64,000 bases of DNA from Epiperipatus broadwayi (lineage: Eukaryota; Animalia; Onychophora), in NCBI GenBank assembly GCA_028023455.1, contig JAQFVV010000008.1, positions 12,524,001 through 12,588,000 of the forward strand, read 5' to 3'. The stretch's first letter is position 1, and every line of letters begins with the position of its first letter. Below are positions 1 through 64,000 of the stretch, one piece after another. The position numbers were made by a program, and so were the translations under genes. A model generated the notes under the pieces. That model was not told the DNA's origin, made no database searches, and saw only the letters and a list, made by a program, of their open reading frames with translations.

Positions 1-477
1 TGTGTGGAAAAAAATTTGCTACTATAGGGAAAATGTTCTTACATTACAGCTGCCCAGCAAACCCTTTTTATTCATATTATTCTATTCATGCCTATATAAG
101 CATACTTTCTTTTTTTACAATATAGGTCTGAAATTAAATCTTAGTTACAAGCAAATTGCAGCTACTTTTGGAAAAAAAATTGTAAATGTCAAAAGCATAT
201 CAGCTTATTCTTGGGTTATTTCTATGGTTATGTTAAACAAAACCCACATCAGTTTCTGTCTAATAGCATCCCTTAATATTAGTCATATTACATTAGTCAT
301 TCTAATAATCTATTTTTTTTAATGCTCTTAAGATTCTGAATCCAACATGCTATTAAGTTCTGACACTAATCCAATATCAGTTAAAAGCAAACTGCAACCA
401 CTTTTGACTTTTCATCAAATATACACCAGAAACAATGTAACAGCTTTCTAATAAGACTTACATTCGATCTGCAAGAC

Positions 478-938
478 CAAGTTCTGTGGAATCAGTAGTC
501 AAAATTCCAGACTCCGACCCCGACTCCTCTTTTTTATGACCTCCGACTCCTGCATTTATAATAGTTAACATAATAAGTATATACATAACTAATATTTAAT
601 AAATAATATATAAATATAAAAAGCTAAAGCTATGTTAACAGTAAAAACAAATAAAACAAATAAACAATAAAGATAATAATAATAAAAAACTGTAAATTTA
701 ATTAATAAACTACCATTTATGCATTTTTTACTTCAACTAAATAAATTTTAACAAAAAGCAAAACAAGTAATAGAAAATTAATATAAAGTCAAATTTCCTT
801 CATTTAAATAAAAACAAAATAAAATTCAAATCAGGTGTTTTAGAAAATGTATTAATATGGAGTCAGTCAGTATATTTTTTTATGATTCGAATTTCAATGA
901 TTAAAAATCCCTTCACAACCCTGATTTCCACAGCTTTG
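478..938. mobile_element. MITE-like element, possibly hAT-derived
   Basis: Imperfect terminal inverted repeats caagttctgtggaatcag (478-495) and ctgatttccacagctttg (921-938). Internal ccgactcc/ggagtcag motifs (510-551, 859-868). No clear TSD. Confidence 0.45.
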
Positions 939-2412
939 CACAACATTAATCCATTTCACATCAATCTAATTCTTACATATTTCTAAAAGGATGATATTAA
1001 TATAAATCAGATGATACCAGCAAAACTAAATTTTGTTTTCTGATTGTTGGGTTTTTCAGCAGAAAATACAATGCAAATATTTTGCATTACAATCATCTCA
1101 AATGTCTTATTCTTATTATGTAATGTGCTTAAACTCAAAAGACTAGATGTTTAAAAAAATTTGATCATTATTATAAACAGCATAATGTCAAAAAAATAAC
1201 AACTTCCAAATGGATGCAATATCCTAAAGTAGGGTTTTTTTTTTTACAGAGACAGGCCAATAGCCATAAATAAGTCTGTGGATGTATTTGACATTCCAGA
1301 CAGTATCCATTTATTACCTATGCTTGCAAAGATGGCTCAGGAGTAATGATATAAAATGGTTTCTGTTGTGAATAAATCATATTCTTTTTTTTGTTTTTGA
1401 TAATGTTTTTATCAATTTCAATTTGAAAAAAAAAAAAAAACCGCTATACACAGAAAAAAAAAAAAAGAAGCATTTTCCATTTACTAGAAATGCAAAATTA
1501 TATAACAAAAAAAAAAAATTTGCAATGTTAGCAATCAATTTCATAAGTAAAATACGATAAGAATCTGAGAAAATATCATGAACATTTGGGAGGTAAATAT
1601 TCATAATAAAGCATGCAGATAATTCATTGTGAAGTAATATTGATTTTGAAGAAGCTAAAGTATTAGCTTTTTTTTTTTACTTTCTCAGTAAGCAAATTGT
1701 AAACTATTATATAAAATTAATTTTAATGCTGGTATTTACATAAAAACAAGAATAAGCAATGGAGCTAAAGAAAAGATAATAAAGGATGCTAATTTTGATT
1801 CTGATGTGATTTAATCCACTGGTACACAATGTTAAATTTGAGTTCATATCTACATGCACAGTTGTCATGTACTTTCTCTTATATCATCAAAACAGGAAAT
1901 AAATATAATCCATTATGCTGTTTTTCATGTCATTAAAGAGGACAAAAAAATATTTGTTGAAAAAAGCCTTTCATTAGATGTTATATAATGATATTTTGTA
2001 TTATTTACTTACAGATTTCTCTTATATCCTTATCTCCCATATATACAAGTCTGAAAGTTTTAGTTATTTAATACTTGACAAATATTGCACCAATCTTGAT
2101 GAAGTTTATTATAATTTTTTTTTTTTTTTGGAGAATTATATAGACAATGTATTTTTACTTTACAATACTTAAATTTTGTTTTAAAAAGAGAATTTGAAAG
2201 TTTGTACTAGCAGTAACTTCAAGGGAATTTTTCATAATCTAAAAGTAATATTTTCTATCCAATTTGAAAATTATCAGTATATTATTTCACTGAAAAAAAA
2301 GTGTGTACTAAGATAATTGAGGCAATATTTGTGGAGTTAATTAAGTAACAAACAAACTTTCCCATTACATAATATTACTTTTTTCTTTAGTTTGTATTTG
2401 TAATTTTATTTA

Positions 2413-2760
2413 GCAAAATATTTTTAATGTCCACGACCAATAAGGTTTTAATATTTTCTTTAGTAGTTACTTCTTAGATACGGTTAAGGTTTATTGTCAA
2501 TCATAATCACGGCATTAACAAGAAAGAAAACAGTGTTCAACTTTCGACCAAATTGAATATGAAAAAATATAATTTAAACAATCATTTACACATAATTATT
2601 TTTTTATATTAATAGGGCAATATACCTAGCCAATCAGTGAGAGCTATGATTCTGGTAAACTACACCGAAAATGCATTCAGGCTGTATCTAAAAAAAAAAT
2701 AACTATTTCATAAGAAGAAAATATTAAAACCTATTCAGTCATGGGCACTAAAAATGTTTT
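2413..2760. mobile_element. Inverted-repeat element with ~70 bp imperfect arms
   Basis: aaaatatttttaatgtccacgaccaataaggttttaatattttct...cttagatacgg (2413-2483) is the reverse complement of gctgtatctaa...agaaaatattaaaacctattcagtcatgggcactaaaaatgtttt (2681-2760). The spacer is ~200 bp and non-coding. Confidence 0.6.
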
Positions 2761-3666
2761 ATTAAATAAAACAGATTTATATAGTAAATAGCTGTCCCCA
2801 TAGTTGATAATTACCAAAAATTTTTAAAACAATTAAATATCATAAAGCAAAAATTCATAGACTAGCAAACAAACTTTTCAAATTTATATATATAAGAATA
2901 AGAATAAAGGAAATGATAAACAACAAATGATTATCTGTAACTTACACACAAAAGGCTATCTTTAATTTAAATATTTCAGAATTATTTGTTTTAGAGATCT
3001 AGTATTTATTCTTGATAATGACTGCAAATTCTTTAATCCTTATAGGAATATTTAAATTATAATATTATAATATCTATTGCCGAGTTCATTTTTATAAGTA
3101 ATTCCTTCAATATATGGGTCAAATTTAAAAAGTGCAGACATCAATCTTTCAAATAATTTTTTTAAAATTACTTGCTTTTAAATATAATAGCATAATACAT
3201 AATAAATTAATAATATTTTATTGAGTGCTTTAAAAATTATTTTAAACAAGATTAAAAATTAGTCAATTACAATATTTTAAATAATCCTTCAAATATATTT
3301 TTATGAGCCTTATATATATATATAACTCAACAAATATTGCACTAATCTTGATGAATCTTATATGATTTTTTTTTTTTGAGAGGAGGGAGGGGATATTACA
3401 TGGCCTATAGACTTTTGCTCTATGGTATTTAATTGCCTTAGAAACTTTGGTAATTTGCATTATAAAAATGTATTGAAATCAGAACCATTTTGAAATGATT
3501 TCATAAAAATGTAAAAAAAAAAAGAGCATTACTGATTAAAAAATTACACACAGAAATTTACAAAGAGTGTTGTAGCCTACATATAGAAATACATATTACA
3601 GAAATGAAAAAAATTATAGTTTTTGGTTAAACGAGGTAAAATTCAATTTCGTAAATATATTTTAAA

Positions 3667-3895
3667 TATTTGAAAACCAGGCACTCTTCACAAACCTGGA
3701 GATTAATTATAAATATAGGGGTTTGAACTCAGACTTTCAATCACCCTTCAACTATCCACACTATCTCATATAACTGATATACATAACCACACACATATAG
3801 AAAAGATAAATAATCTCCAATAAATGTATTACGTGCTAAACCAGCACTCATCAGTTGGTCCAGATTATCATCTCCCACATATATATAATCAGTGC
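3667..3895 (-). mobile_element. PLE-derived family F1, one full arm with tail plus start of the inverted arm
   Basis: Aligns along its length with the 6015-6404 element, including the 44 bp tail (tatttgaaaaccaggcactcttcacaaacctggag) and the central spacer. Confidence 0.8.
3816..3859 (-). ncRNA. Minimal type I hammerhead ribozyme motif (F1), mutated
   Basis: Minus strand reads ACCAA CUGAUGA GUGCU gguuu AGCAC GUAA UACAUUU A UUGG. The CUGAUGA core and stems I and II are intact; GAAA is mutated to GUAA. Confidence 0.7.
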
Positions 3896-4484
3896 TCAGT
3901 TTATATTAAGATAGCAAATGTTCATACTTTAATGGATAGGCTTCAATCTACTCCAACCTCCAACTTTTCAGCCAACCATATCATTGAAAATCTGATGATG
4001 AAAACCCAAACCCCAATCTGATGCCAATATTATTGCCATGCCCATGTTGACCTAAAGTCTGGTCAGAGTGACATTGTTAATTATTTTATGAAATATTTAG
4101 TTATGCAACCTAGTATCAGACTAATAACATTCATCTGAACGTAGTTACTTTGATCCTATATGGTGTGGATAAATACTTAAAAAAAAAAAATGAATTTGAT
4201 GAATAATTTCTTATATGTATATAAAAAGTGTCATCTTTTGGATACATAATCTATTTAAAAACAACAACAACAAAAAAAATTATATAAAAATTATAATAAA
4301 AATAATACCCAAGTAAATAATTAATTTAAGAGAAAAACTAGTTATTCAAAGTAAATGGAAATTTTACATATTATTTTTATATTATTCATACATATATGAT
4401 AGAATTATAAAATATGGATTGATATTTAATTTTAAAGCAGTATGCAATTTGCCTATAGCGAATGTTTCTTGTACCATGTAATTA

Positions 4485-4523
4485 GAGGGATTTGAACTCA
4501 GGATTAAAAAGTTCAAATCCTTC
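4485..4523. repeat. Mini-hairpin remnant of F1 arm ends
   Basis: gagggatttgaac / gttcaaatccttc form a 13 bp stem (1 mismatch) with a 13 nt loop, matching the F1 ggggatttgaactcag end. Confidence 0.5.
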
Positions 4524-6129
4524 CATGTTAGTTTGGAGGATTATGCTACTCCATAATTCTCAAATAATAAAAAGCATGAGATTGCATATTAATTATAAAA
4601 CTACTATGGGCAGCTTGCCTCTGACCATACAATGAATAACTGATTATAGACACATCATATATAAAGCAAATAATATATATATATTCAACATTGCTGCTAC
4701 ATTTAATTAAAATATTGCCAATTTATTTTAATAAAATAATTAACTGAAATTTATTTTAACTAAGAAGATTACAACAAAATGAATATTAGTTTTAAAAAAC
4801 CTATTTCCCATTTATAATTTCTTTACATGAAGTTAAAAATGACAGTTAAGATTTCAATCTTCAAAGGCAGGATTAAAAAAAAATGTTTTTATGATTATGA
4901 ATTGTTTGCAAAACAAATTATAAAATGATAAAATAATAGATATTAAAAATTTTTCAATATTGCATATAAATTTAAAAAAAATAAAAATTGAAATATAAAC
5001 CTTAAAAAAAAAAAGTAAATTAAAATCAAAGCATTACACAGATACTAGGATTCAATGATCACTCATCCTTACATAAATGCTAAAATAGGGTGATTTTAAA
5101 AGTGTAGATTATGTAAGCCTGTATTATAGAATATATTTCTTTCATCTGAAAAATATTCTATTGATGTTCTTTTCAAAATATTTAAAGCAAATCTTTTTAA
5201 CAGGCCTTAAAAATGTAAGTGGAAACTTTTCTTGTGACTATTTCTTGAAGATGACAAAAAAGCAATCACCTTTTTTGTTTGAAGTCACCTGCAAAAGATG
5301 TATTATATATGTATACTTTTTTTTTCCTATTCCATTCCTTAAAAATCCTCTTAATTTTCTTCACTAATTATTCACAATTTTTTAGTTAGTTATCATTAAT
5401 CCTAAACAAATTCGTAAGACTATCATAATTTTTCACATTACATATACTCCAATTATTATTATCACTACGAGCCATTTGTAAATGTGGCCATTCTAACTCC
5501 ACACACACAAAATATATGCAAATAAATACAAATAAAAAATGAAGATCAGTTTTGTGATTATACATGTTTACATAATCATGGTGATCCTAGACTGTTTATT
5601 TGATTCATATTCTATGGTAAATTTTCTTTCTAAAAGTCTTTAATACCTTACCTATTTGCATATCTCCATTCTATCTTTAGCTATAAAATTAATTGAGGGT
5701 ACTTTTTTTGTATATCTCTACTATATTCTATCTTTAACCATATACTCACAATAAAATCAATTGATAACACCTTTTTTTTTCTCTCTGAGGTAATCATTAT
5801 AATGTAAATAGGTTCTGTTTTTCACAGGAAATCAATACAACTTTACTTAAAATGTTTTTTACAAAATATATTATTCATTCACTTCATATAATGTATATTT
5901 ACAATAGTACACACAATACCACCTAACCAAAAAGTTGAAGAACACCAACCAAATGAACTACATTTCTACCATTGGTTCACTATCTTTTTTAAAACGATTT
6001 TGGTAATAAATGCTTTACTTGATAAATATAGGGGATTTGAACTCAGACTTTCAAGCACTTTTCAACTATCCACACTATCACATACCACTGATACACATGA
6101 TCACACACATGTAGAAAAGATCAATAATC

Positions 6130-6176
6130 ACCAATATACGTATTTCATGCTGAACCAGCACTCATCATCAGTTGAT
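6130..6176 (-). ncRNA. Minimal type I hammerhead ribozyme motif (F1)
   Basis: Minus strand reads AUCAA CUGAUGA [uga] GUGCUG guu CAGCAU GAAA UACGUAU A UUGGU. Stem III AUACGUAU is self-complementary. There is a 3 nt insertion after the core. Confidence 0.75.
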
Positions 6177-6203
6177 CCAGATTATCATCTCTCACCCATA
6201 TAT

Positions 6204-6243
6204 ATGATGATTGCTGTTTCAGTACGAAATACATATATTGGTG
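6204..6243 (+). ncRNA. Second, degenerate hammerhead motif on the opposite arm (F1)
   Basis: AUGAUGA UUGCUG uuu CAGUAC GAAA UACAUAU A UUGGU. C3 and the 5' strand of stem I are lost at the inversion junction. Confidence 0.6.
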
Positions 6244-9200
6244 ATTATTGATCTTTTCTACATGTGTGTGATCATGTGTATCAGTGATATGAGATAGTGT
6301 GGATAGTTGAAGGTGCTTGAAAGTCTGAGTTCAAATCCCCTATATTTACAATTAAGCTCCAGGTATATGAAGAGTGCCTGTATTTCAAATATTACTTGAT
6401 AAATCTAAATCTTTTGTTTCTTAGTAAATTCCCTTATTTTTAAACTTTCCAGTCTTGCTTTAAGCAAGATTCACTCATTCTACTCTTGTCATAAATATCT
6501 TTAACTTCAAGACTGATCTTATTTTGATATTATTTATTTTTAATTTTACATAAGATTTTTTATTTTATTTTCACTTATTAAGTGATTATCTGTTCTTTTA
6601 TTTTTACAAAAGTACATTAAACTATATTCATTACCTAATGTTTCTGCACATCTTAATACCTATCTTAATCAATTCATATGTTTTTTCAATTAATCCAAAC
6701 TAATATTATTCTTGCAATCTGATCCTGTCTGTAAATAATAAATCCTGCAAATGTTACAATGTTAACATTTCTCAAATGAAATAATAATTATCCTAGTTCT
6801 TCTTATACAGTTTTATTCACTGTCCAAACACTTTCTCCAAGTGTGTATCTACTCCATTTCTTTCTGAATCTTATCCAAATTAACCAATACATCATTTCTG
6901 TAAATACTGTTACACTTTTCTATAAAGTTCTACTTTTGTAATATTTATTATAAAAAAAACAAATACATTTATATTACCCCCTCCCTTTAGTTTTCAATAT
7001 CAAGTTGTTGTTTTTTAATTCTGTGTTCCTTTATATATATTAATTTTGGTTCCTTTATTATTGTTATTTTCTAATTTATTTATTATTTTTGCCTTTTTAT
7101 TAGACTTTTCTCTTTTTCTATATTTTAAATATTCAAATCTTTTTACTTAGTGAAAAGCATCACAATTATCTATAAATTCTGGTATCTTATATTTATCATT
7201 ACTTTTATGATTAGATTTTTATCTTCTATATCTATCTTAATTTATTTTCTAATTTCTTTCAATATAATAAACACATGATAATCAATAAAAGTAAGAAGGA
7301 ATCCTATCTAAAGGCTATCTTACTTTTCCCCTTAATTTCCCCTAGTTGATATATAGTTTTTTAAATAAATGCCATAGATCTTTCACAATCCAATTTTGAT
7401 TAACTTAAATCATAAAATGTTCTAAATATCTAATGTCTGAAGCTATCCTAGCACCTCTGTGAGGCGTGACAAAGCACAAAATCATGGTCAGAGGTTTGGG
7501 GGGAGGGGTTCCTGACAGAGATATTTTAAATACTTTCTCTGGCTAAGCATTTATCACAAAGCTTGTTGAGCAATTAGCAATGCTCATTGTATATATCTTA
7601 CAAGCTTAAGAGAATTGGGTCGTGTGATCTATGACTCTTATTTTGACTATCCAGTCTTGTACTTTTTCTATATTTAAAATAACTTCATTTGCTTTTCTAA
7701 TTAATCTATGAATTACTTTCAAAATTGTGTTAATACATATATAATTATCAATTCTATAAATTATAAATCCATCTTGTATTTATCTTATTTTGTGATTGTT
7801 TCACAATACCTTAAATTTATTTATAGTAATATATGTTAATTTATGCGTAATTGGTGTTATTACTACTGCTACAGTAAGTTAAATTTCTAATAAAAATTAA
7901 CATTTTTTTACATTCTTTCAAATTTCTGAATTAATTCTTTGATGTGCAATGTGTTAAAATAATTAAGTAATGACATAAAAAGGTTTTTACCCTATTGAGG
8001 TCATTTCATTAGATAATTCAACTGATTTTTTTTCACTTTAACATTCATAACTTATAAAGTGCTTGTAATAGCTTTTCCATTTGAGATTAACACTTTTTAG
8101 ATTTTTTACTTCTTTAGTACATTATTCTAATTTGGACTTTTTAAAAAAATCTCAATTCTTTTAAATAGATATTTAAAAGATTTTCTATTTTTCTTTTCTC
8201 TTAAATATTTTTTTATTTTTAATAAATTAATCTTTTCATTAAATCAACATTTATATTTAATAAGCTTCTAGATTTTTTTATAACAATTTCCTATGTATTG
8301 TTTATACTAACTCTACTTTTTTTTTTTTATTTAATCTAATTTTTTTCTTACTTCTGTTTTGTTTTTCTCTTCTAATCGTATTTTCTATTTATTTTCTCTG
8401 CTCTTAGTTTTTTCTTACCTTCGTTTTTATATTCTCTATGTATTCAAAAAAATTCTTTCACCTGATAAATTATTCTGAAAACATTTACTATTTAAATAAA
8501 ATCAAGGAGAACAAAAAAAATACAAACTTTTCTAGCAAAAAGTTTTGAGAAATGTTGAAGAGTATATCATTTTCAAAAGGACATGAAAATTCAAAGAAAA
8601 ACAAAGCAGGATGAATACTATTGGATAATTAAACTACTCTTCGTAACTATTAGGAAATACAAAACTGCTTAGCATAGGAAAAAAAAATGAAGAAAAACAA
8701 TTTATTTATTACATTTGTCATATGGTAGTATTTTAGATAACAACACTATCAAGAAAGAAAATACAATATTCCCTCTAAATCATCGGTTTCAATTATCCAT
8801 GACGGACACAAAAAAATTAACATTAAAAAAGAAAAAATAATAATTCTACACTATTTTTGTTCACAGTGAGTATACAATAACATTTAAAACATGTATATAC
8901 ATATACTTAATATATAAAATTGATTAAAAACCTTTATATGGTTTGATATTATTTGTGACCAATATTTATGACATGACTTGGAATATAGAGAATAAAAGTT
9001 TACATCTATCCAAAATTAAAATGTATATTACCTTAAAAAATCCTTATGCTATGAGAGTAAAATTTAACTTAAAAAAATCTTTAGAATCGCTATGAATATA
9101 CATACTTAAATCAACAAAAGGCAAATAGTCTGTTACAAAAAGATTAAAAACCTATATTTCTACTATCCACTTTTCCTCTCTTCATTTTTTTTTTTAGGAA

Positions 9201-9559
9201 AAAAAAACTCCTATCTAATGGAATTTTATTTTGCTTCTCAGTCTTTTTCATATATTTATCTGTGCATATGAATTTTTTTAAAAAACAATTTAATTTTAAC
9301 AAAATATAAAGAAAACTATACAAATTCCAAGCAGGAAATGGATTTATTTGCAGCTTTATTACGTCCTTCAATTCTACCAAAGTAATCATAAAATTAACAA
9401 TCATTACCTATATAATTTATGGTTTGTTCATATTTACATAGATCAATAGCTGTTAAATTTCATTTATAAAGCATATGAGTACAATGATTATGGGTTTTCC
9501 TAAATCTGTTGGTAAGATTCCAGATGTGTCTAGGAAGATTAAATCTGACTAAATCTGGA

Positions 9560-11520
9560 GGGAAAAAAAATGTTTGGAACATCAGAAGAATTCCATTTTT
9601 ACCATTCTATAATTATAGATTCTTAATTAAACATTCAACAAGGAGATTTGAAATGAATGTTAGATGGTGAAACTATATCTTGAGTTATTGGAAAGTATGA
9701 TCTGCTTAACATATTTCTACGAGGGATGGATATATATGAAAGAACAAAGTCACTTCAAAAAAGTAAATATGACATTACAAATAATATTTCTCTTGGTAAT
9801 CTTCAATCAATATCCAGAAAATAACTTTCCAAGATTATTTCTAAAAATTAATTGAATTAGGCTACAATTCAAGGGTATTCCTAATACCATGGGATAAGAT
9901 TATATTTCAGGCTATTATTGCAAAAGGTTATATTCAGATTACGTGATGACTGATGAAAAATTGAACACACTGCTTTCACTGAATTAGGAAAAAGATCCCA
10001 GTCTTTGAAAAAAATGTCAGTCTTTTCATATTTTTATTGAGACTTGTCTATTTCAAAAAGTTAAAGCAATACTATAAGCTACGGATAAATTTACTATACT
10101 ACATTGCCTTCATTAAATTAGGAAAAAGATCCCAGTCTTTGAAAAAGATTAGAAATATTTTCATATTCTTATTGAAAAATTTTCTGTTTCAATAAAGATC
10201 TCTTAGGAAGTCTAAGCAATACTGTCAGTATACATGAATATCATGTATATAAAATAAAGTAGGTGAGAGAACTGAATCCTGTGGTAGTCCATTTTGTAAA
10301 ACGTGTAATTGCTACAGTTATCATTTAATGTCATTTGAATTGTTCTATTGGAGAGGATTTTGTCAAGTAAATTATTGGTTTTCTTGTCTAGGAATTTTAG
10401 ACATTTTTAGATGACAATTTTTTCCAAACATAAATATAAGCTGAGGTTAGATCAATAAAGATAGCATTAGTTTTTAACTTATTTAGAAAACTTTTTGTGT
10501 TCTTAATAATAAAATTTGTTTTCAGTACCTTCCTCATGGCCTAAACCCAGCCCATTCTATAAGTAGATGGTTCTAGAGTAATGGCAAAATTCTTATTAAT
10601 ATGATTCTTTAAAAAAGTTTATAAAAACAATGATATTGGACAACTATTTTTTTGGAATATTGTTGGCTTTATTTAATTTTAAGACTGGTAGTTTTAATTT
10701 ATACCAATTTTTGAATAGTTTCTGTATGAATATTGTTATGTGAAGTTTAGCCAATCATGCTTTTGGCTTTAGATATTAAATTTTTTAGAAATTCTGGAAT
10801 ATATAATTTGTTCTAGAGATATTTTTTCCTGGTTTAGAACAAATTCAAATTTACCATTATATATAGCTTTTATTTGATATTAGAGAAACATTGTGAAATA
10901 TTTAACTTACAATTCTTCTTAAATGACCTATCAATCTTGAATTTAGAATTCTGATATATAAGAGTGGAAATCTCATTAGCAGTAACAGTAGTGATATCCA
11001 TCAAGCTTTCATAAAAATGACCAGATATTATTACTAGATTTTGTAAAATTTTGTTCTCCATGATCTCTTTTCACTTTTCTTTTGTGGATTTATCCAGTAA
11101 TTTTACAAGTTTATCAGCAATGTCTGGATCTTTGGATAGACAAAAATTGGCTACAAAGAGCACAGCTGGTTTTGTTCTAAAATAGAATGAATTGCTTTAG
11201 ATAACCACAAAGAATGGATTTTCTGACAGCTATTATTACAAGTGTATTAAATTTATTATAGCAAGATGGAATTGGAGAAATTCTATTAATATTCTCTTCA
11301 AGACATGTAGTACATCAACTTCAGCTAATTTTTCTTGAATTCCATCATGGAGCGAGATAACTTTCAAATTCATTAAAGCACATAATGGTGAATCATTGTT
11401 TGCTGAAACAAAAATTAAATCAAGAGTTGATTCTGTTTCTCACCTTTCTGGATAGAATAATTCTTCCTTGTTTGGCATTACAATCCATCCATTCCTAAAA
11501 ATAATCTGTTTGATCCTCAT
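9560..11520 (-). mobile_element. Decayed I-group (Ingi/Nimb-like) LINE fragment
   Basis: Minus-strand translation gives ESTLDLIFVS (11401-11433, endonuclease C-terminal motif) and GLPQDSVLSPTLFYIHD (10240-10290, RT motif). Many stops. Internal ~125 bp tandem duplication at 9970-10220. Confidence 0.62.
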
Positions 11521-12199
11521 TTACATATCCCTAAAGATTAAATGAAAATTAAAATCTATAAGTACAAGTGTAGAAAGATCTGGAAAAGGAGAATAGATTA
11601 AATTTGTATTGGGGAGTTTGTAAATTTTGCACACATAAAAATTATCTGTTGAATGAGAATTGCAATCTTCGATAGAAGTTTTTGCTTTACAAGATTATTT
11701 GAAGTAAAAGTAACTATACAATGTTTAATATGCATTCTAGTAATAATCAACATGAATACAGAAATTTTAAGAAGATATACATTATTAGTAGAATTACTAG
11801 TTTTCTAAATTGTAATTACATGTGTATTGCAGTAAAGAATTATTTTGCAGAGAATCTCAATTTTGATTTAGATATATCCTCAATATTAAATTGAGATAAT
11901 TTTATTGTGTTTCTGGGTGAAAAGAAGATTATCCTGTTAAAGGCATACCTGGCATTGACATAATCAAGTCATTACAATAATATAAACTACTATATATATG
12001 TATATTAAAAAGACCAACTGGTTTAAATAGAGCTGATGAAGCACAATGTAGTCCAGCTTTATGGAGACTACTTATTTTATTTCTTCTAATATAAACTTGA
12101 AAACAATTAATGGTTAAGTTGAAGAAAATAAACATTTTATTAATTCACATATTCTGAAATGCTCAATCTCATTCTTTATCTCACACTCAATCTTGTTAC

Positions 12200-12990
12200 T
12201 ATTTGTGAAAAGTTAACCTCAACAATGGCGGATGCTATTTCGTCGAAATGATGGGAAGCAAAAATAACACACGGTTTAACCCAAAAACTACTTTATTTAC
12301 ATTATATAACTATGAAAACATTAAATATAATATATATAAAGTACAACTTTAAAATTTTTATTTATAAGGAGCACTTCCAACTAGCTTCGTAGTCTTTGTC
12401 AACTAACACTTTCAAAGTGTAACTTTCCCACAATTCATTGATTTTTACTTTTGCTGCCTGTCTGTTTATTAAGTCATGCTTACATTTGTATATTAACATA
12501 GCTTCCTTTATTTTCCTTTTATTATTGTTTCTTTCACTTTGTAATATTTTCACACTATCATACTCCAAATTAAAAAACATATATATATAATCTATTATGA
12601 TCATAAAAACCACTAAAAATTAAAAACATATATACATAATCTATTTTGATCATAAAAACCCGATGTTGAAATATTATCAATGTTTCAACATCGGTTTTTT
12701 ACAATCATAATAGATTATGTATATATGGTTTTAATTTGGAGTATGATAATGTGAAAATATTACAAATTGAAAGAAACAATAATAAAAGGAAAATAAAGAA
12801 AGCTATGTTAACATATAAATGTAAGCATGACTTAATAAACAGATAGGCAGCAAAAATAAAAATCAATAAATTGTGGTAAGGTTAGATTTGAAAGTGTGTT
12901 TGAAAGTGTTAATTGAGAAAGACTACGAAACTAATCGAAAGCACTCCTAGATGGATAAAAGTTTTTAAAGTTGTACTTCATATATATTAC
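12200..12990. mobile_element. Head-to-head inverted pair of 5'-truncated Penelope 3' ends (family F3)
   Basis: Arms of ~330 bp (~12335-12670 and ~12682-12990) around an 11 nt loop (tattatcaatg). Each arm encodes a GIY-YIG C-terminal peptide. The left arm has a ~45 bp tandem duplication (12570-12660) and CpG-containing sequence extending to ~12200. Confidence 0.8.
12362..12613 (-). pseudogene. Penelope GIY-YIG endonuclease C-terminal fragment
   Basis: The ORF-track peptide FNLEYDSVKILQSERNNNKRKIKEAMLIYKCKHDLINRQAAKVKINELW matches the H-x-F-D-x3-VKIL-x2-E-x4-KR-x2-KEA-x2-I pattern of PLE endonuclease C-termini. The mirror copy on + (12730-12880) has an internal stop. Confidence 0.8.
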
Positions 12991-13181
12991 TCTATTTATT
13001 GATATTTAATTACAAAATTATGTATATAACTTCAAAGAAATACAGATATCAAATAAGAACATCATTATATATATATACAATCTAAACCATTTTATGGTAA
13101 ATAAAGAGTAAATTTATCTACTAATATAAAACAAAAAGAATGAATTGTATTTATTTGTTGGACTATTTCCATGTATGTACC

Positions 13182-13393
13182 AAGGAACATATGTTATATT
13201 GGGAAAATACAAAAATATTGGCTAGAGAGGAAAGGTACAAAGATTTTGTAGAAAATTCAAAGAAGCTGCTCATATGACTATGGCAAATAACTCTATAAGT
13301 CAACCTAGTATAATTATACATAATGTATGGAAACCACTAATGACTTTGCTCTTAAAAAAAAAAAGAAGAAAACAGGAGGAAATTCAGAGATAA
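13182..13393 (+). pseudogene. Penelope GIY-YIG endonuclease C-terminus with one frameshift
   Basis: KEHMLYWENTKILAREERYK, then a frameshift, then RKFKEAAHMTMANNSISQPSIIIHNVWKPLMTLLLKKKRRKQEEIQR*. The RK-x-KEAAHM...ISQPS...W-x-PL pattern is what I recognise from PLE endonuclease tails. Confidence 0.8.
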
Positions 13394-13425
13394 GTATATG
13401 AAATTTCTAATGATTGCTGCCTTTG

Positions 13426-13503
13426 GAAGAATGGTTCAGTTGATTAGAGCATTACCTTCAAATTCAATAATCTAAGGGTCCAGGTTTGATTCTCATGCTA
13501 GTA
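13426..13503 (+). promoter_or_regulatory. tRNA-derived Pol III internal promoter-like segment (A and B box)
   Basis: tggttcagttgattagagc resembles the tRNA A box/D arm, and ggtttgattctc resembles the B box GGTTCGANTCC with CpG decay. The spacing is tRNA-like but it does not fold as an intact cloverleaf. Confidence 0.65.
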
Positions 13504-13523
13504 CTGTCACTGGTCAGGCCAGC

Positions 13524-13570
13524 AACACTTGAAGAAGAAAGGAGAATAATATTGCTTAAAATGTTATGTG
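13524..13570 (+). ncRNA. Decayed hammerhead motif
   Basis: acac TTGAAGA agaaaggagaataatattgct TAAAATGTT atgtg. Together with the 37261 copy this reconstructs to acac CTGAAGA A GAGAGGT gaataat ACCTCTC GAAA CGTT gtgt (inferred consensus). Confidence 0.55.
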
Positions 13571-14735
13571 TATATACTAACCTGTGTGCTATTACTAACA
13601 GTTGAATGTTTGGAAAGTTAAATAAAGATATTCAATACTTAAAAAAAAAAAAATGATGGAAATAGTCCAACAAATAAATACAACTAAAATATCATAATCA
13701 TAAACCTTCAGGAAAACAAAAAGAATGAATGCCTTGGAAATTTATAGATTAAAAAAAAAAGGAAGACAAATAAACCATGTATTATATAAACTAAATATTA
13801 ATACTGTATAGTTTGTATAAAAGCAGCTGATTGTCAGCCTTACCAGTCTTTCTCTAAATACAAATTATAGTAAAATCAATCATTTTTAGCAATTTATCAA
13901 ATGATAATTTTTTAAAAAAATGATAAATGGTTTAATAGAATAGTATAATCCAAACTTTAAAGATATTTAAAAAATAAAATAAAATGACAACTGGCATCCT
14001 ATGCATATATAAATGACACACATAGACATTTGTAGTTGGTCCATAATTAACAGAATGAAATGCCTAGTATTTTCAAAAGCATACTTTACAATGTATGCAC
14101 ATAGATCCAAATAAATTTAACACAATACAAAATTTTAGGAAATAAAAAACTATATTATTAGATATAGTTTAAATAACTTGCAATGACCAGTTTATTGTTA
14201 TTTTTAAATCAATATTGATTTCTCAACAATTATATGAATGGGATTTATGAACAGGTTCCTTTCAAAATAGCTTGAAATGATGTTTTGCTGTTGATACAGC
14301 TGAGATTAACTGCCACCAACATCAATTACCTTGCTCTATTTAATATAAATATTAATAATAAAACATTAAGAAAATATAAACAAAACAAATACAATAGAAG
14401 AAAATAAGGTGATATAAAAGAAAGTCAATGAAGACAAGAAAAAGATAGATCCTCCTTATGAAAGTTATTATAAATGAAAAAGTGCAATTTAATACTGAAT
14501 ACATTTTAATTTAAAAGAAAGTATAGATGAATAAAATTATGAATAGCTATATTAACACATTATAACAGTATATTAAAATATTAAGTTTGCATCCTTTCAG
14601 ATTTTTTAATTATCTTATAACAATCTATCATTCAATGATGTATATATTCACAATTTATTTAGATAAATTATTTTCTTAAAAAAAAGTTGTATTATGTAAG
14701 ATAACCTAAGAATTTGTATTTAATTGACTTTGATA

Positions 14736-14943
14736 GAATATTGAGTGATATTAAAACAGGCAAAATTCTCCATACAGTAGTGCCACTCAGTGCAAACCAG
14801 AGTAATCAATGGATGCACAAGCCTTCTGGCATCCATTGATTACTCTGGCTTGCACTGAGTGGCACTACTGTATGGAGAGTTTTGCCGGATTAAATGACAG
14901 TTAAGAGCAAGCATAAGAAATGGTGATCATGTGAATATTGAGT
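14736..14943. mobile_element. Family F2 minimal fold-back: 58 bp hairpin plus tail, 11 bp TSD
   Basis: Stem 14759-14816 / 14829-14886 has one G.U and one A.C pair and a 12 nt loop. The tail (14887-14932) is on the right only. Identical gaatattgagt at 14736-14746 and 14933-14943. Confidence 0.9.
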
Positions 14944-16964
14944 CCGCTTATCTCTTTTTAATACAATTTATTCCAAAACATCAATAATTAGTTAACTCAT
15001 TTTATCTAATGAACTCTTACATCATTAATATATACTTACAATGGGAGATGAAAACATATTCTATATTGTTCCTTGTCATATTAATGTTTGTAACAACTTA
15101 TTAATCAATTAGAAATTATTGATAGCTATCTAAATTTGTTGGAGCAATAGTTAATTATTAAAACTGAATATTTAATTCTATGATTAACATTTCATAATTT
15201 GAATTAATTAGTTTTAAATTTTTATTAACATTCTTTAAATTAATAAAGTTCTAAAATAACTAACTAATCATCTTTCAAAACGATTTTCTCATTTCTTAAA
15301 ACCTGCTTAAGACTAACTTATATAAATACTTTGAGTATGGATGGATACTTATTTTATGCTAAAGAAAAAACCAATGATATCTATATATACATCAGTTTTT
15401 AATTAACAGATACCTTATATATATATATTGATAAAAAAAAGTGATATCTATTTATATAATTATTATAAAAAAGGATGAGTATGTATTGTTTATCATAAGC
15501 ATAAAAGATTAAAAAAAAATCATGAAAAATACATAATTTAAAATGGCCTATCTAATCTTGATATGCTAGTATATTATTATTGATATGTTTACAATTTAAT
15601 ATCATTGGTTATATTGTGGAGGCCTAATTGTATTAAGTATTTAAAAAAAAAAAAAAATTTTACCACAGAATACAAAATAAATCTATTACAATTATTAAAA
15701 AAGAGCAAACTGAATTCCTAATAAAATTTTTAACATTTAAACTCTTAATTTAGTCAACAAAAGCTTGCTAAATATTAACCAATGATATTTACATAATCTC
15801 TACACATGAAATGTATGCATATCCATATAAATAAGATGTAATGCATGTTATTCATTTTGACATATCTGTTAACTATTATATTTGTACTAAAAATGTGTAA
15901 TATATTTGCATGGATATGCATTATATACCAAACATATACTAACAGAATTAATGCATTATTTGTGTCCCTAAAACAAAATATTATCAAAAGTGGTTACCAA
16001 ATAATACTACTAAAGACTAAATAATCACTGTAAAAAAATGTAATACTATCTTTTTTTAAATAAAAATAATTTTTTATTTACATCATTTCGAACTGAAAAT
16101 ATTTAAAGGTATAAAATAGGAAATCAACCTAATTAGATGATAATACACTAATCTAAAATTATACGTCAAAATGCAAAGGTTCAAATAAGTTTAATACAAT
16201 ACTTTTTCTTTTATCTTTATCTGGGGGTCACATTAAATAAATACTTTTATCTCAATTCATATTTAAAATATAAAATTTTATACAACTTGATTTAAAGTTG
16301 CTTTGTGTAATAGTAAAACTATTTTCAAAGGCACACATCCTAAATGCAATGACTTTAAAAATCTAATATAGATCTTAAGTATTTAAAATGTATAAATATA
16401 TCACATATAATTGCATGATTAAAATTTTAATTTAATGCAAGAAAATAGTAATAAATATTGTTATTATACTATTTTATGGAAAAGATTACCAAAAGGAATC
16501 ATTTTAAGTTCAACAATTTGCTAAGGAAGATCTTTAGAATGACCATAAAAAGATTTATCAGTTTTAGAATCCCTAACTACAATGTGGCAGCTTACTAATT
16601 GCATATTTTTACAATGAGTAATAAAACTAAAAGTCAAGCTATTTATGAAAATACTACATGAATATATATTAATTTGACACTCTTGGTTCTTGAATCTTTG
16701 AGTTTAGCAATTTTATAGAATTCAGTTTTTATGCTCTTCTTTCACTATAAACACTAGCAATTGAAAACTTAAATACCAACAGGACATAATAATTTAAATT
16801 TTATATATACTACATATATATACAGTAAGATTTTTTTTTTTAAATAAGCAAAAATAAATAAATAAAAATCTCTTGTTAAACCACCATTTTCATTGTTATA
16901 TGCTTTTCTAATTCTGTTTTTTTTTTTTTTTATCAGTCTAACTGATGAAATCTTGCAATTCAAT

Positions 16965-17350
16965 TTTCACTCTCTTCCCTTTTCCCAACTTTGCATATAG
17001 ATGTATTCCAATGGTGATGCATTTTTAAAAGTTTGCAAACAATTTTAATTAAAAAAATTAATGAAAAATTTAATTTTTTAATTTATGAGATTTGGTACTC
17101 TTTTCAGTACTGCAATCTAATAATATTTCTGAAATTATAGAAAAACAAAACCCTTTTATTAACATAAATACACACACACACAAAAAAAAAAACCCTAAAA
17201 AATAAAAAAAATAAGTTTTCTTCAGCTTTCACAATATTCTTGATATTATGCTGTGCTCATATTTAGAAATATTTTTAGTCTATTTTTGAACACGAGTGCC
17301 ATGCACTTTTATTTTGATTGCATAATATCAAGAAAACTGTGAAAATTGAA
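16965..17350 (+). repeat. Dispersed repeat, second copy at ~35325-35620; this copy ends in a hairpin
   Basis: Shared blocks aaaagtttgcaaacaatttta, cagtact, atttctg(g)aatta and gctttcacaa. A 24 bp inverted repeat lies at 17228-17251 / 17320-17343 (2 mismatches). Confidence 0.6.
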
Positions 17351-17989
17351 AAAAAAAAAAATTATTTTTTGGGGCATTTATGTGGGGGAAAAAAAAAGGA
17401 TTTAAAATTTTTAATACTTTTTTATTTATTTAAAAAAACAAACAAAATAGCTAACTTGAAAATGTTGCAAACATGTTCAAGTCAAGTAATCTAGAGATTC
17501 TCCACCCCAACTCTTCTTTGTATTTAAAAAATTTCCACTCTACTGGAATTAATAAAAACTTTGCTAGAAAAATTTAAAAGACAATATAAATTTGATAATC
17601 ATATTAATTATGGATACGAATTTAATGTTACATTATCTATTAGTTTTTTTTCCTCTTTAATTTTATTTTCATATGTGAATACAGTATATATTCAATGTAT
17701 TTATTATATATACTTTGCTTTATATGCATGTATTCAAGATTAAATTAAATGGTAAATCATGCTTAATTAATAGTTAGAAAATTGCAAAATTTAATTAAAA
17801 GACATATTTGTAATTTTTTCAAGATGTAGGGATCTGGATTAAAGAATATTGTATATATTTTAAATGAAATAATTTATGGTGAAGAGATAATGCATCTGCA
17901 TCCCATGCTTATGAACTGAATTTGAATTCTGAGTGGATAAAATGAAAAAAACAATACTCAAGCCCTTATCCAATTCATTTGAACCTGGA

Positions 17990-20863
17990 GAAAAAAGTCC
18001 AGGTTCTATTTGGCTTAAGATTTTCTTTATGGTAGCTCCCTATATGATGACAAAATGACGAAGCCTTTTTAAATTTTCACAATCTCCTAATGATTATTTT
18101 GAGTTATCATTCAATTTAATCTTGAATACTTCACAATCATTTTCAACCATTATCAATCCACTAAAGGATGAAAGTCTCTCCAACTGCTCTGATGCATAGC
18201 ATATCTTCTCCAATGAAGTCTCCTTTTAGGTCTTTTACAATTGCTTGAAATCCAGTTTAAGACTTCAACTATGTACTTATTATCATCACTTCTAGCAATA
18301 CGTTTAGCCCAGTACCATTTCAGTTTCTTAATTCTTTTAATGAATCAATGATATCTATTTGTTCTTTCACCCATGTATTTTGTTTTCAATCTTTTCTTGT
18401 TACCCTAATATATATTACTCCAAACTTTGTTGATGATCTGAAATACTCTTTCATAAATAACATATCTATTTAAAAATCTTCTTCAAATATATATGTATAT
18501 TTGTTTTTAATATTAAATTATTTGTACCAAAAGTACTTCATCCAAGTTTAAATCTATGACCAATTTTATCCATTATATTTTCATCTGTATTAATAATCTG
18601 GTAAAGATATTAATAATTGATAACTTCTATTAATTCATGATTATCAATCATTATTTTCTTCTTCAGAAAAAATTCATTGAAGAATAAATCTTTTTACTGT
18701 TTATCTTCAGTCCTATTTTCTTATTTTCATATGATAACTCTTACAATATTTCCTGAAGCTCTGAAGCATTATTTGCAAAAAACAATATCATATGCAAAAT
18801 CTAGATAATTGAAATAATCTCAATATACTTTTATTTTTAATCTCTTAGTTTCCCATTTTAATTCATATAATATTTCTTGTAACATTCCAGAAAAACATTT
18901 TGGAAATATGGAATCACCCTGTCATACATCCTTCTCAATGTTATTCTTCTTAATTATCATCATGTAATCTAAACATTGTAGTTATATTCTGATAAATATT
19001 CTTTAGAATATGAAAATATTCTCAATCTATATTTTGATGATCCAATACTTTAGTCATCATAGAAATACTTATAGAATCAAATGTCTTTTCATAATCTACA
19101 AATCCAAAACATAATGGCAATTCATATTTATTAGTCATTTCTATAACTTCTCTTTAATAATTTTATGTGACCCATTGTGTTAAAACAAATTTTTAAATCC
19201 AGCTTCTTTTAGTTGGTTAAAATCGAAAGTGTAGCCGAGTTGTAATTATCTTGGTAATGATTTTATATAGAACTGACAAAAGACTGATAGGTCTGCAATT
19301 TCTAATATTATCTTTATTACATTTTTAAAATATCAATATTAATAATGTGCTCTTTCAATCATCTGGTATATCTTTATCATTTAGGATTTGGTATATAACT
19401 TTGTTAACAATTTTTTTATTTCAGCATCTGCTTCTTTTAAGATATCAATTATAATTCCATAATTTCCTGGAGCTTTCCCACTCTTCATAGATTTAATTGC
19501 ATGTTTCATTTCTTCATGTAAAATACTGGGCAATTGAGAAAATATAATAACTATAGAATATACTTTGTTTTCTTATTCTTTATTATAATAACTTAAAGAA
19601 ACTTTCCATACATTTCATACCATTTCTCTCTTTTACGCCTATCTTTTCTTCTTATTGCAGAAATAACTTTCCTACTAATATCAAGATGATGTTTTATCTT
19701 TTGGGACTTTTATAGCTTTCCTTGCCAATTCATAATTATATTTTCTCAAATTGCTATTAATTCTATTTTATATCATTCTACAAAATTCTAGATATTCAAT
19801 TCTTAAGGAATCATTTTTATATATTTTCATATCCATTCTTTCCTTTATAATTTCTCTTGATAAACTGCTGTGTTTTTGTGCCAGTTATATTTCTTGAAAT
19901 TCTTAATAGTGTATCAGTTAATTTCTTATTGATTTAATTCAAATCTGAACATTTTAAAAATCTGTTAATATTTTTAAAAAGATTCACAAATTCTAATTTA
20001 AATTAACCAGAATATTTTTGAAAGGTAGGAATGTCAACTTTTAAAAATGTTTTTCTTAATATTATTTTGTCTCTCTAGATTTACATTAACACATATTTTA
20101 TATTTTACTGATCATTTATAAGTTTTTGTGTTGAATTTATTAAGAACATTATAATCTTGAAATACATATTTTCTGTTAATCAAAGTATTCAATTCTGTTG
20201 TATCTTCATCTGGATGCTTCCATGTCCGTTTCTGTTTAGCATTTGTCTAAAAAAAAAATTAATATGTACACTTTTTCTTTTTCTGCACTCTAATAAGACT
20301 TTATTCACTCATTTCTATCACTATAACCACATTCGCCTATAATACTTTCTTTTGCAATCATTTAGCAATTCTAGCAATAAAATTTTCCATGTCAATTTAA
20401 AAATGTTTTTAATACAATCAAAAACAAAAAATCCTCAACTTTCTCCTAATGAAAATTTGTTGAGGTTTAAACCTGAATTATCTGCATTTAGTATCTTTCA
20501 TTAAATTGAATAACTAATCTTGTCATTCTTTTTGATATATCAACAATCTCCACAAAGTTGTTCCACTTTTTATTTATAATGAATCCTATTCCATTTGTGC
20601 TTCCATTAATATTTATGCCTTTATTAGAAAAGTATGTGCCCACTTTTTACATCAAATTTTTTTCTAATATCACAAAGTCCAACAACATTCCATTTAATAT
20701 TAGGCAGTTCTTGTAATTCATATAGATTTCCTTCACTTGAAAGTGATCTGCAATTGTAAGCACCTAAATAGATCATAATCAAATGGCAGCCTGGATTCAC
20801 AATCAAGGAATTCTTAGCATCCTTCACCTTCATACTCCATTTATTGACTTGGCTGGCAATTTT
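17990..20863 (-). mobile_element. Decayed RTE-clade LINE
   Basis: Endonuclease N-terminus IYLGAYNCRSLSSEGNLYELQELPNIKWNVVGLCDIR (ORF track 20624-20833). RT motif REVIEMTNKYELPLCFGFVDYEKTFDSI (~19075-19155). Homologous to 40871-43679. Confidence 0.85.
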
Positions 20864-21168
20864 ATGGGTCTCCTGGAAATAAGGGTCATAATTCAGTTTT
20901 GCCCATCATGATTATAAATATCAATTTTAAAAAAAGTTCATACACACACACTAACTCTGACTTCAAGAAAACTAAATTGATACTTCAGTTAAAAATTGCA
21001 GGCAACAGAAAAGGAAGACCATAGTATTTTGAAACTCAAAAATAAAAAGCCAATAAACTCACCCCATTGGCTGATGCCTGATGGTAAGGAATATTCATTT
21101 ACGACTGTAACAATAAAAACATATAGAGTGGATATTATGAATTTATTTTATTCAAAGAGGAATCAAAA

Positions 21169-21279
21169 GATGTCTTGCATTGCTAGTCGAGAGGTCAGCG
21201 CGACTGCCTTGCACTTGCAGCCAGTTGCCCGGGTTGCGGGTTCGCGTCCCAGCCGATGCTATGACACTTAAAAAAAAAA
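21169..21279 (+). mobile_element. Short tRNA-derived SINE, apparently young
   Basis: GC- and CpG-rich block with A-box-like tagtcgagagg, B-box-like ggttcgcgtcc and a 3' A run. Possible 7 bp TSD aaaagat (21165-21171, 21276-21282). Confidence 0.7.
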
Positions 21280-22299
21280 GATATTCTTTCAATTAACAGC
21301 AAACTTCTTTCTGCAGCCAGCTTAAATACGCATACATATATATATAAAGGATATATATCGTACTTTAAATATATATTGTATACATGTTTGAAAATAAAAT
21401 TAAGAGAAAAAAATCCTGATAGATATTATATCTCTAAATTAATATGCATGACTGAAATGAATAGCAAATTTCTATTGTGTTTTAGACTTTTCCAGCAAAT
21501 TTTTTTTTACTCTTTCAGTACAGGATAAGCAAAAACTTTTTTTAAATATGAAAAATGATTGGGGAGTTTTCATCGTATTTTTGATATTAAGATAGACCAA
21601 AAATTAAATTGAGAATTCATAATATTTCATGAAAACAATGTAGGGAAAGATATTATTTAAAAAATATTATTCAAAGAATCATTTTGAATGAAGAAGGTGT
21701 AAATAATATCTTAGACATATTATTATAGATATTAGATAACAATTATAATTAACCTTTTTTTTTTTTTTACAATCGATTAACCTTTTTCAATGCATTAATT
21801 GTGGTAAGAATTTTTTTTCCAATTGACAGAGGCAATTTCAAATTATCTTCTCTCAACAATGTGTGAAAATCAGTTAAAACATTAGCTATATTAAATATAG
21901 AGAAGAACTGCTAGAATTTAAATTGGGGGGGGGGGAGTCCCAAAATACTTGCACATGGTTTAACTACTTTTTTTATCTTTAAATTTATTTTCATTTTTGT
22001 TTTGGCAGATATGAATAATTCAAATAATAATCATTTTAAAATTAAAGCATTTAATATTAGTAAACAATTAATTTTAATAAAAACAACACATAAATACGAA
22101 ACACAACATTAGTGGGGGGGGGGGGTAAGTTTAGATATATAAATAATTAAAATGAACCTTAACTTAGATATTTTAAACTTTTTTTAATTAAATACTTTGA
22201 TGGGGAGTGGGTGAAAAAGCAAATAGTACATTCACATTCAATGGAATGAATGAAGAAGAGTACTGAATTTTTTTTACTCAAAATTCTATCTAACTTTGA

Positions 22300-23560
22300 A
22301 ATGTGTTTAGTATTCATCATTTCAAATATATATTTTATATGTTGAACAAGGAATTACTTCTATCAACTGATTTCATATATTTGTCAAAAAGTTTTTCCAC
22401 CAACACGTGATTTCGAACTCCATGGCAAATTTTTGAAATTAACAAAGTGAACTTTTAGTAAAAAATGACAAAAATTTAACAAAATTTCATAACCTCACTT
22501 GTCCTTCAATATATTAATAAATTGCAGTTCAATGACTTGCTATCTGTACACTGAATGGTAAGGCATCATCAATGCAGTCAAATGGATTTGAAAAATCGCT
22601 ATATCTTCTGCAATAAGATCAGAACATGAGTTCTGGTATATGATATTTAAAACAAACCAGAGAATTCTAGGTTAAGTAACTTTAAATAAAATTAGTTACT
22701 TATCAAAACCTTTTCTATGAACATATATATCTGATATAAGTAAAATTTCTCCGTTTCAAACTTAAATCATCAAAGCAATTTCTCAAATCCACAAAAAAAT
22801 ATTTTTTTTTCCAAATCTCTTCATTGTTATGTAGTGACTATCGATAGAGATTTGTTATTTTCACATAAGAATATCTGAATTTTTAAATTAATAAAAAATC
22901 TAAAATTTATCACTGCTTAGACACCAAATTGACATATGATAAAAAAAAAAAGTTTTGAAATTCAGTGAGTATTTCCACTAAAAATACACAGAACTAGTGG
23001 CAGTTAATTCCAAGGAAGTATATAAAATATACCATAGACACCAGTTGCCACTACTTTATCCATGCTTATTAATTTTCCAAATGGTTTTGATGCAAACCAT
23101 ATGATATCATTGGTTTTGGATGACTTTCCATGCATATCCTTATTTTGGCTGCACATTTTTTACTTCAATCAGATGTTACACATTTCAAATTCTTAATCTT
23201 GATGTTGTACTCAATAACAAATTTAAATGTTTTCAGTTATACAATGTTCATTATATCATGACTAGAAGATATAATAAAATTAATACTTGTGTCTCTAGCT
23301 GCTTTTTAAAATTGGGAACTGATATCATTATCATCAACAAACTATGTGCAATTATATTTACTGATAATCTTAAATTTGTAAATAAATTAGCTTTTTTTAA
23401 GTAAAAATTTCTTATATTACTTAAATTATACAAATTTTATATTATACCAACATCAAAAAAGTCTACCTCTTTCAGTTACAATTTGAGATAAGACAAAATT
23501 TGTTATTGTAATGATTTGACTTTCATTTTTAAATTTTTTAAATGTTGTTCTGTTATGCAT
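22300..23560 (-). mobile_element. Decayed CR1/L2-like reverse transcriptase fragment
   Basis: DFSNPFDCIDD (~22565-22597, cf. DFSKAFD) and ICHGVRNHVLVEKLFDKYM (~22365-22420, cf. GVPQGSVLGPLLF) occur in the expected order. Confidence 0.55.
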
Positions 23561-23703
23561 TTCAAAATTTCCAACTTGCTCTGAATGATTGATTGTAAGA
23601 TTCTAAAAATTTTTGAATAGTTATACCAAAGCTGTAATTGATAATGATGACAAATCTTTTATTGTCTTAATATTTCAATAATGTACTAAAAATTTAAACA
23701 TAA

Positions 23704-23947
23704 AACTTTTCAGAGCAAAACTCTCCATACAGTATTGCCACCTGTGCTAAACAGAGTAATCAATGTATGCCAGAAGGCTTGTGCATAAAATCCCTATCTA
23801 ATGCCTACTCATCCAATATCCCCAGACTAGTTTCTGTTTAGCACAGGTGGCAATACTGTATGGAGAGTTTTGCTCTGTTTGTCAACAATTAATGTGCTAG
23901 TATAGGAAATGTGATCATGTGATGCTTAATGGTTTATACAACTTTTC
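23704..23947. mobile_element. Family F2 asymmetric fold-back
   Basis: Arms cagagcaaaactctccatacagtattgccacctgtgctaaacag (23711-23754) and 23834-23877 are exact reverse complements. Tail at 23878-23939. Candidate 8 bp TSD aacttttc (23704-23711, 23940-23947). Confidence 0.88.
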
Positions 23948-25657
23948 CATAATCATTTACAAAATTATTCACACTCTATTGCTCTAACTATATGACAATC
24001 ACTCTTCTATTTTTGTTCTTTACTTATCATTTTATAAGCTGGAAAAAAAAAAAAGAAATCAAGATTTGATATAAAAAAAAATTAAATAAAAAAAACAAGC
24101 ACAAACTCGATGAAAACCTTGTAAAAAGTATCACAGACTGAAAATACTTCCATAGAGAAGATTGATGCAACTATCAATGATATCAGCTAGAGAAAGATTT
24201 CATTCCATACATATATATATATTTAAATATTTAAGAATTAAATATAAGTCCTGTTAGAGGAAAAAATAAATATCAGTATAAAATATCATGGCACATATAA
24301 AAATACTTTTAACAATCTCCACATAGCTTTGAACTCAAATTATCTACAGTCAAGATATATATGTGAAAATTATCTACATATAAACTTTTTAGATATACTT
24401 TGAAGATTCCTGATCAAATTTACCAAAGATAAAGACTACTTTATTTTTTAAGTATATTTCTATAAAATCATATTTTAATTGTATTTTAAGAAACCATGCC
24501 TCCCATTTCAAAGTGAATTTATTTTCATTAAGAGAAAAAATAGTTTGAGTCAACAAAAGACATCATTTGTGTGTGTGCTGTACGTTTCTAGTGGGAACAT
24601 TTTATTCATTCATTTAGTTATTTTTCATGAAACGCCATTGCTGATAAAAATACTTAACTATATCTACAATATATATTGAGAACTTAAGTATAATCAAATA
24701 TAAAGTAATTAATATCAATTTAAAATGTACATATTAATCAATGCTAGATTAAAGTTTTTCTTGAATTTTGGCCAAAATCTTATCTAGCAAATTAACTTTT
24801 CATGAATTTTTATAATTGAAAACTAATTCATTATAGTTAGATTTAAAAGGAAGTTGTTAATTCAAATTAATCATAAAATTCCACAATTAATTGAAAAACT
24901 CTGAATGCACTTCAAAATAATATCAAAATGCTGAATAAATAAAAAAAACAAATAGTACAGCTCTGATGAAATTTCTATTAAAAATTAGATGACTGACAGA
25001 TATAAAACAAAGCCTGAAAAATGGTTGCTAAAATTCATAATCAATCAAAACCTACATGTCGCTGATCATCACATACCATGAAGAGTATCTGCCTCACTGA
25101 CTAAACATCAACATATTTTATATAAATAATCAACTTTTTTTTTTATTATGAAATAGTAACAGTAATCTACCAATAACAAAGATTTAATAAATTTTTATAA
25201 CAAATACCATCATATGAAACTTTCTAAAACTTTAAATAAAAACTAAATACTTTACACTGATCATTCTCTTTATCTATATTTTTGAGCATTATATATATTT
25301 AATGAATATAGTTTTATAATATATCTATTACAATTCCAATTAGATATTTTGTGCTGCAGATGAAAATTCAAATATATATATAATGTGTTTAAAGTCCAAA
25401 ATTTTATACTCCTCACTATTCACAGTATGTTTAAGAATTTTCACAAACATTATACATAGATGCATAAGGTAAATGTGATAAGATAAATGTGATATTCACC
25501 TTCCTCAAGGCTTTTTTTTTTTTTTTAAAAACCCTTGTATTATGCATTTTTTAATTATCTTTTTCATCATTTTAAGTACTTTTCAAAATAACTGTTCTAT
25601 GTATTTAAATGATTTTTATATTGAAACATCCTGTAATTTACTTTGAGAACATAATAT

Positions 25658-26598
25658 AAATAATTATCACAATAGCAAACTTCTTTTAGTAGTGTCACAC
25701 AGTGCAAGTCCTAGTAATCAATGGATGCATAAACTCTCTATCTAGTGCCTACTCATTCAATATTCCCAGACTAGTTGCTAGCTTTCATCAGTGAGGAGCC
25801 TTGGATCTGAGCTGAACCTAGATCCTAGGATCTAATGCAACTCTCCAGCAGTTTATCTTTTTAGCTAACTATAAAGCTACGAATCCAATATAAAAACATA
25901 ATGATGTTTTCAATCCAAAATCTCCTATATAGTCATATAGATCTGAACCTAGTTCAGCATATATACATTTTGGTATAAAACCACTAAAACGTTACATAAT
26001 CATCATTTCCTATGCTTACACAAGCTGTCAAAACAATAACAAACTCTCCATACAGTAGTGCTACCCAGTGCAGGCCTTAGTAATCAATGAATGTAAGGAT
26101 TTTGTCTTAATAGCTTGTGTAAGCATAGGAAATGGTGATCATGTGGTGTTTTAATAGGTTTATACCAATCTTAAAAAGGATGATGATGATTGTGATTTTA
26201 AAAAGACCAAAGATACTAAAATATATAAATACAGAACTGGGTTCTGATCTATATGACTATACAGGTGAATGAGCTTAGATTAAAAACTGTATTTTCATAT
26301 TGGATTTATAGCTTTATAGTTAGCTAAATAGGTAAAAGGTGGCTGGGGGGAGGATACTTGATCCTAAGCTCTAGAAGTAATGCTCTCAAATCCAAGGCTT
26401 TCCACTAATAAAAGCCACAAGCTAGAAAATAATCTGAGTATATTGGATGAGTAGGCATTAGACAGGGATTTTATCCAAAAATTTTGTATCCATTGCTGAG
26501 GCTTACACTACTGTGTGGAGAGTTTGATAGTTTTAACAACTTGTTTCAGCAAAGGGAATGGTGATCATGTAATGTTTTAGTGGTTTTACAAATAATTA
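25658..26598. mobile_element. Family F2 long fold-back with a second F2 copy nested at its centre
   Basis: Outer arms at ~25675-25970 and ~26215-26525, tail to 26589, candidate 9 bp TSD aaataatta (25658-25666, 26590-26598). Degenerate hammerheads at ~25765-25797 (-) and ~26398-26437 (+). Confidence 0.82.
25969..26168. mobile_element. Inner F2 copy with tails on both ends
   Basis: ttggtataaaaccactaaaac...cctatgcttacacaagct (25969-26026) is inverted to agcttgtgtaagcatagg...ggtttataccaa (26112-26168). Confidence 0.8.
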
Positions 26599-26844
26599 AC
26601 CTAGTCCAAATCATTATTACTAAAATTTTCTAAAACTCAAAATCAATACAGGTAAAATATTAATTTGGCTCCCTAGTAATTCAACACCCTCTACTATTTG
26701 GAGAGGGGCATTGCAATTTTATCTCTAAATCAATTGATATAAGTTTGCTTTTTTAAAAACAATATCATCAGTGGAAATCATTAAGTTTTTATTTTATTTT
26801 TTGATTTTATAAAAGTAAATATTTAGAATATATGTATATCCAAT

Positions 26845-26879
26845 ATAAAACAGGCAAAACTCTCCATACAGTAGTGCCA
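26845..26879. repeat. Solo F2 arm-end fragment
   Basis: aaaacaggcaaaactctccatacagtagtgcca matches the F2 arm end seen in the other copies. Confidence 0.8.
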
Positions 26880-28269
26880 TATTAAAATTACATATTTATA
26901 TTTAAGTTTTTAGAAACCTATGGGTATTTTAAAGATATGGAGGATTTATGGTGACAAGGAGTAAAAACAAATATTAAATTGCTCTTAATATGGCAAATCG
27001 CTATTTGGATAAGGATCAGGAAATTAAGCAGCCAAATTAATATGGTCAAAAATAATTTTATTTTATATACAGAGAAGTTTATAAATAATATTAGAAAAGG
27101 TATTTCAAAAAATTACATACTAAAAGATCTATTGGTAATGAATTTGACAAGAAAAGGTTTTTGTGAAATGGTGAGAGAGAGAGAGAGTGGCCTGAATTTA
27201 TGCACTGGTGGATTGTTATATGGAGAAGACAAGATGAAGAATGCAGTGGTTAAAAAAAAAAAAAAACCTTGAAATTTTTCAGTTTTCTTTATTAGCTTTT
27301 TAAAATCTAATAAATAATTGTCCACACATAATAAATATATTTGAAAAATAGTTTGAAATTTATAAGTTTATAAGCAAAAAATACCAAGATCAAACAGTAT
27401 TACAATACTAAAATCACATGTACCCTATATATCTTTCTCAATAACTGCAATTCACAGAATGCATATTAAATCCTTTTTGTCTACAATATTTTAAGATATT
27501 ATATACTATGCACATTAAAAATAAATAAATATTTGAGATGACTTATTAAATTTAGATCTTATAAAGAACTCAATTTTTTACAATGTTGCTCTATAAACCA
27601 CAATTATTATGTTATAAATTCAGGGATGTTAGAATCATGTTAAAAAGGTGACAGCAAAGGAACTAATAAAGATTAAAATGTATTGGTTAATTTGATTGCA
27701 GTATTTTATACCCAGCTATTTTAAGAAAAAATATTAAAGTTCTTTATCAATATATTTCTACAGAAAAAAAAAATGCCTACACAGATTTTTAATAAGAATT
27801 TACTATGACACCATTTTACTGCACAAAATTAAGATATTACAACAGCAGTTATGTGTGTGTATAAATAAAAATGAATAATTTATGCACTTAAAAATAAACT
27901 ATGACAGTTGTTTTTAGGAATCAGTAAATGACAAAATGAAGTAAAAATAAATATATTTTAAATGTTAGAGTACATTGTATATAGAGAAATGCAGAAAATA
28001 GAACAAAATGAAGACTTGTCTGTAGACAAATAATATACTATACTTAAATTGAAGACCATTTATGATAATTTATTGCAATAGAATGAATGACATATCTAAT
28101 AAAAATACCCACTATAGCAATTTGTCCTTTGAAACATATCATTTATATAATTTTTCAAAAAAAACTGATTTAAAAATATACTCAAATATAACTTTTATCA
28201 CAATAGCACTGATTCTTAACTAAAGTTCTGGCTGTAAATTATGTTCAAACTTTCACTGAAAATACAATA

Positions 28270-31200
28270 AATAATTTTGATAAGAATTCAAACAGATAGT
28301 ATGGTGATTTCTTGGGAAGTCTGAGCCACAAAAAGCACAAGTAGCTCCATTTGATTGTTTAAACAGACTTCCTTTTTTACTTTATTCAAACTGAGATTTG
28401 ATTAAAAAATCTTTACTTTTGAATTTGCCGTTCTAGTAAATCACTTAGGGTTATATTATATTGATATACCCATATACTTGAATAATAAAATACAAAAATC
28501 ATAATTTAAACTAAGAATTAATTATTTTAACTACTAATGAGCTTCTTCATGGATCTGTTACATTATCTGTGTTAGGATCAAACCAACTAGTTGATTTTGG
28601 AAAATCATTCTATGAATACAACAATACATCGTTTACCTAAAAATATATTTTACACACTTTCTTTTCCATTATAAATGACAATCAATCTGTTTAATATCTA
28701 TAGTCAAATTTTTAGGTGAGATTTAAATGCAATCAAAACAAGTAAGCTGATATTTTTCCATTGTAATTATTCTCACATAATACTGTTTTCATTTGAACTG
28801 TCTGATCAAAATAAGTTATCATGTGACACACTACTCTAACTACATATTTCATGGTTTTGGAACACATGTCTCATGAAACTGATGGCAATTATTTTCCTAA
28901 TCTGATATACCTACTATATTTGAAAGCAACCATGTAAATGGTAATTCTCCATTCTTCCCTCAATGGTGTTCCTATAGAGTTGAATTTCTTCATTATATAT
29001 AACTAAAATGTTACTATCCATCTTCTGATGTGTAGTGGAAAACCTTAATTTCTTCTAATTTAACCTAGGCGAATCTTCACATCAGAAGCATTTTTCAATC
29101 CTAAATGCATCTATCCTCTATCAACTGCTTCAAGAAATTTGAGCATGATGATCTCATTAAAAGCAGTGGAAAGAATGAAAGTAAAATTTGCCTACCCTGA
29201 ATTCTGTTTATTTGGTACTTTGCAATGCTGTCTTTTAACTTCTGCAAAAAACTTTTTTTCTGAAATAATCAACATTGTGCATAATTGTAGCTCTCCATAT
29301 CTTCCCAATGAAAACAGTCAACATTGCATTTCTTTAAATGTTTTTGTAATAATCTTTATAATAAAAATAGGATCTCTAACCATACACAGAGAAACACTTC
29401 ATAGGAAGTCTTATATTGCTCATTTATTTCACATATCCAATTCAATGAAGTTACACTTTTACAAGATTGAACTCTACGGTATCACATTCAGCAAGTTAAA
29501 AAAAATACTAGTCTTTGATCATACTATTGTATTTTTAAAATTTTACAACAAAACATTTCTAACACTTTTATGTTGAATCAATAAAGTATTCAAGTCTCAC
29601 TCCCATACAATAAATTATGTATAATAAGAAGCCTAAATATAATATAATCTGGCTGCAATAATCATTTCACAGTGATGTAATAATTTATCTTTTACCACAT
29701 TAATGGAATCTGTATAACACATCAACATCTTAAACCATCTTTCTGTTTAAAAAGCTACCAAGTTAGAATTGGCATACATTCCTTAAGTCAATAATCACCC
29801 AATCTAAAAGTTATTGAAGATTTTTCTTCTATCACTAATTGATAAAGAACTTAAGTTTTTTTTAAAAAGTTTTTATATGCAACATTCGAAACATTAAATA
29901 CATTCTGTAGATTGTCTTTTGAAGTGGGAAAAAACAATACAATCATCAGCATACTACAAATCCAGAATCCAAAAAAAAACAAAAACAGTTTTTATTTTTA
30001 CTATTAATCAATTCACTTTAAAAATTCTACCATCAAAATATGATTCTTGATTCATTGGCATATAAACAGTTCTGAAGATCAGTCATAAAACCCAAAAACA
30101 ATGTTGGAACAAATATATGCTTGTTTATTTCATCTGTAGTAATAGTACTTCCTCTTATTTAATCATGTAAAAAATATATATGAATAAACCTGAATAAATA
30201 ATCATCCAATTTTATCAATGTCATAGTCCTATTTGATTAATTGAGTCAAATATCTTGGCCAAATCAATCAACCATTTGTTGCATTTGCCTAATAACAAAA
30301 CTATGTATATAGAGAAATTTAATTCCTTAAATGATGCCATTCATTTATTATTGTAAGAAAACTATTTAACAAAATTACTGAAAGTAAGTTTGCTGTGTGG
30401 AAAGCAATGATATTTCATGATAATTATTGCAATCTTGTTCATTCCCTATATTTTTAAAAATTGCAACTAATAGAAGAATCTTTAAAATCAAGCAACATAA
30501 CTTCATGAGTTCATATATTCTTAAAATATTCCAATATTTTTAAAGATAATGTCTTTCAAAATTTCTCCAAGTATCTATGACGTCTTTCTATTTTTAAGAT
30601 TACAAAGGTGTTTTGATTTCTCTACGTAGAATATCTTTTCCAAATCTAAATGGATATATCAATAAAAGTCATCACCTTAATTCTTGAACCATTATTCAAA
30701 GGATGATCACAAGAATTCTTTCATTAATTCAAAATATCATGGATTTAATAGAATTGTGATATCAGTTTCTAACATCTGTAAATTGCTTTCAATGCATCAA
30801 AAAAAAAAAATTTTTTTTAAGTGAACATGAAGCCTTTTTGCCAATCACTGAACTTCTGTCTGTAAATTTCTATGTTCATTATGAAATTCCACATCTAATT
30901 CTCCCAAGCAGAAAATGTTGCACATTTCCTTTTAATCCAATCATTAATAATAAGATCAATATCAGAAAGATAGTCATGATTTTTTTTTTTTTTAATTAAC
31001 CCAAGAATAGATTTAATTGTATCCATAACTTGATCATTAAAAAAATTTCATGACTCATCATTTTTGAAAGGTCAAATTAGAGCTATTAGTATTCAATAGT
31101 TATAAATATTTTTAAAAACCAAACAATTTTATTTCAAATATTATTGAAATGATATTTTTTTAATATATTTAAACATTTTAACTTCATGCCATATTAATTT

Positions 31201-32500
31201 ATGATTTATCTAAAAACACTGCACTTGTAATTACTCATGTAATCCAAATTCTTGTATTCTAGCTTCTAACTATAATGTCATCAATTAAATATCGTTTTGA
31301 ATATGGAAGCATCCATATTCACAGCATTTTTTAATCTAAGGGTCCAGTATATGTGTTGTCAAAAATTTAATAACAGATCACTTGAATTTATAGGATCATT
31401 TTTGGACACAGTCTACTATTTCTACCAACAAATGCATTATACTATCCTGCAAGGAATAAAAGCTTCCTCTGAATTCAGTAAATCTAAGGCTGGAAACTAT
31501 CCACTAATAAAATAAACACTAGTACCATTACGCAAATCAAATTTTAACATTATTAGATAAATTTCACAAAGAGCTCTTTTAAATCTTGACAGTTCCTTAG
31601 CTACCAGTTTTAAACTCCATTCAGGTTTTGAAGCCTATATCAATAAAATTTGCACATTCTAAATACCTATATTTAAAAAAACAAACATAATTTATTTATC
31701 TTTAGTATTACTCTATCACTTCTTTAAATTATTATTTCTATGGCTTTAATGAATAATCTGTGTGAGAAACTACTTTTAGTCCATATAGTTATTTTCACTT
31801 CTGTAATAACAAGAGATTTTTAAATTGGCTGTTTAGATATATAATTTTAGCCCAACTGAAACTCCTGCTTCAAATCCAGTTCCAATTCTGACAATAGTAA
31901 TTGTACTGCTTCAAGCAAAGATCATAATTTTCCTAAACCAATCTCCATTATTACATTCTTGTTTTTAAGGGCTTGAGCTTAATTTTAAAAAAATTAATAA
32001 GAAAATTGAAATCAGAATTGCCGTGTGAATAGTTAAAATATGGAAATGTGACTGCATAAATACACAATCTCACTGTCACATTTGGTATAAGAAAATGACA
32101 AATGGCACAAACTGAAAAAATGAGTCAGAAAAAGTACCTAACCTTTGATAAATTAACATCTTATCCTACAAAGGCAAGAGGAAATACTCTTGAATGGACA
32201 ATGTTTATTTGTTATTCATCGTTAGCAATCATATGTAAACATAATTCCATTATCTAACACCTGCATAGTCTGTGGGTAACTTGAGCACAGCACTCGACAA
32301 GAATAATCATAATGACGATTTAATATACTCATCCAATGGGAGAAAAAAATCAAATAAATATTTCACCTTAGTAGAGTATCTTTTAGTATCAACAAAATTA
32401 TCTTTATATATGAAAATAAATGAATGATTTGTCATTTGGGAGATCATATGACATTTCAGAAATGGAAATGACAGAATTGAGCTGTGGTCTATGTATCTTC
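28270..32500 (-). mobile_element. Decayed I-group LINE (RT, RNase H-like and C-terminal zinc-finger-like remnants)
   Basis: ISLLST (~30390-30410), DLAKIFDSIN (30237-30266), YADD (29942-29953), FTW...VGIS (RNase H-like, ~28900-28945) and ATCAFCGSD (~28320-28348), in the expected order on the minus strand. The 5' boundary is uncertain. Confidence 0.6.
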
Positions 32501-35500
32501 AGTTCTCTAACTCACTATTCTTTCATTGCTCTAAATCATGCAGAATAAAATAATTTAATTGTTAGTGCTCAGGAATTCAAATGCTGCAATTCATGAATCT
32601 ACCAATGTATTCAAACCATGCAGGGATTTTATCTTATTTGTTTAAAAAAAAATTAGTAAATTAAACCAAGGCTGAAAAGGATGAGGAAAACAAGAATTTG
32701 ATTTAAAAAAACATATTCAATCATAATCTTTAATGATTTTCTATTTGATTTGTCTTAATTGACTAAATTCGTTTCACATATACAGTCAAATACATCAACA
32801 TCTTTAAAACATGGTTTAGTTGATAAGTGAATATAAATCAGATTTACAAAGGCCAAAAAGAAATGAATCAATTTTTTTAATATGTTTATGAGAAATATGT
32901 GTTATGATTCCTTCACATATGATAATAAAATTTAAAAAGCCATAATCTTAGATGAATGAAATGATTATTCTCTATAAAAAAAAATCCACATTTGATTGAT
33001 TCCAGGAGGGTAACATTGCCATAAATATATATAATAAAAAAATTGAAGAAAAAGGCATGTAACAATTATTAACTTTTTTTATAAGACATAGAGAGAAACA
33101 CATAAAGGATAATCCTATCATTCAAGGATTAGTGAATACCAGTCTACTTATAAGAATTTTTTTTTTTATATTGTTTTTTTTTTTTTAAAAAAAAACAACT
33201 GAATATTATGTGAAGGAAAAAGAGGCTATTAGGTAAAAGGCTCACTAAAAATTCTGACTGTATTGCCAAGTTATAATATTAAATCTTAATTCTAATGTTA
33301 TACACCCAGTATAATATAATATTTTTATTAAATTCTCCAATTCAGCTGTCAGTTTTGACTGCACAATAACCTTTCTCAGAGCTTTTGCTACTTCACTTGC
33401 AATGTTAAAAAAACAACCCTCTATTCTATAGTCTAAACTGTAAACTGGATTGGAGAACTTGTTAAAGATATTGTATTAGGCTGAGTGTAAAGGAATATTT
33501 AAATATAATTGCTATTTATATTAGAATAAAACAATAGCAGAGGGAAGAAAAGAAAGAATATTTCATAAATATTAAAACTTAATATGCATTACTTGTATAA
33601 AGTTTTCCAAATTACAAAAAAACTATTAATATTCAATCAAATTATAATAGTAATTAAACAAATCAGATGTCACATGACTTATATACAAGCGTGCTATTAA
33701 TATTCAATCAAATTATAAGTAAATTAAAGCATGTGTGTACATACATATAATTTGAATAAGTATTATAGAAGAGGAAAATAAAGAATGAATAGGAGTTCAT
33801 TATCAGAAGGATGTGAGTAATAGCTTATATATCTTAATAAAGTAAATTATATATTGTAAACAAAAATTTATTCATCAGGATATATACATTTATTTGTCAG
33901 AGTTCATGAAAGTTTGTGATGAAATTTTAAAAAAATGATGACTAAAATAAATTGAGTTAAATGAGCAACTCACATAAGAAAACTACCACCAATAATAATC
34001 TAATTTTAGTATTCTATTGTCTAAAGCTCTAGGTGATAAACAATTATTTACAATTTTATATATATAAAATCATTTGATGAAAAGGATTTCAATCAATTTT
34101 TATAAGATTTCAGTAGTATATTTTTAATAATAATAATAAACTTTTGTAATAGCAAAAATATGATTTACAAATATAATTTTTTTTTTTCATGAATGAATAA
34201 ATATACCAAATCAGTCTTAGACAATTTTGTAATTATTCGTTTTAAAGATTGTCTCATTAATTTAATAATAAAAAAAAAAAATTAAAATAACATGTTGTTA
34301 GTAATCTTCATCTAACTATACTAAATACAATAAACCATGATTCCTGTACTATGAATTAATAATTACTATACTATTGTATAACAATTAATGATACTTAAGT
34401 TAACTTTGATGGTGTAAAAATTTAAGTAATTTTTAAATGGTCAAACAAAAAGCAACACATCTGCAATAAATTGCATCTATTGTATAAGAATATCTATTTA
34501 TATATATATATATGCATTTTCTGTCTAAAACCAGATTGCAATAACTAGGCAATAAAATATAATTATCTAATTATAATAACACTTGATCATTGTTGATTTT
34601 GTTTTGCTATTATTTGGCCTTACCTTAACAAACATTGAGTTTCACAAATTTAAATATACATCATAAAATATTAAAAAATCTTTCACCATTAAAAAGTCAC
34701 TAATAAATGAAAAAAACCTGTTTCATATGCTTCCTTTTGTGTGATGATGTATTTATTGAATAGCTATCTACAAATCAATAACTAATAAATGTTTTATAAT
34801 CCAAGAATGAAAGTAGTAAAAAATAAGAAACTATATACACATACAATAAAAAATGAAAATCAACTAAATAAAATTTTAAAATATTTGTTTTTACATAAAG
34901 AATAATTATTAACAGTTATATAGCTAATAAAGTTATCCAAGCATATAAATAAAATATAAAGACTTTTTTTTTTTTTTTCAAAGAAAAAATGTGCCAATAT
35001 ATATGCCTTTTCCAAAGTGCTATTTTAAAATTTATTTAACCTGAATATATTAATAGTTTATTAGTCATTCATTAGATTAGAGATTATCCACTTAATGAAT
35101 ATTCCTGCAGTGTAATTTTCTCTACACCACTTTCATGCAAGAAAGGGATTGCTTTGACCTGAATACTTAAATAATTGCAATAAGCTAATATTCACTACAA
35201 AAAAGGTGTAGAGTGATTTGCAAAAATAATTACAAAAAATATCAAGTAAATTATCTTCTTTTTATAGATTTTATCTAATGTTTTTTTTTTAAACCTGTCT
35301 ATATAAAAAAATCTTGTAACTCAATTTTCATCCACTTTCCAATTTCTGATCTAGTTGAAAACTTCATATATATATATATGTATTCCTGATAAAAGTTTGC
35401 AAACAATTTTAGCAAAAAAAAAATTAAATTTTTAATTTCATATAGGATTCATTCAGTTCTCTTTACAGTACTCCCATCTACATGTATTCAACTGTATCTC

Positions 35501-35861
35501 AATTTTTCTTCTTTCCTAATTTCTGGAATTACATAAAACTAAAAATAGAAAAAAATTAAAAAATAAATTTTCTTTGGCTTTCACAAATAAAAACATGAGG
35601 CAATCATGTTTAGAAAAGAATCATTTAAATCAAAAAACTTGCAATTAATAACCATTTTGGATAGATTGGTGCTAATACACGAAAGTATACAAACTTCTTT
35701 GGGAGTCTGACTTATAAATTTCTAAACATAATCACCCCATTCTTTTATGAAAACTAAAGAAAATTTATATTTTATTTCTAGTGCATTTATGTAAATAAGT
35801 GTTTCATTAAAAAAAAAAATTATATTTAATTTTTGCAATGTCCAAATTTCATTAAATAAAG

Positions 35862-36768
35862 TTAGGTACTTTGGTATTATTCCTGCTATGATATATTACT
35901 CCAGTGACATTTGCATCTGGTAATATTTATTCAAAGTTTCCATTTATGATGTCATGGCTACCAAGAATCCTGGCATGACTAATTCATGCCAAATAAACTG
36001 ACCCTTTTCATTTTATAAGATATTAAATGGTTTAGTTCACCACTGAGACTTATTTATCCTCCACAATATATATATACACATCATTTGTAAATAATATGGT
36101 TTTATATTTAAAAATATATATTTACAGATAAAACTTTAAGTAATATGGTTTTATATTTAAAAACATACATTTACAGCTAAAACTTTATATATTTACGTTT
36201 TTTTTTTTTGTAAAAAAAAATATTTAAAATGTAACATTAAATTTACAGCTAAAACTTTGTTACAGCTCGTCATTTAAAAAACATTTCAGTGTTCTTTTTC
36301 ATATTTCTCCTTTTGCCATAATAAATATATCTTTCTACCATTGGGAATGTTTTTTTTTTTAGATTTGAAGTTTGGTATTACATGTATTGGATGCTTATAA
36401 TGGTACAAAATGCATTATGCCAGAGAGAGGGAAGAATAGCTTTGATGACATAAAGTGTCGTAATAAAAATTCACAAAAAGTGCCGTATTATAAAATCACA
36501 ACCACTTGTTTTATTTAATATTGCAATGTGTTTTTTTTTTTTTAATTTGAACATTCATACTACACATGGTATGACATATTACTTCTGGTGATGTATTATT
36601 CTGAGTTTGCAATACCTTTAAAATAACACTTCCACAAGATCTGAAGATAAATTTTGTCGATTAAGTTTGTCTGCATATTCCTTGAAAGTGTTATTTTAAA
36701 CATTTCTCAAACTTAGAATATGTCACCAGAGTAAGATGACATAGCAGGAATAATACCAAAGCACCTAA
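35862..36768. repeat. Inverted-repeat structure F5: outer 49 bp arms plus inner ~180 bp palindrome
   Basis: 35862-35910 versus 36720-36768 match at 43/49. An inner palindrome at ~36569-36745 shares the same right arm. Confidence 0.7.
36092..36187. repeat. Tandem duplication, 49 bp period, 2 copies
   Basis: taatatggttttatatttaaaaa(t/c)ata(t/c)atttacag(a/c)taaaacttta repeated, with a partial third copy at ~36240. Confidence 0.85.
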
Positions 36769-37167
36769 AGTTAATTTTCAATTGCTTACAACCTTCTTTA
36801 AAGACCTAGTTAAAAAAATTATTCAATTTTATTACTAAAATATTATCTAACTTAATATAAATTTCATTTATTTACATGCATATATACATTACATAATATA
36901 TAGCAATACACAACCACATTTATACATAAACATTCATTAGTTATTACATTTATAACACACATGTATGTTAATCAATATTGCATTATTATTTACATCTTCA
37001 ATAAATTATATTATCATTATTTATTTATAATATTACATACACTATATAAATATTTTCAATTACATTTTTATCAAGCTACTTTTATCATCTAATTTGTTAA
37101 ATATTTTTAGAAAAAATCCAACTTTATTTATACTTTTCTAAATATATTCAACTATTAGTAATGATCT

Positions 37168-37449
37168 AGAATAATCTAGTTGGGTAGAACATCATCTTAT
37201 ATTCAGTATTAATAAATCTAAAGGTTTTTGGTTTAGTACTATCACCAATCTGGAAAGCATCACCTAAAGAAGAGAGGTGAATAATACCATTCAAAACATT
37301 TTACACTAATTTGCATGTTATTAGTGACAGTTGAATGTGTTAATTAAAAAAGTGTAAATAAAATGTGAATTTTTAAAAAAATATTTAATAAACTAAATGA
37401 TGGAAATAATCCAACATAAAATTATTTTAAAATGCTAACAAACTTTCAG
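37168..37449 (+). mobile_element. Solo tRNA-head + hammerhead + Penelope-tail module (SINE/retrozyme-like)
   Basis: Collinear with 13426-13712: ctagttgggtagaac, tagtact(a/g)tcac, gaagaaga..gg.gaataata, acagttgaatgt, aaatgatggaaata.tccaaca, aaac.ttcag. The upstream endonuclease remnant is absent. Confidence 0.72.
37261..37305 (+). ncRNA. Decayed hammerhead motif
   Basis: cac CTAAAGA A GAGAGGT gaataat ACCATTC AAAA CATT. Stem II pairs at 6/7. CGAAACGTT to CAAAACATT is explained by two CpG transitions. Confidence 0.62.
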
Positions 37450-37573
37450 TCGAACATCAGTAAATACCTGCAGATATATAAAGTTATATCAAACATTATA
37501 CTTGCATATCTATACACACAATCTATATATTATAAAACCAAATATTTCTTTAAATATTTTTATATTAATTTTC

Positions 37574-37983
37574 AATAATTATTTAAAGTTGTAATTATTT
37601 ATTAAGCACACAGGAAGTATATGTAAATACTTTTAAGACATGCTTTAACCTGTATCAAATGCGCCTCGAAATTTATAATAGTCAAGCAATATCTTTATTT
37701 TGCCGATAGAGGGACCTCTCAAACCATAAAACAAGATACGACTTTTACAAAGATAAGAGTAGCCATATTATCTTTAACCTAACTTTCCAATCTGAAGATT
37801 GGCTTATATAAGTGGAAAGTTAAGTTAAAGATAAGATGGCCACTCTTATCTTTAAAAAAGTTGCTATCTTGTGTCATGGTTTGGGAGGTTCCTCTATCGG
37901 CAAAATAAAGATATTGCTTGACTATTATAAATTTCAAGTGCATTTGATATAAGTTAAAGCTTGTCTTAAAAATAATTATTTAA
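37574..37983. mobile_element. Family F4 asymmetric fold-back with TSD
   Basis: Arms of ~159 bp (37631-37789, 37813-37971), a 44 bp extra segment (37587-37630) on the left only, and identical 13 bp aataattatttaa at 37574-37586 and 37971-37983. Confidence 0.82.
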
Positions 37984-40870
37984 TTATCTAATTTTAATCT
38001 TATGTCTATTTTACACATAAACTTATACTTTTATAAAATTTATTAAATACTTTAATTATTAATTATAATTGTAATAATTAAATATATTCATCCAAGTATG
38101 ATTTATATTTCAAAATACCTACTTCCTTTCTGCTATAACTTAATCAAAAAAAAAAAAAATGTTATAAATATATTTTATAATTCTCTTTTTAAAATGTTTA
38201 TAATATTAGTTCTGTTTTAATTTATTTTTTAAATTTTTTTACTTATAAGGTTTTACTTATATTTTTTGTATTACTACAAAATAATATATTATAAAAGTTT
38301 TTTAGATTACTTTCAGTATTTAAATTTGGTTTGGTTGTTCTAGTTTTTTTTTTCTTTGCTATTTATTGTAAAATGTATTATTATATACTATTAACTTTAA
38401 AAATATGATCTGTTTGTGTGTGAATATTAATTGATTTTAAAAAAATCACTTGTTTAAGTCTTGTTTTTATAAAATTCATAAGATTCTCTCATCAATCATA
38501 ATATATTTCTTTATTAACAGTTTCTAGCACATTTCTTTTTTTTATGAATAATAAAAAACAAGACTTAAATAATAAAGATTTTTTTTTTCCTGGACTCAAA
38601 CTGAATTGAAAGTGCTTGGCAATAGTTTTTTATATTATTTTAATGTTTCTCTGTTTTAGTAGATTGTGATTTATATTTTATAATAACAGAAGTATTGTAA
38701 TTAATTTTTTGTTTCTTCATAAAAACAATAATTAATTACTTTGTTTCTTAAATTCTAAGCACATTAATCTTTTGTATTCTAATTATATTTGAATTCTAAA
38801 CTATTCTATTATTTTTATTATTATTATTTTTGTATACACTCTTGATTTTTTTTTTTTTTAATTGTTACTCATTTCCTTCCTTGTGGAAATATCTAAAAAA
38901 AAAAAAATTTCATTATTTAATTCTTATTGTTACAAATTTTATCTTATCATCTATCTAAGTAAATATAGAAATTTCTTAATTTGCCTATTAATTTTAGTAA
39001 ATATTACTTAAAAGTACTACTTAATATTCAATCAGTTAATGATCTATTTGACTATCTACATTCAATTTTCTCTTTAATTGAATCTTTAAACACTGCTTTG
39101 ACAACATGAAAGAATATTGGGATGACTAATCAATCATTTGAAGATTTTTTTGATTTGGAAAATAAATTTATTGTAATACTTGATTTATAAATTCAAGATG
39201 GAATCTAAAATCTTATTATTTTTCAATGACAGATATATATATATTTACAAACTTTTAATAATTATTTGTCATTTCAATTTCTTTTTTGGATTTGAGAAAA
39301 TGGGAGAGGGGTGGTTGAATGGGAGAGAGGAGAAAAAATACAATCAATTAGAAGTTTTTAAGATTTCTTTTGATTTTTTATAATTCTACCTAATATTGAT
39401 CTACAAAATTAATTTTAAATTTCAAACAACCTCTTTTTATTTACAATTGATAGATTTGTTTGAAATTTTTTTTCTTATTATTTGTCTATCTTTACAATTT
39501 TTAAATTTCTTTATTTGGTTTTTAAAAAGTGAGGAGAGAGAGGGAAGCATAATCAATTGTCAAAGAATTGTGGACTTTTATAAAAACAGTAATTGTCAGC
39601 TACATTCAATATAAAGTACATATAAAATAATTCAAATTACAATGAACTGGCTGGCTTTGAAACAACAAATTAAAAAAAAAAGAAAGAAAGATTAAAATGA
39701 AACTTCTTTCATATTTATTTAGATTCCCACCACCCACCCAATAGTTATTTACTTTTTTACTTCACAAAAGTCCAAAAAATAAAAGGCATCATCGCTTCAT
39801 ATGAATAGAATAATTTGGCATGACAATGCAAAATCTCTCTAAATTCCATCTTACCATTCTTTTCTTCATCATAAATGACCAGAGATCTAAATGAAGAATA
39901 TAAGAAGGTTTATTTTTACTTTTTTAATTAAAAATCAAAATTTAAAAACAATAAAACAATTTAAATGAACACCACTAAGTCTAATAGTTCCAGTTGCTTT
40001 TCAAATAAAAATATTTTAACAATATTAATGAAAAGCACTAAGTTTATTTTTGAATTAATTTCTAACAAGTAAAAAAAAAAATTCAATGTAACATACAGTG
40101 AAAAAATATTTCCTTTTTATCTTTTAGTTTTCTATAAATCAATTTATCCAAAATAAAGGAAATAGTGAATTTAGTAACTTTTTAATTTTGTTAAATTTTT
40201 TAAAACTATTTATAAATCCAAATTTTAGATATGTAAAGTACATTAAAATCACAAATTTATCAATTAATTATCTCAAAATTATTTAATGAAGTAGATACAA
40301 TATTTTAAAGAAACAAAAAGCAAAGGGAATGTAGACAGCTATTAAATTAAAAATTAACATCTTTACAATGCAATTCAGTTAAATTTATTAACAATTAATT
40401 GGAATTTTATCTTCTATGTACATTTCAATTATTTCTATTACTCTATGCATATTTGTATTTGGATATATAGATACAAGAGCAGAAAAGATTTCATTAAGTG
40501 AAAGGAGCACCTTTTGATTCCTCTAAGATTGTAATAGAATCAAGAATGGCCAATTCCTAATGTCCATTTCAAACATTTTAGTCACTGCAGCTGTTATTAC
40601 TATGTGATTATTCATATAACAAACAAACATGCAAGGGTTTCTCAAGAACATGCATCAGCAAACACAGTGAGTTTATTAGCTTTTTTCCCTCTGAATTTCA
40701 GATCTTTCTTGTCAATTGCCTGATATTTCTTAACTGAAATATCAATTGAATTTTCTTTAAGACAAAAATAAATGTGTGTGTGTGGTGTGAATGAACTTTT
40801 TTTAAAACAAATATTTACTACAATCATGAGAGATAAAACCAAATTATGGTCTTATTTCCAGAAGACTTTA

Positions 40871-43679
40871 AAATTGCCAGCCAAGGCACCTGTTTGGCAG
40901 TTGAAGATGGAAAATGCTAAGAATTCCCTGATTGAGGCACAGACTACATCCAATGACGATCTTTTATTTAAGTACATACACCTGCAGATCATTTTCAAAA
41001 GAAAGAAAATTGCATAAATTGGAAAAACTATCTAATATTAAATGAGACATTGTTGGATTTTGTGAAAAGGTATCTGAAGAGATAATTGATTTAAAAAATG
41101 GACACATACTTTATTATAAAGACACAAATATTGAAAGCACAAATGGAGTGAAATTTACTATGAATAAAATTAAACAGAATGCCAAGATTAATTATTCAAC
41201 TTAATGGAAGATACCAAATCCAAATAATTCACATTTAAGCTACAACAAATTCTCACTGTCATGAAGTAGAGAACTTTTATATGAATGTGCAAAATGCTTT
41301 TTATCAGATCTAACATTTGAAAATTGTTATGGGAGATTTAATGTAGAATTGGTAAAATATTGAAAGTACTGAAGATAAATTTTTTTATGATGATAAAAAT
41401 GAGAGAGGCCAAAAACTTGTGGAATTAATTGAAAAACTATATATTATGAATTCTTTCTAAATGGAAATAGAGGCCTCCAAATGAAGACAAAGCAAAACTG
41501 AATTATTTGACTAATAAAAAATATGTATTTTAAGACTATAGTGTTCTTAATAAGTTCACCTCAGTAAGTAATCAGTTAGTTAGATGTAAAATATGTATGA
41601 GTGCAAAACTAGATAGACAAATTATTAAGAAAAACAGTATAAACAGTTGATATTTCTTATCTTCAGAAACACTTCAATAAATTTAAATTAGAAATTACAA
41701 ATCATTTTGAAAATAATTTAGATTTGATGAAATAAACAAGATACGGATACATTATTAATAACTGTAATAAAGACAGCTAATATAAAAAAACACTAATTTA
41801 TCAATAGAATTTTCTACTGAAACAAGACAAAAAAAAAAATGTATATGAAAATATACAAAAATGATCCATTAAAAAGAATTGAATATCTAAAGCTTTGTAA
41901 AATAGTCTGAAAAAGAGTCAATAATGATATAAAATATAATTGTGAATAATTCTCAAAATGGTAAAGCAACATTTTGATATTGGTAGGAAATTTATTTCTG
42001 TAATAAGAAGAAAAGATAGACTATTATTAAAAAAAGAGATGATATAAAATTTGTTGAAGAGTTCTATAAAGAATTATATAGTAATGAAGAATAAGAAAGC
42101 AAATTATCCCTTACAATTTACTATATCGTCTGAATTGCGTAGCATTTTAAATGAAGTAATGAGACGTGCAATTAAATATATGAAAAAGGGAAAAGTTCCA
42201 GGAAATGATGCAATTATAATCAATATCTTAAAAGAATCAGTTGAAATAGAATATTTGTTGAAAAAATTATACACCAAATATCTAAATGATAAAGAGCACC
42301 AGATGTAGTAATAGATATTTAAGAAAGGTGATAAAGAAGATATTAGAAATTACAGATAACAGTCTTTTATTTGTAAATGAATTTTTTACAAAATAATTAC
42401 AACTCACCTACAGCAAACTTTAAATTTTAACCAACCACAAGAACATGCTAGATTTAAAAGTAGTTTTAACATAGTGGATCACATCTGAATATTGAGAAGT
42501 CATTGAAAGGAGCAATAAATTTAAGTTGCCATTAGGCTTTGGATTTGTACATTATAAAAAGGCACTTGATTATATAAGCAATTCTACAGTTATTGGGCAT
42601 TAGATAACCAAGTTATATACCTGGATACTATGATATTGTGAAGGATATTTATCAAAAGTCAATAGCAATAGATTACGTGATGATACTAAGAAGATTAACA
42701 ATGGGAAAAATTTACAACATGATTTCATATCTCCAAAATTTTTTACAGTAGTTTTACAAGAAATATTTTGTGGATTAAAATGGGAAGTTAAAGATGAAAA
42801 AGTAAATGGAGATTATTTAAGTCATCTAGATTTTGCAAATAATGCTTCAGAGCTTAGGAAATATTGCTAGAGTTATCAGATGAAAATAAAAAGTAGTACT
42901 AAAGAAAAATGCTAAAAAGGTATTTTTTTTAAATTATTTATTTTCATTAAAAGACATTATATATATATATTTACAGGATTTTGTTGTTTTCCAATTTCTT
43001 TTTGTTTTTGGTTACTTACAATTTTTTTATACATTACTTTAATAAATTATATGTTCTTATATTCAGCTTAATAAGTGGGTGTTAGTAATTTGATGTCACA
43101 CTTTGTTGCTTATTAGTCTGCATTAATTTTATCTTTGGCTGGTATATATATCTGTCAGATTATTAATACAGTTAGAAACAGAATGAATGAAATGAATAAT
43201 AGAAGATGGAGTACAAAAGACATAACTTGATATTAAAAGGAAATATTCTAAGTATTAAGAAAGGAAGGCTTTTTAAAGATGTATTTTACCTTTTCTTACT
43301 TACTGGATCTAAGATTTGGCCTCTTAATAGAAGAACAATTTGGAGACAGATCATTCAATGAAACATGGAGAGATGTATATTAGGAATAACAAGAAGAGAT
43401 CAAAAATGAAATACATAGGTGAGAGAATAACAGATATCACTGCATCATTATAAACTGCAATGATGCTGAACTGGACATATTTCTAGAAAAGGTGATAATA
43501 GATGGCCAGTTCTTAAAAATGGATCTCAAGAGAGATCACATCTGAGATGGAAAAATGAAATAAGGAAGATGGATGGATGAAATAAGGAATGGAGGAGAGA
43601 CTAGAAATCGAAAAAACTAGATTAAACATGGATACACTATCCTGCTGAGGATTAATCATGGTTGAAAATGATGATGATT
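40871..43679 (+). mobile_element. Near full-length decayed RTE-clade LINE
   Basis: YLSTYTCRSFSKERKLHKLEKLSNIK*DIVGFCE (endonuclease, ~40965-41066), RT region at ~42490-42590, and a 3' (atg)n microsatellite tail. The 5' end aaattgccagccaag is shared with the 20863 copy. Confidence 0.85.
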
Positions 43680-44789
43680 ATAACATAGATGCAACATCTA
43701 TTTTAATAAATCTGATATTTATTAAATTTCTTATGTATATTTAACATTAATTTTTTATTATCTATTAAATTTTTTTTATTTTTTCCTTTATACTTTTATA
43801 TATGTATATATTATAACCATTTTGATATTAAAATAAGTGTAACATCCTTAATCATTGGTCTAAATGCAATCCCTTCTTACAATTCATTAACTATGTCATA
43901 AAATGTTCATTTATCTACAATTTTTAATTTTAATTCTTTCATATTACAATTTTTTTTCTATATTATTATCTCTATTAAATCTTAAAAATGCTTCCTCTTC
44001 TATTATTATTTTTTCCAATTACTTTTTAATATATATATATTTTTCCATCATTATTAAATTATTTCCTTTATCTATTTTAATAAATATGATTCTACATTTA
44101 CATTTATTTCTAATATTTACTATTTCATTATTTTTAATCACATTTGCATTATTTATATTTCTAATATTAAATATATTATTTATTTCGTACATTATATTAT
44201 TCATCTCTATTTTATGATTCAAATCATTTTACTTCTTAAATTTTTTCTTTCTTTCTAAATTATGTATATTTATTTTATATATTTTTTGAATATTCCAAAC
44301 TTATTTCTCTTGCCAATATGTTTCTATCAACATGTAATTTGTTATTATTATTATATGGTATCTAAAATTCCTCTCAATAATGTTATATTACTTTTCTATT
44401 AAATTTATTTTTGTCATATTTATAAGTCGGTTAATGTTTACTTTATTTCCGATTATTTTCTCTTTAAATGTTTTCTTCTTCATTTCTTGTCTTCTTTCCA
44501 AGTCCTGGTTTATTTCTTGAATATTCTTTTTGTTATTATTCTTGATATCAATTTATCTTGGAATTTTTTAATCTCTTTTAATATTTCTTTTTTTGTCAAA
44601 AACTTTTGTTTCATTACTTATTTATAACTTTCTTTCCTATTTTCTGTATAAGTTATTATTTATTAAATGTTGCCACTCTCTTAATCTTGATATCCCTTAC
44701 ATTTTTAAAAATAAAACCAAGTTTTGTACATTTTATTAAATGCTTTCATCTATTTAAATGTTTCAAAATTAATCCATTAGAAATATTTG

Positions 44790-47700
44790 TTTAAAAATAT
44801 AACCTTAATAATTTTTTGTATACATGATATTAAATGTGCAATCTTTTTTGCTTTCAGTTATGAAAATTGCATCATCTTCATATCTCAATCTGAAACTGTT
44901 GAAAGAATGTAAGTATCATATGAAAGACTACTGTCCTCCAAATTTCATGATTTTGGGCCATATGAAATATCTCATGGAATGACTTGTCTAAGCTTGTCCA
45001 TCCATTATATTGGAAAATGATGGAAGGATATTTTTTTTATTTTTCGTCAATGATAAGCTTATCTGTGTAGTCAGAATATGCCATTATAGCCCTTATTAAT
45101 AAAAAGTCTTTTGTTGACATTAAATTTTTCTAAAATAGACATTAATTATTAATTTTGTGGGCAATATGAGAAATTAGAAGCAATCTCCAATAGCACTACA
45201 TTTCAATGCATCCATCTCTTTTTCCATTTGGTTTTTTAATGTCCATATTTCAGCTGCTTAAATAGCAATTGAAAAAAGTCAGACAATTGACCAATTTTAA
45301 TTTGATGAGTCTTGAAATATTTCAGTCTTTCCATATTTTAAACAATTTTTGTCATTGCTGTTCTTGCTATTGCAATTCTGCATGTTTCTTAATCACACTG
45401 CCTATTAATGACTGTGGAAAAACATATTTTAATTAATCTAGACCTTTCTAATTTTGGGGGTAATTGTTACTGACATGATTTATAAAAATATTTATAAGAA
45501 TATTGGTTTTTAAAGTATTTATTTCAAGACCAAATTGTTTGTTTTCCTGATAGATTTTTCATGATATTTGTTACCTACTTTTTATTAGAAACCAAGATCA
45601 AAATATCATTATCATATTGCAAATTATAACGTATCTCCTAGATATAGCTTATCTCAGCCTTCAAATGCTTTATGCATGATAATCTCCCTATAGGCATTAA
45701 AAGTAATGGAGCAACATATATATATATTTTAAACTGTTGGTAAAATTTTATTAATTTTGATTTTCACAGACATAGATTTGTGGATATTTTGAATAAGTAG
45801 TACTAGATGCATATCACCAAGTCTAGGGTATCCTTCATAACTTTCTCCATTTTATTTTTAAAAAAGGTTTTTTCGAGGTTACAAACATACACACACTCAT
45901 ATATATATTAGTATTATATTCCAAATTTTTTCAATCATTTAATGAATTTTTAATGTTTTTTTTTTTTTTGTGGGTGTGTGTTTTTTTTATACATAAATTC
46001 TGACTGCCTATCAGATATTTGTGGAAGAATGAATGCCAAAGTTCATTAACTTTGTTTAAGTAAAATTTTATTTGCATATGAAATTATGACTATTGATCTA
46101 TAGTTGGCTATAATCAGTTGAGTTGTTCTTTCTTATAAATAAATATTAAGATTAAATGACATCATTTTCTTGATTATGGTCTGGTCCTCCAAATCTTCTC
46201 TCAAAATTGATGGATGATTTCATTTTCATCTGATCCCATATCTTTTATAATTTTAACTATTTTTTCTTCTACACCACAAGTTTATCTGTTTTTTTAATTC
46301 TTGCATTGATTCATCTATTTCTGATCTAAAATCTGGTTCTCAATCATTTTCTTCACTTTCTTCCCATAAATAGACATGTGGCATGGTAAAGATGGGAATA
46401 CTATTCTTTCAATGCTGCAGCTATTTCAGTTATGTTTATGTTTCCTTGAGAATGTTTAATTACTTGTTTTTTGAATTTAAATTTGCAAGAAAAAGATCAA
46501 ACTTTATTATATAATTCTGATGATTCATTACTATTAACTTGTTGTTATAATCCCTGGCAAACTTTCATATAAAATAAATTCTTGTCTTTTAGACAAACAT
46601 TTAATTTCATAATAAATTTCCTGCAGTTTTTCAGCTTATATTCTATATTCTCATATGACAAAATTATTTTTTGTAATCCTCAAACAAATCAGGTGACATA
46701 TCTAAACATTCAACATTTATGTTTTTGAGATATTCCTAACTCTTCTGGGTTCCACTTTTAAATATCAGCTCTTTTTTTTTTCAGACAAAATTGTTGAAGG
46801 ACATTTTGGAAATGTAATGTTTCAAAGAGTCTCATTAATTTTTGAATGTTGTTTTTATTCATGCTATTTAGTTTTACTTTTAATTCTGTCAGAAAAAGTC
46901 TGTTATCAGAACTATACTCTGCAAGTCATACTCAATGATCAATACCTGTTTCAAATTGAAATATTAATTTGGTTTTTATATATATTATTAGAAGCTATGC
47001 ATTGAAATGTTGTATCCATTATTGTGAGATTGTTTCCAACAATGAATTTGAACCATTGTCTTGCTTTTTTTTTTAATCCATACCTTCTTATTACATTCTT
47101 CAGATGGTCATGTGTTCCTGTTTCTTAAACTTTCATAATGAAGTTGCTCACTAAAATAACTATTTCTTTTGACTTTAAGAACTTAAGTTTTATTTTCAAT
47201 GAATAAATTTCTTCAATTTTAGAATCTTGTATGCAACATGTTTTCAAATAGATCAACTATATGAAATCTATACAGTTTTATTGATAGTATGATAGTAAAT
47301 ATTTGATTATTCACAAAATGAGTTCATTTTTGGTTCACAAGATATTGTCCAATTGAAAGCCTTATCTGAAAAATAAATCACAATTAGTGGTCATAAAGTC
47401 CCACTTTCTTGTCAGTATGTCTAGTAATTGAGAAAAAGGAACACTGTTTAATTAGTTCTCAGTCAAAAATGTGTAATTTTCTTGTATTCAAAACTCTTCT
47501 TACATTCCTTGTATCAATTATGAATTTTTTTAATTGCACATGTTTCTTTCTATAATTTGTGCCAGTAGAAAATTTACCATACAGAGCCTGGTCATCTACT
47601 TTTGCATGCACAACTGTTAATTTCACAACAACCAATCTGAACTCAAAATTAGCATCAAATACTACTTGGATTACATGGAATATTCAATATTCTACATGCC

Positions 47701-47900
47701 TTCAACATAATCTGTTCTGGGAGAAATACATAAGTAGTTTTTATTGGCTTGCCTGATAAATACTCAAAATAATTTCCATTGGCTTGCCTGAGCCACATGC
47801 TGTTTCCTGAATCTGATCAGTTCTTTCACTTCTGGGCAAGTGCCCTGGTTTGATTTGGGAATTTTCTTCTTCTAGGTAGGTTTCTTCACTGTAGCTGATG
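44790..47900 (-). mobile_element. Decayed RTE-BovB-like LINE, a different family
   Basis: IDTRNVRRVLNTRKLHIFD (47462-47518, cf. IGTWNVR), FNAYREIIMHKA (~45665-45700) and DA(F)EM*CYWRLL (~45178-45215). Confidence 0.75.
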
Positions 47901-48686
47901 AAAAACATCTTCCCTAGGTGTACTGGCAGGTTATTCCTTCCTGGCCTATTATTTAATATTTAGTAAATCATCTCTTTTTTTACATTTAATTGTTGCAATG
48001 TTCAAATTTTATTGATAAAAGCCAATATTTTGATTGTTCAACAATCTTCTTCAAAGACCTAAACAGAAAAATTATACACTGTGTTATTACTAAAATATTA
48101 CCTAATTTTATAGTTTTATACATTCAATTCTATTATACTTACACACTTAAAAAAAAAACAAAAAAAAACATCAGTTGTAATGCAAGAGATTATTTTGTAG
48201 TGTAATTCTGAATTTGAGATGCTAGAATGCATTACATAAGATAGTAACAAAAAAATGACCAAACATATGATCAAGGATAATCACTTGATCATAGCACTCT
48301 TATTCTTAGTTATCCAATATAATATATGTAAGTTTCTTTCAATTGTTAAAATTAAAACTTTAACAAAGTTATTTAAAAGTAAACTTTAAAAAATAATCTT
48401 ATAAACTTTTATATAACAATGTTTACTAGTATCCTTTAACAGTTTATATATAATTCATGATTATTATATAATTAGATTTATAAAATTAATAAGTTTAAAT
48501 ATATTTGATCACACATTATTAAACCACTAAACATCACATGATCACCATCTCTTATACTAGTACATAATTGTTATTAAACAAGGCAAAACTCTCCATACAG
48601 TAGTGTCACCCTGTGGCACCAGAGTAATCAATGGATACCAGAAGGCTTGTGCATAAAATCCCTATCTAGTGCCTACTCATCCAATA

Positions 48687-48728
48687 TCCCCAGACTAGTT
48701 TCTGGCCTGTGGCCTTCGTCATTGAGGA
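48687..48728 (-). ncRNA. Minimal type I hammerhead motif (F2)
   Basis: UCCUCA AUGACGA A GGCC aca GGCC A GAAA CUAGU C UGGGGA. All three stems are present with a GUC cleavage triplet; C3 is mutated to A. Confidence 0.72.
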
Positions 48729-49011
48729 GCCTTGGATCTAAGAGCACTGTACCTAGATCTTAGGATCTAATGCAACCCTCTAGCAGCCACCTTTTATCTC
48801 TACTTAACTACAAAACTATGAGAATGAAATTGAAAACACAATAATATTTTCAGACCCATATGACTATATAAGCTATTAAACTTAGATTGAAAATATTATT
48901 GTGTTTTCAATTTCATTCTCATAGTTTTGTAGTTAAGTAGAGATAAAAGGTGGCTGCTGGAGGGTTGCATTAGATCCTAAGATCTAGATGCAGTGCTCTC
49001 AGATCCAAGGC

Positions 49012-49053
49012 TCCTCACTGACAAAGGCCACAAGCCAGAAACTAGTCTGGGGA
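49012..49053 (+). ncRNA. Minimal type I hammerhead motif (F2)
   Basis: UCCUCA CUGACAA A GGC cacaa GCC A GAAA CUAGU C UGGGGA. G8 is mutated to A. Confidence 0.72.
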
Positions 49054-52000
49054 TATTGGATGAGTAAGCACTAGATAGGGATTTTATGTATAAGCCTTCT
49101 GGCATCAATTGATTACTCTGGTTGGCACAGCGTGGCACTACTGTATGGAAAGAGTTTTGCCTTGTTTAATCGCACATTATTGTTATGTATAGGGCCAGAT
49201 TTAATATAAGGCAGATATATACTCATTATATTAGTTTGGAAATAATACACACAGAAAAGTTGTTTATGAGTTTATTAAGCAGAATATATAATATCAGTAG
49301 CTTGTTAGTATTGTCAACAAATTGAATTCCATAAATTAACTCAATTCTTTATAGAGTTAAGATAATGCTGCAATTTCTTGTTACAGTATCTTGTTTTACT
49401 CTGTTAACTCTTCTTCATTAACTTTACACCACAATGATCTCTTCAGCATATTTCAGTGCTCATGGACTGCTGGTTTTACAAGTACCTTACTACTTACATT
49501 AATGAATTGCTATCTGGCTATGTTCTTAATATTCTGCAAACATTTAAGATAGTCTGTTTTATTTTGAGATATAATTTGTATAAAGTTTTATTACTATCTT
49601 CTTGCAAACTAGTTTGATAATTTGCATAACTCCACTTATTAAACATTTTAATTATCTCAGAGTAATTATTACTGTTTTTTTATATTGACCAATTATGCAC
49701 ATATACATATAACTTTATTTACTATTTACATAATTTAGTCAATATACAACTATTTTTATATAAATAAAAAGAATGCATTCACTTAATATCTTGTAATACG
49801 TCTCTATTTCATAATTTAGTAATCAATTAATTAGTAGTTCATGAAGTCTGCATTCCAAATAAAGATGATAATTTCATATGTAAAAACAAGCAATTACCAA
49901 GTTTATCATTCATCTATTAATATAAAACTATTAACTAATAAGAGTTATCATTAACTCAAAAGACAGTTCCATTACCTAAGAGATATCTCAAATCATGTTT
50001 ATTGAAAAAATCCCTTCAAACAATCAAAGAATTACGATGTAAAAATGGCTTCTTGCAAGGCTTCAAATAATTTTTTTTTCTTTTTTCCAGATTTAACAAA
50101 AAAGTAAATTGGGTTGATTTTTCTAGCTATTATTGGAACCTCATCAATAAGTTCTGGATTTCTCATAGTCACTGTGCTTACTTGCTTCATTTAAAAACTT
50201 TTGTTTAAGTGCTTACTAGAAATTAAACCCATAAATCATACAGTTAATATGCATGCAATGACAGAATTAAAATAATTAATAATCACTAAAAAATCCATTT
50301 CCTGGTTGGAGTCTCTCCAGATTCCTTCCTAATGTTTATAAATATTTAGCTGTTTCAAAACAAAATCCAATTATTAAATAAATATCTATTTCTAAAATAT
50401 TAATTTTATCTAAAAACATAATTTATTCAAATATCGTTCTAAAAATATTTTTGAATATCACAGTGGTTTTTTTCCTTCTTAAATTCATACATTATAATTA
50501 TATAAGATTTTAATGTAACTACACTTTTTATTTGAATTTAATGAAACTATAGTGGATGTTTAAAATACACAACTCATTTTCTGCAATATTAATACCTATA
50601 ACAGATGTTAAAAACTGAAGTCTGGCAATACATTGCTCAACATAATGTTTTTTTCTTAACCACTTACTTTCAGAAAAACTAGTACAATATTTCAAATGTT
50701 AACAAAAATGAAATTAAAGTAATATAATTTTTTTTTTTGATAAAAAATTAAATAGATTTGATTAATAAATATTAAAAACAAACATGAACTCATTTCTTAG
50801 ATGTTTTTTACTTACCTAACTCCATCTCCCAATTCATAACTCTTTCATCTTATCTTTTAATCTTGCAATATCACAATCCTTTCTAAAACAATTGTTACAA
50901 TTATCAGCTGTTTTGGGGAATATAGTCTGATTATGCATTGCAAGGGCACCAGTTCAGTTGCTCCCTAAAATATTTTTTTTTTGCCCTTTGAAATATAGCA
51001 CAATATAAGTGTGATAAATGCAAAAGCTTAACCTGATATGTCTGGTGTTCAAGCAATGTGCACCCTTCAAAATAACTAATCATTCAATTATTACTATCGG
51101 TATTTTAATTTTCCTTTGATATTATATTTTTTACATAATATTTATTTATACTACAAATAAATAAATATAATGATTATTGTTGTTTTATGAATTTGAGAAA
51201 TATTTAAAAAAATTTATGTTCGCATCAGGTAATTCTTCAAATTAATAAATTACTTTCTTATTAATCTACAAAAAAAAAAAAGTGTAATTGTTAACTTTTC
51301 AGAGGCATTTTAAATTGTGTATCCTTTAAACACAAAAGATATTGAAATGAAAAGTAAAGAGTCAGTTATTTTGGATCTTAAAATCAAATAAAAATTAAAA
51401 AAAAAAAAAAAGAAGTACAGTATATAAAAAAAGATTTATAAAAATAATATTTGAATAATTAAAACTTTTGCAGATTTATTTCAAAATCTAAAAGACATTA
51501 TAAAGAAATATAATCATTAAAAAATTCAAAGGCATTTTAAAATTATCTTTAAAAAATAATTTGCAAAAAAATTAACCAAAAAAAAAAAAAGAGTTCCTTT
51601 AAGAATTTATCTGCTAGCTTAGTAATCATTACATCAGCTGTCAGATTTTTCAATAGCTGACCAAAATTTTTTATATATATAAAAAATGAAACAAGAGAGA
51701 TTGAATGTGTCTATAAAATATTATCAAAAGAATGGAATGTAGCCAAATAATATTCATTCAAAATTTAATTTCCAATTAGGTAAAAAAATAATTTAAAAAA
51801 TATTTTTCCCTGTTTGTGATAACTGATAATTTTTTAAGTTTTCTAATATAATAAAATGACAACTTTATGAACTCACAACTAATATGAGCAAGTAAACTAT
51901 AGCTAAGTATAATCTTTTTCTATTGACTATATCTCTTGTTTTAGATACAGGTTTTACTTTTCTTTCATATAACAATCCTTCATAAGAAGGATGTTTTCCA

Positions 52001-55000
52001 TTAGTTTTATTACTAACATCTACACTGGACAGCATCAATATAATTATTATTAACATATCACAGTCATGTTAACAGTAAACCTACATTTCAAGCTGATGCA
52101 TAAGAAAACAATCATAAATTATTTCCATATATTACTTTGAAAATTTTGTAACTAGAATAATATTTATACAATTACCAGGACTAGACAATCACTTAAATTA
52201 TTAATGTAAATAAATATTTATTTTCTTTTAACATAAGATGAAAAGAGTATTTAACACATAGAATCCAGAACTCCAAATATAATTCTGGCAAAATTTTAAC
52301 AACTGTTAAAATGTTGCAACTAGAGGATGCAATGAATACCTAAAATGGTAGTTTTAGTATGAGCTCTGATACTTTTTCCCACACATGGTGAAGGCATTGA
52401 AACTATTAACATACTAAGCAATAAAGTAATACATGATTAAAATAAATATAATATTAAAATAATATGAACAACAAATATATCAAAAGTTAATATTTAAAGT
52501 ATATAATATTAACAATAAATAAGTGAATAGGGAAATTTATGACCTTGTGCCTAACCCTTACAAATTTTTATAATTCAGGGCTGAGGAAGAAAAACAAATT
52601 GTTTTACATACAATAGAATATCTAATCCTGTTTAACTTATGACAGAATATTTGATCATGATTTTCAAAAAATATAATAAGAATTTTGCCCTAATTCAATA
52701 CAAATTTTTAAAAAATATTAAATATTTAGGATTTTTAAGAGTGAAAACAAAATAATTATTATAATAGAAAAAGATTTAATGATTGTATTGAATTTACTAT
52801 ATATTTAATTAATTGGTTACATATGAATGTTCTATAATAATTAAAAATGTTATAAAATTGCTTTATTTATAAAAAATATTGCAGCAAACTACTCACAATG
52901 TAGATGAGAGATTAAGTTCTAATTGCAAAATATACAAAAGTTAATTGTTACATTCATGGCAATAAGCCAACATCTAGTATAAAGGTAATGTTTGTTCGCA
53001 TTCTTCTAATTAGTCTTATGAATTAATTTGAGAAATTATTTAACTTGAACTTTAATAGTGATGTCAAAATGTTGTAAGGGGAAATTCAAATTTCTAAAGG
53101 ATTATATTATGAAAGTTGTATAAGGCTGTATTCTTCTAATATAAGTTGCATGAAAAACAATTTTCCTAATATAAATTGCATGACTGTTCAGTCTATTAAA
53201 GCATTCAAAAAAAAAAAGCATTAGAATTGTGAACATATATTTTAAAAATGTTAAGCATAAATAAAAAATAAGATTTTACAGTAATAAATTCTTCAAAAAA
53301 ACAATTAACTTGATAAACTAAATCAAACATTTATATTATAGTATCAATTTTATAAATAATTATAAATTATTTACCAATAGCTTCGAAAATGGTTTGAATC
53401 TTTACAGAAGTATATAATGAAAGTGAAAACTGCTTTCAAGATTTGACCAAAGGCAGGCGTTTGTCATAATGAAATTTCCTGTTATCAAAGTTTTAGTGAA
53501 ATATGAAAGCATTGGTTTTCTAATTGGAATGCTAATTGTTTACACTAGTGGTTTTCAATCAGGGTGCTGCAATGACACTATAGAAATACCACAAAATATT
53601 CTGATGAATGGCAAGATAAAGCTTTTAGTGAAAAATTTAAATTTAAAATGTAAAGAAGTTGACACTGATACATTCTGAATTTACATAAAAACAAAAATAT
53701 CCTCATATTGCAAAGAAAGTGGTAGTCCTATTGTTACAATATTGTGCCACTTATCTATGCAAATTAGATCTTTTTTTCATTTAAAATAATTAAAAATAAC
53801 AAAATACAGAGACTAAAATCAGTTAGGAGAGAAATAACAATATGCCTTTCTAGTATTTCATCTAAGTTTTAAGAATTCTGAAAAATATATAGGTTCAAAC
53901 AGAAATATTTATAATTTTATTTTAATTCTTATATATCAACAAAAGTATAAATGCTTAAAATATCGCTGTAATTAGTTTAGTGAAATAATTATTTAAAACA
54001 AAGAATTGTAATATCAGAAATAAAAATTCTGCAAAAAAAAAAAAAAAAGAAAAATCAAATTGGGGCTACCAATATTATAAAAAATTTAGCAAATACTTAT
54101 ATGATATCCTAGTCATGTCAATATTGATTTCTATTTCAAAATGAGTCTAATTTCATGAGATATGAGATTGTAGAAGAAATAACAAAATCTATAAAATTAA
54201 AGTACTGCTGCTGGTCTAAAACCAGGCCGAATTCTAATAATTTGTGTGTTCCTATATAAAACCCAGTTTGAATTGGAGCAAAAGTAGAGATGAGTGATTA
54301 GAATGGTGAAATCCATTTGTTGATATATGCAGAAAGAAAACAGGATTTACTTTAATGAACTGAAAAAGCCATTTGGATAAATTAAAAAAGAGACACAGTG
54401 ACAACAATAAGGTTTACTAATCTGAAAAAGTTAAATGGTCTTATGAAAAGATAACTAAATAAAAAGGTAAATGTATTTAATATATACTTAAATGATTTAT
54501 TAAATGTTATTTTGATAAAAATTAAATTAGTAGGGGAGCAGGTAAGGGTAAAAGACTTTATTACATAAAATTTGTTAATGTAGTAATACTTGCAAATAAT
54601 AATAATAATAAAACTAAAATGTTATGTACAAGTGATATTAAGTTTGGAAAAAGCATGACATATACATAAAAAAAAAAACGTAAATAAAACTAAAGCAATG
54701 AAAACAAGACATTTATTTTGTGTAGGCGATGTTTTTATAAACTGTAATATTAATAAGCTTATTAATATTAAAGCAATGAAAGTAAATAAATAAAAAAAAA
54801 AGCAATGAGCTGGAAATTAGTACTTTTAAATATGTGAAATTAATTAATGACTGAAGTAGCAATAAAAAAATTTGAGAATTGCATAATCTAAATAAACCTT
54901 TAATGATAAGTTATTCAGTAGATCTTTAACATCTGGTCTAAAAAAAGAGTTTGTTTAATGGTTTGTTTGGAGAATAGTTTTATGTGGATAATTAGAAGAA

Positions 55001-55614
55001 AAAAGCAATTATAGATTTTGGAGGAGAATGAAACAAATTCATTGGAAAAATTATGATGGTAATGTACAAATACTGAAAAATTATTTTTTTGAAGAAATTA
55101 TTAAAAGAAACTGAAATAGGCACGAACTTAGTTGTAGAAATTATGAAAACTGTATTTGAAAATAAAAGATGAGATGGAAAAAAAAGTTGATTGACGATTT
55201 TAAAAAGAAAAGTAGCTACAAGTTTTTAAGAAGTAGAACAAGACAAAATGAAAAGCTTGGCAAAGCAAGTAAGATTTAGCGAAATTCATTTTTAGGCAGA
55301 TAATTAATGATGTCTCCAAGTCTAGATTTCACTAAGATTATCAGTTTATCTCGATTTAAATATTCATCCCAAGAAACTAAGCATATAATAGGAAACACAA
55401 TTTTTAAAAACCTATATACAGCTTTAAAAAACCACGATATATACGAATTAAACCAACAGTAACTACCTATGTAAAGATTGTTTTACTTTTTATCATTTAC
55501 TTAAAATGAAATTTAATAAATACAATAACAATCTCGGTTTATAATAATTTTTTTATTTTTGAAATCGAAATTTTTTATGTTTATTTAAAAAAATTAAAAT
55601 AAAAGTAGTCTTAC

Positions 55615-56926
55615 CTTTTTTAAATTCTTCAAGCATAACATCTAAAGTTGTATCTTCAAAAACAAAATTTATGGGATGATTATAAAATTTGCATAAAGTT
55701 TTTAAAGGTGTATTATCATCTGGATCGACAAAAGCCAGATCTTTGATATTTAGAAGTGCTACTATATTAGTTCTTTCATTTTCATATACTGGAATACGAG
55801 AATATCCCTGTTTCATAATTTCAGACATAGACTCAAAATCAAGAATAGCACTATAAGGAATCATGTAAACATCGTCCATTTTCGTCATAACATCAGAAAC
55901 AGTTTTTTTACTGAGCTCCAACGCTCCAGAGATAATATTAACTTCCTCTTTGACAATATCATTGTATTCATGGCTTACTTTCACTAATTCAATTAATTTT
56001 TCTCTATTATAAACTTGACCAATTTCTTCTCCTAATACACAGTCTAAAATTTTGCTAATCGGATAAGAAAGTGGAAATGTAAGCAACATAAAAAATTTTG
56101 TGATATATACAGTACGAGCTCCTATAGCCAGACCGTGCCGAGAACACACGGCTTGAGGAACAATCTCACCAAAAATTACAATTCCAAGAGTAGAACCTAT
56201 GATTGCATATACACCAGATGTTAAATCATCCATCAAAATAGTCAATGTACTATTTACTAAAACATTTCCCAATAACAAAGAGCATAATAAATAATTACCT
56301 AGTTTTCGCACAGGACTAATTATCCGAGCATATTTTTTTTCGTCAATTGTGCCGCAATTTTCAATGAGTTGCAATTCAGTTTTATCAAGGGCCATTAGTC
56401 CTAAATTTAAACCACTAAATAAACCTGACAAACATAAAAGAAAAACTATTACACAACACTGTAACCAAAGAGGTAAAAGGCTACCTTTTTCCTCCTTTTG
56501 AATAGTCCGAATGACAGTTCCGGAGTCATTTCCAGTATAAAAATAATCCCCACCTTTTCTGACACACATATAAAAATATGCAACATCAATAGGTAAATGT
56601 ATATTTACTAAGGCAGTATGAGATTTTAATCCACTGGTTTTTACTGTAAATGGTGCAGTTGAGATATCTGTGCCACAACTTGTACCTCGTTCTCCACTAA
56701 CTCGAGTGAATGAAATCGCAGTATTAGACGAAAAATTTTTTCCAAATAATCGTAAAGTTGTTTCCTGATTTGCTACAATAGTTAATGCACTTGTTTGTAA
56801 ATCCCATGAATCTGATACTCGCACTCCAGAAACTACTTCAGAATTTACAAGTTGTGAAAGAAACAAAAGCGGAAAAACTGCAGCAATAACTTTGTTACAT
56901 ATCCAAACTGGGCATTGTATCGCCAT
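55615..56926 (-). CDS. CNNM: First coding exon of a CNNM (cyclin M / ACDP / unextended) family Mg2+ transporter
   Basis: N-terminal hydrophobic segment, extracellular region, DUF21/CNNM domain ([16 protein letters not shown]...[15 protein letters not shown]) and CBS pair (VSDVMT...GYSRIPVYE...[11 protein letters not shown]). Homology ends at a canonical G|GTAAG donor (GT at 55614-55613, phase 1); the ORF tail KTTF...FQK is intronic read-through. Paralog-level identity cannot be assigned. Confidence 0.95.
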
Positions 56927-58160
56927 ATTTGATTGACAACGTTAATGTTTTCCTATAAACGAGATTACAATTTTATAATATGTTATAAAAACCTACAGGA
57001 TTCTATTAATGTGAATTACTTAATCTGCGAAATAGAACGTATTTTTTGATTTCATTCATGAGAATTTTCAAAATATTTTGAATACATAAATAAATCATGT
57101 GAATATTTGTATACTCTAAAAAGTCACATGATGAAATATAAAATGGAGGCTAATATTGTAGTTTTATTTTGTTTACTAATAAATGTTTTATATGCTTCTA
57201 AAATTCCCGTTGTTGTTAGACCAGACTGTGGAACCTGTGGTAAACATAACTGTTGAATGAAAATATTATTATAGGATTTAAATATATGCTTAAATATTAC
57301 ATACACACTAAAGTGTATTGTGTATAATTTATTTTCATTAACGTTAAATAATTATATTCCGCATTGAACTTCTTTTTTATCGTAAAAATCACTTTGTTAA
57401 AATTAGCGTTCGAAGGGCATGTTGTATATATATAAATAAATGATTCAGTGCATCTATCTATTTAAAAATTAGTTCAATAATTTTAAAACTAATTACAACT
57501 TGAATATTTTAAATCCAATTATTATTGTTTAATGGAGTGTTTAATTGTGGCGTTATCTGTTATTGCGAATGAAAATCTAAAAATTATAATTATTCTTTTA
57601 CTTTATTGCTAAATGATAAAACTTATTAATTTTTAGGAAAATTGCCAGAATAAATTAAGTGAAACAGGAGATAAATAGCGAAAAATTTAACAAATGCCTA
57701 TTTCTATTGGCATAGAAAAGGGAGTGTTAAGTATAAGATTTAAAAACTTTTTTCATTGATGAAATCATAATATGGATTAATATTTTTTGTGAATGACGTT
57801 TTTTTTAATTAAAAAAAAGTCCATTCCCAGTTGTTTTTTGTGAATGTTTTTTTTTTTTATATATATATTCCCATTCAACTGTAAAACACTTTATCCAAGT
57901 CTTCTGGTTCATATTCTATTTTTATATTCGCATAATTATATTCTTTAAGATAATGTATTATTGTCCTTGTTTTATTATTAATAATACCTCCGATATTGTT
58001 ATTCATTTCCTAAAATGTTCAATTTCTCTTTCTAAATTTTGTTTATAAATGTTCTTTTTTTATTCAATTTTTATTATTTCCGTATTTGAAATCCAAACTG
58101 AAGTAAAAGCTATGGATACAATCCTTTCAGTTTTCGATTTTTATAAGATTCGTTCGCTAA
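56927..58160 (-). promoter_or_regulatory. Probable CNNM 5' UTR/promoter region
   Basis: CpG dinucleotides are visibly retained here. Candidate acceptors lie at 56993/56994 and 57025/57026 and a candidate donor GTATGT at ~57304. No TSS can be identified from sequence. Confidence 0.4.
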
Positions 58161-58208
58161 AAAATTAAGAATGGAACTTAAATATTCCTGGTTTATATAC
58201 AGCTTTAA

Positions 58209-58317
58209 TTAATTATTTTGGAATTAGAATTGTGCAAATAGAGGATTATTATATATGTTAAAAATGAGATTCATTCTCTATTCAGTATTTGCACAATTGT
58301 AATTCCAAAATGATTAA
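58209..58317. repeat. 32 bp inverted repeat hairpin
   Basis: 58209-58240 versus 58286-58317 match at 30/32, with a 45 nt loop. Confidence 0.8.
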
Positions 58318-61300
58318 TGTTGTATTTAAATAAGGGTAATATATACTTTCAGCTTTTAATTTCCAGAAATGTCAGTAAATAAAAGTTTTTACAGATTGAA
58401 AACTGAAAGGTTAGTGAATTCATTATTCTTTATCATTTGGTGATGTATGAGTGTAGTTTATTCATAGTTTATGGGGATGTATATTTTAAAGTTTACATTT
58501 GTATTCTAACTTTATTCATTTTCTATTTTTCTGTAAAATTGCGCTATATTTTGGATTTTTTTATTATTTTAGTAATCCAAAGTTTTACTATAGATAAAAT
58601 ATTTTATAAGTTTGTTTTTAAATTCTAAATTTAATAACTACAAAATAATTTTATTAAAAGTCCATGCAATAGAAGTTATATTTTTTTTTGTCTCATTGAT
58701 TTATAATTTAAACAATTTTATGAATATTCAAAAATATTCTATTATGCATGTTTTTAGTAAACATATTTTTTTTTATTCATAATATTTATTCCCATAGCTT
58801 TATTTTTAGTCTCGTTTATTTTCATTCTAAATTTGTTATAAATTTTTTGTTGTTTTTAAATGCAAGTATGTTTGATATGGATAATAACTAAAAACATATT
58901 ATTATTTAAAAATTATATTCAGTATATTTTAGTTATGGGAGTTTGTATATCTTAGAAGGAACAGCTTTGATAGGTAGAAGTAACTTTTGTATTATCATTA
59001 AAAATATTAGAAGATAAAAAAATTGCTAGAAACATAAACTGTATTGAATTAGTTGATTGGTCAATCAAAATTACTCATCACTTAACAGTCCATTTGGAAT
59101 TTAACTCTTACTGAGATGCTGATGTTGAAGCTAATGTAATGAAAGACAAGATATAAATAATATTTACATACATTTTATATCTATTTTCAACTTTTAGTGC
59201 AATTTTTATTGTACTTATTTAAAATAAATTGCAGCTACATATTATAGGTAAAATATAAAACAAATAGTCTTAAATAGGCCACTAAAGATCTCTCCACTTT
59301 AAAATAGCTGTGAAAAAGAATTTGTATACATGTAACAATGCATTTATAATTGTAATCAAATACTAAATTGTCTTATCTTTTTGTTGCTCCATATTTTATT
59401 AGTATAGTGTTTTCAGTGACTTATGTTAGTAGTGGGCTTGTTTTATGAGTTTTTCATGTCATTTGTGATCTCATTCCCCATATCAATAGTGATAGATTTA
59501 TTGTACATTTATGAATTTTCATTTCCATCTTTTAATTATATATATAGCTATTCTGACTCATCATTTTCTATTGTTTTTGTAAGTTATTGTTCTTTATCTC
59601 TATTTTTTTGGAGTTAAAATGAATATACTCATTTATAAATAGCTGCCAACAATGATGATAAGTTCTTCCATATAAATAATATTTTAGGATCTATAAACTG
59701 CTATCAAATTTTATTTCTTTACTGTGCCTTAAAGGAAATTTTAGATAGCATTATTAAGTTACTATATATTCATATACTGTATTATATTACTGTTTATGTT
59801 TACCTGATAAAAGGAAGGGAGCAGGACTTTTTTAAAAAGTATGATCCAAGTATAAAAGCTGACTGATTGAAAATTCAAGGCTACAGATGAGACATATCAT
59901 ATTGTATGAATGTATGCTTCAGCTTTGGGACAAATATTCATATATACAATTTATGATTATGGAATTCATTTTTATTATTATTAAAGAGTTTGCACCAAAA
60001 AATTTGTAAAAAAAATACTACATTTATTATTGATAGTAGAATTTATCACATTCATTTATTGTTATAAAAATTAACAGATTTGGAATTTGTCAATTGAAAA
60101 ATGTAAATTTGAAACTGCAGAACTGTTTCATTATATGCTAATTAGTATCAGGCAACCAATTAATTACTTAAAATGGCTACAAAAATATAGCCATTTATGA
60201 TTAAATTTATTTATATCCTGTCAAAAATGGCTTAGGTTAAAATGTATAATTTTGGCTTATGTCAGAACTATATTGCTAGAGAAACAAATTGGTTTGGATT
60301 CAAAATCTTAAGGTATTGGAATTTCCATGATATTGGCTTGAATAATAGGTCTGACTAATTTCAGTTATAGTTTAGCCAAATGATTTTTATAATTTAAAAA
60401 AAAAAAAAAGTTTTTTTTTTTTAATTTTTTATTAATCATGTTTTAAAAGATTTCATTCTTTTAACCTTATTCCTGGAACACCATTAACTTGTTTCAATTT
60501 AAACATTTCAATAGTTCATTGGAACTTGTTCATTATTAGTCCAGTACTGGTAGCTTTTTTTTATTCACTTTATTTTATAGTCAAAAAATACTATTCAGAA
60601 CCAAATATGTTCAATCAAAGTAATTGCTTTAAAATATTTTTTTTTTTTTTTTAGAAATATTTAAGTTTGGGGTGATAATGACAACTAAACTATGTTGTGG
60701 TTTGATATTTAAGTTTTTGTTTTAGTCCTTTATTGGTTTGTGTTCTATACTCATATATATATATATAGATTATTAATATGTCAATATATAGTAATTTTCA
60801 AAGCTAGCAATTGAGGGTCTTCCCTCCCCTCTTTGCAGGGGAATTCATACCCCACATTATGGTTTCCAATTAAGTGAGCTGAATTAATACAATGAGATAA
60901 GTGGAAGAAAAAAAAAATTATGCCATTCTTTTATTGAAATAAAAAAATAACATCAGAAAATGGTGGAGACTAAATACAAGAAATGTATGAGTTGGAAAGT
61001 TAAGTACACAGAATAAAAATTATTTTTAAAATGCAAAGAAGCCAATAATGAAGACATGACATTAATCTTGGTCTTCAGCATTATTTGGTCTTTTTTCTTC
61101 TCCATAGAAACTGTTTTCCAAGATAATTTTACGCTTCATAAAATTCATTTTGTATGCTAAAAATTCTAAAGCTTAAATAATTTTATTTTTATATTATTTT
61201 ATATTGGATTAACTATTTAGTTTTCAACAGAAAGACATTAGCATCTGGAAAAGTTGCTTTAAAAATATTTAGAAGGACTTTTTTATATACCGTCTTGCTC

Positions 61301-63689
61301 AAAGTTGAACCTATGCATATGTGGTCAATGTTCTAATTGCTCTTAGGAAAATGGTTAACATATAAATGACATTCATTATTTCAAGCAATCATCTATTGAG
61401 TGTATATATTATTAAAATAAAAAACAAAACAGTATTAGCTATTTTATTAGGGGTATCCATTCACTTGATATATGCAGATACATTAAATTGTAATACAAAA
61501 TTGAATGTACTTTATATTAACTTATTATTGCTCATTGATTGTTCTGTTATCAAAAAGAAAATCAGTGCAAAAAAAGATTATCTGTCTATTGAAAAATAAA
61601 TTTTAATAATTTTTACATCAAAATTAATCACTGTTAAAAAGTCATACAAATTATTAGAAAATCCCATCCAGAAATTTAAGAGATTGCAGAAAATTTTAAT
61701 TGTAAGAAAAAAGTACAGAATAAAGAAAATAGAGTTTGAAAATTCAAACTATAGATAAACAAAAATCATGGACACACACAAAGAAGGTTAAGACTTGCTG
61801 AAAAATATAAATTGGCTTATGTATTTTGAATAAATTGAAATAATTTTTAATTTACTTTCTTCATTGAATATGACTAAATTCAAGAAAATATTAAAATAAT
61901 ATATAAACAAATATGTATATATATTTTTACAAATCATTATCTTTTATGTATCTGGTATTTTTGTTTGTTCATAGTTTGGAAGGGGGAGGGGCTTACATTC
62001 ATAACCGTTAATTTTTTCCACTGCCATAAGTGCAGTTTTACTCCAAAGAAATTTACTAACTTCATATGCAAAATTTGCAATATATTTCTATATCCTTAGA
62101 TGTGGATTTCATGATATTTATAAAGTGAACTTTATCCTTTATTTATATGTTTTAAACTTCTACTTTCTTTATTTCACTCTTTTCACACAATTAAGTTTAT
62201 CTGCATTCCCTTGAATTGGTGGGTGTTATTTTCTGATAATCTGTGCAATTTAAAATTGCACAGTGATTTAGCCTGTTGTGAAAATTTCACTTTTTAATTG
62301 CTTTTTTCAATAAACACAATTTTTTTTTTTTTGCACTGATGTTGCTTTTGATATAAATAAAGAAATCAGTATAGTGTACAAATATTCAACCTTGAAATTA
62401 GAAGTCAAAGTGAAGTGTATAATCAATTTTGTGCATACTGCCAATATTAGGTGAATGGATACACCAAATAAAATGATAATCTATATATAAAAAATAATAT
62501 ATGGAATCAATACAAGAATTTTTGAAGCAATGAATGTATTTTATAAATAAACTTTTTTTCTTTGAGCAATTATAACATCTTGCAAAGTTTCATTAGATGT
62601 GTATGTTCAATTTTGAGAGCCACTATTTATATATATATGATGAGAATTTCATTAGGCCCTATTTAATATTATTTCACTTTTCACTCTTTTTATAACATTT
62701 TTCATAAGTCAATACATTTTTAACAAAAAAAAATTAGTCTATTTTGTTATTATCCTTTAAAATGTTTAGATGATATAAGTATATAAGTCTACTCTATGGC
62801 CATTTTTTTATCTTCCAGATATTCTCACTTAGTTGCAAAAAATTAACAAACAGTAGAATATCAAGCAAGAGAAAGAAATAATTGCATTTTCATTGGAATT
62901 GTTTGCTGTGAAAACTACATCTGAATAGAAAAATTCATTAGCTTTATAAATAGCTTGATATATTTATGCTACAAATTCTATATTTTGTAATATAGAAGAT
63001 CCACAATTTGTTCAACTAATACAACTAACTGCATCCTGATTAAAATCTCCCAAATAGAAAAAAAAAGTGGATGTGCTTTATTGAACATTTTACAAAGAAG
63101 AAATAGCAAGTGCTCTTCAGTAAAGTAAATTGTGTAAGGATTGATTATCAATTAAATGTTCATAATGAATCATTTGTGTGCATAATGGTAACAACGTAAC
63201 AAGGGATAAGTATTTGGTTATAGTTGACACATTGAGAAATAAGACTATCTGGTGAAAGTAACATCTAATAGTATCAAGAAATCTGCAGAAGATTTGAAGT
63301 ATTTTATGAATTCATTTGTGACAAATAATGTTTTACTGTTTTACAGATGTTTGAAAACTATACAGACATTAATGTGAAAATCTATCACTATTCTGCACAT
63401 CTTTTGAAACAATGATTGTAATTCCAAATCTGTGACAAAATTTACAAATTCTTTTTTTTCAGACAATCAGTGCTGTAAAACTTATCATGTCAAGTGAATC
63501 TATTAGAATACTTTAATCAATTGTTTGGATGCTTATATTAAAGGCCAGTTTACTCTTTTGAAAATCTATGAAAATAATTGTAACAAAAGTGATTGTAATG
63601 TACTAACAAATGTTTCAATAAGATATCCTATGACTTCAGTTTATATCATACTGTCCTGCAGCAATTTTTTTTATTTTCACCACATTTAT

Positions 63690-64000
63690 ATCACCTAGTG
63701 GAAGCTTTATTAATCAACAGATGTTAGATGTCAGTGTTTATTAAATCCCTATACACTGTTATCCTATCCAATATTCACAAACTAATTTCTAACTTGTGGT
63801 TTTCATCAGTGAGGAGCTTTTGAATCTGGGAGCTTGCATCTTTCAAGTTAAATACGCCTTTCCTCTGCATCCATCCTTTACTTTTTTGTTTTACTATTAA
63901 GCTACTAGCTCAAATTGAAAAACAGTAATGTTTTCAATTCAGGCCAATTTGCTTTTATAATTATATTGATCTGAAATCAGTTCGATATCTATATATTTTG
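63690..64000 (-). mobile_element. Old diverged F2 arm running off the window end
   Basis: atccctat, atccaatatt, tcatcagtgaggagc and gatctgaa.tcagttc are collinear with 25690-25970. CUGAUGA is retained on the minus strand at ~63805-63811. Confidence 0.7.

What the first reader, a model, noticed from the sequence alone, without database searches (positions are those of the whole stretch)
13128..13730. Penelope 3' end containing a tRNA-like Pol III promoter directly upstream of its hammerhead
Seen, in order inside one 18 bp TSD: 28 bp inverted arm, endonuclease C-terminus, stop at 13393, tRNA-like A/B boxes (13426-13503), hammerhead remnant (13524-13570), A-rich stretch, the 28 bp repeat, 29 bp tail. 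The A13 run is internal rather than a poly(A) tail, because the 37.2 kb copy continues identically past it. Known: Schistosoma Sm-alpha repeats combine a tRNA-like promoter with a hammerhead. I am not aware of this module being described inside a Penelope pseudo-LTR. Inference: a PLE captured a Pol III promoter, which would let its pLTR be transcribed alone.
Basis: partly seen in the sequence, partly recalled or inferred. Interest (0 to 1): 0.9.

Follow-up and report, generated by a model that had tools for sequence, protein, structure and literature searches.

The report
Penelope retrotransposon tail with tRNA-like promoter
This is an old, broken copy of a very abundant Penelope-like jumping gene whose 3' end carries a tRNA-derived promoter-like block just before its hammerhead ribozyme in every copy examined, which would explain how short SINE-like offshoots of the element arose.

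Summary
From 13128 to 13730 the order is:
- an 18-bp direct repeat
- a 28-nt inverted arm
- the GIY-YIG C-terminus, ending at TAA 13391-13393
- a tRNA-like segment
- a decayed minimal hammerhead
- an internal A13 run
- the 28-nt repeat
- a tail of about 35 nt

It is not a one-off SINE insertion. All 58 ORF-linked copies aligned carry the module. So do 10 young modules next to 817-aa open frames, and these have near-perfect A box, B box and hammerhead core.

The stretch after the hammerhead is the element's own 5'UTR and start codon, a terminal repeat I call R. The window's 28-nt repeat is ORF codons 2-10.

The window copy is a dead, two-armed insertion of the published Penelope type.

Many older copies begin 0-12 nt upstream of the A box, as expected for a SINE-like form. 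The youngest subfamily shows no such excess.

Pol III use is unproven, and a T4-T5 run lies inside R. No paper I could search describes this module in a Penelope pseudo-LTR. First readers of this scan noted the same layout elsewhere in this genome.

The parts
13128..13145 (.). Left copy of the target-site duplication (18 nt exact; the first 6 nt, AAAACA, are also the element's consensus 3' end, so 12-18 nt)
13145..13172 (-). Inverted 5' arm: a 28-nt reverse-complement copy of ORF codons 2-10 (second ATG onward). Its outer end is the family's 'short' 3' end (...AAATACAA) and it has no tail. CCAT (13169-13172) is microhomology with the direct arm.
13169..13393 (+). 5'-truncated direct arm: remnant of the last ~75 codons of the GIY-YIG endonuclease, ending at TAA 13391-13393
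13394..13418 (+). Spacer between the stop codon and the tRNA-like head
13419..13503 (+). tRNA-derived segment. Head start 13419 (profile position 245); tRNA +1 equivalent 13425; A box 13432-13443; intact D-arm stem; swollen anticodon region; B box 13483-13493. Both boxes are decayed in this copy.
13504..13567 (+). Minimal type-I hammerhead remnant. Helix I 5' strand CAC 13526-13528; core TTGAAGA 13529-13535 (C3 to T); unpaired A 13536; helix II 13537-13557; AAAA 13558-13561 (G12 to A); TGTT 13562-13565. The cleavage-site equivalent is after 13565.
13568..13718 (+). R, the terminal repeat: the element's 5'UTR, start codons (ATG 13653-13655 and 13656-13658) and first ~21 codons. It contains the internal A13 run (13641-13653). 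The family's T5 run is deleted in this copy. The last ~35 nt (13684-13718) are the one-sided Penelope 'tail'.
13713..13730 (.). Right copy of the target-site duplication

Best explanation
Window 13145-13718 is one old insertion of a Penelope-like retrotransposon (RT plus C-terminal GIY-YIG). It was laid down in the published two-armed way: a 28-nt inverted arm without tail, then a 550-nt 5'-truncated direct arm with tail, inside a 12-18-bp target duplication.

The family unit is about 2.85 kb. Its order is R (5'UTR of about 105 nt plus start codon), an 817-codon ORF, the stop, about 30 nt of spacer, a tRNA-derived A/B-box block, a minimal dimer-type hammerhead, and R again. The tRNA-like block is therefore a fixed part of the element's pseudo-LTR.

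Inferred mechanism:
1. The A/B boxes act as an internal Pol III-type promoter. It sets a start about 6 nt before the tRNA +1 position, equivalent to window 13419.
2. The pLTR alone then yields an RNA of about 320 nt: head, hammerhead, R.
3. That RNA ends in the same R that the element's RT/EN uses, so it is copied in trans as a SINE-like form.

Shown here: the anatomy, its presence throughout the family, the intact motifs in young copies, and the discrete class of 5' ends.
Inferred only: which polymerase acts, hammerhead cleavage, and mobilisation in trans.
For: Element identity:
- RVT_1 scores 55 bits in an 817-aa open frame. GIY-YIG scores 25.6 bits against a cutoff of 22.6 in another copy, and the CIYEIPC...YIGET motif is present in the intact copy. 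The motif ILPADKGNATVV is present.
- 578 homologues were found, about 45-48% identical over 95-98% of the length, with RVT_1, DUF8422 and PF26215 domains, from insects, corals, echinoderms and vertebrates.

The module is family-wide:
- All 30 aligned copies carry it, as do all 58 ORF-linked copies in the larger set.
- Of 10 young modules, 9 have A box TGGCTCAGTTGG, 9 have B box GGTTCGAATCC 46 nt further on, and 8 have the complete CTGAAGA-A-helix II-GAAACGTT-GTG.
- The differences in older copies sit at CpG sites.

tRNA likeness:
- Rfam's tRNA model aligns end to end at 15.8-16.3 bits.
- ARAGORN at 80% thresholds of 71 heads, against 2 of 71 shuffled controls.

Hammerhead: it has the traits published for PLE minimal hammerheads, namely an unpaired nucleotide 5' of helix II, a long helix II, a short helix I and no helix III.

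Discrete 5' ends:
- Among 98 local copies, 0 start at profile positions 233-244 and 13 start at 245-257.
- Genome-wide, the 27-mer at 233-259 gives 9,896 hits and the 27-mer at 248-274 gives 14,017, with near-equal retention in the calibration set (17/30 and 18/30).
- Retention-corrected copy estimates are 12.5k, 13.8k, 25.6k and 30k at positions 141, 209, 328 and 424.
- Two long ORF-bearing arms also start at positions 241 and 245.

Head-start copies are scattered among ORF-linked ones on the tree: 10 label changes against a shuffled mean of 12.1.

R equals the 5' end of the element.
Against: - No transcription data. The two runs found are contigs of uncertain type.
- A T4-T5 run, a Pol III terminator in animals, lies inside R about 95 nt before the 3' end. 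It is present in 12 of 13 head-start copies and 51 of 58 ORF-linked copies, yet almost no copy ends there.
- In the youngest subfamily the counts across the head start are equal, 2,949 against 2,898. There is no measurable recent SINE-form output.
- The tRNA-like block is no better conserved among copies than its flanks.
- The acceptor stem, T stem and anticodon stem are lost, and the scores are below Rfam's gathering threshold.
- Retention was calibrated on only 30 copies chosen for likeness to the window copy, so subfamily mix could bias the count profile.
- The tree is poorly resolved (38 of 68 inner branches are open).
Confidence: 0.5

Rival explanations
1. Passenger relic. A pre-existing tRNA-headed hammerhead SINE was joined to the PLE once, by RT template switching at the shared tail, and has been carried along since without any promoter role in the PLE. 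On this view, head-start copies come from separate SINE source genes that share the tail.
For: Several tRNA-headed hammerhead SINE families are noted elsewhere in this genome. K-mer depth over the B-box-to-hammerhead core is 10-30 times that of the ORF end in laid contigs, which suggests many other families share that core. The young PLE subfamily shows no head-start excess. The head is not better conserved than its flanks.
Against: Head-start copies do not form their own clade; they lie among ORF-linked copies at several depths of the tree. The boxes and the 46-nt spacing are near-perfect in 10 young modules although they include fast-decaying CpGs. The linkage is old, because ORF-linked copies also occur among the most diverged kin.
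Confidence: 0.3
2. The discrete 5' end at the head is the element's ordinary Pol II start site in the pseudo-LTR, as in Drosophila Penelope. The tRNA-like sequence is incidental or serves as a Pol II promoter element. Short copies are pLTR-only Pol II transcripts.
For: In Penelope and Chlamys the pLTR holds the TSS (Craig et al. 2021). Two long arms run from the head start through hammerhead, R and the ORF. The internal T run is no obstacle for Pol II.
Against: The start lies about 13 nt before a canonical A box with a canonical B box 46 nt on, which is the geometry of type-2 Pol III genes. The long arms can equally arise by an R-mediated jump of RT from a full-length RNA onto a short head-start RNA. 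T runs are depleted on the sense strand: 5 observed against 11.7 +/- 2.8 in shuffles, with 3 of 500 shuffles as low.
Confidence: 0.15
3. One-off event: a SINE inserted into this single Penelope copy, or the A/B boxes are a chance resemblance.
For: In the window copy alone both boxes carry two mismatches, and no tool calls a tRNA there.
Against: The segment is present at the same place in every ORF-linked copy examined and in intact young copies. The 27-mers of the head occur about 14,000 times in the genome, against 0 for reversed controls.
Confidence: 0.01

Closest known systems
Canonical EN+ Penelope-like elements (Penelope/Poseidon/Neptune type) with minimal hammerheads in their pseudo-LTRs (Cervera & de la Pena 2014, PMC4209133; Craig et al. 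2021, PMC8557442)
   Same: [quoted passage not shown] Frequent 5' truncation, partial tandems that form pLTRs, inverted 5' copies, and a one-sided tail of about 30-40 bp. Minimal type-I hammerhead with an unpaired nucleotide before helix II and no helix III.
   Different: A tRNA-derived A/B-box block sits between the stop codon and the hammerhead. Neither paper mentions a tRNA-like or Pol III element in a pLTR, and a four-term full-text search found none.
Schistosoma Sm-alpha / Sj-alpha SINE-like repeats (Pol III promoter plus hammerhead; recalled from Ferbeyre et al. 1998, cited)
   Same: A tRNA-like internal promoter is combined with a hammerhead in a short, very abundant non-coding retroelement.
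   Different: Sm-alpha has a canonical hammerhead and, to my knowledge (recalled, not checked here), no known coding partner that carries the same module. Here the same module lies inside an ORF-bearing element, and the short form shares its full sequence.
Animal non-LTR retrozymes as non-autonomous derivatives of PLE pLTRs (Li, Clavereau & Pollet 2026 preprint, 10.64898/2026.07.22.740005)
   Same: Non-coding hammerhead elements related to PLE pLTR sequence and presumed to be mobilised by PLEs.
   Different: Retrozymes are tandem units thought to pass through circular RNA. The preprint has no occurrence of tRNA, Pol III or promoter. Here the short form is dispersed and has a discrete head at A/B boxes.
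Cassandra, Helenus and Ajax ('TRIMp3'): LTR retrotransposons with 5S- or tRNA-derived Pol III promoters in their LTRs (Kojima 2024, PMC10886601)
   Same: [quoted passage not shown]
   Different: Those elements are all non-autonomous LTR elements. Kojima argues that their autonomous partners should not share the Pol III-bearing repeat. Here a coding element of a different class (PLE) carries it.

Membership tests
Penelope-like element, canonical EN+ type | Reverse transcriptase domain in the single ORF | tested here: met
   RVT_1 scores 55 bits (cutoff 29.6) at residues 347-544 of an 817-aa open frame. A decayed copy gives a weak hit.
Penelope-like element, canonical EN+ type | GIY-YIG endonuclease at the C-terminus of the same ORF | tested here: met
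   PF01541 scores 25.6 bits (cutoff 22.6) in L031. CIYEIPCECGRTYIGET...EH...KFKEAAHM is present in the intact ORF. Pfam did not report the domain for that intact copy.
Penelope-like element, canonical EN+ type | PLE-type N-terminal region with the DKG motif | tested here: met
   ILPADKGNATVV is present. The atlas places the piece with DUF8422 clusters. Homologues carry PF28514, PF00078 and PF26215.
Penelope-like element, canonical EN+ type | Insertion architecture: 5' truncation, partial tandem (pLTR), adjacent inverted 5' copy, one-sided 30-40-bp tail | tested here: met
   Variable 5' ends; upstream partial copies; head-to-head pairs; two 3' ends about 33 nt apart. The window copy shows all of these.
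Penelope-like element, canonical EN+ type | RT branches within the PLE clade in a phylogeny | not tested
   No tree was built with reference PLE, LINE and TERT RTs.
Minimal type-I hammerhead of PLEs | Conserved core CUGANGA ... GAAA with H17 and flanking helices I and II | tested here: met
   8 of 10 young modules have CTGAAGA-A-GAGGGG/CCTCTC-GAAACGTT-GTG, and helix II is predicted in the MFE fold. In the window copy C3 and G12 are mutated.
Minimal type-I hammerhead of PLEs | Recognised by Rfam hammerhead models | tested here: not met
   No hammerhead hit at E <= 10, even on intact copies. I attribute this to the absence of helix III; that reason is my inference and was not checked against the Rfam models.
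Minimal type-I hammerhead of PLEs | Self-cleavage (as a dimer) | not testable with these tools
   Only indirect evidence: some arms begin within about 3-22 nt of the predicted site.
tRNA-derived SINE (SINE2-like short form) | A and B boxes at type-2 promoter spacing | tested here: met
   TGGCTCAGTTGG, a 46-nt gap, then GGTTCGAATCC in 8 of 10 young modules; the other two each carry one substitution. Among the 71 aligned copies 20 keep the A box and 6 keep the B box.
tRNA-derived SINE (SINE2-like short form) | Demonstrable descent from a tRNA | tested here: inconclusive
   Rfam tRNA scores 15.8-16.3 bits against a gathering score of 29. Relaxed ARAGORN heads against 2/71 shuffled, with inconsistent isotypes. 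The parent tRNA cannot be named.
tRNA-derived SINE (SINE2-like short form) | Discrete 5' end just upstream of the A box | tested here: inconclusive
   Met for the bulk of older copies. Not seen in the youngest subfamily.
tRNA-derived SINE (SINE2-like short form) | No Pol III terminator inside the unit | tested here: not met
   A T4-T5 run lies at profile positions 473-477 in most copies.
tRNA-derived SINE (SINE2-like short form) | Pol III transcription | not testable with these tools
   The runs found are contigs of uncertain type.

The most novel reading that the evidence does not exclude
The tRNA-like block plus hammerhead works like a retroviral U3 next to R. It rides at the 3' end of the RNA. 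An R-mediated template jump that makes the pseudo-LTR copies it upstream. There it sets the transcription start at the tRNA head, and the hammerhead then trims off this leader so that the transposition RNA begins at R. This would give the long-unexplained PLE hammerhead a role in 5'-end processing, and would give PLEs a portable Pol III-type promoter that also spins off SINEs.
Probability: 0.2. Interest if true: 0.85.

Novelty: new variant of a known kind. Interest (0 to 1): 0.6.

Why it matters
The role of the hammerheads that Penelope-like elements carry is still described as unknown, and no SINE partner has been shown for this class.

Here a coding PLE and an abundant SINE-like form share one module: tRNA-type A/B boxes, hammerhead and R. 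That would tie Sm-alpha-type ribozyme SINEs to PLEs. It would also show how a non-autonomous family can arise directly from the terminal repeat of its parent.

The system is testable. There are thousands of near-identical young copies with intact ORFs and motifs, suitable for asking which polymerase starts at the head and whether the ribozyme defines the 5' end of the RNA.

Tried and rejected
- ARAGORN at default settings found no tRNA in the window or in 29 loci.
- Rfam found nothing in the window at gathering thresholds. At E-value thresholds it gave only sub-threshold tRNA hits and no hammerhead. The miRNA-family hits are simply the hairpins of head-to-head junctions.
- blastn within the window found no second copy. 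The 37.2-kb element is too diverged.
- The sequencing-run search returned two coded runs of uncertain type, kept as contigs. Laying them showed that the family is present in both, but nothing about starts, strand or expression.
- I tested whether head-start copies form a separate SINE lineage. The tree did not support this.
- I tested whether the youngest subfamily makes head-start copies. There is no excess.
- Helix II pairs show no compensatory changes, only G-U, A-U and A-A states at one pair.
Later sequence came through the fetch from genomes.
- I built no full-length consensus and no repaired ORF. A profile of the 567-nt 3' fragment was used only as a coordinate system.
- The organism was not identified.

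Full report
**The observation.**
- The 18-nt direct repeat is exact, at 13128-13145 and 13713-13730.
- The 28-nt inverted pair is exact, at 13145-13172 (-) and 13656-13683 (+). No such match is expected by chance.
- The frame ending at TAA 13391-13393 reads FKEAAHMTMANNSISQPSIIIHNVWKPL...QR*. It is collinear with the C-terminus of an intact ORF of the same family, KFKEAAHMTMAKNPISQPSVTIHNVWKSL...HR*.
- ARAGORN and Rfam find nothing in the window at normal settings. In this one copy the tRNA-like and hammerhead calls therefore rest on motif remnants.
- There is no close second copy in the window. The element at 37.2 kb is an old relative, not an identical copy.

**The copy belongs to a large family of a longer element.**
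A search of the window's own genome (5.6 Gb) found thousands of candidates. Forty were scored at 75-81% identity, and nearly all aligned from window 13169-13173 up to between 13683 and 13727.
The sequences upstream of that point in other copies resemble each other for 130 to more than 1,500 nt, with variable 5' ends. The window copy is therefore 5'-truncated at 13169.
Longer copies encode RVT_1 and, at the C-terminus, GIY-YIG (25.6 bits against a cutoff of 22.6).
A protein search of the genome then found many young copies with open frames of up to 817 aa, and head-to-tail neighbours spaced 2,846-2,847 nt apart.
One such ORF scores 55 bits for RVT_1. It carries ILPADKGNATVV and CIYEIPC...YIGET motifs. 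It has 578 homologues of similar length and domain make-up across metazoans.
Together with the insertion architecture described below, this places the family among canonical EN+ Penelope-like elements. I did not build an RT phylogeny.

**The tRNA-like block is a fixed part of the family.**
- In an alignment of 30 copies, all have the same segment between the stop codon and the hammerhead.
- In a larger set, all 58 ORF-linked copies have it.
- The majority sequence has a canonical A box (TGGCTCAGTTGG), a perfect D-arm stem, a swollen anticodon region and a canonical B box (GGTTCGAATCC).
- The variable positions are CpG sites showing both decay products. That is the pattern expected when old copies decay from a source that had the intact motifs.
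- Ten young modules from nine places, next to or upstream of long ORFs, keep these motifs. Nine have that A box (the tenth reads TAGCTCAGTTGG), all have the 46-nt gap, and nine have that B box.
- Rfam's tRNA model aligns over its whole length at 15.8-16.3 bits, below its gathering score. The acceptor 5' strand starts at the equivalent of window 13425.
- ARAGORN at 80% thresholds of 71 heads against 2 of 71 shuffled controls, with inconsistent isotypes.

The segment is therefore tRNA-derived and degenerate. It keeps promoter boxes rather than a tRNA fold, and its parent tRNA cannot be named.

**The hammerhead.**
Young copies read CAC-CUGAAGA-A-GAGGGG-(9-nt loop)-CCUCUC-GAA-ACGU-U|GUG.
Helix II appears in the minimum-free-energy fold of a natural copy.
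Rfam's hammerhead models do not detect it.
In the window copy C3 and G12 are mutated, so it is a remnant.

**What the 'tail' is.**
A 6-kb palindrome of two full-length copies (98.97% identity between the arms) shows this. The roughly 170 nt after the cleavage site are repeated at the 5' end of the element, and they contain its 5'UTR and start codon (ATGATGGAAATAG...).
The unit is therefore R-ORF-stop-spacer-tRNA-like-hammerhead-R.
The window's 28-nt repeat is ORF codons 2-10, and its last ~35 nt are codons 11-21.
Copies end at one of two places about 33 nt apart (33 copies against 51).
The window's inverted arm stops at the short end, and the direct arm has the long end. This is the one-sided 30-40-bp 'tail' beside an inverted 5'-truncated copy that Craig et al. 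2021 describe for PLEs.
Arms of one insertion are sister sequences. Head-to-head pairs are very common among pattern hits.
The consensus 3' end (...CAGGAAAACA) overlaps the right-hand repeat by 6 nt. The target duplication is therefore 12-18 nt, with microhomology at the priming site.

**Is the pLTR copied on its own?**
- Among 98 copies in the loci held, none starts at profile positions 233-244 and 13 start at 245-257. That is 0-13 nt upstream of the A box, and includes palindromes whose two arms both end at GCCTTTGG.
- Genome-wide 27-mer counts, all with zero hits for the reversed control, give retention-corrected estimates of copies reaching each position:

| Profile position | Region | Estimated copies |
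|---|---|---|
| 141 | ORF | about 12.5k |
| 209 | stop and spacer | about 13.8k |
| 328 | just past the B box | about 25.6k |
| 424 | R | about 30k |

- Two 27-mers only 15 nt apart, on either side of the head start, give 9,896 and 14,017 hits at near-equal retention.
- Some thousands of copies therefore begin at the head.
- On a tree of the module these copies are scattered among ORF-linked ones: 10 label changes against a shuffled mean of 12.1.
- Two long arms that run on into the ORF also begin at positions 241 and 245.

This supports a discrete RNA 5' end at the head of the tRNA-like block, at the distance expected for a type-2 Pol III promoter.

**Evidence against the Pol III reading.**
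- A T4-T5 run lies in R about 95 nt before the 3' end in nearly all copies, including head-start ones. Copies do not end there.
- In the youngest subfamily, patterns specific to it give 2,949 hits across the head start and 2,898 inside the head. No recent excess of short forms is visible.
- The head is not better conserved among copies than its flanks.
- The retention calibration rests on 30 copies.
- The tree is poorly resolved.
- No RNA evidence could be obtained.

A Pol II start in the pLTR, or separate SINE source genes that share the module, remain possible.

**Comparison with what is known.**
All of the following are published:
- PLE hammerheads in pLTRs and the PLE insertion footprint
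- retrozymes as PLE derivatives
- Pol III promoters in the LTRs of non-autonomous LTR elements

Sm-alpha, a Pol III-promoter-plus-hammerhead SINE, I know from recall rather than from a paper read here.
None of the papers read mentions a tRNA-like block in a PLE pLTR. A full-text search for Penelope, hammerhead, polymerase III and B box together found no paper. The library does not hold most subscription journals.
Within this scan, first readers noted the same layout elsewhere in this genome (s1-085989, s1-087529). Follow-up agents described the tRNA-headed hammerhead SINE and the head-to-head PLE pairs.

**Verdict.**
The window copy itself is an ordinary dead PLE insertion.
The family-level architecture, a coding PLE whose pseudo-LTR holds tRNA-type A/B boxes next to its hammerhead, with a matching SINE-like form, is a new variant of a known kind.
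Its promoter function is plausible but unproven.

Noticed in passing
window 37168-37449: An old relative of the same module (tRNA-like, hammerhead, R). It begins in the D-loop (profile position 263), part of the B box is deleted, and it is only about 70-76% identical to its nearest kin in the genome. It is not an identical copy of the 13.1-kb element.
   Followed up: partly
window 6000-6350: A head-to-head pair of another hammerhead family. Read outward from the centre, the hammerhead (CTGATGA...GAAA) comes before a B-box-like stretch (GAGTTCAAATCCC). This is the opposite order to the family studied here.
   Followed up: no
L066+L067 (G000:C7:1822000-1830600): A 6-kb palindrome of two full-length copies (98.97% identical), each with an 817-codon open frame. 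The arms start within about 3-22 nt of the position equivalent to the hammerhead cleavage site. The young subfamily has two or three tandem repeats of about 42-64 nt directly after that site.
   Followed up: partly
G000, e.g. C12394:11854161/11857008, C163:2734310/2737156, C70:365288/368134: Head-to-tail neighbours of the ORF-bearing element are spaced 2,846-2,847 nt apart. These are tandem arrays in which every unit is preceded by the tRNA-like block and the hammerhead.
   Followed up: no
natural full-length copy, L067:665-3659 (plus arm): Runs of four or more T are depleted on the sense strand: 5 observed against 11.7 +/- 2.8 in dinucleotide-preserving shuffles, with 3 of 500 shuffles as low. 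Runs of A are in excess (56 against 46.6).
   Followed up: partly
window 13464-13550: In contigs of two public runs laid at 80% likeness, summed k-mer depth over the B box to the hammerhead core is about 10-30 times that over the ORF end and R. This suggests that many more repeat families share this core.
   Followed up: no
window 12328-12504 and 12800-12989: An inverted repeat of about 180-190 nt at 82% identity lies just upstream of the insertion. It belongs to some other repeat.
   Followed up: no
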